Source of the DNA: Octopus vulgaris
Taxonomy: Eukaryota
Length of the DNA: 64,000 nt
Assembly (NCBI GenBank): GCA_951406725.2
Contig: OX597816.1
Location: 140,120,001 to 140,184,000, forward strand
Reading direction: 5' to 3'
Shown here piece after piece: positions 1 through 64,000 of the stretch (positions are counted from its first letter, which is position 1; every line of letters starts with the position of its first letter). The translations under genes and the position numbers were made by a program. Under the pieces are notes generated by a model that worked only from the letters and a program-made list of their open reading frames with translations, made no database searches and was not told the origin of the DNA.

Positions 1-535
1 ACATACACGTACGCATACATATAATAAATATATACACACACACACATAACATACATACACAATGTATACATATATATACACGCAATGCACATACATGTAT
101 TCATGCATATATAGCACACCTACAATATACATATATACAATGCACACATACACACACATATATACACTTAATTGTACACATACATATACAATACACATAC
201 ATACAATATACATATACACAATGCGCATGCAAATAATGTACATGTTTATACACACATAAACATGCAAATAAATATACACACACACACATACACACACACA
301 CATATATACACATATATATATATATATATACACACATACATACATACATACATGCACATACATATATTTTTTCACACACATACACATATATATATATATA
401 TATAAAAAATTCACCCCCCCCCACACACAAATTACAAACCTATAGCGTACACACTCAAATATATCTCTACATGCCGCACACACACACAAAACAAAGTACT
501 AACATATACACACATACCATGCATATACACACACA

Positions 536-570
<35 letters not shown>

Positions 571-697
571 AAAACAAATACACATGTAAATACATACATA
601 CGTACACAATGCTCACACACACACACACACACACATACACACACACCCGCACACAGTGCACACACACACACATATATACACACGTGCACACACACAT

Positions 698-747
<50 letters not shown>

Positions 748-799
748 CACACACATACACACACATATATATACACCCGCGCACACACACACACAACGT

Positions 800-831
<32 letters not shown>

Positions 832-1029
832 CACACACACACAACACTCACACACATACATCACCTATATATATATAATGCATGCGTGTGCATGCCACGT
901 ATGTGTGCGGTCAATGCCCGCTAGTGTGTCCTATGCGTGCCGATGCGCGCATGTGCCCGCCCGCACGATATGCTGTGAGCGTGCGCGCGTCCCTGTGTGC
1001 TTGCTCTGCATGTGTTTCCAGGGGGTATG

Positions 1030-2442
1030 TTAGAGTATGTTTAGTTGTGGTCTGTATTTTTGAATAAGATTACTTTCCTTATTTATTCGTGTTTGGTCTG
1101 TGGTGTTGTCCGAGCATTGGTATAGTGGGAAGACTAAGAATTTGGGGGACTTATTGTGTGCACAAAGGTCTAAGTGTCCACTTAGTGGTATCTGTCTTGT
1201 GGAGGGGTCCCTCAGTTGTTGTCGGTGAACTGTCATTCTGTCTCTGAGGGTAAGGCTCGTTTGCCCTATGTAGTCTTCGTGGCATCCTTCACACCTTATG
1301 ACGTAGAGTAAATTTTTTGATGCGCACGTGAAATTATTTTTTATGATGAATGTGTGTCCCGAGTGGAACTTGTACGATGATCCCTCAATGAGGTGGATGC
1401 AGGTATTGCAGTTGGGGCGACCACATTTTTTTATGTTGGGCGGTGGGTTTGTGTTGTGTAATTTTGCGTTGGTGAGGAGGTTTTTTAGGGATTTAGGTTG
1501 TCTCTTACTTTTTATTATGTTATGAGTTGCCAGTATTTTTTTCAGGCGTGGGTCTTGATTTAGTTGTGGAATGTTGTTGTATATAATAGTGTAAGCTTAT
1601 GCATTCCTTGGGTTGTGTGTTGAGAGATAAGGGAGGCTATTGACTGTACTGTGGATGTGTTTGGGTTTTCGAAGGTCTTGAATGTTGATTGATTTGGCCC
1701 GTTCTATTCCGTTGTCTACTAGTGATGCCGGGTAATGTCTTTCGAGAAGAATTGCCCTTAGTTCCCGGAGTCTTCTATTTCGTGTTGTGTCATTTGAGAC
1801 AATAGTGCAGATTCTTCTCGCTAGGTTGAAGGGGATATTTGTCTTTGTGTGTTTTGGGTGATTGGAGGTGAATAGAAGGTATTGTTTAGAGTCAGTGGGT
1901 TTGTAATGGATGTCAGTTTCAATGTTGACGCCTTTTTTAATGATTAGGATGTCAAGAAAAGGGAGTTGGTCCTGACTATATTCCATTGTGAATTGAATGT
2001 TGTTATTTACACTGTTGATAAGGTTTTTGAAGTCTATAAGTTGGTCGAGTGTGTGGGACCATAGGATGAGGCAATCATCTAAGTAGCGTTTCCAGTTCTC
2101 CAACAGGTATTTGTGGAAAGACTGGCCGTACTTATATTTGGATTTTTCATAGATATGTGATTCCAGGTAGGCCATCACCAGGTTTGCATAGGTAGGTGCA
2201 ACTTTCGTACCCATTGCAGTTCCTGAGACCTGTCTGTAAGTGTTGTTGTGGAAATACATGAAGTTGTTTTGCAGAATAAATTTGAGGCCCTCAATTATGA
2301 ATTCTTTTTTAATTCTTTCCGGGATCTCATTGGGATATTTATCCAGCCAGAATTTAATGGCTTCCAGTCCAAATTCATGTGGGATTGTGAGTGTAAAGAT
2401 TAATAACATCAAAAGAAACGATTAAGGTGTCTTTATCGGCAT
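1030..2442 (-). pseudogene. Penelope-like retroelement (Neptune-type) RT plus C-terminal GIY-YIG endonuclease; 5'-truncated, with one frameshift and one premature stop
   Basis: Translation gives DTLIVSFDVINLY (frameshift near 2388), then GTAMGTKVAPTYANLVM, WKRYLDDC, LPFLDI, KPTD. Reading through the TAA at 1597-1599 gives a CGRPNC.TC linker, LYVIRCEGCHEDYIGQT...RMTVH...H and KE..LI..Y.P.LN. Confidence 0.92.
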
Positions 2443-3353
2443 GTTTCTTTTGATGTTATTAATCTTTACACCACTAATCCCAAACACATCCACAGTACAG
2501 TCAATAGCCTCCCTTATCTCTCAACACACAACCCAAGGAATGCATAAGCTTACACTATTATATACAACAACATTCCACAACTAAATCAAGACCCACGCCT
2601 GAAAAAAATACTGGCAGCTCATAACATAATAAAAAGTAAGAGACAACCTAAATCCCTAAAAAACCTCCTCACCAACGCAAAATTACACAACACAAACCCA
2701 CCGCCCACCATAAAAAAATGTGGTCGCCCCAACTGCAAGACCTGCATCCACCTCATTGAGGGATCATCGTACAAGTTCCACTCGGGACACACATTCATCA
2801 TAAAAAATAATTTCACGTGCGCATCAAAAAATTTACTCTACGTCATAAGGTGTGAAGGATGCCACGAAGACTACATAGGGCAAACGAGCCTTACCCTCAG
2901 AGACAGAATGACAGTTCACCGACAACAACTGAGGGACCCCTCCACAAGACAGATACCACTAAGTGGACACTTAGACCTTTGTGCACACAATAAGTCCCCC
3001 AAATTCTTAGTCTTCCCACTATACCAATGCTCGGACAACACCACAGACCAAACACGAATAAATAAGGAAAGTAATCTTATTCAAAAATACAGACCACAAC
3101 TAAACATACTCTAACATACCCCCTGGAAACACATGCAGAGCAAGCACACAGGGACGCGCGCACGCTCACAGCATATCGTGCGGGCGGGCACATGCGCGCA
3201 TCGGCACGCATAGGACACACTAGCGGGCATTGACCGCACACATACGTGGCATGCACACGCATGCATTATATATATATAGGTGATGTATGTGTGTGAGTGT
3301 TGTGTGTGTGTGTGTGAGTGTGCACGTTGTGTGTGTGTGTGTGCGCGTGTGTT

Positions 3354-3467
<114 letters not shown>

Positions 3468-3577
3468 CACGTGTGTATATATGTGTGTGTGTGTGTGCAC
3501 TGTGTGCGGGTGTGTGTGTATGTGTGTGTGTGTGTGTGAGCATTGTGTACGTATGTATGTATTTACATATGTATTTG

Positions 3578-3628
<51 letters not shown>

Positions 3629-4431
3629 TGTGTGTGTATATGCATGGTATGTGTGTATATGTTAGTACTTTGTTTGTGTGTGTGTGCGGCATGTAGAGAT
3701 ATATTTGAGTGTGTACGCTATAGGTTTGTAATTTGTGTGTGTGGGGGGGGTGAATTTTTTATATATATATATATGTATGTGTATGTGTGTGAAAAAATAT
3801 ATGTATGTGCATGTATGTATGTATGTATGTGTGTATATATATATATATATATGTGTATATATATGTGTGTGTGTGTATGTGTGTGTGTGTATATTTATTT
3901 GCTTGTTTATGTGTGTATAAACATGTACATTATTTGCATGCGCATTGTGTATATGTATATTGTATGTATGTGTATTGTATATGTATGTGTACAATTAAGT
4001 GTATATATGTGTGTGTATGTGTGCATTGTATATATGTATATTGTAGGTGTGCTATATATGCATGAATACATGTATGTGTGCATTGCGTGTATATATATGT
4101 ATACATTGTGTATGTATGTTATGTGTGTGTGTGTATATATTTATTATATGTATGCGTACGTGTATGTGTATGCGTTGTATGTATGTGTATTGTGTGTATA
4201 TGTGGTACATCTATGTATGTGTATGTAAACACTATTTATATGTATATGTGTATATATATGTATATGCATTGTCTATATATATATATTATATGTATGTACT
4301 GCGTATGTATATTGCATGCATATATTGTGTATGTATATTACTTACATGCTGTATGTGTGTATTGTATGTGTGTATATATATGCTAGGTGTATTTGTGTGA
4401 TATTTATATTATGTATGTATGTGTGCGTGTG

Positions 4432-4472
<41 letters not shown>

Positions 4473-4664
4473 TTATATATCTGTGTATGTTATATATAGA
4501 AACATATTATATTTGTGTGCTGTGTGTATATGTGATATATGTGGGTGCGTTGTGTGTGGGTGTGTGTGTTCTGTGTGTGTGTGTGTGTTGTTTGTATGTG
4601 GTGTGTGTTTGTTTATTATGTGTGTGTGTGTGTGTGTGTTGTTGTGTGTGTGTGTGTGTGTTGT

Positions 4665-4700
<36 letters not shown>

Positions 4701-5131
4701 TGTGTGACAAACAGACGCTGTCTGACCAGCAGGCACGGACACATCTATTCACACCCGCATACTAACCTCCTGATAACCCCAAAATCATTCATGCATAAAA
4801 GGGAAGTATACACCACATTGGCTACTTCCTCTGTTCTCTCAGTTCAGCCTTTCTGCTAATACCGACAGGTCAGTAAAAACATATTCTCGCCTTGTACTTA
4901 AAATATTCTGAGATGTATAAAAAATCCATTTTAATTTTTGCTGTCAAAAGGCTGTATATATATACCAAAGATTGTATATATATACATGTAATGTGACAAT
5001 TTGCGACAACCAATAATTAACGCAACCAATTCCCAATAATATATTTGTTTTATCCTTTTCTGCCAAATTTTCCCAAATATTCTCATCACACTATTGAACT
5101 TCTCTGTTACCAAACACTATATTTATACATG

Positions 5132-5270
5132 TAATGTGACAATTATGTATAAAAAAACATTTTTGAATTCATAATATCCAATGTGACAATTATGTAAAAA
5201 CTTTTTTGAATGCATAATATTCAATGTGACAATTATGTAAAAAACTTTTTTTGAACCCATATTATTCAAT
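5132..5270 (+). repeat. Short tandem repeat of ~41-bp units (aatgtgacaattatgtaaaaa...gaa..ataatattc)
   Basis: Three to four consecutive copies are visible, plus a partial copy at ~4989. Confidence 0.8.
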
Positions 5271-5285
5271 GTTTCCTTAAATGTA

Positions 5286-5326
5286 ACTTTTGACAATCTT
5301 TTACCAAAGAGTGAAACCGGTTAAGT
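5286..5326 (+). ncRNA. Minimal type I hammerhead ribozyme-like motif (U3-A8 core variant, imperfect stem II)
   Basis: actt-TTGACAA-tctttt acc aaaga gt-GAAA-ccgg-TT-aagt: stem I actt/aagt and palindromic stem III accggt. Confidence 0.5.
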
Positions 5327-5367
5327 AAATAAACATCGTTTAAATTGCATTTTCAAACCTTTTTTCT

Positions 5368-5458
<91 letters not shown>

Positions 5459-5542
5459 GTATATATACACACACACACATATATATATATGTATATACAT
5501 ATTATATAGATATAGATACAGATATATATATGTGTGTGTGTT

Positions 5543-5584
<42 letters not shown>

Positions 5585-5715
5585 TGCACATACACACACA
5601 CCTATATTAGAAATGTTTGTGCGTGTATATATACATATATATATATGTATTATATACATAAATCTATCTATCTATATCTATATATATATGTGTGTGTGTT
5701 CGCGCGTGTGTACAG

Positions 5716-5751
<36 letters not shown>

Positions 5752-5808
5752 ATGTCTCTGTCTCTTTCTCTCTCTGTCTCTCTGTCTCTCTCTATCTCTC
5801 TATATATA

Positions 5809-5856
<48 letters not shown>

Positions 5857-6515
5857 AACATACATACATAATATGCATGTATTCTTACATATACATATAT
5901 ACTTCTGTATACACACGCACACACTGAAACACGCACACACACACACAACACTTTATATTATGAATATATATTCTCATTAATACTAATCCATACCATGCAA
6001 ACTTACTCCCTTTCTCCTTTTTTCACTCTCCATTGTCTCTCTCTTTTACTCTTTCTCTCTCTCTCTCCGGAGTTCTAGTATTCACCCTTTCGTCTTATAC
6101 TTTCTTCACATCATCTTTCCTTATCCATCTTTCTCTTTATCTCTCATTTTCCATCTTCTTCTCTCACCCTCAGTTCATCTCACTCAGCCTCACAGACCGG
6201 CCTTTCTTCTTTCTATAAGAACAAAGCAGATCCACGGATATTGCACGGATTTTCAGATTCCAAAGGGATCTGGTGTCGCTAACATGATGATAGACCGTTA
6301 AAGTGGTTTTATCCGACGATTTTGCTGAAATCCTCTGCTGGAATTATATACAAGCTGCGAGAATCGGCTGTTCCGTCTTCTTAGCTTAAGCTTTACAGCT
6401 CAGCTGAGTGAGCATACACAAGTACAGTGGGAGAGTGACAAACATTCGTAGAGCGAGTGAGCGAGTGAGTGAGAAGAGGTTTAAATAGACGGAGTCGTGT
6501 GTGTGCGCGCGCGCG

Positions 6516-6552
<37 letters not shown>

Positions 6553-7065
6553 TGTTTGTGCGTTTGTGTCTGTGTGTACGTGTACACGTGCAAGTCAAAG
6601 ACAGCACGAGAACGACAAAGAGACAGTGAGTGAGAATGAGAGAGAGAGAGTAGAGAAAGTAGAGAGAGAGAGAGAAAGTAGAGAGAGAAAGAGAAAGTAG
6701 AGAGAGAGAGAGAGAGAGAGAGAAAGTATATAAAGAGAAAGTATAGAGAGAGAGAGAGAGAAAGAGAGAAAGAGAGAAAGTAGAGAAAAAGAAAGTTGGA
6801 AGGTAATGAAATGATGTATAACGTGAAGGAGAGGAAACTTCAGGATGGGAGGCAGACGTAGCGCGCGCGCGCGAGATAGAGAGAGAGAGAGAGAGGGAGA
6901 GAGAGAGAGAGAGAGAGAGTGATTGAGTGAGAGAGAGAGAATGAAGGAGAGAGTGAGAAGATAAAGAAGGAACGGCATTAAAGAGAGGAAAGGAAAGCTA
7001 ATCGGAAAAATGTAAAAGCGGCTTCAATGAGAGAGAAAGAGGTTATATCATCATAAAGCAGGGAG

Positions 7066-7520
7066 ATTGACTTGGCTTGGCTTCAGCTAAGCTGGAAACA
7101 TTACGGAATGAAGAAGTGGCAGAGAATGGTGAGTGTGAGAGAGAGGTAGAGCAATGACAGAACTATAGATAGAGAGGGGCATGTAAAGCAGAGAGACTGG
7201 CTTGGCTTGGGCTTCAGCTAAGCTGGGAAACATTACGGAGTGAAGGAGTTGCAGAGAATAAGTAATGTCTAAGAGAGAGGGAGAGAGAACGAAGAGTAAA
7301 AAGAACTATGCACAGAGAGGGAATGTAAAGCTGAAAGATTTGGTTCGGCTTTGCTGGAAACATTACGGAGGTGAGAGAGTGAGAAAGGAGATAAAGAGTG
7401 ATACATATCTATATATATATGTGAGAGAGGGAGAGAGAGCGAGAGAGAGAGAGAGGGAGTATGTAGACCAGAGAGAGAGAGATTGACTTGGCTTCGGAGC
7501 TTAGCTTGGAAATATGGCTG
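7066..7520 (+). repeat. Degenerate tandem repeat, ~130-140-bp unit with core ttggcttcagctaagctggaaacattacgg
   Basis: The core recurs at ~7077, ~7207, ~7345 and ~7488, separated by GA-rich spacers. Confidence 0.7.
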
Positions 7521-7735
7521 TGCAAGAGTAAGGTAGGAAATGTTGGAAAGAAAGACATGAAGCAGAGAAAAATAAGCTATTTATAGAGAAAATGCAGTGT
7601 TGAGGGATAGAAATGGATTTACTATTAACAGTTAAAACAGATAATGTAGCTATAGCGATGCGAGACGGGGATAAATATATATATAATGGAAACACTCACA
7701 TATATACATACACACGCGCGAACGCACGTATATGC

Positions 7736-7849
<114 letters not shown>

Positions 7850-7862
7850 GTATATATATATG

Positions 7863-7925
<63 letters not shown>

Positions 7926-7929
7926 GTAC

Positions 7930-7989
<60 letters not shown>

Positions 7990-8080
7990 ATTGAGGGTAA
8001 AATTAATTAATTATTAATCAATTTCACCAAGTATTCAGTATGTAAAGGGACCATTATAGGCGAATTCAAAATATTACATT

Positions 8081-8311
8081 ATATATAAGGGTTAGTAAAA
8101 TAAATTACTTTGCCACATACTGAACTCATTAGAAAACTGGGACACCTGCAGGAAAAGAGATTTCAGCTATTTCTAATACTTAAAGAAGATCTCTCTCAGA
8201 TAGCACTATCTGAGAGAGATCTTGAAGTATTAGAAGCCAGCTGAAGAAATTTCTTGTACCTATTTCTAATGAGTTCAGTATGTGGCAAAGTAATTTATTT
8301 TACTAAGCCCT

Positions 8312-8320
<9 letters not shown>
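8081..8320. repeat. ~240-bp fold-back (palindromic) element between (TA)n tracts
   Basis: Outer arms are tatatataagggttagtaaaataaattactttgccacatactgaactcattagaaa and its reverse complement. The centre is ctctctcagatag-ca-ctatctgagagag at ~8204. Confidence 0.85.
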
Positions 8321-8361
<41 letters not shown>

Positions 8362-8365
<4 letters not shown>

Positions 8366-8856
8366 GAAATATTAAAATTACTAAGTCCAGCGTTACTGGA
8401 AATTAATTGTTATCGCCATATTAATATGGCAGTCTTATAGATATAAGACTAAAAGCTGTCGCTGATTAGCTCCATGAGGCCATCGCCTTAAGATAGCTAT
8501 TTGACACACAAACTGTGTCCATTATAACCTTCGAACAAGGGAGGTCAGCCGCTTCACACTGCTCGTCAGACAGCTACAGAAGCGTTTCAGGGTATTTGCC
8601 CTTTGTCAATGTAGCGTAGTCGACCCTGCAGGTGTCGCCACTGATCGTCTCAGTTCGAAGGTTTTATTTACCTAGTTTCAGTGGAATACATCCACTTGTT
8701 TTCAATAATAGAAATATTAAAATTACTAAGTCTCTCTACGCTACAAAGGGCAAATACCCTGAAACGCGTCTGTAGCTGTCTGACTAGCAGTGTGAAGCGG
8801 CTGACCTCCCTTGTTCGAAGGTTATAATGGACACAGTTTGTGTGTCAAATAGCTAT
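8362..8856. mobile_element. PLE pLTR remnant: inverted arms 8494-8619 and 8736-8856 plus a direct repeat (8362-8387 = 8707-8732), with HHR motifs
   Basis: Direct and inverted copies are visible and both arms carry HHR motifs. Partial-tandem plus inverted architecture is typical of PLE insertions. Confidence 0.7.
8573..8615 (-). ncRNA. Minimal type I hammerhead ribozyme, U3-A8 core variant
   Basis: The minus strand reads gctaca-TTGACAA-aggg caaata ccct-GAAA-cgct-TC-tgtagc. The inverted copy at 8740-8776 has an intact GAAACGCGTC but has lost the core. Confidence 0.7.
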
Positions 8857-8869
8857 ATATATATAAATA

Positions 8870-9770
8870 GATGAGTGTATTTTCACCTTGTTAACAATTA
8901 ACACGGAAAAAATAAATAGTTACCAGGACAGCAAAAATCTCACAAGTAAAGGTGTTGTAACTCCTTGTTTATAAAGGTAGAAACTTCGTGTTTACGTTGA
9001 ATATTTTGAATAATATGAATAAAAAAATGGAGTTAACTCAGGTGTAATCAAATATTTTTACTTTCGACACATGTTTCGAAAATTCCACTGATACTATTCA
9101 AAAGAATAAATGGTATAAACAATGCAATCTTCTTAGGAAAGTGAAAAAAACGAAACTCGTCAATAAGACATTTTAGCAAAAAATGATGGATTTGTATAGC
9201 GATAGACAGAACGCTGTTAATATTGTTTAAAAAAACGTTATATGATTTAACGTCATAAGTAGCTAACAGAAACAGTAGGGATATTAATAGTGAATGTTAA
9301 GTATAAAGGAAATTAAAGTTTAAATTATATATAATGATAGAGACTACTTATATGCACTAAATGTATGTTTTTGCCAATGCTTACATCTGTATGCTCGCTC
9401 TATAACCGTGTTTACTAGAGTATTTTTAGAAAAAATAATGAAAAATAGCTCAGAATTGCAGAGAAGACAGAATTTCTTGCCTTTGTCATATGGTATCGAA
9501 ATTGAAAGAATCAACCATTTTAAATGAAATTGTTCATTGCGGTCTTTTAAATCCCAAATCAGTTTGCTGAGACCGGTACTATTCCGTTTATTTCTATCCC
9601 TAAATGTTGAGTAATGGATAGAAATTCTTTTAGATAACTCTAACGATGTGCTTCCAATGTAAAATCGTACTTTATTACGAGTACTGATTATATACTGGTA
9701 TATAGAATTTTTAACCTTAGAGTTACTTGACATAAAATTAATTCTATTGGAATTGACTTCAGATACAATA

Positions 9771-9775
<5 letters not shown>
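8870..9775 (-). mobile_element. PLE 3' fragment: GIY-YIG endonuclease (9344-9775) and 3' pLTR with a decayed HHR (~9060-9142)
   Basis: Peptide motifs IYQ...FYIGST...KR...H..TF...TGLSK.IW.LK...W.IL...C.LC..E...CKH..K. HHR remnant: actttc...gaagattgcattg/cagtggaattttc-GAAAC atgt GTC-gaaagt. Confidence 0.8.
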
Positions 9776-9820
<45 letters not shown>

Positions 9821-10039
9821 TACACACATGCACACATATACATATATATATATGTGTGTATACGTGTGTGCGTATATAAACGTGTGTGTGGGCGTGTGTG
9901 TGTATGTGTGTGTGTGTGCACATACATTACTCTCTTTTTTTCTTTCTTTTACTAGCTTCAGTTTAAGGGTTGTGGCCATGCTAGGGTATTGCCAATTGGT
10001 GTTTCTACGCCTTCAATAAATAAATGGTTTTCGTGAAAG

Positions 10040-10955
10040 ATTGATGCTGCTGCTCTCATTCCCCTTTCCTGCCGTCAAGTGACTCATCTTGAGAGTAGGA
10101 GACATCTACATCCACACCATGTTGGTCTCTCAACTCATTCGAGAGGATATTGAAGAACTGTAGACCCTTGAATACTAAGCAAGCTATTGCAGTATCAGGT
10201 AATGAATTTTGACGGCAGGTGGGGGATTTTAGGCACTATGCAATGGCCCTCTTTTTCTTCCAACGCCAAAGTTTGGGACAAGTCTTTCCAGAATCTTCTC
10301 ATGTATATTGCAGCATATCTTTCCCACTTTCGTTCCAGAGAGTAAAGTCTTAATCTCTTGAGTATTTCTCAGTAGCTAATTTGTTGCTTTGAGTCTTATC
10401 TTCTTCATGGAAATTCGCTGAACTGCTTCGAGTTCTGCTATTAATTTCACACTATGTCATGACCATAGTTGGGAGCAATGCCCTCCAGAGGAGTATCATT
10501 GTTTCCAGTTTTTTTTGTTCTGAAAGTTCTATGAATCCATGCCAACTGAGTAATATGCACATGGAAGGATGCGTCACTACATATGTCGACGCCCAGGTCA
10601 CGAACTGGTTGTGATTCTGGAACTGCGATCCCTCCAGGTCCAATGTATTCTGTTTGCATTGCATTTAACTTTGCCAGCTGATAGCGTAGGTCTTGGAACT
10701 TTCCTGCAATAAACTACATGTTGTGGTCGTCAGCCCACTTATATATTACGTCTAACTCTTGTTGCGGGTGCATATCTTCCTCGGGGTTTTGAATTACCAG
10801 TGAAACGTTTGTACCATCTACATAGCTTGTGAGGGTGGCTCTCTGGGTGGATAAAGGTATAGCTGAGAGGGCTACTATGAACAGTACTAGCCCCAAGACA
10901 GTGCCCAGTGAGACACCACTCATTATTTGCGTTTCCTTTAAGGTGGCCCCGTTGT

Positions 10956-11025
<70 letters not shown>

Positions 11026-11125
11026 CTGATTTCTATCTTTCAGAAAGTCATGTAGCTATTCCCCTATTTTCCAGTTATGCCAAAATCACACAGTTTGTGT
11101 CATATGACCGACTTTATCGAAGGCC
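10040..11125 (-). mobile_element. CR1-type LINE RT 3' fragment, decayed, with a (TAC)n expansion
   Basis: Motifs AFDKV.H, SGV..GTVLGLVLF, YVDGT (YADD-like), W...NM, RDLGV; homologous to 24770-26270. Confidence 0.85.
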
Positions 11126-11979
11126 TTCCCCACCCCGCTTTTATTCCTCCACCCACTTTTATTTCCCTCGCTTTCATTCTCCCCACCCCCGTTTATTAAT
11201 TTTTCAGATTTTTTCTACCACCCCACTTTTATTCCCCGCCTCGCTTATTAATTTTTAAGATCCTTTCCGCTTATTAAATTTTGCTAATCTATCTCAGGTG
11301 AAATTTTATTGTAAGCTATTCATATTGATACAACAGCTGGAGAATCTGATAATTATTTTATTTTACGTTAAAAACGTATGTATATGACAGAAAAAGAACA
11401 TTACAAGTAATACCATATGTTATAAAATAAATAGGATATATAAGCTAAATAATTAATTCTGGTTTTAAAAAAATCAAGGGTGATAGCCTAGAAAATTTTA
11501 AATAATGATTTCTCATTTTGGCACAAGGCCAACAATTTGTGGTGAGAGACAAGTGGATTAAAGGGTCGCTTTAATCCACTTGTCTCTCACCACAAATTGT
11601 TGGCCTTGTGCTTAAAGGAGAAATCATTTATAATTTTCTAGGCTATCACCCTTGACTTTTTTAAACCAGGATTAGTTATTTAGCTTATATATCCTATATA
11701 TTTTACAACATATGGTATTACTTGTAATGTTCTTTTTCTGCCATATACGTAAAATAAAATTATTATTAGGTTCTCCTGCTGTTGCAGCTTACAATAAAAT
11801 TTCACCTGAGATAGATTAGCAAAATTTAATAAGGGGGAAGGATCTTAAAATTGATAAGCGAGGCGGGGAATATAAGTGGGGTGGTGGAAAAAATTTGAAA
11901 AATTAATAAGTGGGGGTAGGGAGAATGAAAGCGGTGGGAATAAAAGTGGTGGGGAAGGCCTTCGATAAAGTCGTTCATA
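11101..11979. repeat. ~880-bp palindrome (fold-back duplication) centred at 11566
   Basis: Perfect 43-bp inner arms (11521-11563 and 11569-11611) surround a 5-nt loop ggtcg. Diverged outer arms extend to 11101 and 11979. Confidence 0.9.
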
Positions 11980-12582
11980 GAATGATGTTTAATTCTATCA
12001 ACTCCATAGAGATGAAAAGTAAAACTAACCTCAGCGGGATTGCTCAGAACGTAATGGGCCATAACTCTATGTTGCCAGGCACGTTGCCCGATGCTTAGGC
12101 ACAAGGCCAGCAATTTAAAAGGAAGGGTAAAGTCGATTAAATTGACTCCCGTTACATGTACAAAACAATATATTCTAGGGAATTCATTATTATTTTGACT
12201 GACACAAATTGTAAATCAGCATGACAAAAATGAAAAAATAAATGACAGGAATGGGAAGAAAACCTGGAGTGTTCTATTTGTTTTCATAACGCATGGAAGA
12301 AAAATATTTATCCACTGTATATGTAGCAAATGTTCATGCGAGTGAGCCTTCAACATTTTAGAGCATTGATAACCTTCAACCCTAAGATTAATCATTTCGA
12401 GATACAACACACCTGCTTCAGAATGCATAGCAAACAAAGAAATTGCTGTCAGAAAATATGCTTTATAACCAGCCAGAGTTTATAAAAACTTGTGGCTGGA
12501 CAACTGCCTCGGTCTGTAAAACACGCGTGAGTTTACTGCTACTCCACACTGTAGTCAACAAATCTTCATTTTCAGCTTCTCT

Positions 12583-15152
12583 ATGATTTCTCTACCAATC
12601 ACCAACACAAATTCCACGCAAACTAAGAACTTTAATGACGAACTGTTTATCCTTACAGGACAAGCTTTTTATGAAATAAGGATTCAACAACATCAGCACG
12701 ACTCAAGTAATTTCTCTTTGAATTTTTTTCATAACATCATGGTAGAGAAAAGAATATTTCGTGGTGCGACGTGTGGAAATTATTCTTTAGAAGAAAAGCA
12801 AGCAATTGCTATCGTGGTGAACAAATGCAAAGAGGAGTATGATTATGAATTAGAGCGAATGAAAGGGAAAGCTCATTGGGATGCTAAAAGGATTCCATTT
12901 CCCAGACACCCTGGAACAGGGATATCTCGAAAAAAACAAGTTCGTTTGTTTTACTCGAATTTGGCCGGTGTCAAAAACTCTGATCGACTATTTGATTCTG
13001 CTGTGAAACGCAAGTATTTGAAAGGCGAAGTTGACAGCACTGAAAAACATCTAAAGAAACATTTCAGAGTCGCTAGAGGAGGTCGTAAAGTAAAAGCACC
13101 TGACGTGAGAGATGCCTGGTTTGAATGGTTTGTGGATGTTGGAACATCGCTGCATGCGAGATTTATCATAAGCTCTTTTCCTATTACAGGCTAAGAAATT
13201 CTATGAGGAGTGGATTTGCCAACACCCAGATACACCAACTGAAAAAAAGGCTTTGGTTTTCAAAAAGATGGATGAAAGGTTGGCAAAAAGAGTATGGAAT
13301 ATCACTGAAATTTCCAAACAAACGCATTTCAATCTCCAAAGAACTATGTGTTAATCGCATTCAGGATTATTTGAAGAACATATGAAGCGTGCGTCGTTAT
13401 TTCCTTCAAGATACGTTCGTCAAAGAAAACCATCATGTGTCTAGGGAACGTATCCGTGTTCACCCAGGTTAGCAATGATACCAAAACCAATCTTATCCCA
13501 GAGTTTGCATTTAAAGTAACTGGAAAAAGACCACCTCTACTAAATGCCCTGCGTACAATGAAATATCAATGGTCTCCTAAAGGCTCTTACAGATTAAAAC
13601 AACTGCTCCGTACTATTGAAAACCATCCAAGCTGATTCAATATATTTTCCCATGCAAACTTTGCTATTTATGTGCTCGATGATTACATATTGCATTTGAT
13701 GCCGAAGGTGAGAGACGCTCTCTGGAAAAGCGGTTATGTGTCAGTCATCGTCGGCAATGGTACCAGATTTGTTCAAGTTAACGACACACACTTGCACAAA
13801 CAACTGAAAGCAAAATATCGCGAAATAGAGAAAGTAAAGATACTGGAAAAATTAATTCAAACTCCGAATAAAGTACCCACGCCCAGTCGATCCGAGATGA
13901 TGCAGATGCTACATCAAGCACATGCAGATTGCAAGATTGATGTCAAAGCTGCTTTCAAGTCGACGTGGACCATAAGCACTTTCGATGGCTCTGAAGATGG
14001 CTCTGGTATCAGACTGAATCATGCACCTCGTCGGTCCGTCGATGCGAGAGTTTCGTCTAGAGATGATGTCAAAACCCTGCCCAAATATTTTTCAGAGTCA
14101 TTAAAACTTAATTCCACCGAAAGGGGTCAAGCGTGCAAACAATATTGAAGGCTCAGAACTATTTGATGACGACAGCATTGAGGAAAAAGCTGCTGAAAGT
14201 AAGTCGGAAGGTGAAGCGAGCCATCTGGCAATCTTTTGGAGGTCATTAACTCATCTGAAGAAATCCCCATGGAGGTTTCGCTGAAGCCAAAGCACGGTCG
14301 ACCAAACATGATGGCGGGAAGCTCTATTTCTCTTGTAGGAATCAGCAGTGATAATCAGGTTAATAAAGATGACCTGTTCCTTGAAAAAATACAGGTGTTG
14401 GATGAAAACGAGACCTGTACACTTTTCTTGCCATATCGAAGCAAACTCATGTCAACTGTCAGTGAATCTCGAGGATCCGTAAAGAAGTGGATATCGAAAC
14501 CGAGAAACCTGCAGAAGGACAGCGACGAAAAATCATGAGTCTATCATTTTATACCTATTTACAGAGTACTATGTTTTATTATGTATAGTATAATATATAC
14601 TGCAAGTTCACGAAACGGCAATTATACTCTTTTCAATGTGTTTTTTTTTCTTTTTAAGACGTGTTGCTTGTATCAATGTCTGTTTAGTTCACAGCATTAA
14701 AAAAAAATCCCATAATTACCATAATTGACAAATGTCTTATTTTTATTATACAAATGTCTATCTTAACTAAAGATAAACGTCTGAACGTCTGAAGCACACG
14801 TATATGCTAATTTTACTTGCTTCTTGTTAATTTCTTTTGCTTCGTACTGTTTCCCACCCACCCTTTTATTCCAACTCACCTGCTTCTATGAATTTAAGCA
14901 AATGTCCAACCCGCCCGCTTATTCCAACAACCCCACCTATTATTTAGGACCCAAGAGTAAATAACTGGTTTTAAAAAAATCAAGAGAGGCAACCTAGAAA
15001 ATTTTAAAATTTTATGCAGTTACTACTATACAATTACTGCTTTTCCACCCCTCACCTCCTGTTTATTCCAGCCCACCCGCTTATATGAATTAAAGCAAAT
15101 GTTCAACCCACCTGCTTATTCCATCCACCCCTATTATTTGGACCCGAGAGTA
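12583..15152 (+). mobile_element. pogo/Tigger-like DNA transposon: transposase pseudogene (12583-14538) with a duplicated 3' terminus
   Basis: CENP-B-type HTH (AWFEWF...; FSKRWMKGWQKEYGISL) and DDE_1 motifs (LDDY.LH, QVNDTHLHKQLK) lie across frameshifts. Terminal blocks ending ggaccc(a/g)agagta occur at ~14959 and ~15152. Confidence 0.75.
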
Positions 15153-15208
15153 CATTTGAGTGGTTAAGCAGCTGTTTTAACACCCATAAACATATGCATA
15201 TATATAGA

Positions 15209-16442
15209 CACAGACATCACAAAAGTAAATAGACACCCCATAAAACATCATTTTATGTTTATTCTAACTTGTAAAGGTTTATATTTTTATGTTTCAGGTT
15301 CTGTATGTGACTGTTTAATCATACCATGTATTAAAGAAGCTTTGGAACCGTCTGAATTTCAAAGAATCTGTATTGTGGGTCATTCTGAAGGTGGACATGG
15401 CGAAAAATCGAAGAAAACTTGGGGATCCCACTTTCTACTGTTAATAGAGTGATTGTGCAATTCCCCAGAGAGGAGAAGGAATCCGCATCACCTCGTACAG
15501 ATCAACCAGGGCCCTCTAACAGGATCCTTCTCTTTGTTAAGAGAAGTGTGGAGGATACTCCTTATTGCAAAGCCTCTGACATAGCAGAACAGGTTGATGT
15601 CAGTCCCAGAACAGCTGTCAGGTATCTCCACAAACTTGGTTACTATGGCAGGACAGCAAGAAGGAAGCCACTTCTTCGACCAGCTAACATCAAGCGAGAA
15701 AAGATTGAGCCAGTGAGATGTTGGAGAGGCCACTAGCATTTTGGGACACTGTCATATTATTTGATGAATCCAGATTTGTTGTATTTCCTGACAGTGGTAG
15801 AGTGTGGGTTTGGAGACTGTAATCAAGAATTTGACGCGAAAAGGTTGCAGCCAGCAATGAAACACGGCAACTATTCTCTGATAGTCTGGGAAGCAACTCT
15901 GGAGCAATGATTGATCAGAGTTGGTGGAGTGTGAGGGAAACATAAACTAAGATAAACATGTGTCCATATTGCAGAAAGGACTCCTTCCAGTCTTCCCCAG
16001 TGGTGAAATGATTAAAGAAAACTCTTTATTTATGGGAGACAGGGCTCCTTGTCACACGGCTAAAATGACCCAAGACTAGTTGGAAGAGAATGGTATTAAA
16101 AAGCTTCCATGGCCAAACCAGTCACCAGATGTAAACCCTATTGAACACCTCTAGGGCATAATGGACAAGAAACTTCATAAAAAGATCGAGAAAGTATCTT
16201 CAAAGACAGATCTTTGGAGATTACTGCATGAAACTTGGCAAGAAAATCCGCAAGAGAATATTTCGTCATCTGATCAGTAACATGCCTAATAGGGTCTTTG
16301 CATTGAAAAATGCAAAGGGTATGTCTACTAAATATTAAACATTCACATTATAACAATTAATAAATAATTTGAATGTATATTTTCAGAGTGAAATAAATTT
16401 TAATGATTATAAGGATGTCTATTTACTTCCGTCATGTCTCTG
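15209..16442 (+). mobile_element. Tc1 DNA transposon, full length, with decayed transposase
   Basis: TIRs are cacagacatcacaaaagtaaatagacaccc and ggatgtctatttacttccgtcatgtctctg. Motifs: STV.RV, GYYGRTARRKPLL, FDESRF, D.APCH, WPNQSPDVNPIEHL. Confidence 0.9.
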
Positions 16443-16679
16443 TGTGTGTACACACACACACACACCGCAGGCATGGTTGTGTGATATGAAGAATTTGTGT
16501 GAGTGTGTGTCTTTGTCTCTGTGTTTCTCCCCCATCTCTTTTTGACAACTGGTGGTGGTGTGTTTACGTCCCAGTTACCTAGAGGTTCGGCAAAAGAGAA
16601 CGATAGAATGAGCACCAGGCTTCCTTTCTTTACACGAAATGAGAGGATATATTGCGAAACTGTTATTTTAACGAGTTAT

Positions 16680-16777
16680 ATCACCCGAAGAGACACACCT
16701 GTAACGTCGGATGCTCCTGAACTAGTATCCCAGCGATGAGGGATCGATGCTAGATGTGTCGAAACAATTGTCTTGAT
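16680..16777 (+). ncRNA. Type I hammerhead-like motif with long stem II (PLE pLTR remnant); core U4C mutated
   Basis: atcac-CCGAAGA-gacacacctg...tagatgtgtc-GAAAC aatt GTC-ttgat. Confidence 0.6.
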
Positions 16778-16884
16778 TATTAAAAACTCAGGTATCTTTC
16801 ATCTTCCGCCTTTCATTTACCATATTACATACCGAACATTGTGAAAGTAACCGTGCTTTACCAATAAGCTGCCATTTGTTTTAT

Positions 16885-16943
<59 letters not shown>

Positions 16944-17355
16944 ACCAAATAAGTTAGGGGTTGTGGATCCAACCCACTAAGGGATAATACTTATCCAATA
17001 TACTGTTGGTATACTACCCAAATTATTAATACACAAGTGTTTTTAATTGCAATGCAATGAAGTCACTTATTGTATTAAATGAGTGTAGGTAAAGAAATAT
17101 TTTACCATTAATTTATATAGGCACAGAAAATTACTCTTTTCCATAGGCTGAAACAGCTGTAAGGAATTTTAATGCTTCTAACTATTTATATTAAAGTTTT
17201 TTTAAAATAAATATTTGTAATATTATCTTAAATGTATTGAATTTTATACTGTATATATGTATCTTATTATGGCTGTAGTTTTGTTAATTAAATAAGACGA
17301 CATTCTAATATCCTAAAGCTGATAAACCAACTAATGTGTTTCCCCATTTTCTTAT

Positions 17356-17536
<181 letters not shown>

Positions 17537-18326
17537 TATATATGCATATATGCTTTTTTTGCAAGCAACGAAAGAAACAAACGGAAAACAAGACAAGCAA
17601 CGCAAGGAACTACCCTTCATCAGTTGTCGGCTGTTTTTCTAGTCCACATTTCGAGCAATTCACGATAAGATACGCCTTCGATAAAACAGTTGCTCCCGCA
17701 AGGCAAATTAAATAAAATTTGCGATCTTGCGGAGGGTCGAAATGGTGACAAAAACAGGAGAGTGAAAACAAACAGGAAGGGCTGCTAAGCCTAAACGAGA
17801 TTGTGGTGGCGAACGCGAAGAAACAGGCCTGGACAGGAGACAGAGAACAATACGTCTTCTCTGCCGAGCTGAAACAGGAAGAAAGAAACACAAGTTAGGA
17901 GAATAGCCGGTTGTCACGTGGCGGTCACGTGAGCAAAGGAGAAAGAGTGAGGGAGAAAGTGACAGACAGAAAACTGTGAAGGGAGGGGAAAAGATTTCCT
18001 TCTCCTAGTAAGCTTTCTCTTTACTATTTTTCTCTCTACTCACACTATTCTATTCTTTTACTCTTTCGTTTTCTCCTTTCCTTTCTCTTATTCTTTTACC
18101 TCCTCTTCTCCCACTATTCTATCCCTTTACTCTGTCGTTTTCTCTCTTTTGTTAAAGCAAAACAACTGCATTCAATTTGGTTAAGAACTGGATTAGTGAT
18201 GAAGCATAGAGTTGCTCGCGTGTAACTAAAAGTTGACCATAAGAATATATTCACTCACTGCTGTAGGCGAATGATATATGTATGTGTGCATATATGTATG
18301 TGCATGTATCTATGCATGTTTGTATG

Positions 18327-18395
<69 letters not shown>

Positions 18396-18669
18396 TTTTA
18401 ATTTCTCTTGGCTTTTATTCCATAAGATGGAGTAATCGTCGAAGTTTCTTTTCCAGTTTCCCTGTATATATTTGAAGAAAGAGTTTCAATATTTTTGTAG
18501 TGATATTTTGTAGTGATATTTCTAGATGCCCCACAACTAGATTTGCAAAGAAGGGGTCCCTTTTCGTCCCCGTTCCAATCCCAGATTTTTGTTGAAAATG
18601 TCATTGAACATAAATTAGTCATTTTCTAGAGTATAATATATATGAGTGTGTGTATATATATATACACAC

Positions 18670-18874
18670 TTTTTACTCTTTTACTTGTTTCAGTCATTTG
18701 ACTTGACCATGCTGGAGTACCGTGTTTAGTCGAGAAAATCGACCCCAGGACTTATTCTTTGTAACCCTAGTACTTATTCTATCGGTGTTCTTTGTCGAAC
18801 CGTTAAGTTACGGGGACGTGAGCACATCAGCATGGGTTGTCAAGCGATGTTTGGGGGACAAACACAGACACACA

Positions 18875-18928
<54 letters not shown>

Positions 18929-19095
18929 CACGACGGGATTCTTTCAGTTTCCGTTTACCAAATCCACTCACAGTGCTTTGGTCGGCCCGAGGCTATAGTA
19001 GAAGACACTTGTCCAAGGTGCCACACAGTGGGATTTAACCTGGAACCATGTGGTTCGTAAACACGCTACTTACCACACAGCCACTCTTACGCCTA
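18670..19095 (-). mobile_element. tRNA-derived SINE, family A, with internal microsatellite
   Basis: Reverse-complement match to the young copy at 45512-45935; tail (agtaaaag)n. Confidence 0.9.
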
Positions 19096-19268
19096 TCCCC
19101 CCACCCACACACACATGTGTCACTCCATATGAACGTATATAAGACACGTGTATGTGATTGTGTGAACATATATCTAAGAACGAAGTTAAAACGGATGTAA
19201 AAAAAATTGGTTTAAATATGCATATCTGTACACAAACACGTGTCTGTAAGTATGTAAGTATGTATGCA

Positions 19269-20377
19269 CTAGCTTAAAAGCTGTCCTCCTATGGAGGGCT
19301 CTTCATTGAGCCTTGGGCCCAACAATGACACTTCATGCATTGAGTACATATTAAATTTTATCAAACTTGAAAAATATTTTTCAAGCAATGAACAATTTTC
19401 ATCAAAACAATATAATTTGTCGACTTGGAACTTATTGCAGAGCTGCATGATAGACAACATTTTTTTGTCTTCCCATTCGGATTCAGTAGAAATAGCTTGC
19501 TTCCATTCCCTATCCTTAAACAACCAGCATGTAGCTGGCCGTAGGCAACAATAAACTTATCTTTTAAAAGTTCAGCGATAATTCTTCTGCCGCCACTTAA
19601 TTTAAAGAAATTCGATGTATGTAGGGCATTACTTTTCGTACAAACAATTATTTGTAGTAGCTGGTACGTATCTAAAATCGTGTTCGTAGTTTGAAGGAAA
19701 ATTACACCACTGTTGCTAAACATTATTTTAAAGTTTGATTTTTATGGTTCGGAATTGTTCTAAGCGTATTTGACAATAAGAATGTTTGAAATTTATTATT
19801 TTTAAGGTAATAATAAAATTAGTCGAATTTTTTTTTCATGCAGTAAGAGTCGCTAAGTTTCCATAGCTCCGACGACCGACGGCATGGAAATAGGTCCGAC
19901 AAATTTTATTAATATCTGAAAAAAATACTAAGTTTCCAACATTTTTATAGTAGTGAGTTATGAGAGGTAATATTGTATGAGAGAGAGTGAGATTTCAATA
20001 CATATTTCAATACCGAACGTTATGAAGCACATGTTATGGTTAAATAACTTGAAACAGTTATAGTATTTAGAGAAGAAGTTTTTCAAAATATTTATTTTGG
20101 AAATTACTTTTAGAAATAGTTATAGTATTTAAGAGAAATATTTGTTCAAAATGTTAGGATGAAGAAAAAAACCAAGAATGAAGAATAGTAGAAAAGTCAT
20201 TGAATAGTGAGAGAGGGGTAAAACATGAGGAATTGTAGAAGTGTCATTGAATAATGAGCGGGGGTTAAAATATGAGGAATAGTAGAAGTGTCATTGAATA
20301 GGGAGAGAGCGGGTTGGAGGAGTAAAGCTGAAAAAGTGTAACACACTGGCATTCGCTTACGCATTTACTATTATAGA
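19269..20377 (-). mobile_element. Non-autonomous Helitron
   Basis: The minus strand begins A|TCTATAATAGTAAA at 20377 and ends with the hairpin cctcc-ata-ggagg followed by CTAG|T at 19269. It has an A/T target and no TSD. Confidence 0.65.
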
Positions 20378-20382
20378 TGTAT

Positions 20383-20590
20383 AAGACGACGAGCTGGCAG
20401 AATCGCTAGCACGCCGGGCGAAATACTTAGTTCTGCTACATTCTGAGTTCAAATTTCGCCGAGGTTGACTTTGCCTTTCATCCTTTCAGGGTTGATAAAT
20501 TAAGTACCAGTTAAGTCCTGGGGTCGATTTAATCGACTTGCCCCTTCCCCCAAAATTTCAGGTCTTGTGCCTACAGTAGAAGAGATTATT
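20383..20590 (+). mobile_element. tRNA-derived SINE, family B
   Basis: gagctggcagaa...gagttcaaat...gcctttcatcctttc.gggt.gataaattaagtaccag, the same as 52459-52688. Confidence 0.85.
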
Positions 20591-21086
20591 TTAAATGTAT
20601 GTATGTATGCGTGGCGTGAAGAGGATGATGGCAGTGTCTTCGTGTCGGAAGATCTTTAGGAAGCGCAATACACCAACAAGTGGGGTATGTAAGCTACTCC
20701 TTGATTCTGCAGGGCTTTTCTTCCTGCTTGTGCATACTAGTTTCAAATTGAGAGTCAGTCCGTGCAATCCGATCCTACTCTTCAAATTTGTAAGTCGGAC
20801 CACAGTGGCTGAGGGAGCAAGGACCCCTGCAGTGACAAAAGTTGTAAGTTTGACATTGGAGTGGACATGTTTAGGGCGAATTGCTTTAGAAGACTGGAGA
20901 GCTCCTACCCTGGAGGTGACGGAAGGGTGTGTATGAGCAATACTGGTACTGAATAGCTTTAGGGACGTATATTTTCTTTCTGTCAGTTGAAAAATTGCTT
21001 ACAAGCCACCCTTATTATTTATTTGAGTGTGTGTGTGTGTGTGTGTGCATGCATGAGTGTGTGCGTAGAGAGAGAGAGAGAGAGAG

Positions 21087-21237
<151 letters not shown>

Positions 21238-21329
21238 ATCTCATGTAGATATTGAGAGAAATAGGGGACTATTTTGGTAGATACAATACGCAGAGACAGG
21301 CAGAAATAATATAAAACGGTGGTTTATAA

Positions 21330-21545
21330 TATCCTTTCTGATGTAGACACAAAGCCTGAAATTTTTGGGTGGCGGGAGGGAGTAGCCGATTACACCGACT
21401 CCGGTGTTCCACTGGTACTTAATTTATCAACGTCGAAAGGCATATTCGACCTCGGCGAAATTTGAACTCAGAATGTAAAGACGGACGAAATGTCGCTAAG
21501 CATTTTGTCCGGCGTGTTAACGACTCTGCCAGCTCACTGACTTGG
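21330..21545 (-). mobile_element. SINE family B, degenerate
   Basis: Reverse-complement similarity to 52459-52688. Confidence 0.75.
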
Positions 21546-21961
21546 ATAGTTTATTATATCGACAATTAAGTTTGAAATGTTGGGTCATTTCATTACATTT
21601 GAGTCGCTATGTATGATGCGTTGGAAGAATTCATGAAATACTGAGAGATTGGTGTGACAGGCGAAATTCATTTCCTCTATTCAGAATTTATTCCGGCACA
21701 AAGAAATGAAACGACATATATAGCATTAAAAATGATTTTTATATCAATATATTTTTAGTAACAACAACGTGCATTTAGGATAACAGTTTGGTATTATTTA
21801 TACCTATTTTAGTGTATCCGGGTATATTAGAACAAGAAGTCACATGTTCCATATGTTAACAATGAAAACGGAAGTAATTTTTCAGAAGTGATACTTTATT
21901 GCTGATCGTTAGTCTTCTCAGGGTAGTAACATTTATGAGCAAATACATAGATGCACACATA

Positions 21962-22055
<94 letters not shown>

Positions 22056-22216
22056 TGTGTGTGTGTATGTGTATGTATTTACATACCATACCGTGACGGT
22101 TGTACACATGTGCTTTCTTTTTCTTCTCCTTTTTCTCTTCTCGTCTAACCTTTCTTTCAGAAGAGTGTTTTATATGTACACGAACATGTGACTGTAAGTA
22201 TGTATGTATGTATGCA

Positions 22217-22392
22217 CTAGATTAAAAGCCGCCCTCCTGGGTGCTTCGTAATTATTAAGATAAAACTTACTTGGAAAAGGATGCGTGACGTTCGATCATA
22301 TAAAAATAGAAATAATATATAAATATATGCATATATACATACATATATGTACATACCTACATATATATGATTTATATTATATATATATATAT

Positions 22393-22442
<50 letters not shown>

Positions 22443-22523
22443 ATATAATATACGTTTATATACACACACACATACACACACACAAATATATAAAAACACT
22501 ACGCTCATTATTATATTAGGAGA
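22217..22523 (-). mobile_element. Mini-Helitron (~300 bp, microsatellite-filled)
   Basis: 5' end A|TCTCCTAATATAATAATG; 3' GC-rich hairpin region followed by CTAG|T, similar to the 3' end at 19269. Confidence 0.55.
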
Positions 22524-22619
22524 TTAAACTGAAAATTTTGGTAATTTTAACCAATCGTATACGTCATGTATTTGTGTAGATCATTAAGATATGTGCGTGC
22601 GGGCGCGTGTATGTGTGTC

Positions 22620-24030
22620 TGTGCGTCTTGTGTCATTGCACAGCTTTGGTTGAGAAACGTTGCACAGAAGTATGATTGGAGCGCCTATTTTCAATGGAAG
22701 GCAATGAGGAGGAGCTCCTGGTGGCTGCACTGAGTTTAAGAACTCAACCAGGTTATTGACTATTTCCGACTCATCTACAACAGAGTCTATAGATTTGTAG
22801 GTATGGTAAAAGTTTCGCGAATCTTTCATTTGAATTATTCACAGTAACGTTCTTTGGTGCTATGGTTACTCTTTCGCTCTACCAAGCAGCATTTGTGTAA
22901 TTTGAAATTATACTTGGGAAAAACTTTTTCAATAAGTTCCTCAAACGAACTGACTTGATGGATTCAAGTCACCTTCATGATTGATGTCTAGCCTTCCTTC
23001 AAGTTGTAAGATAGTATGGGCAAGTTGTTCCGACATGCAAGTGTGCCCTCATATTTGTAGAAAGCTCTAACATTTTGATACGTTTCCATAAAATAGAAGA
23101 TTTCAAGCATGCTTTCAGTTCATCCACCTTTCCCCCGAGAATCACTGGCAAAGTTTGTCTGAAATCACCTGAAAGCATTACTGTCACACCTTGCATCAAA
23201 CAATTGGGATTGCGCAAATCCTGCAACATTCTATTTACAGCTTCAACTGATTTTTATGGGACACTGTAGCTTCGTCCCATATGATCAAAGAACATTTCAT
23301 GAGAACTTGAGCTGAAGAACTTTTACTAATATTGCAGACAGGTTCATCATTTGAAGTTAGATTGGATGGCAGCTTGAATGCTACGTGAGCTGTTCGATCT
23401 CCTGGGAGTACAGTCGCTGCAATTCCAGAGCTCGCTACAGCTAACCCATTTCCCTTTTCTGCCAGATTTTGGCTAGCACTAAATTTGTAACAAAAGTATT
23501 TCCAGTTCCTCCTGGTGCGTCTAAAAAATATAATCTTTCTTATGTATCACTTGGTCAATGATTGTAGTATATGCAAAAGTTTCGGGACATTTTCTTCAAG
23601 GAATCTTGTAAATGAATCATTATTGTATGAAGTTCCTCGCAAAACTTCTGTGACCAAATTATTCATGTCATTTCGATGAGTTTCACGTAAGCCAAACTTG
23701 CTGAGCTCCTCTCCTCCCATTGAGACAACGCGATCTTCAATATCAACCAATGTAGAATTATGTCATCGTTGAATGCTATTTCTCTCTCAGGGAATCTTAA
23801 TCGTGCTTGATATTCGTAGTCTTCTAATAAATCATTCTTATATTTGTGCCACAACGCTAATGGATTCCTTACTTCACAATTCAGGTGAAAAATTGCAAAA
23901 AGATCTCTCAAAGAAATAGGTGTGTGTAACACTGAAGCCTCAGCCATTGTCCTGTCCTATTGATTGTCATCTAACAAATTTAAGGCTAAACCGGCTTCTT
24001 TATAAGTACAAACAGTTTGACCATCAATCT
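22620..24030 (-). pseudogene. Helitron Rep/Hel fragment (PIF1-family helicase), multiply disrupted
   Basis: Motifs LRDLFAI...C....P..LW, FLDAPGGTG, A.SSGIAAT.L.G.RTAH..FKLP, IIWDEA, LSGDFRQTLPVI, L..NMR, PPH.L.LK.GAPIILL.N. Confidence 0.92.
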
Positions 24031-24102
24031 TAGGAAGAAGGAAGTCAGTCCTCTTATTTCATGGAAAAAGCAATATAGAGATTATTACAGTTATACACAC
24101 GC

Positions 24103-24152
<50 letters not shown>

Positions 24153-24769
24153 ACATACACACAACGATTCATGTATGTCGTTATATTACACATTTATTAC
24201 TTCAGAAGAGTGCCCCACCGAATTTGTTTCTTCCTATGTTTAGAGAAAATGGGTATTTTCAAATGAAAAGTTGTACAAAAATGCTGAAGTGAGATAGGAA
24301 AATGACAGCTGACCTCTTAAATTCTGATGTTGAATACTTGAATCAAAGAAAAAATGTTGGAGTGAAATCTAAATTACGGTTTCTATTCTGAAGGCAAGCA
24401 GGAAATAAAATGAAAGTGATCTTCTACGGCTTCTATTGTGAAGGTAGGCAGCGAAAAAAAAAAGAAAACTGATCTTTCACAGATATAAATATAGAATGAA
24501 TGTAAAATGATACTTATTAAGTAATACTTATAGCAATATGAAGTTATGGAGCTAATTACAATCATACACGCACACACACGTTATTATCTGTGTCATTATA
24601 TTACTCATATGACATACCTACAGAAGAGCGCCCCATCGTATTTTTAAATAATATGAAGAAAAATAATAATCCTATAAAAATTATATCCCTTAAACAGGTT
24701 ATTTATTTTTAATTTGGTTTAATTTGGTTTTCCAACAATCCTCCTCAAATCATGCAGACGTGGCCTGAA

Positions 24770-26280
24770 TAAACCACAACAGATTCTCTTCCAGAGTTTT
24801 CTAGCAAATGGCAAACTGTCAAGCAAACTGAAGGAGGAAATATTATGCCCAATCCAAAGAAGGAAGCAGAGGAGATACCGAAAATTATAGGCCTGTCTCT
24901 CTGACTTCACACGTCAGAAAAGTGATAGAACGAATAGTTAGAAGGAAGCTAATCGTATTCCTTGAAGAAAACGACTTACTGAGTGATACCCAATGCGGTT
25001 TTCAAACAGGTAGGAGCTGTCTGACACAACTCCTACAACACTGTGACTGGGTGTTGACGCAATTACTCGATTACTCAAATGCGAACGTAATATACCTTGA
25101 CTTTGCAAGACCTTTTGATAAAGTTGATCATGATATGACATGCCGCAAACTGCGCGATTTTGGCATAGCAGGAACACTTGGAGAGTGGTTACATGGCTTT
25201 CTGAAAGATAGCAGTCAGGCACTGGTGGCCAATGGAGCGACCTCAAAGGAAACACAAATAATGAGCTATATTCCACAGGGCACTGTCTTTTTGTAGTGGC
25301 CCTCTCAGATATGCCTTCAGCTGCCCGGATACCCACACTTGCTAGCTTCGCCGACGATACGAAAGTCTCGCAGAAAATACAGAATCCTCGCGATTTTACT
25401 TGCAGCAGGAGTTGGACGCAATTTACAGATATGCTGAAGACAATAACATGCAGCTTAATGCTGGAAAATTCCAGGCCCTGCGCTACCAGCACCCAGAACT
25501 GAACGAAAAACTTACAGGGTACACTGATCCAGTGGGGATTACAATCCCAGAAACTAAATCAGTGCGTGACCTGTGTATCGACATGAGTGATGATACCTCT
25601 TTCCAAGTGCACATTACCAAGATGGCGACAAAGTGCAGACGGCTGCCTTAGATCTTGAGAACCTCGTAAACTAGAGAGAAGGAAACCATGATGGTCCTCT
25701 GGAGGATATTCGTCCTCAGCCGCCTGAACTACTGCTCCCAACTATGGTCACCCCACAATGTGAAACTAACAGCAGACATTGAAGCAATCCAGCGAATCTT
25801 CACAAAAAAGATCGTCTCATTGCAACAGCTCAGCTACTGGGAAAGGCTAAAACAACTAAAACTCTACTCCATGGAGCGAAGGCGTGAAAGATATGCAGTG
25901 ATATACATCAGGAAGATCCTGGAAGGGATTGTGCTAAATTTTGGTATTAAAAGCTACACAGATGCCAGAATGGGTCACCACTGCACAGTGCCAAAAATCT
26001 CAACAATACCGTCATGCTTCAGGACCAATTACTGCAACAGCCTGGTTTTCAAGGGCCTACAGCTTTTTAATATTCTCCCAAAGAGCCTGAGGGACCTACA
26101 CAAAGGGAATGTAGGTGTTTTCAAAACAAAACTGGATCTCTTCCTGTCGAGAGTCCTAGATGAACTCCCTTATTGACCAAATTCCACACATCAGAGGAGG
26201 CTCTCAATAATAATAGTGTAGCGAAACGGTGGTGACCCAGCATGACCTCTACTTTGAGCTGAAACCGATAAACATAAAGT
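24770..26280 (+). mobile_element. CR1-type LINE, 5'-truncated RT with 3' UTR, decayed
   Basis: Motifs NYRP.SLTS, Q.GF..GRSCLTQLL, YLDFA..FDKVDH, PQG, FADDTK, L.YCSQLWSP, Y.ERLK.L.LYS.E.RR.R. Confidence 0.93.
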
Positions 26281-26539
26281 GGTATGTTAATCCGATAAAA
26301 ATTATATCCCTTAATCTCTTCATTTATTTTTGAAATGCGATTTTGTACATGTTGTAAAAGGGACAGTAGCTTCTCTCGGAGGGCAGTTAGTGACTCGGGA
26401 CCACTTCCATTGTCTTAATCGTGAACTTTTTACACAAGAATTAGCTTTTAGTTTTTATATCTACGCTGTAGTTTTCCTTCCTATTGGCGGACAGACAGAC
26501 AGACACACACATCCATTTCAGCGCTTCAAAACCAAACTT

Positions 26540-27525
<986 letters not shown>

Positions 27526-27700
27526 CGACCGGCTTCTTTTAGTTTCTGTCTACCAAATCCATTCACAAGGCATTGGTCGACTTGAAGACACTTGTAGAAG
27601 ACACTAGTAGAAGACACTTGCCCAAAGTGGCATGCAGTGGGACTGAACCTGGAACCATGTGGTTGGGAAGTATGCTTCTTATCACACACCGACGCCTGCA
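27526..27700 (-). mobile_element. SINE family A, 5' half
   Basis: Matches the reverse complement of 45512-45675. Confidence 0.85.
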
Positions 27701-28784
27701 TCTCTATTAATAGTTTTAGAATATACAAATCAGTATTCTAAAAATACCATCTCAAAAACGTTTATCATGGGAATGTGGCTGAATATAGATTAACTAGTAA
27801 GCTTAAAATGAAAATGTATTTGGGCGTTTCAACTAAGGTGCGTATAAAGTTTCAGGTTTATTTTATTAACTTCATGCCGCCATTTTGCGTCTTTTTAGAC
27901 ATTTTCGCATAACAAATTATTCGCATAAATATTATTACTGAAATATTGCTTCTAGGTTTTGATCTGCTTTCTCAAACAAGCAGGTAAATTTCAGTTCAAC
28001 AACTGTTTCTGAGTGCGACAGACGGAAAATTTCAATTTTAGCTTCCCCGAATGCATCCGTTACTGTATGTTTGTGAATATATTTTGCGCGCGCGCGCCCG
28101 TGTGTATGTGAAGGTATGTTTATTAAAAAATGTGCGCCTCAAAAACAATATCATGAATGGGTTTGTTTCTATTAGCGTGGGAACTTTTAATTAGATGTAC
28201 AGATTTGTTGTAATCATATGCATACACATACATGCACATATACATGCACAAAAAATACATGCATGCACATACTTATATACATAGAGGTTAAGAAATAATT
28301 AGGTTAATTAGTACAAATGTCGGGTTAGTTCATTATATAATCATTATCGTAGATGGAACTTGTTTATGTTCTTTATTATACAAAGACACTTGGCCTTGAT
28401 TCTAAATTAAAAACCATTGCATGAAGACACACAAGTCTGTCCAGTAGAGTGGTTCATTATACAGTAGTAGGTGGGTGTGGCATGCAAGGGTAGCTTACAT
28501 GAATAGAGACACGTAAGTCTGAGATCATAGGTTAGCTTACGACACAATCGTATAACAGTAAAATGTGAGCTAGTTCATTATATGCAGAAAGGTGGGTGTT
28601 GTAAGTGGGCGTAGTTCATTTTATGTATTACAGAATTCTATTATAAGCCTAGTTACACCGTTATACATATTCCCGCGACATATACGGAGTTACAATTAAA
28701 ACGACTTCCATATTAATTAGTTTGACTCATACGACAAAATGTCCCAGAATTCGCATCTGAATTGGGATTTTTTAATTCTTTCTT

Positions 28785-29320
<536 letters not shown>

Positions 29321-29329
29321 GTAGAGAAT

Positions 29330-30767
29330 GAAGAGAAGTTCTTCTCTTTAACAAAGGAGTCGTCACAGATTGAAGAAACTGATGTGATAGATATTACTTC
29401 TTAGACTGGGTTGATTTACGCAGTTAATAAACCTCCAAAACCAGTGTGATTGATGTTGTGGACAGACCTCCCAGATCAATAAGATGGATGTTATTGCAAC
29501 AACCCAAATGTTCTTAGTTGTCTGTGTATCTCTATAGCGAGTGAGATTGTCATACAAACAGAGGCACTATAAACAGCATCAGTGTGTCACTACGAACAGT
29601 AACATTTCCAAGACGCATCTCCGAAGGACACCATTCAAAATCAATGCTTCCTTTGAGTTAGCAATGTTGGCAACACTGCCAACTGCTCGATTTCTGCCTC
29701 TCCAAACATGATGCGGCCTCTCTCTTAATACCTCAACAAAATCGGAATAACAGCTTGCCATATTATCGATTTCATCAAAGCCCTTTGTAAAGTTGAAGCA
29801 TAGCACAACAACGTGTGAATGACTGACTAACTGATTCAGCACCCAATTGGAATGTTTCAGGAGACATGTGAGACAGCTTCTTCTTGGACAAAATCTATGC
29901 TGAGTGTTAGGGAGCAAACTATTTTCCTCTAAGAACGTGATCAATTTCTCTTTGGTAATTCGCTCCATGGTTCTGCAGAAAGGTAAAGTTAGAGATAGGT
30001 TTGTAATTTTTAGCATCTACTTTACTCCTCTATGAACTCTTCGAAGAATTTCCCACCTGCCAAGGACTTTTGAGGAAGTATCTGGATTGGTTACATATTC
30101 TTGGAAGAATTGTTGGGAATCTGTCAAGGCTAGTTACCGAGTAAAAGTTAATGTTATTTATAGTCGACGTTACATCTTCCTCTTTATGTCGGTATAATCG
30201 ATGGTTGTTGCTTCCTTATGTGATTGTGGTGCCAAAAATACTGATCTAGCTAATACATTTACATGAGTTCTAACTGAAGGTGAAAACACCTTCGAATTTC
30301 TCATTTAGTATTACAATTATCTTTTTGGGTCTGCAGCTTATGAATAATCTCCTTGGAACAACGGCGTTATTTTATAGAGTATTGCGGTTGATTCTCTTGC
30401 AAATTTGGAGAATACTTTTGGCTTCGCTTGAATATTCTCTACAGCTCTGTTCCTTTTCTTTCTGATCCTTTCTTTTCCGTTTAGTGTTTGATATTATTTT
30501 CTATTTCTATGAATGCCTTTTTTTTAAGGCAGGGCTTTAACTGCCAGCTGATTGTTTAGCAGTTTGTGGTTTTGATTCTATGGATCATAAGAATTGACTT
30601 TTCTCTGGGAATTATGTTTTTGTTGATGCTAGTCTTTCTTTCTGAGACGCTTCTAGTGCATATGGGTTTCATTATTGACATTAACTGCTTGACTTTTATG
30701 TCATTGCCTTACATAAGGAAATTTCTAGCCAGTTTTGTTAGAAGATTCCTTTTAAAATATATCTTAT

Positions 30768-30770
<3 letters not shown>
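29330..30770 (-). mobile_element. Old CR1-type LINE fragment
   Basis: MERI...L..FLEEN.LL...QH.F...RSCLT.LL...F.K.FD; homologous to the ORF at 24922. Confidence 0.75.
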
Positions 30771-30842
<72 letters not shown>

Positions 30843-30907
30843 ATATATACATATGAATTGACTATATATATTCACTGGTTTAATTCATCGCATTAGAAGA
30901 AAAGTTC

Positions 30908-31121
30908 TAAAATTACTAATGTAAGAAAATGGAGAGTTAGAAATGTATAGTTAATTCCTAACATTGGATTTAACTCAAATGTTTTGAATTAGGCATTACC
31001 AAAGACCAGAATCTATTGTCTTTTAAAAATTTATTTGTATTTATATCGTAGAAACAAACTATGATGCAAATAAATTAACTATACATCTTTAACTCTCCAT
31101 TTTCTTACATTATTAATTTTA
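30908..31121. repeat. Small element with ~48-bp inverted arms
   Basis: taaaattactaatgtaagaaaatggagagtt...tatagttaatt versus aattaactata...aactctccattttcttacattattaatttta. Confidence 0.75.
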
Positions 31122-31248
31122 CCTATATATATATACATGCACAAACACATTGATATATGTATGCATAGATATATCTCTGTATGTATGTGTAGACGGAAAG
31201 ACACACTCATATCCGCCCATCCATCCATAATAAACACGCATACAAATA

Positions 31249-31305
<57 letters not shown>

Positions 31306-31559
31306 ATAGCGTTGTGCTCAGCTATGAGTATTGCATTTATCTTTTTAGGGAATTCTGTATAGTATAGCTGTGTTGTTTAATAATATTTGCTTGGTAGTTT
31401 CTTTTGCGATTTAATTCTTGGCAATTTCTCCTTAATATAAGTGCCTGGTGATTCGTTGAGTATATGTATGACTAATATAGTTGGTGTCCTAAAGTTCACT
31501 ACTTGTGCAAATGCAACCAAATAGCCTAACCAAATTAATCATTACGAAATTCAGTTCTA

Positions 31560-32115
31560 TATTTAAAAGATGAGGAATTATGTACATTATTTGCATTTGA
31601 CAGATATTTGTTCTCATCTTGCTGCCTTGGGGAAATTTCGAGCGTGGGTTCTCATTCCTAAGGTATTTTTCGATGTTTCGGAATCTTGGGGTTAGTAGCC
31701 TGCGCTCTTAACCACTATACCATATGCCCGTAGGGCAATTATGGAGTGGATTTTAGGGTTTATAAATCTAATATTTTCTTATCCTTCCTTAATACCGGTT
31801 CCCATATGCTACTCATATCTGCACTCGGTCTGCTTAGGAGGTTGTTTTGTCCTAGCATATGTGCTGCTTTTTTTAGTTTTCGTATTTTCTAGTGGCGTTC
31901 TCTGTCTATTATTTTAACTTCATCCCACAGGGGGAGGTGGTCTCCATTTTTTCCTATATGATCAGCTATACCCGATTTATCAATATCTCCTCGTGTCACA
32001 GCTTTGCGATGTTCCTCTACCCTTATTTTGAGGGTAGTGGTTAAGAGCGCGAACTACTAACCCCAACATTCCAAGTTCGATTCCAGGCAGTGACCTGTAT
32101 TACAATAATAATAAT

Positions 32116-32189
<74 letters not shown>

Positions 32190-32312
32190 CAACATCGAAA
32201 AATACCTTTGGAATGAGAATCCAGGTTCGAAATTTCCCCAAGACACTTAGCTGGAGGGTATATCAACCGAAACATTGACTAATATCCGTCAAATATAAAT
32301 AATGTAAATAAT
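31560..32312 (-). mobile_element. PLE (Penelope/Poseidon-type) 3' fragment with 3' pLTR (31560-31730) and an inverted pLTR copy (32034-32312)
   Basis: The minus strand 32033-31760 translates LKIRVEEHRKAV.RG..DKSGIADH...HLPLWDEVKIIDRE....RKLK.AAH.....LLSRPS...SSIW.PVL (GIY-YIG C-terminal half). The flanking pLTRs match 40018-40357. Confidence 0.85.
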
Positions 32313-33406
32313 TACGAAATTCGCCGAGAAATGACAACAAGTCCCAGAATACAATTCCGTACAAAAATTCAGCATCCAGAAGAATACAAATCCTAGAGAC
32401 ATAATAATCCGTTTCTAGACATAAACATCTAGATAGAAAATAATAGGTACATTGCGTTTACTGATACAAAAAGACAATTGAATGATTACTCTTACATGAA
32501 GACAGTAGACAGACACACAGATGGTAAAATGTCAATGGAAAAATCTCTACTTGGCACAAGCCCTTAAATTTTGACTGGTATTTAATTTATCGACCCCAAA
32601 AAATGCAAGGCAAAATTGACTTCAGTGCAATTTTAACTCAGAGTTAAAGACGGGCAAAATGTTGCCAAACATTTTGTCCGACATGCTAACGATTCTTAAG
32701 CCATAGAACAATACAAACACAAATACAAGCCAATAGATACATCACACTCTATGTGGGGGATATCCGTCGATCTAGAATGACAATATATGAGGTGGGTCTG
32801 AGCAAGGTTTTTTTATTTTACTTTTTAGAAAGACTTAGCATCTGCCTATACATGTAAGTCTCCCCTTTCCATGCCACAGATGTTTGTTCAAAGAATATAC
32901 CACCGATGTGGGCTGGTACATCTTGGCACAAGTATTGTCGGATTTGTAGCAGTCAGAACACCAAGAGCCAGAACAGTTACAGTAAGGAATCTTGCTCGAT
33001 CCTGCAAATTTTCGCCAGTCCACTGCCCTGGATTCATTTTTTTTTGCAACCCAGAAAAGATGAAGGGCAAAGCTGACCTCGACAAAATTTGAACTAAAAT
33101 TTCAGAGTCGGAACAAATGAAGTGAAGCATTCTATCCAACGCTCTAACGACTCTGGTAATTCATTGCCTATACATAAAGACTTAACACACACATAAAATG
33201 CGTTTCACGAATCAAGTTCATAACGACTATAGAACGGATGAAACATTATCACGTACACAAACCTTGTAAAACGGACTGTAGAATGCATTACTCCAGATCA
33301 CAATCTCACACTGCTAATATACTATCAAAAGACATTAAAATTAAGGCGTTAAAACTTTGTTTCGTAGGCTCATTCATTGACCCTACTGAACTTTCGACAC
33401 TATGAG

Positions 33407-33492
<86 letters not shown>

Positions 33493-33899
33493 TGTGTGTG
33501 TGTGTGAATGTGTACGAGCGCGCCTATATTTGAGAGTTGGCATGTCTGGCTGTATGTATTTATAGCAGGGTTGTCTGACAGGTGTGTTTGTGACAAATTT
33601 TCACCTCTGAGTTCCCACGCAAATATAAATAACTTATCACTTTTCTGGGTTATTTAAAAAAAAAACACACTTATAGATATATATACACACATACACATAC
33701 GCACATACACATATACACATACATACTCACATTGACAATATTGACAGATAATATATACTCTCTCATGCACTTGCGCACGTAATCTTACAGATGCATTGTG
33801 TTGGTGTGGTCAATACGATCATGCATATCCATGTTCATACACACCCACATAAATTATACACACCCTCTCTCATGTGTGTGTATGTGTGTGTGTGTAGTT

Positions 33900-36100
33900 T
33901 CCACATTTCTGTCCGTATGAACATACATCAGAAATAGCAGCCTCTTGACTGAAAATTTCAGACGTATAACTTCTCAGCTCAGTGTCAATGGATTTAGTAA
34001 AGGAGCTCGCCAAGACACTGGCCCTTGTTTTTGGTTGTGTATTCGGAACCGCACAAGTATGCCCGATACCCGACAAGTCTATCCACGACAATCTCCAGCT
34101 CATGCGATACGTCATAGAACGGGTCAGGAATAGATTTAGCTTTAACGGAACACTGGTCAGTTTAGATCAGTCCAAGGCATTCGACAGTGTAAACCGTCAC
34201 TATCAGGCGGCTATCCTAAGAGCTGTCATTTTCATCACTGATAGTGACAACATCCTCAGCAACAGGAACAACTTCAACCTGTGGAGGAAATGTTGATGGG
34301 GATGACAGTACATTTGGTTGAGATCACCACACTGTACAGCAGTATCTGCTCAGTTGTCATGTTGAACGACCACTTCCTGGGACCTTTCAGTATCGAACGT
34401 TTGATCTGTCGAGGCTACCCTTCTCTTGGCTCTTGTTTAGGCGTTGGAACCTTTCCTGCGAAGGATGGAGAGTTTGAGGAGTATCACGCTGGATCTAGGT
34501 CACTGTGTTTGCATATGCGGATGACGTCCCTGGAATGATGTCGGACACTTTAAATATAGAACCGATCGACACTATACTGAGGGTATAGCAGATATGTACA
34601 GGAAGACACAAAAACCAGGACAATTCGGTGGTTTTGCAATTAGGCACCTAGAGAGGCAAGTCCATCTTTATCCATGACGACCATTGTCCAATGAAAGTGT
34701 TCATAGTCTGTCCATAGTATGACCAGGTGGATAGGAACCAGGAAGAGGACATAAATGATGGTCAATCTCACACAAGAATTAGGCTGAAAGGAAGCCGTCT
34801 CTGAAAAGCCGGGCGGAAGTAGTGAATTCATATACCCACTCGGTAGTGTACTACCTTCTGGCGTAACTTGTCTCATGAAAACTCTGACCAGATTGGAATG
34901 CTTGCTTTTCCGACTCTTCTGGAAGGGTCAGGTTCCGCTGACAAGGAAATTCAGTAACTGCTAACACCCATTCCGTGGTGGTCTTGGGATATTGTCATTG
35001 AAGATGTACCGGCACGAGTTGTGTGTGTGTGTGTGTACGAGCATGTCTTCACGACGACGACGTATGTGAGAGTGATCTGGTGTAGGCATTTTTCGCGCGA
35101 CACGTCTTTCCGTTGCACGTCTCCCTGACTGAGCTATAGGTATAGATGAAGCGTAGACAAAGATTGGGCGTTTGTCATCTAGAATGTGGATAGGCGCTCA
35201 CAGAATTGTACCAGCTAGACGAAGCTATATGCAAAAATAAATAAATAAATAAATAAATAAAACAACTAAAGATTACCATAAGGAATTAGTTGAGGATATG
35301 GGCGATGACAGCCTAGAATTGACTGTGGGCATCGACAAAAGCAGTCTGTGTGGTTTCTTCTGGAGGACTTTCATGTTGGAGACTGTAGACAAGACAACTT
35401 CCAAAAGTCAATGGCATGGTAGTGCTACAGAGGAGGGGTATAACTTGTTCGTGACAAGCTCTTTAGGAATGGAAGCGCCAACAGCCAGAAACATGCAGGA
35501 GACGAAATCGTCCTGCAAGCAATCGTTCAGAGTCTGTGCATTAGCGACTTGTGGGATTGTGTTGAGTAGTAGCTATTTCGTGTAAGACGATTCCGGCTGT
35601 CCGCCGAGTATATGGTAAAGATTGACGCACTATTTCCATTTGATAGAAAATGAAGGCAAATATTTCCCTGCTGTGGACTCGTCTGAAAGGTTTGAAGGTA
35701 GACGATTTCCTATCTAGCCAAGCTCTTTAGTATCATTTGACGAGAAAGGTGAAGGAGAGGTTGCCTTCTCGAGTGTTTAGCAAAAGATAGGGAAGAGTTG
35801 CAATACTAGTGAAGCTAAATGAGACCACTCTGATTATGCTGTTGATAGGAGAAAAATTTGAAGAGAGTATTTCCAATGCTTTGGAGACGGCAGAATAATG
35901 AGGGACTTTTTGTGGGGATTGCCCCGCTATTAATGATACTATTTATTTATTTATTTTCCTGTATTCTATTTTCATATCTTTATAGTTGCTTCCCTTTTTG
36001 ATCGATGTAAGCCCTAACTTTTGGCGTTTGTGTGCATTTATTTCGTCCTTTGATGTAGTCATCAATATATTGGGCATTTGTGGCCAATAAAAGAAATTAT
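33900..36100 (+). mobile_element. Tx1/L1-clade LINE, 5'-truncated and heavily decayed
   Basis: Motifs ENFR.IT, Q....P.KSIHDNL.LMR..I, LVSLDQSKAFD.V, AYADDV (34511-34528); 3' end ttgtggccaataaaagaaat. Confidence 0.8.
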
Positions 36101-36202
36101 TATCCATAATATTATTCTAGCTGCTTCTACAGTTTTACTGTTTTGTCCGTTTGTTACACCAAAGGAACTAATAATACGAATGGAGAAAGATATGATATGA
36201 TA

Positions 36203-36253
<51 letters not shown>

Positions 36254-36254
36254 T

Positions 36255-36318
<64 letters not shown>

Positions 36319-36480
36319 CAGTAAAAATTTAGATTCAGTTGGATATGGTACTTAAGTTAAAGAAACCAGAATTTAGTATGGTATTATCCATATAATTCAA
36401 AATAGGGTGATTACAATCAAGATAAGCAACAATGCATTCTGCATTACCTCTGGATATCCTTGTTGCTTATTTTGATTTTG

Positions 36481-36548
<68 letters not shown>

Positions 36549-36698
36549 GGTTATGAAAGTTAATGGTGTCAAGAAGACCCAAAGGTGTCAGGTAATGGTG
36601 AGTAAGTGCTATGGACAGACTATAGTTAAGCTCCAGGCTTGGTGATTATGCGAATGAGGAGTCCAACGTCGATCATATATCAGCATGCGTATATATAA

Positions 36699-36838
36699 AA
36701 AATTAACAGAATGAGATAAAAGTCCAAGGCTGTGGAAGATTTCAGAACATTTATAAAGAGAAGGCCTAGACCTTCTCTTTATAAATGTTCTGAAATCTTC
36801 CACAGCCTTGGACTTTTATCTCACCCTGTTAATTTTAT
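36699..36838. repeat. Near-perfect hairpin (53-bp perfect arms, 6-nt loop)
   Basis: 36712-36764 is the exact reverse complement of 36771-36823. Confidence 0.95.
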
Positions 36839-36877
36839 ACACACACACACACAAACATATACACACACACACACACA

Positions 36878-36929
<52 letters not shown>

Positions 36930-36933
36930 TATA

Positions 36934-37310
36934 TATATCTTATAAGCAAGGGCTAAGGAAGATATACTGATATTCCACGGAAGTCAACATGTTGTCCTGA
37001 GACTGACCTAAGAATTTTTATTTTTAGATATAATTGAGTTACTTAAATGTACTTGTGTTATTCGCTTCGGCTGTTTCCATAAACGCATGTGAGTACCTTA
37101 ATTATATTCTCTCGTAAGCTCAACTGAAGACGAACGAACCCTTATGTGGTTAATTCCGAAATTGATTCAATATTGAGATAACGAAATTTAAACGTTCCAA
37201 TGGTTAGTTGCCCGAATTTCAGTTCAATTTTCTGTAGCAAGCGGATTAAATGTGGAATATCAGTATATTGGCTTTAGAATAATCTTCTTTAGCCCTTGCT
37301 TATAAGATAT
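36934..37310. mobile_element. Short PLE-derived unit with inverted ends enclosing an HHR
   Basis: atatcttataagcaagggctaa..aagat/atactgatattccac at 36934-36977 is inverted at 37252-37310. Confidence 0.65.
37119..37177 (+). ncRNA. Type I hammerhead ribozyme
   Basis: ctcaa-CTGAAGA-cgaa...ttcc-GAAA-ttgattcaa-TA-ttgag: intact core, 5-bp stem I, paired stem III, AUA cleavage triplet, and one mismatch at the base of stem II. Confidence 0.75.
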
Positions 37311-37744
37311 TTATAATTTTTAACCGTAAAGGTTCTTTTAATATACTGCCACACTTCCTGATGGAATTCTTTTCTGTAGAGAAAAAAACTTCATCCTTTT
37401 TTAATAGTAGTATACCTATATATATATATAAAATATACACATACAGAGAGGGAGAGAGAGAGGGGGCGATATTATTCTGTGTGTGTGTGTTTTCAAATCG
37501 CAGGCACATTCGAAATACTTAACATAATGAAACAATGTTACGAAGATCTACAAATCTTAAAATATATATCAACAGATACAGGCTGAAGTTCAAAAATCTG
37601 GACCTAAAGAGCGCCAGATTTTCAAAAATGCCGAATTTTTTTATGGTTATATATGCTGTGAGCACTGAGATGGATATAATCGACTTACCTCTCCCCTCAA
37701 AACCACTGTCCCTGTGCCAAAATTTGAAACTATCATTAAAGGTT

Positions 37745-38285
37745 GATTGATTGGCAGAATGGCTAGAACGTTGAGAAAATGCTTAGCGGTATTTCTTCCT
37801 GCTCTTTATGTTCTGGCCGTGTGCCAAAATTGGAAGCCATTATCATTACTATGATTCGAGCTGGCAGTATTGCTAAAGCATCAGAACACGCTTTGGGATA
37901 TTTGTTACGGTTCTTTACGTTCTAAGGTCAAATTGCGCTGAAGTCATTTTTGTCTCCTGTGCTTCCGGGGTACATAAAATAAAGTACCAGTCAAGTGCTA
38001 GGGTCGTTGTAATCGATAGTACCAACCGCTCAAAAAATTGCGGACTTTGTACATAAATCAAAAACCATTAATAAGGCAGCAAGCTGGCAGAATAGTTAGG
38101 GCATTGGCAAAATGCTTTGCAACATTGTTCCCGCCTCCTTGCGTTCTGAATTGAAAATCTGCCAAGGTCAGTTTTACCTTTCATCCTTCTGGACTCGATA
38201 AAATATAGCATCAGTCAAGTACTAGGATTGATGTTATTGATCTCTAAAATTCCCGGTCTTCTGACAAATTGTGAAACAATTATTA
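37745..38285 (+). mobile_element. Cluster of old SINE family B copies
   Basis: Three ggcag(a/t)a heads (~37754, ~37863, ~38086) with decayed family-B bodies. Confidence 0.65.
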
Positions 38286-38949
38286 TTATAGATAAGGGCG
38301 ATTAATAACCAACGAATACAGAGTTTATTAGTTCTTGGCATCGGTTTACAAAGTAGCCTGTTTGGGTACCTATTCGCATTTTTTTATGCGGAAGGTGATA
38401 TTCGATACTGTGATCCTATATATAATTACAATGTCTGAATAAAACACAGGTTTGTCGCGCTGGTTTTGCTTTGTTACGGATGGCCTTGGACTAAAATAAA
38501 ACTCAGCATTTGCGGCGTTAGACACACGTAGGACCCATACTGGATGCAAACCTTTAACTTATCAATTGGTCTTTCGTATCTTCTACTCAGTAACGAACGA
38601 TCTCACTTAAATATTAAGATACGGTATTAAGCAAAGTTTCAATGAAATTCCGCTCCTTACAGGAAATTATTAATTTTTAAAATACATTTGAGGTCATTAA
38701 TTTAGATGCACAATACCTTTGCAAATGAATGAGACATAAAGATGAGAATCAACATTTACAATGGTAAAACTGCACATGTTTGTACATGTGCTTGTATTTC
38801 AAAGGTTACGAAAGTAGAAACTGCTGGGAATAACAGCATTAATTTCCCAACGTTGCTTAATGACTAACTGCTCTGAGGTAAACTATAGGAAATACCATTT
38901 AATAAAACAATACTTAGGTGAGGTGTATACTGTTTTATATCTTTCTTAT

Positions 38950-39170
38950 ATTCTTTTATTTGTTTCAGTTATTAGGCTGCGGCCATACTGGAGGACCGCC
39001 CTGAAAATTTTTAGTCGAACGAATCTACCCCAGTACTTATTTTTGTAAGCCTAGTATTTATTCTATTGGTCTCTTTTGCCGAACCGCTGAAGTTACGGGG
39101 ACGTAAACGCATCAACGCCGGTTGTCAATCGTTGGTAGGGGACGAACGCAAATCCAAAGACAAAGACACG
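38950..39170 (-). mobile_element. SINE family A, 3' half
   Basis: Matches the reverse complement of 45730-45905. Confidence 0.8.
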
Positions 39171-39194
39171 CATGCACGCACATATATATGTATG

Positions 39195-40017
39195 CAGTAG
39201 CGGCCATAATATAAGGGTCAGTAAGAACAAGCATATTGAAATAGTTATAGAAGATTACGTTGAGACTAGATATTTTACAAATGTGTAGATATATCTAATA
39301 TCTATCTTTCGTGAAAATTTCAAGTGAATGGAATAAATTTTTCGTAAGTTATGAGGAAATAAACAAATAATCTTCCAAATTGCAGTTACCAAAAGTTAAG
39401 GGTCACTTAGAAAAAATGATTAATTAACCGAGGTATTTGTTGTTACTTCTTATGATCTTACATTATTAGAATATCCAACTTTCAACATGGCGGCTTGTGA
39501 AAGACGACTGGTGTCCTCTGAGGAAAAAAAAAGTATTCTGTGACAGCAACTACCGTAGGAGAGTCTAGAAGTGTTGTGCAACGAATTGTACCTCGTTTTG
39601 AATCATGAGGATCGACAGATGCTAAACCCCAAACCGGTAGATCTAGTAAAACTTCACCAAGACAGGATTGTATTATGGTTAGAATGTCACTGAACGATAG
39701 GTTTAAGAATGCTGCTGGTCAACGTATCATACAAAACAGTTTCCCGGAGGTTACGAGATTCTGGGTTGCTTGCTCAGGCACCGGCAAAGAAACCTCTGAT
39801 CTCCAAGAAGAATCAAAGAGCTCGTCTTTGTTTCGCTCACTAACATGTAGTTTGGTCGCAGGTTCATTTTAGCGATGAATCGAAGTTTAATGTGAATGGT
39901 TCCGATGGCGGGATGTACGTCTGACGAAGTGGTGAAAGGCTATCTCGTGCATGTGTGAAGAAGACAGTGAAATATTGAGGAGGCAGTGTAATGGTATAGG
40001 GAGTGATCTCTGCTGCT
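39195..40017 (+). mobile_element. Tc1-like transposon remnant interrupted by a PLE pLTR
   Basis: Motifs HFSDESKFNV.GSDG and TVK..GGSVMV.G at 39865-40005; TIR-like cagtagcggccataatataaggg at 39195. Confidence 0.7.
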
Positions 40018-40083
40018 TATGGCATAGTGGTTAAAAGCGCGGTCTACTAACCCCAAGATTCCGAGTTCGATTCCAGGCAGTGA

Positions 40084-40182
<99 letters not shown>

Positions 40183-40357
40183 TAACAACAACAACAACAA
40201 CAACAACATCGAAAAATACCTTAGGAATGAGAACCCAGGTTCGAATTTTCCCCAAGACACCTGATGAAGGCTTGAGGGTATATCAGCCGAAACGTTGTGT
40301 TAACAACAAACAAGATGAGAACAAATATCTGTCAGATGTAAATAATGTAAATAATGT
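40018..40357 (+). mobile_element. Solo PLE pLTR: tRNA-like head, (AAT)n tract and hammerhead ribozyme
   Basis: A box tggcatagtgg, anticodon-like loop ctactaa and B box gagttcgattcc; homologous to the pLTRs at 31560-31730 and 32034-32312. Confidence 0.8.
40256..40301 (+). ncRNA. Minimal type I hammerhead ribozyme
   Basis: gacac-CTGATGA-aggc..tga gggtata tca gcc-GAAA-cg-TT-gtgtt: intact core with palindromic stem III aacgtt (dimer-type PLE HHR). Confidence 0.8.
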
Positions 40358-40818
40358 TTTTCTGCGTCGCTTCTAAATATTTTGCTTTTACTTCATGTGT
40401 TAAATATTCTGAGACAGGAAACCAATAACGTGAGATTTTGTCTTTTCCAACTTGACAAATGTTCCTATTTTGTAACGTTTAGTCTACTTCTTGTTGGGAT
40501 ATGACTTTCTACTATCATTAAGATACTGAGTAACTGCAACCTGATAACTATTGAGCTTGTGGCACTTGTTGCACCAGACCAATACAAATTTAAAGGACGA
40601 GAGACAGGGATTGGATCAGCATAAGTTATACCCATAAAAACATTCTTCGCCAAGGTTGTTTAACATGCCTTGTTGAACTCTCATTCGTTGAGACTACGAG
40701 AGAGTTCATATATATATATATATACATACATACATACATTCGTACACACACATACACACATACGTACGTACATACACACATACGTACATACATACACACA
40801 TACGTACATACATACATA

Positions 40819-40889
<71 letters not shown>

Positions 40890-41014
40890 TGTTTTGTCCA
40901 TGTGCTCAAAGCCTGTAGATCGCTTGGAGACACAAGGTGTGTTATTAAAACTTGCCTAAGGCTACATCTCTAGTGCATAAAACTATTTGTAGCTCGTAAC
41001 TATATACAGTGTAC

Positions 41015-41089
<75 letters not shown>

Positions 41090-41104
41090 ATATCTTAGTG
41101 AATA

Positions 41105-41270
41105 CAGCGCAGCCATAGCTGTGTGGTAAGAAGTTTACTTCCCAACCACATAATTCCCTGTTCAATCCCAACGCATGACACCTTGGGGGCAAGTATCTTC
41201 TACTACAGCCTGAGGCCGAGCAAATCCTTATGAGTGGATCTAGTTGATGGAAACTGAAAGGAGTTTCTTG

Positions 41271-41304
<34 letters not shown>

Positions 41305-41435
41305 CGGCATAAGAGATCGATAGTGTAACTAACAGGCTTAAAAACAAGCACTGGGATCGATTCATTCGAATAAAATCCTTCAAGAGGTTGCCCCAGCATG
41401 GTCGGGGTCTAATGACTGAAAAAAGTAAAAGTTGA
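41105..41435 (+). mobile_element. SINE family A, degenerate
   Basis: gctgtgtggtaag...ggaaactgaaag...ccagcatgg...aatgactgaaa. Confidence 0.8.
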
Positions 41436-41555
41436 AATACAAAAGTTGTGATCAGAAGAGAAGTATCTCCATAGGCTGAGTCTGAGTGCGTGGAAAAGGA
41501 GAAACTGAAAAAGACAGACAGACAAACAGACAGACAAACAAATAGGCAGGAAGAT

Positions 41556-41770
41556 ATATTTCTTTATTGCCCAGAAGGGGCTAAACATAGAGGGGACAAA
41601 CAAAGACAGACAAAGGGATTAAGTCAACTACATCGACCCCAGTGCGTAACTTTATTTATCGACCCCGAAAGGATGAAAGGCAAAGTCGACCTCGACAGTG
41701 TTTGAACCCTAGAACGTACCGACAGACGAAATACTGCTGAGCATTTCGCCCGGCGTGTTAACGATTCGCT
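41556..41770 (-). mobile_element. SINE family B
   Basis: Reverse complement of 52459-52688; followed by (GATA)n at 41778-41923. Confidence 0.9.
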
Positions 41771-41776
41771 CATAGC

Positions 41777-41924
<148 letters not shown>

Positions 41925-42282
41925 TAAGTAAGATTCAACTGAATTAGGTACTTAAATTGAGTCATCTCGTTAGGTTGGAATAATATATACACACAACAAT
42001 ATTATATAAATATCAAACTTGGTACATAAGTACCGGTCGATTGATAATTTTTAAAAATTGTATTAGCAGCTTCGATGATAGAAAAAAGCATGAATAATTT
42101 TATAGTTTTGGTCCCATGGAACAAAAATTTGTACCAAAAGAGTTGTGAGGTAAACTATCATGAACAAATATAAGTAAGGGAAAAAATTGGATTTAAGTAT
42201 AATTAACTTTATTATTTTAAAAACAAAGTATATTTTAATTAAGCTTCAATGATAGAGCTCAATTCGAGGAATTTCATAGTAT

Positions 42283-42319
<37 letters not shown>

Positions 42320-42716
42320 ATGCACACACAGACACACACGCACTTACGAGAACAGACAATATGGATATAGCTCTGTTCTTGTATCTTTTTATGCATAATT
42401 TACCTTTGCTTGTCCACGCACACGGAAGCACACACATAAGCGCGCACAAAATATGCAAATACACAAACACACTCCACCTACTCACCCACAATTGTCATGG
42501 GCTTTCTAGATACTACATTTGTTGTCATCCCTAAAAATTTGTCTACTTTTTTCCCTGAAACTCCTTAACTTAAATCACCTATCTACAAGCAGACATATAC
42601 CACAAGTAGCTTAACTATTCTCTCAGCCAAAATCCAACAGGCTCTCTCGCGTCATGAAACCATACCTTATTCGCTACTTTAATCAACCTCTATTTTTCTG
42701 GTTCTTTCTTAATATC

Positions 42717-43228
42717 ACATGGAAAAATGCAAAATGAAAAATAATATTCTTAAGACTATAAACCTGGAAAAGTACAGGACAAGTTAATACACCTTTAAAA
42801 GTATAGGACAAACTATTGCTTCAAGTAAAGTAAAGAATTAGAAACTTTTACTTAAAATATTGCAGCAAAAAATACCAGTTCTTCTAATTTATCACTCTTT
42901 ACAGTTCTCATCTTTTAAATTTATTGTACAAAACTGTTCAGCTTATTTGTAAGTTTGTCTAATTAGTCACCTTGTTCTGTATTTAAGGTAATAAATTAGC
43001 CAAATTCTACTTAAATAAGTATAGTGTTATTTGTAAAAATAATAATATATTTTTTAATATTCAAATTTTAATTGCAGCTGCAATATTTTAAGTAAAAAGT
43101 TTCTTATTCTTTACTTTACTTGAAGTAATATTTTGTACAATACTTTTACAGGTGTAATAACTTGTCCTGTACTTTTCCAGGTTTATAATCTTAAAAATAT
43201 TACATTTCATGTTCGCATTTTTCCATGT
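42717..43228. mobile_element. MITE-like element with ~150-bp terminal inverted repeats
   Basis: 42717-42866 and 43077-43228 are imperfect reverse complements (acatggaaaaatgc...atattgcagc). Confidence 0.8.
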
Positions 43229-44384
43229 AATCCATGATTTTTCCAGGCATTGCTGTTATAAGATAATTAATAATGTGTCAATTAATTATTTAGGATTTTA
43301 CCTTATAAAATACTGGGTAGGGGGATACATTGGTTGCTATTTTTAGCGTGTCGAGCGACCAGGTAGAGGCTCTTTCATTGGTTTGATTGCGTGACGAAAT
43401 TTGTTTACACATATATGTATAATATGCATATATATCATCGACAGAAGTTAGAGAGTAAGTCAAAAGATGAGAGCTTTGTGTATTGGCGTTTATCAAACAC
43501 GAATTTGTCCATTGTCACTCTGTAACTTGTGACGAAATAACTTCTAAAATACAAAATTTTGTCAAAAACGTTAACCCTCTTGTATGTGACACATTATATC
43601 AATATCGGAAGTTTCAAAGTGTTTAGTTAAAAGAAAAGTAATTAAATAATCTGTACATCAAATTGAATAGATCCGAAATGGATAAAAAGTAAAGTCGACC
43701 ACGGTGGAATTTGAACTCAAAATCTAAACACAGGCGAAATACCGTTAAGCATTTCACCCAGCGAGATAACGTTTCTGCCAGCTCGTCGCCTTAAGACGTA
43801 AACATTTCCCATTAGCTTACCCGTGGTTCGAACAAACAAAACATCGGATATCTATCCAGATCTGATTCGTTGATAAGCAACATAGTTTTAGCTTTCCTTT
43901 GTAGTTACTCAGGTCTCGCCCTCTATTACATATCATGTCCTAGCCCTACTCACTCTGCCACCTCCTCACATATTATGTAGCTGTCATTGTACAGTCTCTC
44001 ACAATAACAATATGTGTGTGTGTGTGTATGAAACAATAACAAACAATTTATCTGTAATAAACTGCTTATACAATGGAGTGTGTTGTGTGAGAAAGCACTG
44101 AAGATTGTGAAATTCATAGTGAATCAAATGACAGGATATGGACGTTTTCATTGTTGACAAAAGTACAAGCTTTCTTACACCATACCGGCATACATGCTAA
44201 ATAACAATAGGAAATAAGTCTCCACAAAAATGTTCTTCTCTTCAATATCAAAACTGATAACGAATCCAATGGAAAGACTTTTTGATTGTTGACGAACCAC
44301 GACATAGGCTTTCTTTTTACCTCAGAGGTACCAAACAACAAGATAAACACCAACGAAAATCACCCCCCCTTTCGAGAGTTCCAA

Positions 44385-44900
44385 CACCTTAGGTCTAACA
44401 CCATCAATGTAGATAATGAAAGATAGGTATGGTTAGATTGTGAAGATAGTAGAGTAGAGACGCGTGATATGTGCAAGAGGCAAGATGGAAAGTATCCTCC
44501 GCCAAAACTCTTCATTAGCAATTAACAGGAATATAAATTCTAGTTAGTAAAAAGTGATTGGAAGGACGCTGTAGGCATTGTTAGCTGAGAAATGGATAGA
44601 AAAAATAAATGATGTAGATGGGGTGTTTGAGAGGATAATTAAGCTGAGAGAAGTTATAAAGAACTCAGTAGCATCGTTCATTTCCGCATACACCTACAAT
44701 TACAATCGACAGAAAACTACATTACTGTTTCAATGTGAGCTGAAACAACCTCAATGACGATCGTGGTTAGCTACTTTAACAGACATACTAGTTTACACTA
44801 CTATGGCGCTTATGATTTCCTTGGAGGCTATGGCTTTATTACAAAGAATGAAGAGTGTTTTAGGCTCTTGAAATTCTACAACCGAGCTAAAATTTTGGAA
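44385..44900 (+). pseudogene. Apurinic-like endonuclease fragment of an RTE-type LINE, highly decayed
   Basis: Motifs TINV, ERII.L...FISAY and VV.YFN.H...GGYG...KNEE..RLL.F. Confidence 0.6.
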
Positions 44901-44910
44901 CTCACACTTC

Positions 44911-44911
<1 letters not shown>

Positions 44912-44972
<61 letters not shown>

Positions 44973-45286
44973 CTGTCACTCCGTCGGTTACAATGACACG
45001 GGCTGCAGTTGATCCGGAAAAGCCTGCATGTGAAATTATCGTGCGAGTGATTGAACATTCCAAAGACACGTGTACTCTTTACGTAGTTTTCAGGGAGATT
45101 CAGCGTGACACAGAATGTGACTAGGCTGTCCCTTTGAAATACAGGTACTTCTCATATTTTCCAATTGAACGAAGTGGAACAACGTGGAATAAAATATCTT
45201 GCTCAAGGACACAATTCACCGACGGAAATTGAACTCACGACCTCATGATCATGAGCTAAATACCCCAACCACTAAGTCATGCGCCA
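44912..45286 (-). mobile_element. tRNA-derived SINE, family C, with (TTTC)n tail
   Basis: Minus strand reads ggcgcatgacttagtggtt (A box), gtgagttcaatttcc (B box), tgtgtccttgagcaaga. Confidence 0.75.
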
Positions 45287-45359
45287 TCGCGTACCTCGTC
45301 ACCTGCCAGCCTGGCGAAGACACAGCGTATCGCGAAGGCCTGGTTGGAGGCCTAACCTT

Positions 45360-45511
45360 CCGAGTTCTTTTACAGGGCTTAGGAAAACTGAAGGGCCGCT
45401 ACAATAAGTGTGTGAACCTGAGAGGGGAATATGTTAGATGAAATCATAATTAACTGATCTTCTTGTATTTTCTTTTAACCAAAGCCAGGAACTTTTCAGC
45501 ACCCCTTGTAT
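45360..45511 (+). mobile_element. mariner-derived 3' end with TIR
   Basis: Peptide R..KCV.L.GEYV followed by aagccaggaacttttcagcacccctt-gta. Confidence 0.65.
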
Positions 45512-45935
45512 AGGCGCAGGAGTGGCTGTGTGGTAAGTAGCTTGCTAACCAACCACATGGTTCCGGGTTCAGTCCCACTGCGTGGCACCTTGGGCAAGTG
45601 TCTTCTGCTATAGCCCCGGGCCGACCAATGCCTTGTGAGTGGATTTGGTAGACGGAAACTGAAAGAAGCCCGTCGTATATATGTATATATATATGTGTGT
45701 GCGTGTATGTTTGTGTGTCTGTGTCTGTCCCCCTAGTATTGTTTGACAACCGATGCTGGTGTGTTTACGTCCCCGTCACTTAGCGGTTCGGCAAAAGAGA
45801 CCGATAGAATAAGTACTGGGCTTACAAAAGAATAAGTCCCGGGGTCGAGTTGCTCGATTAAAGGCGGTGCTCCAGCATGGCCGCAGTCAAATGACTGAAA
45901 CAAGTAAAAGAGTAAAAGAGTAAAAGAGTAAGAGT
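45512..45935 (+). mobile_element. tRNA-derived SINE, family A, young full-length copy
   Basis: A box tggctgtgtgg, B box gggttcagtccc, internal (TA/TG)n and tail (gtaaaaga)n; at least seven related copies occur in the window. Confidence 0.92.
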
Positions 45936-46308
45936 ATACGTAGAATAGAAAAGTGTTTGTTTATGCATTATCTGTTATATTTTATAGAATAATATCTGAC
46001 CTTTTATTTAAATTGTGATTTTCATCGACAGTTTATACATCATTAGTCCCAGGTTTCTAGAAGTGTTAAGTTTTGCAGGGTTCATATTTTGTACATTTTA
46101 TGCATTAATTTCAGAGTGCACATTCCTCACTGAATCTTGGATTGAATGTGACGGTTTTCATCCGTATTTCTTTTCAATTTTTGTGGTGGGCGGGACGAAA
46201 TTCTCTGGAACTATTATAGCTGTTTCTTTATTTATAAGAGGTATCAATCATTAACAGTACGGACATTTGTAATATGTCAAGTGCATAAAATATTTTTTTT
46301 CTTTCATT

Positions 46309-46705
46309 AAGGAAGCAATGTGGCAGAATCATTAGCGCGTGGACAAAATGTTTGGCGACATTTCTCACGGCACATTACGTTCTGAGCTGAAATTTCATCT
46401 TCGTAAACTTGTCTTCCATCTCTCCAGAGCCGATAAAATAAAGCACCAATTAAAACCTGGGGTCGATGTAATCGACTTAATCCGTTTGTCTGTCCTTGTT
46501 TGTCCAATCTGTGTTTAGCCCCTTGTGGGTAGCAAAGAAATAGGTATTTCGTCTACCGCTACGTCTTAGTTCAAATTCCGTCGAGATTGACTTTTCCTTT
46601 CATCCTTTCGAGGTCGATAAATTAAGTACCAGTTGCGCACTGGGTCGATCTAATCGAGTGGCCCCCTCCCCCAAAATTTCAGGCCTTGTGCCTATAGAAG
46701 AAAGG

Positions 46706-46710
<5 letters not shown>
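46309..46710 (+). mobile_element. SINE family B, dimeric
   Basis: Two consecutive family-B bodies; the second lacks the head. Confidence 0.8.
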
Positions 46711-46767
<57 letters not shown>

Positions 46768-46870
46768 GCCGAGGTCGATTTTACTTCCATCCTTTCGGGG
46801 TTGATAAAACATGTACTAATCGACTCATCCACTCCACCAAAATGGCTACTCTTGTGGCAAAATTTGAAAC

Positions 46871-46946
<76 letters not shown>

Positions 46947-48359
46947 TGCGGGAGCTACAATACTAGGTCATGCAAAGACCAAAAATATAACAATCGCAAT
47001 GACGAATGTAATAACGCCGATAGAACACAAACCAATAGCATCGCCTATAGCAATAACAACAGTGACAATAGCAAGGATTCCTTCGCTGAAATAATCTTCT
47101 TGAGGGAACTATACAGGCTCTTCCTATAGGATAAGCGAACAAAATTAGAAGTCGTCACCAGATTTTGTGAAACTGAAAGTAGAATACAGGGCTTGTGCAT
47201 ACTAGAAAGACTGTTATATATCGCTGTATGAGATTAACAACACGTCAACTAGAGACGGTCACAACTCACGAGCAGAACGAATTATCTACGATATATTGCA
47301 GGATATCGAATATATATCAAGGGTGACATAGTTCAGCGGGGTTGAATTTCTATTTAAGACTGAGACTTTCACAATGCAACATTCGTTTGTCACAACATGG
47401 ACTTCACTCTCCTCCTCCATCTTATTTGGGAAGAAAGGCAGTAAAGGAAACATTATCAGGATTGCTGGTGGATATTAGCATGCATAGTGATGGAAGGGAG
47501 TTAAGTGAACTAGGCGTGAAAACTGGGTTGGGGCCAAGACTGTAGTCTGAGCATAAGGAGAGGACTGTTGACCTCATATCCCTGCCGATTGGGACGAAAT
47601 TACTTGTAATTTTGGAGGGCAGGAGACCAAGATATATATACACACAAACATACATACTAAATTATTATATAGATGCAAATTAAGTGGCGACAAAAGTATA
47701 TCATACAATGGTGCTGTGAATAAAGAGAACTTGACCAGACAGCACTGAGTTAAATATAGACAACACCCTGTTATTGATTGCATGCATACATATCAGTTAA
47801 AGGGAATATTGGGACAACATTCCCTGAAAACATCCACTAGATGTAAATACAACAAGTCCGCTACAAATGTTTGATACAAGAGAAAAATCATGTCCATCCA
47901 TAGGTCATAGTGGTCAGCTACCCTGAAGATGTAAATACCGGTGAGAAGAAGAATGTTTATGAACGACTGCCTCGAATCTGCAGTTTCTCAATCCTGATTA
48001 TATAAAAACATGAAGTATGATTATTTAAAAGATTTGAGATATCTTACGATCGTCTCATGATTGTATTATCCTTTGAAATGAAATCCAAAATTGATAATCA
48101 TTATTAAGTAGAGAAAAGGATGAATTTCCGTGTAGTTAATCGAATGAGAGATATGCCATTTAAAAACGTATGATAAAGAGGTTGTTTAAAAAATTACTGG
48201 CATAGATATGCATTAGTACAATCTTGGGCTAAAAGTTTTGAAGAAATAATATAGATCCGTGGTAAAATCCCTTGTAGCAATCCATAATGGCTGTGTGTAG
48301 ATAGAAGTCCCATAAAACCATTCTCTTCAATATGTAATCCACAAATGCAGAAAATAAAA

Positions 48360-49660
48360 GTGATTTCTTTATTACCCACAAGGGGCGAACAGAGGAAATA
48401 ACACAAAATGTGTGGGGACAAAAAGCGAATGAAAGAAAAATGAAATGAAAATGAAAAGATGAATGAAGCCTTTCGGCCCCCACCTTAAACGCAATCAAAT
48501 TCCATCTGCGTTTTTCTTTGTGTCGGTGGGGTGTCGGGAGGTTTGGCGTCTATAGGGAGAGGATGGAGCAAAGTGGGTGTAGGTCGACATCCACAGGATG
48601 TACCTTTTCTTCTTTTTCTATTTTTCCTTCAGACCGTTTCCCAATCATTCTCTTCGTTGTTTGCTCTTTCATCAGCACTTAAGTTTTCTTTTGTTGGCGC
48701 TGGAGGTGTGACTTCCTCCCTGCTCATAGGCCCTTCTTGGGTTTTTTTAGGTGGCGGAGGACAGAACGTTTTAATGTGGCCTTTTAGGCCACACTCATAC
48801 CAACGCGGGGTTCTGCCCTCCACTCTCTGACCCTGATTATCAAATCTTCTATAGATATAGTTTCTATTATATTTTCAAGGTTCTCCGGAGCCGCTTGGAT
48901 AATTATATCCAGGCTCTGCTCTTGCCAATACTTATGAGCTGTTTTTGTGGCTTGGAGGACCACTATCTTATCTTCAATGCCCAGCAGTATGGCAGCTATT
49001 AGCCAGGCTACGACAATCTCTGGTGGTACATCTACCCTAATCCTGGAAGCACGTCTCCTAAGGTATATTAGTAGAAGTACCACTTCTGTCTTTAAAGGGG
49101 CTGTCGAGTGTAACCTGGCAGTAGCTACCTTTCGGAAGCGCGCCTCCACTGTTCCGAACATCCTTTCTCTGGCAAGGTACTAAATCCCTTGCCAGATTGG
49201 CTTCAAGGCGTTTTCTACTTGATTGGTCGTCATTATTTCGATTTTCTTTGTTTTCATGGAGTACGTTCTATATATTATAGTTTTCTCCTTGGTTGCTTTC
49301 AAAATTTCTTAGGGAGGGAATACCTTTACGTCGCACCCCTCCCTACAAAATATGTTCTTATATTTACTCAGTTTGGTTAGTTCGACTTCGTTGCTGTTGC
49401 TCTTGGCGACAGCCGCAAAATCTCTTTTCTTTACCTACTCCTCCATTACTTCGACAGACCTCAGAAGACGTAAGCTCCGAGGAGGTGAGGCTTTCATACT
49501 CCATCGTTAATACTTGTGCTCCCCACATCTTCGAAGGGGGAAAGCGTCGACAGATTGCTATAAGGCAGTAAAACAAGTGTAACAAAGTGTTTTAAAAAAC
49601 TCGAAACGATTTTAACAATAAATGATTCAACAAAATAACGCTCACGTACGTCAATGCTTA
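48360..49660 (-). mobile_element. ORF1-only (HAL1-like) retroelement, unit 1 (divergent subfamily, disrupted ORF)
   Basis: 5' agcattgacgtacgtgagcgttattttgttgaatc; zinc knuckle VEGRTPRWYECGLKGHIKTFCP; 3' gccccttgtgggtaataaagaaat; no RT or endonuclease. Confidence 0.8.
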
Positions 49661-51321
49661 ATTATTTACTACCCACTAGGGGCGACATAGAGGGGACACT
49701 ACAAAACATTGGGGGCACAGAACATAACAATCAAAATTATGGAAAATGAATTTTTAAATGAAAATGATAATATGAAAGTGATGCTAACGGCCCCATCCGT
49801 TAGCATCGCTTACCTGTCCTTTGGTTTTTACTTCCACACAAATATTCCTCTTTCAGTTCCAATCACGAAACCATTCATCTCCATTCTTACTTCAAAATAC
49901 TCCTCCAATTCTCTCACGGTTTCTTCAATCATTCTCGTCTCTTTCACTTCCCAATTCTCCCTTTCACACTTTGTCATAAAATCATCTATTCTCTCCTTTT
50001 CAATCACTGCATACCTGATCTGACCTATTTCATACCATTTATACTCCTCCATTGCCTTTTTAATTTATTTCTTTCCTGTGAAAATTAAAATATTTGGCCT
50101 GGGTTCGTTTTTTCCGCCCTGATTATGCGTGTCCTTTTTTTGTTTTCTTGTTGGAGGGGAGCGGGTGGGTTCACTGTCTGCAGGGAGTGGGTGGGACTCA
50201 GAGGGTGTGGGTTGTGTTGGGATGGGTTGGGGTTCCATACTGTTCAACTTTCTCCCTCTCTTTCTTTTTTTCTTTTCCTCCACCCATTCGTTTTTGGCCT
50301 CCTCTCCTGTTGTTTCACACTCCACTTCTTCTTTATTTTCTTCTTCTCCTTGTGTCTCCATAACAGTTTCCTTTGGTGGGAGAGGACAGTAAGCTCTTAT
50401 GTGGCCCCTCAGGCCACATTTATAGCATCTTGGTGCTCTGCCCTCCACCCACACTCTCATGACAATGTTTCCCATATTAATGTTATCTGTCATTCCTTCA
50501 ATTGCACTCTCCTCCGCTTGAACACTCATTTCCAGCGTCTTTCCACGCCATCCTTCACTCTTTACAGTAGCCTGTAAGATGTCTACCTCTTCTTCGATGC
50601 CTTTTATAACTGCTGCGGTGACCCATTCGCCTTCTATGTGGGGGGGGGGGTATCCCCTCCGTCCTTATCTTTGTTGTTCTCTTATTCCTATACGTTGGTA
50701 GTAAATATACTTTTTCTGTCTTTAACGCCTTGGCTGCCATTCTTCTTGCCATACTTTTACTTCCATACTGTACCATTATCGTACCATATTCAATTCCTCT
50801 GACCACAAACACAATTTCCTCCTCCACTCTTCTTAAGTCCTCCTCTATGTCTTCCATCTTTACTGTTTCCACTCTTTTGTTATCTTTTACGAATGTTCTG
50901 TATTTTATGACTCTTTCTTCAAACCATTCGGTACGCTTTTCTGGCGGTAACAGTTTCACTTCGCCTCCCTCCTTCGTCATGTATGCTTGATAGCCTGGTA
51001 ACTTTTCCAGGTCTATCTTTTTTTCGTCTGTTTTTCTTGCTGCTCCCGCGTACGTTTTACCAACCTTAACGTCTATTTTCTTTACGGCATCAGTCAACTC
51101 GTCCTCGGAGTTGATCGATACCTCCGATAGACTTTCGAAAAGTCTTTCTTCGTCCATCTCTCCCATTAGGGAGGGGCAGTCCATCTCGTTTTATCTGTCT
51201 CAATACAGACAGACAACGGCCGACAGCCCAACAACAGTGTAACAAGGTCGCGCGAAAAATCCGTATAACAAAACGTACAATAAACGATTCAACAAAATAA
51301 CGCTCACGTACGTCAATGCTG
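49661..51321 (-). mobile_element. ORF1-only (HAL1-like) retroelement, unit 2; ORF 51184-49828 (~450 codons) with one frameshift (G run ~50640) and one stop (50065)
   Basis: CCHC knuckle CYKCGLRGHIRAYC; same 5' motif as unit 1; 3' gtcccctctatgtcgcccctagtgggtagtaaataat. Confidence 0.85.
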
Positions 51322-53221
51322 ATTTATTTACTACCCACTAGGGGCGACATAGAGGGGACACTACAAAACATTGGGGACATAGAACATAGCAATTAAAATT
51401 ATGGAAAATGAATTTTTAAATGAAAAATGATAATATGAAAGTGATGCTAACGGCCCCATCCGTTAGCATCACTTACCTGTCCTTTGGTTTTCACTTCCAC
51501 ATAAATATTCCACGTTCACTTCCAATAATAAAACCATTCATCTCCATTCTTACTTCAAAATACTCCTCCATATGTCCCATGGTTTCTTCACTCATTCTCG
51601 TCTCTTTCACCTCCCAATTCTCCCTTTCACACTTTGTCATAAACTCATCCATTCTCTCCTTTTCAATCACTGCATACCTGGTCTCACATATTTCATACCA
51701 ATTACACTACTCCATTGCCCCTTCAACCTCCCTCCCTCCTGTCAAAGTTAAAATGTTTGGCCTGGGCTCGTCCTCCGCGTCCCGTCTCTGCGCGTCCCCC
51801 CTTTGCTTTCTTGTTGGAGGGGAGCGGGTGGGCTCACTGTCTGCAGGGAGTGGGTGGGACTCAGAGGGTGTGGGCGGTGTTGGGGTGAGTTGGGGGCTCA
51901 ACATTGTTCAACCCTCTCCCTCTCTTTCCCCCCTTTCCCTCCTCCACCCACTCGTTCCGGGCCTCCCCCTCTGCGCCTTCACACTCCTCCTCCTTACCTT
52001 CCTCCTCCCTCTGCGTCTCCACAACAGTGGTGGGGGAGGGCAGTAAGCTCGTATGTGGCCCCTCAGGCCACACTTATAGCACCTTGGTGCTCTGCCCTCC
52101 ACCCATACTCTCATGGCAACACTTCCCATGTCAATATTATCTGCTACTCCCTCAATTGCCCCCCTCCTCCGCCCGAATACTCATTCCCAGCGTCCCTCCA
52201 TGCCATCCTTCACTTCTTACAGCAGCCCGCAACATGTCCACCTTCTCCTCCATGTCCTTTACAACCGCTGCCGCGACCCACTCGCCCTCCCTGTGGAGGG
52301 GGGCATCCCCTCCACCCCCATCCCTGCTGTTCTCCCACTGAAACACGTTGGTAGCAAATATACCTCTTCCGTCTTCAACGCCTTGGCCGCCATTCCTCCT
52401 GCCACACTTCCACTTCCGAACCGTACCATCATCGAACCGTACTCAATTCCTCCGACCAAGGCGGCGAGCTGGCAGAAACGTTAGCACGCCGGGCGAAATG
52501 CGTAGCCGTATTTCGTCTGTCGTTACGTTCCGAGTTCAAATTCCGCCGAGGTCGACTTTGCCTTTCATCCTTTCGGGGTCGATAAATTAAGTACCAGTTG
52601 CGTACTGGGGTCGATGTAATCGATTTAATCCCTTTGTCTGTCCTCGTTTGTCCCCTCTGTGTTTAGCCCCTTGTGGGTAGTTAAGAAATCAATTCCTCCG
52701 ACCACGAACACAACTTCCTCCCCCACTCCTCCCAACGCCTCCTCTATGTCTTCCATCTCCACCGCTTCCACTCCCTTGCTATCCTTCACGAATGTTCTGC
52801 ATTTCATGACTCCTTCTTCAAACCACTCGGTACGCCCCCCTCCTGGCGGTAACAGTTTCACCCCGCCTCCCTCCTTCGTCACACAAGCTTGCTAGCCCGG
52901 CAACTCTTCCAGGTCCATCTCTCTATCTACCGTTCCTCCTGCAGCTCCCGCGCACGTTCCACCAACCTCCACGTCTACCCTCTTTACGACATCAATCAGC
53001 TCGTCCTCAGAGGTCGACACCTCCGATAGACATTCGAAAAGTCCTTCTTCGTCCATCCCACCCATTAGGGGGGGGCAGTCCATCTCCCTTTGTCTGTCTC
53101 AACACAGACAGACAACGGCCGACAGCCCAACAACAGTGCAACAAGGTCGCGCGAAAAATCCGTATAACAAAACGTACAATAAACGATTCAGCAAAATAAC
53201 ACTCACGTACGTCAATGCTGC
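51322..53221 (-). mobile_element. ORF1-only (HAL1-like) retroelement, unit 3; A-to-G hypermutated and interrupted by a SINE
   Basis: Colinear with unit 2. Differences are dominated by T>C on the plus strand (A>G in sense). Confidence 0.88.
52459..52688 (+). mobile_element. SINE family B, young copy with 16-bp TSD
   Basis: TSD tcaattcctccgacca at 52443-52458 and 52689-52704; A/B boxes present. The central gcctttcatcctttcggggtcgataaattaagtaccag resembles the MetaSINE core domain (from memory). Confidence 0.93.
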
Positions 53222-53359
53222 GCAGAAAATAAAATTTTTGCTTTTATAGTTATATATACAAAAACTGGAAGATATCATTAATATATTTTATGCAAATGTA
53301 AAAATAGCCGTGTACTGACCCAATATAGAGTAAATTAATGTATTATATTTAAATCATTA

Positions 53360-53773
53360 AGGCGGCGAGCTGGCAGAAACGTTAGCATGCCGGGCGAAAT
53401 GCTTAGCGGTATTTTGTCTGCCGTTACGTTGTGAGTTCAAATTCCGCCGAGGTCGACTTTGCCTTTCATCCTTTTGGGGTCGATAAATTAAGCACCAGTT
53501 ACGCACTGGGGTCGATGTAATCGACTTAATACCTATGTCTGTCCTTGTTTGTCTCCTCTGTGTTTAGCCCCTTGTGGGTAATAAAGAAATAGGGTATTTT
53601 GTCTGCCGCTACGTTCTGAGTTCAAATTCCGCCGAGGTCGACTTTGCCTTTCATCCTTTCGGGGTCGATAAATTAAGTACCAGTTCACTGGGGTCGATGT
53701 AATCGACTTAATCCATTTGTCTGTCCTTATTTGTCCCGTCTGTGTTTAGCCCCTTGTGGGTTGTAAAGAAATA
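53360..53773 (+). mobile_element. SINE family B dimer with 16-bp TSD
   Basis: TSD tatatttaaatcatta at 53344-53359 and 53774-53789; two tandem bodies. Confidence 0.92.
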
Positions 53774-53799
53774 TATATTTAAATCATTATACTTAAAAT

Positions 53800-55255
53800 C
53801 AGTTTGTTGTACATCAGAGGTGTACAGGTTCAGATTTCACGAAGACATTTCCGGCACTCATCCAATGGATAATTTATATTATGTGAACATGTGTATACAC
53901 AAAATAATTCAATTTTAAGTTTCTTTTTTCTTACTTACAACAGCCCTACTATTTTATTATGATACCAGTATATGAAAAACAAGATATTAATGTGAATCTT
54001 ACCTTGATGATCTCTTATCGTGTTTAAAAGTTTTATAAAACCTATGTCTACATGTGGATAATGCTTCTGATTGGCAATTAATTGAATTATTTTGTTTACA
54101 TAATAATATGTATAGCGATTCTTTTGCACAAAGACGGTAGATAGAAGAGTTATGTGTATATGGTGTAGCTGAGTCAATGAGGATAATTTATAGTTAACAT
54201 TTTTGCTTTTTGTAGTTTATGTACATATGTAACCAATGAAGTTGTGTTACTCGTTATATTCGGTTTAAATGAATGTATACGTGCTACAAATCTTTGCTTA
54301 AAGTTGATAGAGCTCCCTACATATACCACACTGTGTGCGTTAACAGTTTTTGTAACAGTGCACTGTTACAAAACGTCGAACTTTCTACATTTGCCTTCTA
54401 AAGGACATGATTTTTTTATTTTTACATGTGCAAAATTTATTTGTATGTTTCTGTTCCGTTGTATAATATTTAATACTGTTACGATTATTTGTTATGGTGT
54501 ATGGTGTTATATTTGAATTTGTTGTGGAATCATTTATAATAGAATTAGGTAAATTTACTGTTTGTATATTACTATTGTTATTAGATTGTGGTACTTGATT
54601 ATCTAAAGTCCTGTCTTATCCAATCGTTTGCATATTTTGGGTGTATAATTATTGGAATTTTACTGAGATTTTGTTAATGTTACAGTATCGCTATGTATTC
54701 TCGTAATGTTATCTATTGAAATGGTATTATATTGAGTATTATTTGGTGTTCTAGGACTACTGCATATTTCATTACCGGTATTATAGTTGTTACTATTATT
54801 TCTTAAACTATTTTTGTATTTATTAAGTCTTCGTCTATTAGAGCTAGCGAAAATGGATCCTATGTTCGACAATGTAGAAAAAGATATTTTAATTGTTGAT
54901 CTATTAAATATATGGTGATACTTATGATTATTAGGTAAGTTATTTTAGACTATGTTTAAAATATTTTTTTTTTTTGCTAATCACTTAACATTATTGAAAA
55001 TGGGGGTGTATACCAAAAAAATTTCCCTATTTCCACTCCATCTAGGTAATTTACTATAGTTATATACTATTTTTGGAATTTGCATAGTATTTCCCGAGTG
55101 TTTTTGTTATTACTATATTTGGTTCTATATGTCTACAATAACATTTTCTCGGTTTTTGTCATGTCTTACGGAGGTTTGATCTTTTTGTATTGATTGAATA
55201 TTATTGTTATAGGTAAGGCTAGCTGCATTTCTTATTTTAATATTATGTGTATTTT
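53800..55255 (-). mobile_element. Old PLE 3' fragment (RT thumb/linker plus GIY-YIG), Nematis-like
   Basis: IWYTPIFNNV...HKYHHIFNRSTIKISFSTLSNIGSI and CTCK...CPLEGKC...VL.QC.V...VYVGSS.NFKQR, read across frameshifts. Confidence 0.75.
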
Positions 55256-56689
55256 GGTTTAGAAACCGGTTCTTTCTCTATTGGCAAGAAATCATGAAAT
55301 AAACTGAATAATGACATACATTTCTTTCTTCCTGTTGTCTTGATAAATGATAGTCTGTAAAAATGACTACATGATAAATCTATTGAAAATACTCACGATA
55401 CGAAAACCTAAGATTAGTGTGTGGGGGACGTTGAGAGCAAGATTGGATTCTAGTGGATGGATAGTTATTCACAAACGCCGCCGTTAGTTTTGTCTTTTAA
55501 AATAGAATTCGTTCAAAATAATCCCCACACCTTTTCCTGTGTACCATGGCTCATTAGCAATCTGGGACGTCTCGTTCACACATAGAAGAATGGGTGTGTG
55601 CTAAATAAAAGTTGTTTAGTGGGCCTAAAACTTAGAATATATGACGATGAGTGATCTGAAATACTGATGGTGATGGTTGATGTTGCTATAGAGAAGAGAG
55701 GGGTAGTGGATCTAGACTTTTGATTGGGGTAGGTGTGGAAGTATGATGCTGAAATAGAGATAAGAAATTATTTTCTTTTAAACTCTATGCTTATTATGTC
55801 ATTTCTCACGTCATTTTTTAAATTCTAACATCAAATAAATCTATTTTACTGTAATCCACATCATGTAATACCCAGACAACTATTGCTTACTATGTCAATA
55901 TGAAATTAATAACAAAAAAAGGCGACAGTTTTTTCTTCATCTAAAACCCTTTTTGAGAGTCTGTTTCTCGCCTACCATGACATACAAAATAGTATTCGAC
56001 TGCCGCGATAATTTATAGAGAATTAGTTCAAAGAGATTATACTATTTCATGAAACATATATATGAGACTACCATTAACACTAATTTATCCTAACAACTAT
56101 TTTAATAGGTAAATTAATTATTTCTTCGAGGACTGAGTTTCTATATGATACGAACGAAATACTTCCTTCGTAAGATCTCAGATTTCGAGACGAAGGAAAA
56201 TGAGTCTCAATCATGTACATAGCTTTTTTTTCAAAAATAATAGCAACAAATGTAAACTTAAATACCAAGTCGTAGGTATCAGACCCGATTTAGTTTTAAC
56301 AAATATGATTTTGTATTAATCTATAGCTTATCTTTAGTTACAATTGAGTGTGTGTGTGGATGTTTAGTGTGTTGGTGAACTTGCACATGAGGGCAGAGTT
56401 TTTTGTTCTTTTGTTGTTGTTTTTCTTTTGGTGTGGTGGTTGCAGATGTGAGCGATAGTGTTGGTCTCTGTCGTTGTTGTTGCACTTGTTGAGACGTCGA
56501 AAGCACTAGACATGCCGATTTGGTTATGAAGTTCGATTCGCAACTACATGACTACATGGTTTGGGTTCGGTCTCACTGCACGTGTTTCTACTAATGCCTT
56601 GGGTCGACTAATAATTTTGTAAGTGAAAGATGGAAGCTGTTTGGAAGCCTGTTGTATATGTGTGTTTGTGATGATGCGTGCAGTTTATT

Positions 56690-57855
56690 TAGGGCACCTC
56701 TTTCAAGAGTTCTAACTTACTTTTTTACCATATTTTTCAGATAAATAATGTCAGACATCAAGTTGAGCCAACAAATGAAAAGGTAGGCTGCAATCATTGC
56801 CTTAAAAACGTACAATGGTAATACAAAAATATTTCGCTTCCTAAAAGTTGTTTGATCCTCTATCGTCAAAGTTCGAACGGAGTTGAAAACACCTGACGAG
56901 GATCCAACATCAGCAGCTAAATTCAAAACACATCTTGATGCCATTACAACATATAACTGTACAAAAAGTCCCCAAAATAACCGATTGAAAAACCCCCGGA
57001 AAGTCAATCAGGGTCGTTGCAAAAGACCTCAAGGTTTCAGAAGGCGCCATCAGAAGAGCTGTACATGAGGACATCCGGTACAAGTCAGTTTATGTCATAT
57101 GTAACAAGAGAAAATCATTCGAGCAATCCAAAGTGCTATGTAAACAAGTTAAAACACCAAGAGGCTGGAATGATTTGGTTGTTCTCCGATGAGAAAAAAC
57201 TTCAATCAGGACCAAAAGGTAAACCGAAGGAACGGTGGATTATGTAGGGATCTGAATGAGGTTCCAACTGTTATGCATATTAAGTCTTCAACAACTGTGA
57301 TGATTCTGGGAGTCACCAGTAACGAAGGAGATGGCATGCCTCTTCGAATATTCTCACAGGGCTTAAGAGTCAATGCTGCTGCCAACAAAGAGTTGTTTGA
57401 AAACATTGTGAGGTCCTTGATAAACAGAGTACGTAACGGAAGACCGTACATCTTGCAACAAGACTCTGTGCCAGCTCACAAGGCTAGAAAAACCCAAGCG
57501 TGAGTACGTGCCAATTTCCATGATCATGTTCTTCAAGACACATGGACCCCTAGCTCACCAGACCTTAATCCTATACGTAATCTATTACGTATGGGGCGTA
57601 GTCGAGAGAAAGGTCAATCAATATCCCCAATCTCTCACGTCCACTATAACTAACACTGTCCAACATTGATAAAGATTATCTAATTCGGGCTTGTCAAAGC
57701 TTCCGATCCGGTATTGAAGCGACCATTGATACTAATGGTGTAAGAATTCTCAAGATTATTTATACTGATTTGTTTTCAAATACAGCTTTTCTTTAGTGAG
57801 CTAAGCGCCTATTTCTAAATTCATACAAATGACCTAAAAAAAATTATGTACTCTG
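56690..57855 (+). mobile_element. Tc1/mariner superfamily transposon (maT/DD37D-like), decayed
   Basis: Motifs WLFSDEK, VM.LGV.S..G, QQDS.PAH.A..TQ, WTPSSPDLNP. Confidence 0.8.
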
Positions 57856-58036
57856 TACATGCACGTATGTGTCTTTGTGTTTGTGTTTGCTCTTACCACT
57901 GCCTCTTGTCGACTTTTGTTGGTTTGTTGACCTCCCCGTAACTTGTTCTATTCGACAAAAAAATGCCGGATTGAATCAAAATTGTTATCGAATTTTCACT
58001 GATGATTTTTGGCAACTTGTATCTCTCTATGTTATA

Positions 58037-59259
58037 TTATTAAGTTGCCCAATCGTTGCTGAATTGTTTGTTCTTAATTTTCATATATAACTTACAAATA
58101 TTAATTGTTTATTCTTTATTTTATAGATTTAATAACGAGTAATGATAAATTGCAATTGGAGCCGTTTTATACTACTTGTGGAAAAATGGGCTGAGTTCAA
58201 GAGCAGTGACAAAAAATCATTAATGTGAATGGCCCAAGAACTATCAGCGGACGTGAGGCACAAAACTGGTTCAGACTTTTCAAGGAAGCTGACAGCAGCC
58301 TCGAAGATAAACCAAGGTCAAGGATACCTTCTGTTGTGGTAGATGAGGCCTTACTAGAAATGTTTCAACAACAGCGAAACACAGGTACAACATCGACGTA
58401 CAAGTACAACAGCCAAACACAAGTACAACAGCCAAGCACAAGCACAATAGCTAAATACATTGTCAACAAAACTAGGTCCTTCAATACGTTCCATCAATCG
58501 ACACCTTCATAAGCTCAGTTTTGCGAACAGACGTTGTCAAGAAGCTCATGAACTGACCATTGACCAGGTTCAACGACTTGTGAACATTTGCAAACAACTG
58601 CTGATAAGTCCTCGAGATAACCATTTTTGGTGTCGAATTGTAGCTGGATCTATTTTCGAAATTATAAGAGAAGTTAGTGGCTTCGTTTCGGCCAGGCTTC
58701 AGAACCTCGGATCATACAAGGGCGGTTTGAACAAAAGATCATGTTGTGTATTTGGTGAAATTTAGAGGGAGTGTTGTACTTTTAGTTTCTCTTATATGGT
58801 CAAGCCGTGAACGCTAAACTTTATGCTCAACAACTGCAGCGAGTATATCATGCTTTGAAAGCCCGCAATCCAATGTTGATCAATCGAAGACAGCATGACG
58901 ATGCTTCAGTACACACTTCCAATGTGACCAAGCACAGACTTGAAGAACTTGCGGGCTGGAAGTGCTGCCGCATCCTGCCTACAGTCCAAACCTTGCACCA
59001 TCAGATTACTACCTTTTCTGAGCCATGACTCATTTCCTGCAACAATGTAGATGAGATTTAAAAACGGGTGCATGGAGTTCTTTTTTTGGCCTCTAAATTA
59101 GCCAAATAGTATAAGTGTGGGATTGAGCTTCTGGCACAATGATGGCAAGAGACAATAAAATAAAATGAGATATATTTTGATGAATAAACGCCTTTCACAT
59201 GTAATTTGTTTGAACTATTAAAGCTTGAATTACAAAAAATCTTTTGACTCAACCTGATA
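58037..59259 (+). mobile_element. mariner transposon, decayed
   Basis: Motifs AQNWFR.FK..D.SLEDKPRS, HELT, HDDA..H, HPAYSP.LAPSDYYLF; 3' TIR cttttgactcaacctgataa. Confidence 0.85.
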
Positions 59260-60790
59260 ATTATTGGGGTCGCTGTATTCGACTAACTCTACAAGATAAT
59301 GCATCATCAGGGCTGCAGTGTAATGATTGAATCAAGAGAAAGAACAAAAGAGGTGGAGGCTTCCCAATTGTGTCTTTTCCTGCGAGAAGAAGGCTTTTAG
59401 ATGGTTGTGGTACCTCATATATGGTATCGGGGATTTTTTTGCCTCTACACCACACATTCAATTCCATTGTTAGCTCGATCAGTTCGAAGGTGGCTTCAAT
59501 CCTTTTTTGGTTTGCTTAGACTATGAACACTTTTGTCCGTCCACGACCAATTTCGTTTTTTATCTTTCGTATCTCTAAAATCTTCATCAGCCAAAACAGT
59601 GGTTATCAACCGCTTGTTACTTACTTTTAGTGACTCATCCACAAACCAGACCCTCGTCCATTACCGGCTAATACACTATTGTACAGGGTGAAATCTTTGC
59701 TCTTAGAAGAGGTTGTGGAGTGGCTTCTCGCTTAAGTTTTCTTGAGATTATCTGACCTCTATCGTTTTATATTGGTCGTATCTGCGTGTTAGCCTCTCTA
59801 CACTTGGAGCCTTAGCGCGCATACATCGGTAGAAGGGAACGCTACTCAGAAGCGACTATGTAACCCTGCAGATCCCGAGTCACCCTGCTCACTAAGTGAA
59901 CTATGTTAAGTGCTCCTCTCTTCATAAATTCCAGCCTACAGCTGCATGCTTATAGTAGGTCCGCTTTCTCAGGCCATCCTCGCTACATTCACTCACCTTT
60001 CAGCAAATTTACTGGGAGAGGACTTTCCTCTTTACTTCCACTTTCCTTTCCAAGTGGAACCGGAAAAGGTTCGTGTAATTTGTTTGAACTATTAAAGCTT
60101 ATTCTTCATAGCCATCAGAAAGAGAAAAACTGCCTGGACTTTCCAGTCAAAGGAAGGTGACTGGGCGATTTTTACGTTGGAGCCCGCTTTCAACTGGATC
60201 GGTCATACACGCGACAAGAGGTTTCTACGCTTCATCCAGGACTGCAGCTCACTCAAAGAGACGAGCAGCGGAAAAGAGCGTCTAAAAAGCAGTTACTACA
60301 TTCTTTCTCCTGTTCACGCCAAAAAGAGGCTGGAGAAGTTGCAGCCTCAACGCATATCGACGCATCATTAGCCACATTATGCTCAGTCTTCCACACAGCG
60401 GATGTTGACAACAAGTGGACCATCTAACCAATGGAATACATCCCCTCTACAGAGAGAAAAAGAGCAAATGCTCCAATTTGGTCAGTCATAAAACAGTACA
60501 GAGCACGTCGGTCAGGTGGTAATAAATGACGGATGCAGTGTAAGCATTTGCCACCTCCGCCGGGCCTTTCAGGGATAGTTTCTTTTCAGTCTTTTCTGAA
60601 TGAGACTAACCAGCCTGCTCATCATCCCCCGCCGCCAAGTTCTTATTCATCTGTAGGTCTGGATTAAATCAAAACCTGAGTCTTTCATCATTTTGTGGTC
60701 AACAAAATAAGTACCAGTTGAACACTTGAGTCGATTACATCGACTCATCTCCTAAACCAAAATTGCTGCCCTTGTGGCAAAATTTGAAAC

Positions 60791-60836
<46 letters not shown>

Positions 60837-60837
60837 G

Positions 60838-61390
60838 AGTGAGAGAGCAGTGCATGCCATCAAAGTGACACTGGGGTAAAATATACGAAGCCCAGTATAC
60901 CCATCATGACCACCCGTCTGATAAGGGTACACTAGGCACATGCATCACAACCATATGTGCATGACATGATGATCTCATTTCAAGATAAACAGCACATGAC
61001 CTTGCAGCTGGGGCCCAATTAGAATTTTCCTCAGGTCGAGTAACCCATCCTGCTCAAAAGGTCCCTGAATAAGGGTTGTTTAAGGATGTTGAACAAAACA
61101 CCCATGTTTCCAGAGGTGAATTATTCAAACCCCAAACAATCCCTCTCAACACACGGCTATGATGCTCCCCCACTACTTCTGCTCGTGATCAGAGATGCAC
61201 ATATCGTCAGCCACCAAGGGACATGTTCAACTGGTTAAGATCAAACAACTGACAAGCAAATCTGTGGTAATGAGCAGAATATTTGCTGTAGCCCATCTTT
61301 TATACCAAGACAAAACAATGTACATGATAACACTTCCAATCAGTTAAGATCAGAAGCCATGAGAGCCACTGCCTGGTACTGCATCAGGGC

Positions 61391-61393
<3 letters not shown>
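60838..61393 (-). mobile_element. ~555-bp non-coding element embedded in an (ATT)n tract
   Basis: Complex sequence with sharp boundaries, flanked on both sides by (ATT)n; no ORF. Strand is inferred from neighbouring Dong-like inserts. Confidence 0.5.
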
Positions 61394-61465
<72 letters not shown>

Positions 61466-61508
61466 CATTATTATTAATTATTATTATTATTACTATTATT
61501 ATTATTAT

Positions 61509-61722
61509 TAGGGGGTGAGCTTGCAGAATCATTAGCACGCTGAACGAAATGCTTAGTGGTATTTAGCCCGTCGCTACGTTCTGAATTCAAATCCCGCCAA
61601 GGTCGACTTTGCCTTTCAACCTTTCGGGGTCGATAAATTAAGTACCAGTTGCGTACTGGGGTCAATCTAACCGACTGGCTCCCTCACAAAAAATGTTGGG
61701 CCTTGTATCTAGAGTAGAAAAG
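61509..61722 (+). mobile_element. SINE family B
   Basis: Matches 52459-52620, with the alternative tail ggccttgt..ctagagtagaaaagattatt. Confidence 0.85.
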
Positions 61723-61740
61723 ATTATTATTATTATTATT

Positions 61741-62506
61741 CTATGTTTGACTTTTGCTTTATGTCTGTACAAGTTGGCTCCAAGTCTCACCCAGAGACCT
61801 CAAGAGACAACAGGTTGGAAGTTCTGTGCCATATATTTGGGGTTTTTTTTTTTTTGGTGTTGTACTAGTGAATGTCTAATACATAAAAATAAAATTTTTA
61901 AAAAAATAAAATAAAATAAAACAAAATAAAATAAATGAATAAATAAATAAAAAAAAGTTTGTTTTAAACCTTGGGATTACATAGAGTATTTTGCGTAGGA
62001 TATGAGCAGTTCCCATGAGCACTATCTTTTGAATTTCTGCCATTTTGAGGTTTCCTGGTATCTGAGTTAGGTAGCAATTAGTCCCTTTCGCTATCATTCC
62101 CAGGGCACCTATGACAACAGGTATTGTTTTAGTCTTCAGCTTCCACATTTTGCTGATTTCTATTTCAAGATCTTTATATTTGCTCAGTTTTTGGTAGGTC
62201 TTGACAGATACATTTATATCGAGTGGGACAGTCATATCAATGAGGAGGCATGTTCTTTGTCTGAAGTCTTTCAATATGATGTCTGGCCTATTTGCATCTA
62301 TCTTCCTGTCAGTTTGAATGGTGAAGTTCCAGAGGAGTGAGATGTGGTCATTTTCAAGCACTGGAGGTGGATTGTGTTCCCACCAGTTTTTTTCATGGGG
62401 CAAATCCAGGTTTTTGCAAAACATCATTGTACAGTTATGTTAGCAGTTCATGGCTCTCTGGGAAGGCATTCAGCCAGAAGTTAGGAATTTTATCCCTTCC
62501 TGGAGT
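61741..62506 (-). mobile_element. R4/Dong-type LINE remnant with restriction-like endonuclease (REL) domain, inserted in (TAA)n
   Basis: W.H.P..VLEN....LLWNFTIQTDR.I.ANRPDI....CLLIDM.VP.D.NV..K...K..KY.DL...IPVVIGALG; (ATT)n on both sides. Confidence 0.9.
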
Positions 62507-62541
62507 TATTATTATTATTATTATTAATTATTATTATCATA

Positions 62542-62645
<104 letters not shown>

Positions 62646-62651
62646 CATTAT

Positions 62652-62890
62652 TGCCTTTGCACAGCTTCTAACGCTGGAGATGTATTACAGTGTCAGCTGT
62701 TCACTACCAGTGAACTAAGGTAACACCTCTTATTTTTCGAGCACCTTCAGGAGTATTCGAGCGGTTACAAGCAGTGCTGTTTTCTGCAAGTGCCTCACCC
62801 TTATATCAGCTCCTATTTGTTCCACGTACTTCTCGAGATTTTTGCTCACTGTTCCCAGGGCTCCGACAATTATTGGTACTACCACTAACA
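62652..62890 (-). mobile_element. Second R4/Dong-type 3' fragment in (TAA)n
   Basis: VVPIIVGALGTV.K.L....QIG......LQKTALL.TARIL.KVL, then a short 3' UTR into (TAA)n. Confidence 0.85.
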
Positions 62891-63599
62891 TTATTATTAT
62901 TATTATTATTATTGACGGAATCATTATAGCACGTTGGACAAAAGACTGAGTTTCATGTCGTACGTCTTTACGTTCCGAGTTCAAATGCCGCCGAGGTCGA
63001 CTGTGCCCTTCATCTTTCGGAGTCGATAAAATGAGTACCATCTGAGCACTGGGGTCTCTCTGGGCCCAGTGCTCAGCTGGCACTTATTTCTACCTGACCT
63101 ATCGGTAGGTTATTCTAGGCAGTTACCCAAGCTTTAGCAAACTACTCCTTAAAAGGAAGTAACTAGTTTTGTTTTGGAAATGGAAGTTATAATTTGAAAT
63201 ACACTTTGTTATTTTCGATGAATGACGCAATGCACAAAGAGAAAATGTTGTATTTACAATAGTGAAATTGCACATGCTTGTACATGTGCTTCTATTGCAA
63301 AGATTACGAAGGTAGAAAGCTATTGAATAAAGTATGTGAACTGAGAATAATAACATTTTCTGATGTTACAATATGACAATCTAACTGGTCTGAGAAAAAG
63401 AAAAGTTGGAAAATACCATGAGAAAAACAATGACTAGGTGTGATCACTTCTTAACTATGCAAACCAAAAATAAAGAAAAAGAAAATAGAATTTTTGTGTT
63501 ATGTTTTCGTATAACAACACAAGTCACAAGGTAATGAACGTGCTTCCTAAACACTTTCTTATCGCACTAAACCTGCAAAGAATAATTACAAATGGTTTC

Positions 63600-63970
63600 A
63601 AATTTCGGCACAAGGCTAACAAGTTTTTAAGTTGATCACATTGACCTGAATGTTCAACTGGTACTGATCTTATTGAGCATGGAAGGATGGGAGACAAAAC
63701 TGACCCCGGCAGTATTTGAATGCATAATATAAAGAGACAGAAAAAATACCGTTAGGCAATTTTCTCATTGCCGAGGCCAAATTTGTCTTTCATCCTTTCA
63801 GGGTCGATAAAATACGTACCAGGGCTCAACTGGTACTTATTTTATTGACCTCGAAAGAATGAAGGGAAAATTCAACCACGTCAGTATTTGAACGTAGAAC
63901 GTAAAAAACGGAAGAAATGCCGTTACACATCTTTTGCTACATACTAAAGATTCTGCCAGCTCACCGCTTT
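63600..63970. mobile_element. Cluster of old SINE family B fragments, both orientations
   Basis: tttcatcctttcagggtcgataaa at ~63790 and reverse-complement heads at ~63700-63760 and ~63830-63967. Confidence 0.65.
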
Positions 63971-64000
63971 TATAAGATTATTATAATTCTTTCTACTATA

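Follow-up and report, generated by a model that had tools for sequence, protein, structure and literature searches.

Head-to-tail stack of three ORF1-only non-LTR elements in Octopus vulgaris, one of them hyper-edited, and its probable origin by serial insertion

The window analysed here comprises 64,000 nucleotides of the Octopus vulgaris genome (assembly GCA_951406725.2, contig OX597816.1, positions 140,120,001 to 140,184,000), in which three ORF1-only non-LTR units, each of the tandem RRM plus CCHC type, stand head-to-tail within a single outer target-site duplication (TSD). The features of the array, in window coordinates, are as follows.

47999..48346, minus strand: dispersed host repeat that received the array, downstream portion (74-86% match in G000, with 40 scored out of 215 candidates)
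48347..48362, minus strand: 3' copy of the outer TSD, 16 bp, with a 13-bp core at 48347-48359
48363..49658, minus strand: unit 1, a family A ORF1-only element with an internal deletion and a broken ORF, probably the oldest resident
49615..49658, minus strand: head X of unit 1, 44 nt, the native 5' end of family A and putative target of the later insertions
49659..51320, minus strand: unit 2, a family B1 ORF1-only element, unedited
51277..51320, minus strand: head X copy before unit 2, with a C at position 19 common to unit 1 only
51321..53219, minus strand: unit 3, a family B1 ORF1-only element, hyper-edited, its mosaic haplotype differing from that of unit 2
51690..53090 (approximate), minus strand: hyper-edited A>G zone of unit 3, unit positions ~130-1290, both ends spared
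52443..52703, plus strand: SINE in unit 3 and antisense to it (SINE proper 52458-52688, 231 bp)
53176..53219, minus strand: head X copy before unit 3, a sequence match to head X
53222..53234, minus strand: 5' copy of the outer TSD, 13 bp remaining after an ~8-bp loss
53235..53345, minus strand: host repeat, upstream portion, containing a putative TATA-like motif at 53248-53242

The 13-mer lies at 48347 and 53222, as the original prediction had it, and nowhere else in the window. It is a true TSD because it is present once in paralogues of the flanking repeat that lack the insertion (L129, L136, L138, L140, L149, L150 and L152; in a further empty paralogue, L151, with one mismatch and a short gap). 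Its length, however, is 16 bp rather than the predicted 13, because the 'cac' found at the 3' junction belongs to the target and the upstream copy is short by about 8 bp. The 18-nt start motif is likewise found three times on the minus strand (unit starts 49658, 51320 and 53219), and the 3' ends fit their earlier description. The trimer is thus real, but the description of three full-length units is too generous: unit 1 measures about 1,296 bp against about 1,640 in its relatives, owing to one deletion of about 330 bp and smaller ones, and unit 3 also holds the SINE, which has its own 15-bp TSD (52443-52457 and 52689-52703) with an edited G in both copies.

Each unit carries one ORF and no reverse transcriptase; intact relatives encode up to 498 aa. 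In unit 2, ORF1 starts at 51184, suffers a frameshift near 50640 at a run of C and retains a CCHC knuckle near 50430-50385. Tx1-clade ORF1 proteins combine an RRM fold with a CCHC knuckle, and the structural model of the ORF1 here (pLDDT 66, core 80-90) finds its best fold matches among tandem-RRM proteins at TM 0.2-0.4; zf-CCHC scores fall mostly under the Pfam cut-off. Identity of ORF1 to its counterparts in L193, L194 and L012 is 26-32%, and the CCHC residues are invariant. The fixed short 3' tail, which is followed directly by the TSD with no poly(A), recurs in L193, L194 and L099 and is common to the units, their autonomous partner and a SINE. The partner's ORF2 (1,131 aa in L194, with Exo_endo_phos, RVT_1 and zf-RVT) matches human L1 ORF2p at E=8e-68, and the label Tx1-like is given to it by the name of its nearest clade-named match, the TX1 149-kDa protein. 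The earlier proposal of trans-mobilised ORF1-only units is supported; they would be moved by an autonomous Tx1-like APE-RT element recognising the common 3' tail.

The units also differ in kinship and apparent age. Unit 1 is 79-86% alike to other family A copies and differs from their majority sequence by 7.8%; no close source for it emerged, the best BLAST match among the 40 scored of 414 candidates reaching 81%. With A>G set aside, units 2 and 3 are about 93% alike, and their first 130 nt are near-identical, but their mosaic haplotypes are distinct. The claim that three different source RNAs were involved is supported. Derivation of unit 3 from unit 2, or a tandem duplication, is ruled out by the different haplotypes, with five private shared sites in 1,512. 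Private non-A>G changes, counts of which vary with the closeness of the sampled relatives, amount to 3.4% in unit 1 against 1.2% and 1.3% in units 2 and 3 (Fisher p=8e-6); C>T changes number 12/215 against 5/197 and 4/194, and deletions several against none and one. On a tree with A/G changes masked, the gap is modest (terminal branches 0.053 against 0.041 and 0.033), and, depending on the measure used, unit 1 exceeds units 2 and 3 in divergence by a factor of 1.3 to 2.7. Judged from sequence, unit 1 looks older than the other two, although not decisively so, and the ages of units 2 and 3 are similar.

The internal junctions had been described as free of any TSD, a claim that does not withstand inspection of the heads. 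Head X matches at eight places with up to three mismatches, and all five of those outside the window sit on family A bodies, whereas the alignment of the two closest B1 relatives to unit 2 begins only at position 40-41, their heads being different; the genome matches to head X include no further B1 copy headed by X. The 44-nt head shared by the three units is, by its distribution, a property of unit 1's family A, so that a direct repeat of 44-46 nt brackets unit 2 and likewise unit 3. At the unit 2/unit 1 junction, 46 nt of unit 1's head are repeated on both sides. The unit 3/unit 2 junction holds only one extra base, and the switch from X to the unit's own body occurs at the same 5-nt microhomology in both B1 units. 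Units 1 and 2 have in common the C at position 19, where 11 of the 11 other A heads that have this column carry T. Later gene conversion between the adjoining heads is a possible alternative source of this shared C.

Similar stacks occur throughout the genome. By hand count, 28 of 100 listed 3' ends (264 in all) lie in head-to-tail arrays, which combine families with autonomous elements and reach at least eight units at C20:24.8 Mb. Where units of different families meet, sequence of the downstream head or target recurs before the upstream unit, over 18 nt in L099, 19 in L197, 24 in L193, 33 in L189, 44-45 in the C28 dimers and 46 in the window. An automated count gave an upstream copy at 27 of 47 internal junctions, a figure in which spurious matches are counted and loci cut ahead of the 5' boundary are overlooked; the junction evidence therefore rests on those read by eye. 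In the C20, C12 and C5 arrays, consecutive tails meet the next head at differing points inside it, and the outermost unit retains a full head and upstream flank; elsewhere (L187, L188, L201, L098 and L103) exactly the same cut base is re-used. Full-length copies lie at recurrent targets and in arrays, and the preference for repeated targets is only partial, because 5'-truncated monomers sit at unrelated sites with 15-19-nt TSDs. A small-RNA gene as the target was rejected, Rfam giving no hit in 20 loci. Near-identical dimers are present at four C28 loci. Family copies in inverted orientation, at a distance of 2-4 kb from each other, likewise exist at C28 loci.

Relative to unit 2, unit 3 shows 158 A>G against 17 G>A, and outgroups assign an ancestral A to 135 of these 158 sites; polarised by outgroups, unit 3 carries 153 A>G against 11 G>A, with 153 of 565 reference A read as G. 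APOBEC-type G>A change in unit 2 is thereby ruled out, and the hyper-editing of unit 3 as RNA, which had been predicted, is borne out by the outgroup-set direction. Edits are rare after G (12/168, 7%) compared with A (85/214) or T (35/89; 39-40% for both), with p=1e-13, and the 3' 370 nt contain 4 edits where 41 are expected. The sense-strand A>G excess, the 5'-G depletion and the 5' A/U preference mark this hyper-editing as ADAR-type, with ADAR as the presumed enzyme. Two further hyper-edited copies were found among the 99 units (3/99 in total), with the same 5'-G depletion in L179 (p=8e-7) and L175 (p=4e-5); L192-2340, with 17 A>G and no such depletion, was not counted as a fourth. The lack of edits at the 5' end of unit 3 had been considered as a sign of DNA templating, a notion rejected in view of the monomer L175, which spares its 5' UTR too. 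The editing is not an assembly artefact, because it is found in a 705-nt contig of an independent DNA run (X4, organism B) that covers 52052-53008, lacks the SINE and differs in 17 other letters. The edited haplotype is single-copy, the next best match reaching 79%.

Taken together, the stack was probably built by separate insertions in series into the 5' head of a resident, which corresponds to the first alternative of the original prediction, self-targeting to the 5' end, and fits best. A family A ORF1-only element would first have entered the dispersed repeat by target priming, thereby producing the observed outer TSD. Two B1 RNAs, moved in trans by a Tx1-like APE-RT element, would later have inserted at the start of head X, with a nick at its first base each time and the cDNA 5' end joined via the homologous head; X, over no less than its first 17-20 nt and perhaps entirely, would thus have been duplicated as a hidden TSD, resulting in the order TSD0-X-unit3-X-unit2-X-unit1-TSD0. 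The RNA of unit 3, whose editing signature is seen over about 1.15 kb, would have been A-to-I hyper-edited by ADAR and its I copied as G by the reverse transcriptase, the edits then becoming fixed in the germ line, and the SINE would have entered unit 3 later. Tx1-driven tandem insertions in sequence have a precedent in PMC4494074. Against serial insertion, the 44-nt repeat exceeds the 15-19-nt TSDs of truncated monomers, and the common X/body switch of both B1 units is equally explained by a lost X-headed B1 master. No allele or species with only one or two units was found, and among the joints shown for contigs of X4, X10, X11 and X12 on 47600-54000 none bypasses units 2-3; SINE matches swamped the joint table, and no listed piece spans an internal junction. 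A 1,858-nt X11 contig diverging at 48361, with 8 differences in 102, probably represents a paralogous flank repeat. L101 (C16), which holds A-family pieces in the same host repeat, was rejected as a partial allele, being rearranged and only about 76% alike.

Of the rival histories, an unlikely one retains unit 1 as the resident and brings in units 2 and 3 jointly, through a template jump in which copying would pass from the 5' end of unit 2's RNA straight onto the 3' end of unit 3's. The equal private divergence of the two units, their identical head-body breakpoint with near-identical first 130 nt, and the single extra base between them would all follow, but X-headed B1 RNAs are required, of which no further copy was found, and exact re-cutting at one base is frequent in other arrays. 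It is quite improbable that a single target-primed reverse transcription event copied all three RNAs serially end-to-end, as originally proposed. The lone outer TSD, the three distinct RNAs with one edited, and the end-to-end jumping of R2 cited in PMC4494074 speak for such an event; against it, the B1 units bear a family A head that includes a variant private to this locus, unit 1 shows greater decay and lacks a close source copy among the candidates scored, and arrays elsewhere, at many loci, hold duplicated target between units. Very little probability likewise falls to a burst, in which an unsealed nick at the start of the copied duplication primes the next RNA immediately, so that several RNAs enter per episode, each set apart by a duplication; repeated cutting at precisely one position, seen at sites that differ in sequence from locus to locus, and the similar ages of units 2 and 3 would suit it, yet it leaves the greater decay of unit 1 unexplained, and the cuts in the C20, C12 and C5 arrays are staggered. 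Scarcely credible is a trimer transcribed elsewhere by read-through and reinserted here as a single RNA, which would account for an old unit 1 within an intact 13-bp TSD and recalls the recurrent C28 dimers, because the junction pattern has two hits genome-wide, both at this locus, the edited haplotype is unique, and an unedited unit 2 adjoins unit 3; a trimeric master, also raised originally, is thus left without support.

The serial stacking favoured here can be compared with known systems. HeT-A/TART, Zepp and Cnl1 form head-to-tail or self-nested non-LTR arrays that grow by repeated insertion beside older copies, whereas the present arrays lie at interstitial positions, contain TSD-like duplications and combine autonomous with ORF1-only families. 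The mammalian HAL1 ends in poly(A). Units of the octopus array have a fixed tail, a tandem RRM plus CCHC knuckle in ORF1, a Tx1-like partner instead of a mammalian L1, and a habit of stacking in arrays; HAL1 is similarly ORF1p-only, non-autonomous (PMC5753468) and TSD-flanked. In the crocodilian Tx1-Mar/SINEU system (PMC4494074), tandem copies sandwich a TSD and are read by the author as sequential insertions, and there as here Tx1 machinery favours other repeats and carries non-autonomous passengers; the crocodilian target is Mariner and the passengers are snRNA-headed SINEs, whereas protein-coding half-elements of several families are involved here and the preferred site includes the residents' 5' head. 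With regard to editing, ADAR A-to-G hypermutation of the avian retroviruses RAV-1 and ALV, as summarised in PMC8586724, shares with unit 3 the clustered A>G, the 5'-G depletion and the passage into DNA by reverse transcription; here, by contrast, a non-LTR element is affected, recurrently and in fixed form in the animal germ line. For human L1, PMC5224506 reports an editing-independent restriction by ADAR1, with edits not found. APOBEC G-to-A 'DNA editing' leaves deaminase fossils in genomic retroelement copies, according to PMC2873906. The direction seen here is the opposite (sense-strand A>G), the context is another and the substrate is RNA.

Extensive RNA editing is known in cephalopod-type animals, and the edits are normally not inherited. 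Hyper-edited retrocopies show RNA edits passing into the germ-line genome and provide dateable and scan-able evidence for ADAR on retroelement RNA, in contrast with the human L1 work; these germline editing fossils are of more interest than the trimer itself. No description of this family, or of ADAR-edited non-LTR copies fixed in a genome, was found in titles and abstract openings; most subscription journals, Repbase and supplements lay outside this coverage, and one may exist in print. As for the stack, a triple template jump is an improbable account of its origin, and the locus cautions that flush junctions without a TSD may conceal a duplication within a common head; head-targeted stacking would also explain the swapping of 5' ends between families, the B1 body here having gained an A head. 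The balance of the evidence tilts slightly towards a broader proposition, namely that germline ADAR acting on LINE-type RNA left a heritable record, in which several percent of Tx1-dependent ORF1-only copies derive from hyper-edited RNA with the 3' priming end always spared, and that the same family homes to its relatives' 5' heads and builds mixed-family stacks. APOBEC3 is a mutator or restriction factor for LTR elements; if the proposition is true, ADAR would be a mutator or restriction factor for non-LTR elements.

Three minus-strand, ORF1-only non-LTR units are joined head-to-tail between two copies of the outer target-site duplication (TSD0), each unit beginning at its 5' start with a 44-nt head, X:

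53222: TSD0, 13-bp core, first copy
51321–53219, minus strand: unit 3, family B1
49659–51320, minus strand: unit 2, family B1
48363–49658, minus strand: unit 1, family A
48347: TSD0, 13-bp core, second copy

In the window, the 13-mer is confined to 48347 and 53222; three minus-strand copies of the 18-nt start motif open the units, at 49658, 51320, and 53219. Each unit contains one ORF with a CCHC knuckle, in agreement with the original prediction of ORF1-only elements; the accompanying description of all three as full-length fails for unit 1, which is ~350 bp shorter than its relatives. Unit 3 is interrupted by a SINE with its own 15-bp TSD. On either side, the array borders on parts of a dispersed repeat (40 of 215 candidates scored). 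Among 29 aligned paralogues of this repeat, eight run through the site free of insertion and hold the motif once (seven without a mismatch, locus L151 with one); the outer TSD, predicted to bracket the array, is therefore genuine. By comparison with these paralogues, three more bases of the 3' junction belong to the target DNA, and ~8 bp are missing from the upstream outer-TSD copy. Other family insertions lie in the same host repeat, within ~20 bp of the window's site (loci L130, L131, L135, L142, L143, L145, L147, and L101). Elsewhere in the window, an 838-bp perfect inverted repeat surrounds a Penelope-like RT and GIY-YIG fragment (831–3313), and pieces of a Tc1-type transposase, a PIF1 helicase, and two LINE RTs (15389–15736, 23235–23546, 24832–25296, and 33970–34296) are ordinary decayed repeats.

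The head X of units 2 and 3 is foreign to their own family. With the first 191 nt of unit 2 as the query (40 of 73 candidates scored), its closest relatives, which bear another head, align from position 40–41 onward only, and matches to positions 1–44 are restricted to family A heads. X occurs eight times at up to three mismatches, and all five occurrences beyond the window then run into family A sequence; its position 19 is C in units 1 and 2, and T in unit 3 and in 11 of 11 other A heads having that column. The locus order is TSD0-X-unit3-X-unit2-X-unit1-TSD0, so that units 2 and 3 are each bracketed by direct repeats of the family A head, and the flush joins without internal TSD that had been proposed are not borne out. 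These heads may be partly duplicated target and partly RNA-borne. RNAs headed by X could stem from a B1 element that had previously inserted into a different A head; no X-headed B1 master was found by the X pattern search or by the search with the first 191 nt of unit 2 (40 of 73 candidates scored).

The anatomy, the outer TSD, the foreign origin of the heads of units 2 and 3, stacking throughout the family, and the editing signature are direct observations, beside which the origin of the trimer is a reconstruction. In contigs of four sequencing runs (X4, X10, X11, and X12) compared with 47600–54000, the pieces listed include neither one that crosses an internal junction nor a join that skips units 2 and 3. 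Units 2 and 3 were probably added by serial insertion into the head of a resident element, and we infer an order of events in which that head would have been nicked and then become the target of later insertions. A template jump between units 2 and 3 alone is unlikely, if the best placed of the alternatives. A single jump over three RNAs, the reading first favored, is quite improbable, as foreign X repeats flank units 2 and 3, and a burst of re-priming is given equally little credence. A pre-existing master trimer is the least credible: the junction pattern has two matches, both at the window locus, no match above 79% to the edited core of unit 3 was found (40 of 611 candidates scored), and the best relative of unit 1 reaches 81% by BLAST (40 of 414 candidates scored).

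Stacking is seen across the family. A pattern for the 3' end matched 264 times and its control not at all; of the 100 such ends listed, 30 have a same-strand neighbor within 6 kb and 28 stand in head-to-tail arrays by hand count, the remaining pair (locus L186) being two separate insertions. Families and autonomous elements are intermixed in the arrays, many of which have a further TSD copy at every junction (L098, L102, L103, L187, L188, L194, and L201). In arrays on C20 (at least eight units), C12, and C5, tails meet the next unit's head at varying internal points, and the outermost unit retains the whole head and upstream flank. At mixed-family junctions, the downstream head or target reappears before the upstream unit (L099, 18 nt; L197, 19 nt; L193, 24 nt; L189, 33 nt); the corresponding repeat is 44–45 nt long in the four C28 dimers, which are nearly identical and probably go back to a single event, versus 46 at the window locus. 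In an unselected set of thirty 3' ends, another ORF1 follows within 1.5 kb in five cases, two of them from the window locus, and short truncated monomers occupy unrelated sites. In crocodilians, Tx1 machinery has been described as inserting copies one after another, in tandem, at a repeat that it favors (PMC4494074).

The C20 array (24.804–24.819 Mb; L192, L206) carries near-intact family B units at its 5' side, other families toward its 3' side, and a TATA-like motif immediately upstream of the outermost head. Cuts cluster near TATA-like motifs of conserved upstream repeats, no more than ~50 bp away, at L156, L189, L192, L197, L207, L105, and the window locus (motif at 53248–53242), which may hint at promoter-proximal targeting. 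Five family matches at ~1,670-bp spacing would form another array at C1:142.947–142.954 Mb.

Sequence divergence favors, without proving, a unit 1 older than units 2 and 3, whose ages are indistinguishable from each other. Unit 1 differs from the majority sequence of family A by 7.8%, its changes being biased toward C>T/G>A; private non-A>G changes number 44/1,296, 20/1,658, and 22/1,646 in units 1, 2, and 3, C>T changes at conserved C number 12/215, 5/197, and 4/194, and deletions are several, none, and one, respectively. In trees with A/G changes masked, the gap is smaller (terminal branches of 0.053, 0.041, and 0.033 in units 1, 2, and 3), with branch lengths in the B tree inflated by mosaicism.

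The predicted contrast between a hyper-edited unit 3 and an unedited unit 2 is confirmed: relative to unit 2 and five close copies, unit 3 has G at 153 of 565 reference A, versus 11 G>A changes, and outgroups place A as ancestral at 135 of its 158 A/G sites. Editing depends on the 5' neighbor (12/168 after G, 85/214 after A, 35/89 after T) with a slight 3'-G preference, a context agreeing with that stated for ADAR in PMC8586724, and ADAR would be the enzyme responsible. Editing extends over unit positions ~130–1290, and the last 370 nt hold 4 changes versus 41 expected. An edited G is present in each of the two SINE TSD copies, and a contig from organism B (independent DNA run X4) carries the edited sequence without the SINE; hence, editing preceded the SINE and is not an assembly artefact. 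Of 123 family units extracted, 99 could be aligned with a relative along ≥400 bp, and three of these are hyper-edited in a sample enriched, non-randomly, for arrays and relatives of the window's units: unit 3, L179 (C4:36.21 Mb; 100/316 A), and L175 (C3:135.10 Mb; L175, L211; 60/515 A). Both L179 and L175 are 5'-G depleted with a spared 3' end, and L175 has a likewise spared 5' UTR. Human L1 RNA is reported to be unedited by ADAR1 (PMC5224506).

The components each have a precedent: derivatives with ORF1 alone, Tx1 stacks at favored repeats, and retroviral DNA hypermutated by ADAR. Among the titles and abstract openings listed from a mostly open-access library, none describes stacks in which ORF1-only Tx1-like elements of several families target heads, or recurrent ADAR-edited non-LTR copies fixed in the germline, and the term Tx1 is absent from the main text of the octopus LINE paper (PMC9115989).

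Thirteen family ORFs can be aligned, among them the ORF1s of two autonomous elements (28–29%), and a model of one family B ORF1 (pLDDT 66 overall, 80–90 in the core) finds its best fold matches, at low TM-scores, in tandem-RRM proteins. Just past the ORF1 stop, family B carries a perfect splice-donor-like motif and then a short hairpin (window ~49770–49820 and 51435–51480, minus strand), and acceptor- and donor-like motifs also occur in the heads. L193 and L194 are autonomous Tx1-like elements within arrays that end in the same 3' tail as the ORF1-only units; L194 has an uninterrupted 1,131-aa ORF2 (1757–5149, minus strand) with APE, RT, and zf-RVT domains, which matches L1 ORF2p and has a TX1 protein as its best clade-named match. 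The partner RT has its nearest named cellular match in Argonauta hians (63%). An abundant SINE with the family's 3' tail (window 52458–52688, 53380–53770, and elsewhere) was probably moved by the same machinery. The units are ORF1-only like HAL1, as characterized in PMC5753468, but unlike HAL1 they would rely on a partner that is Tx1-like by its best clade-named match. Given ORF1-only coding and autonomous elements sharing the 3' tail, the units would therefore operate in a HAL1-like manner, mobilized in trans by this Tx1-like partner.

Follow-up and report, generated by a model that had tools for sequence, protein, structure and literature searches.

Transfer of ADAR-edited RNA into DNA has been described in cultured human cells, where 3 of 235 pseudogene insertions made by L1 carried ADAR-type clusters, located in inverted Alus (PMC11702581). 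As in the octopus copy described here (unit 3), edited RNA was converted to DNA by LINE machinery, leaving clustered substitutions of one type. However, the cases in that study are somatic, experimental and confined to inverted Alus in the 3′ UTRs of host mRNAs, whereas unit 3 is natural, lies in the germline, occurs across organism labels, is edited in its own ORF and has no inverted repeat nearby. The avian retroviruses RAV and ALV, as summarized in PMC12925331, are similar in that nearly half of A became G in the reverse-transcribed genome, but they are viruses edited in LTR or inverted-repeat regions, and fixation in the host germline is not described in that summary. LTR retrotransposons edited by APOBEC3 likewise carry heritable, strand-biased and context-dependent changes that leave dead copies, although these are G>A changes that arise through cytosine deamination of cDNA in LTR elements of vertebrates (PMC4866542). 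Published DNA-editing screens have mainly addressed G>A in vertebrate LTR elements; in that of PMC4866542, which covered LTR elements and not LINEs, other mismatch types were reported as very rare and invertebrates as being at noise level. Transcriptome hyper-editing clusters also combine dense A>G changes in repeats with depletion of upstream G, and octopus is among the highest, but these clusters are reported from RNA only, and the invertebrate cluster is enriched for downstream A, unlike unit 3 (28% per opportunity) (PMC5625713). For human L1, restriction by ADAR1 was reported to be independent of editing, with no editing in more than 2.5 kb of L1 RNA (PMC5224506). Other reports supplied background or added nothing further (PMC5974252, PMC3185545, PMC7186786, PMC10760644, PMC9148063, and PMC6015446). 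The literature covered on editing, HAL1, and cephalopod repeats, with few subscription papers included, contained no LINE-type copy with ADAR hyper-editing fixed in the germline. Precedents for the mechanism come from cultured human cells and from retroviruses.

Unit 3 is one of three tandem retroelement copies in the stretch of 64,000 nt of Octopus vulgaris DNA that was analyzed (the window; Table 1), and it is a real and unusually clean germline fossil, probably of ADAR hyper-editing. Editing is dense over 51721-52980, and the tract is interrupted by a 230-bp SINE that the initial annotation of this DNA had not described. Unit 2 adjoins unit 3 and is 83-85% identical to it. A 45-bp 5′ piece of the unit-1 family precedes each unit and the array is bounded by a 13-bp outer duplication, an arrangement that fits successive insertions at one target. 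The 45-bp repeat likely represents the target that was duplicated when units 2 and 3 inserted, and it is longer than usual, as family copies elsewhere have target duplications of 17-18 bp (by eye). Only one derived state in the unit 3 body is common to unit 2 alone, whereas 7, 4, and 4 are common to individual dispersed copies; unit 3 is therefore an independent insertion and not a tandem duplicate of unit 2. The 5′ UTR of unit 3 is common to unit 2, and its unedited portion may be partly target-derived.

Table 1. Features of the three-unit array and of a second skewed copy; positions refer to the window unless a locus is named.
Feature	Position	Strand	Remarks
Unit 3: dead copy (frameshifts, one stop) of a non-LTR retroelement encoding ORF1 only (zinc knuckle)	51322..53220	-	
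A>G tract within unit 3	51715..53105	-	134/421 sense-strand A changed; 5′ G avoided
Unedited 3′ part of unit 3	51322..51714	-	3/115 A changed; final ~33 nt = tail in common with autonomous APE+RT LINE
SINE, later insertion into unit 3, unedited	52459..52688	+	Absent from orthologous contigs of runs X1, X2, X6
Left copy of 16-bp SINE target-site duplication	52443..52458	+	Contains edited base 52453
Right copy of 16-bp SINE target-site duplication	52689..52704	+	Contains same edited base (52699)
45-bp segment = 5′ end of unit-1 family	53176..53220	-	3 occurrences in all (others 51277-51321, 49615-49659)
Unit 2: unedited copy, same subfamily as unit 3	49660..51321	-	Private A>G 6/448, G>A 7/292
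Unit 1: related ORF1-like family copy, similar 3′ tail	48363..49659	-	Closest relatives 81% identical
13-bp outer target-site duplication of three-unit array, one copy	53222..53234	.	Other copy 48347-48359
L173: young 5′-truncated LINE copy, (TG)n tail	L173:3642-4111; G000:C27, ~12875640-12876110	-	

Over their whole length and on the sense strand, units 2 and 3 are separated by 158 A>G, 17 G>A, 16 T>C, and 13 C>T differences. The initial annotation had detected this bias in a 145-nt hand alignment of the two units, with 22 differences, 19 of them T>C on the plus strand and none C>T, and repetition of the alignment gave exactly these counts. Changes were polarized against the per-column majority of five relatives, with columns lacking a 75% majority among at least three relatives dropped. 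By this reference, the tract has A>G at 134/421 sites, compared to G>A at 5/287, T>C at 6/161, and C>T at 5/178. Other changes at A are few (A>T 4 and A>C 2), so that 134 of 140 (96%) are A>G, and an APOBEC-type signature of sense-strand G>A is absent from unit 3. The 160 A/G differences between the units resolve into 134 derived in unit 3, 13 derived in unit 2, and 13 that are ambiguous. Where all relatives agree, private A>G changes number 109 in unit 3 and 6 in unit 2, beside 20 and 21 changes of other kinds; as the frequencies of other private changes are alike in the two units (20/1160 in unit 3, 17/1146 in unit 2), age does not explain the A>G excess.

The skew is confined to the element, as the adjoining unit 2 and the SINE are spared, and the fading of the bias toward both ends that had been noted was found again, being gone in the 3′ part (3/115 A) and weak in the 5′ UTR (1/16 A in the first 100 nt). 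Unit 3 as a query gave 42 matches (40 scored of 654 candidates), with no second copy in the G state and a best other match of 80%, although distant copies have G as well at 15 of the 109 unit-3 G sites. In a set of 40 distinct family pieces, skew is limited to the two halves of unit 3, and in 22,205 alignments within 101 sequences every skewed group includes unit 3, apart from two microsatellite cases.

ADARs favor a 5′ neighbor in the order U/A > C > G. The edited fraction in unit 3 follows this order, with 29/50 (58%) after U, 71/152 (47%) after A, 14/59 (24%) after C, and 8/121 (7%) after G, and 44% of A not preceded by G are edited. The difference between 5′ G and the other neighbors is strong (p=7.8e-15), and CA was changed 3.6 times more than GA (p=0.003). 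The neighbors counted by hand in the initial annotation (A 11, U 5, C 2, and G 1 at the 19 sites; 1/21 GA against 18/40 other adenosines) were recovered without change. Ordinary A>G changes in five older copies served as a control and lack the G penalty (5′ G, 11-15 of ~130 vs 16-18 of ~156). Depletion of upstream G is reported as an ADAR mark common to animals (PMC5625713). Differences by 3′ neighbor are non-significant (G 42/109, or 39%; U 19/54; A 43/153, or 28%; C 17/62), with a weak preference for 3′ G over the other 3′ neighbors (42/109 vs 79/269, or 29%, p=0.09). The edits are blind to coding effect, as synonymous (35/109, 32%) and non-synonymous (80/253, 32%) sites changed equally and 70% of the edits are non-synonymous, whereas older subfamilies diverge at synonymous to non-synonymous ratios of 32:8, 33:8, and 31:11; this suggests one unselected burst. 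The most frequent replacements (R>G 11, K>G 10, I>M 7, E>G 6, T>A 6, K>E 5, N>S 5, K>R 4, I>V 4, and Y>C 4) include those named in the initial annotation.

Words of the tract are present in 11 of 24 listed sequencing runs. The contig from run X1 (organism A; 787 nt, 8 other letters) has the edited state at 88/89 covered sites, that from X2 (organism B; 705 nt, 17 other letters) at 82/82, and that from X6 (organism C; 504 nt, 10 other letters) at 61/62; the differences listed above a threshold of 20% include one reverted site each for X1 and X6. Run X3 (organism A), which may be the source of the assembly, covers two parts with 63 edited sites and 3 other letters. The contigs of X1, X2, and X6 each join 52442 directly to 52689 and lack the SINE, and both copies of the 16-bp target duplication of the SINE contain the edited base. 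Editing thus predates the SINE and the split of organisms A, B, and C, and the presence of edits without the SINE under three organism labels implies that the edits are old, reside in the germline, and do not stem from assembly error.

Most likely, the edits were made on RNA that was copied back into the germline genome and then inherited, and unit 3 very probably derives from a sense RNA that was hyper-edited by ADAR and reverse-transcribed into germline DNA by a partner LINE. A sense transcript of the ORF1-only element would have paired over ~1.2 kb with a complementary RNA, and ADAR, the presumed enzyme, would have edited about one third of all A in the paired transcript (44% of those without 5′ G), leaving the 3′ ~400 nt unedited. 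The partner LINE, which has the same 3′ tail, could have supplied endonuclease and reverse transcriptase and copied the edited RNA into the germline at the 5′ end of a related element already resident there, with inosine read as G. Dead on arrival in this scheme, the copy later gained the SINE and passed to three related organisms. Editing at the stage of the sense RNA, ahead of reverse transcription, would explain the strand, the neighbor context, the confinement to one copy, and the neutrality of the changes. The genome has adenosine-deaminase (A_deamin) domains at four loci, a domain family that also covers ADAT and ADAD. As for the putative duplex partner, neither the window nor the 10-kb surroundings of four close relatives contained an inverted copy of the element, no host exon that could be a source of antisense transcript was found among 79 scanned of 147 candidate frames, and the unedited RNA itself folds into short local hairpins only. 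Deletion-type copies were rejected as the antisense partner, since the edits run ~80 nt beyond the deletion start. The failure of these searches to find a partner counts against the origin of unit 3 as an ADAR-edited retrocopy, as do the sharp 3′ edge of the tract, the weak preference for 3′ G, the mosaic look of the relatives, and the non-significant 5′ G penalty in L173 (below). Template switching at the 3′ boundary was also considered, and the relatives of unit 3 look mosaic.

Deamination of the DNA itself by ADAR after insertion, in a hybrid of the sense DNA strand of the element with an antisense transcript, would yield the same neighbor context, and ADARs are reported to edit DNA within RNA:DNA hybrids (PMC7955049, PMC12925331). 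Moreover, a short sense-strand T>C cluster in another copy (L088, 8 in 72 nt) shows that clusters are not strictly one-stranded. This origin is nevertheless very unlikely, as the tract is confined to one unit and leaves the closely similar unit 2 untouched, no unedited allele appears in any of the four runs, and ADAR1p110 is described as requiring A-C mismatches, without significant editing of fully matched hybrids (PMC7955049). The specificity for one strand and one insertion would also suit error-prone second-strand synthesis at insertion, with G placed opposite T by pol eta or pol iota or by a reverse transcriptase working from a skewed dNTP pool. Pol eta has a WA motif, similar to the U/A preference seen here, and makes many A>T and A>C errors. 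The almost pure A>G spectrum at A is unlike that of pol eta, CA was changed 3.6 times more than GA, no first-strand U>C excess accompanies the changes (6/161), and 32% over 1.2 kb far exceeds known error rates; the chance that a polymerase made the tract is slightly smaller still.

It is highly improbable that unit 3 belongs to a G-rich subfamily, that unit 2 was instead mutated from G to A, or that GC-biased gene conversion produced the difference. The 13 differences that polarize to unit 2 and the 15 G sites shared with distant copies agree with such histories, but 134 differences polarize to unit 3, no second G-rich copy is among the 42 matches (40 of 654 candidates scored), and the edits are predominantly non-synonymous, while conversion should have been symmetrical between strands, in conflict with the scarcity of T>C. 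Sequencing artifacts can produce mismatch clusters (PMC2873906), and purine miscalls or RNA-derived reads might be suspected in a tract of this kind. Such an artifact has an almost negligible chance, because the edits recur in contigs of four runs from four studies and three organism labels with other differences of 1-2.4%, three studies are still left without X3, and the SINE target site duplicates an edited base. Editing of the sense RNA by ADAR before its reverse transcription remains the preferred origin of unit 3.

The family of units 2 and 3 is dispersed, with 43 matches (40 scored of 180 candidates). The family encodes one ORF1-like frame with a weak CCHC knuckle and no reverse transcriptase of its own; at ten 10-kb loci a single CCHC-bearing frame is followed by the tail, and reverse transcriptase occurs only in separate neighbors. 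One neighboring LINE has APE, RVT_1, and zf-RVT domains, and zf-RVT suggests an L1/Tx1 likeness. The last ~28-33 nt of the element match 12 copies of the APE+RT LINE at 88-96%, which makes this LINE, 12 copies of which end in the ~30-nt tail, the likely mobilizer. HAL1 (half-L1) elements are likewise non-autonomous, ORF1-only, and LINE-mobilized, but HAL1 by definition derives from mammalian L1, and the present element is likened to it by layout and not by clade (PMC5753468). One short 3′ tail is common to the SINE at 52459-52688 (also L113-L133), two ORF1-only families, and the APE+RT LINE, and these tail-sharing elements stack in tandem at the 5′ ends of one another. Splice-acceptor-like and donor-like sites (window 50075 and 49815, minus strand) surround the final ~260 nt of the unit 2 ORF region, and in one copy (L010:863-1451) unit-2 position 804 runs directly into 1248 at the acceptor-like site, as if spliced before retrotransposition. 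Unit-2 positions ~1187-1501 are missing in many copies (L002, L017, L019, L022, L025, and L028), with a short direct repeat at the bounds. An older subfamily has ~99% identical copies arranged head-to-head ~1 kb apart (L032:1494-6697 and other C28 loci); they are a possible source of fold-back dsRNA, yet are themselves unedited.

In a 60-nt cluster scan covering 118 pieces (159,576 bp), the flags fell on unit 3, on L173, and on a single T>C cluster in an old copy (L088), with no G>A or C>T clusters. L173 is 470 bp long and has 11 of 20 A changed to G within 42 nt at its 5′ end, along with two other changes there, whereas its 3′ ~410 nt are near-perfect (2 substitutions). One of these G was required by the search motif; the remaining 10 of 19 A would be expected with p=9e-16 before correction at a rate of 1%. 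The 5′ G penalty is non-significant (3/9 vs 8/11), and comparison ruled out old subfamilies as the source of the changes. Judging from its sequence, L173 is probably a second ADAR-edited retrocopy, from a different LINE family. The copy breaks off 56 nt into its edited zone, and the distance from its last dense edit to the 3′ end is 415 nt, compared to 400 nt in unit 3; the common unedited 3′ ~400 nt is suggestive (n=2). The young family of L173, which we take to be CR1/L2-like, has bodies that are at least 99% identical. Two motif searches for this family gave 13 + 1 hits, of which 13 were fetched and only L173 is skewed, the other 12 being single changes or old relatives of 64-72% identity. 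A very young LINE family (L137-L161), with at least 40 copies ~100% identical over 1 kb, is probably still active.

ADAR-scarred copies are rare in the genome. In the APE+RT LINE, no G was found at one motif in 62 copies, with degenerate matching verified, and no A>G flag was raised among 41 pieces; none was raised among 30 SINE copies. A SINE motif needing three G had 2 matches against 1 for the mirror control, and no SINE copy was skewed over its whole length. Two further candidates were discarded: 25 A>G against 2 G>A in L094:2509-2719 reflect a (TA)n versus (TG)n microsatellite difference, with nothing above gathering for L094 in Rfam, and the 46 A>G of L140 lie in a microsatellite tail. 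LINE microsatellite tails are unpolarized (TG 45, CA 63). The T>C cluster mentioned above (L088 ~1960-2031; G000:C5:73.96 Mb) comprises 8 private changes within 72 nt, located in the T-rich 5′ UTR of an old copy from the unit-1 family, and may be due either to chance or to opposite-strand editing.

The reading of unit 3 in the initial annotation, ADAR-type editing of element RNA followed by reverse transcription in the germline, stands on all three points on which it could have failed: relatives have A at the edited sites, no other scored copy shares the G state, and the edited sequence occurs in independent DNA runs. The proposed anti-transposon defense finds no support here, since skewed copies are rare (1 copy in 40 family pieces; 0/62 LINE copies at one motif) and the restriction described in PMC5224506 is editing-independent. 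Unit 3 would preserve, in a form that can be dated, a single RNA molecule edited in an ancestral germ cell, and indicates that retroelement dsRNA in the germline was long and edited and that LINE machinery there was able to copy inosine-rich RNA. Screening LINE copies for A>G that avoids 5′ G could gauge the entry of RNA edits into genomes and could also address whether ADAR restricts non-LTR elements via editing, an effect not found for L1 in cell culture. It is possible, though doubtful, that ADAR-scarred LINE-type copies form a recurrent genome-wide class of perhaps hundreds per genome. Edits would then be kept off the last ~400 nt needed for priming, the duplexed or inosine-rich part would tend to stall reverse transcription, and ADAR with antisense RNA would act as an editing-linked germline brake on non-LTR elements and as a route for inherited RNA edits.

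The window also contains other mobile-element remains, among which no host exon was recognized. An inverted pair (96% over 1.7 kb) at 1-4167 consists of Penelope-like pieces with RT and GIY-YIG domains, and a Tc1/mariner transposase piece lies at 15389-15733, with a weak KAP NTPase match at 13636-14145. PIF1 helicase fragments (Helitron-like) occur at 22587-23546, and LINE RT remnants at 24832-25293.
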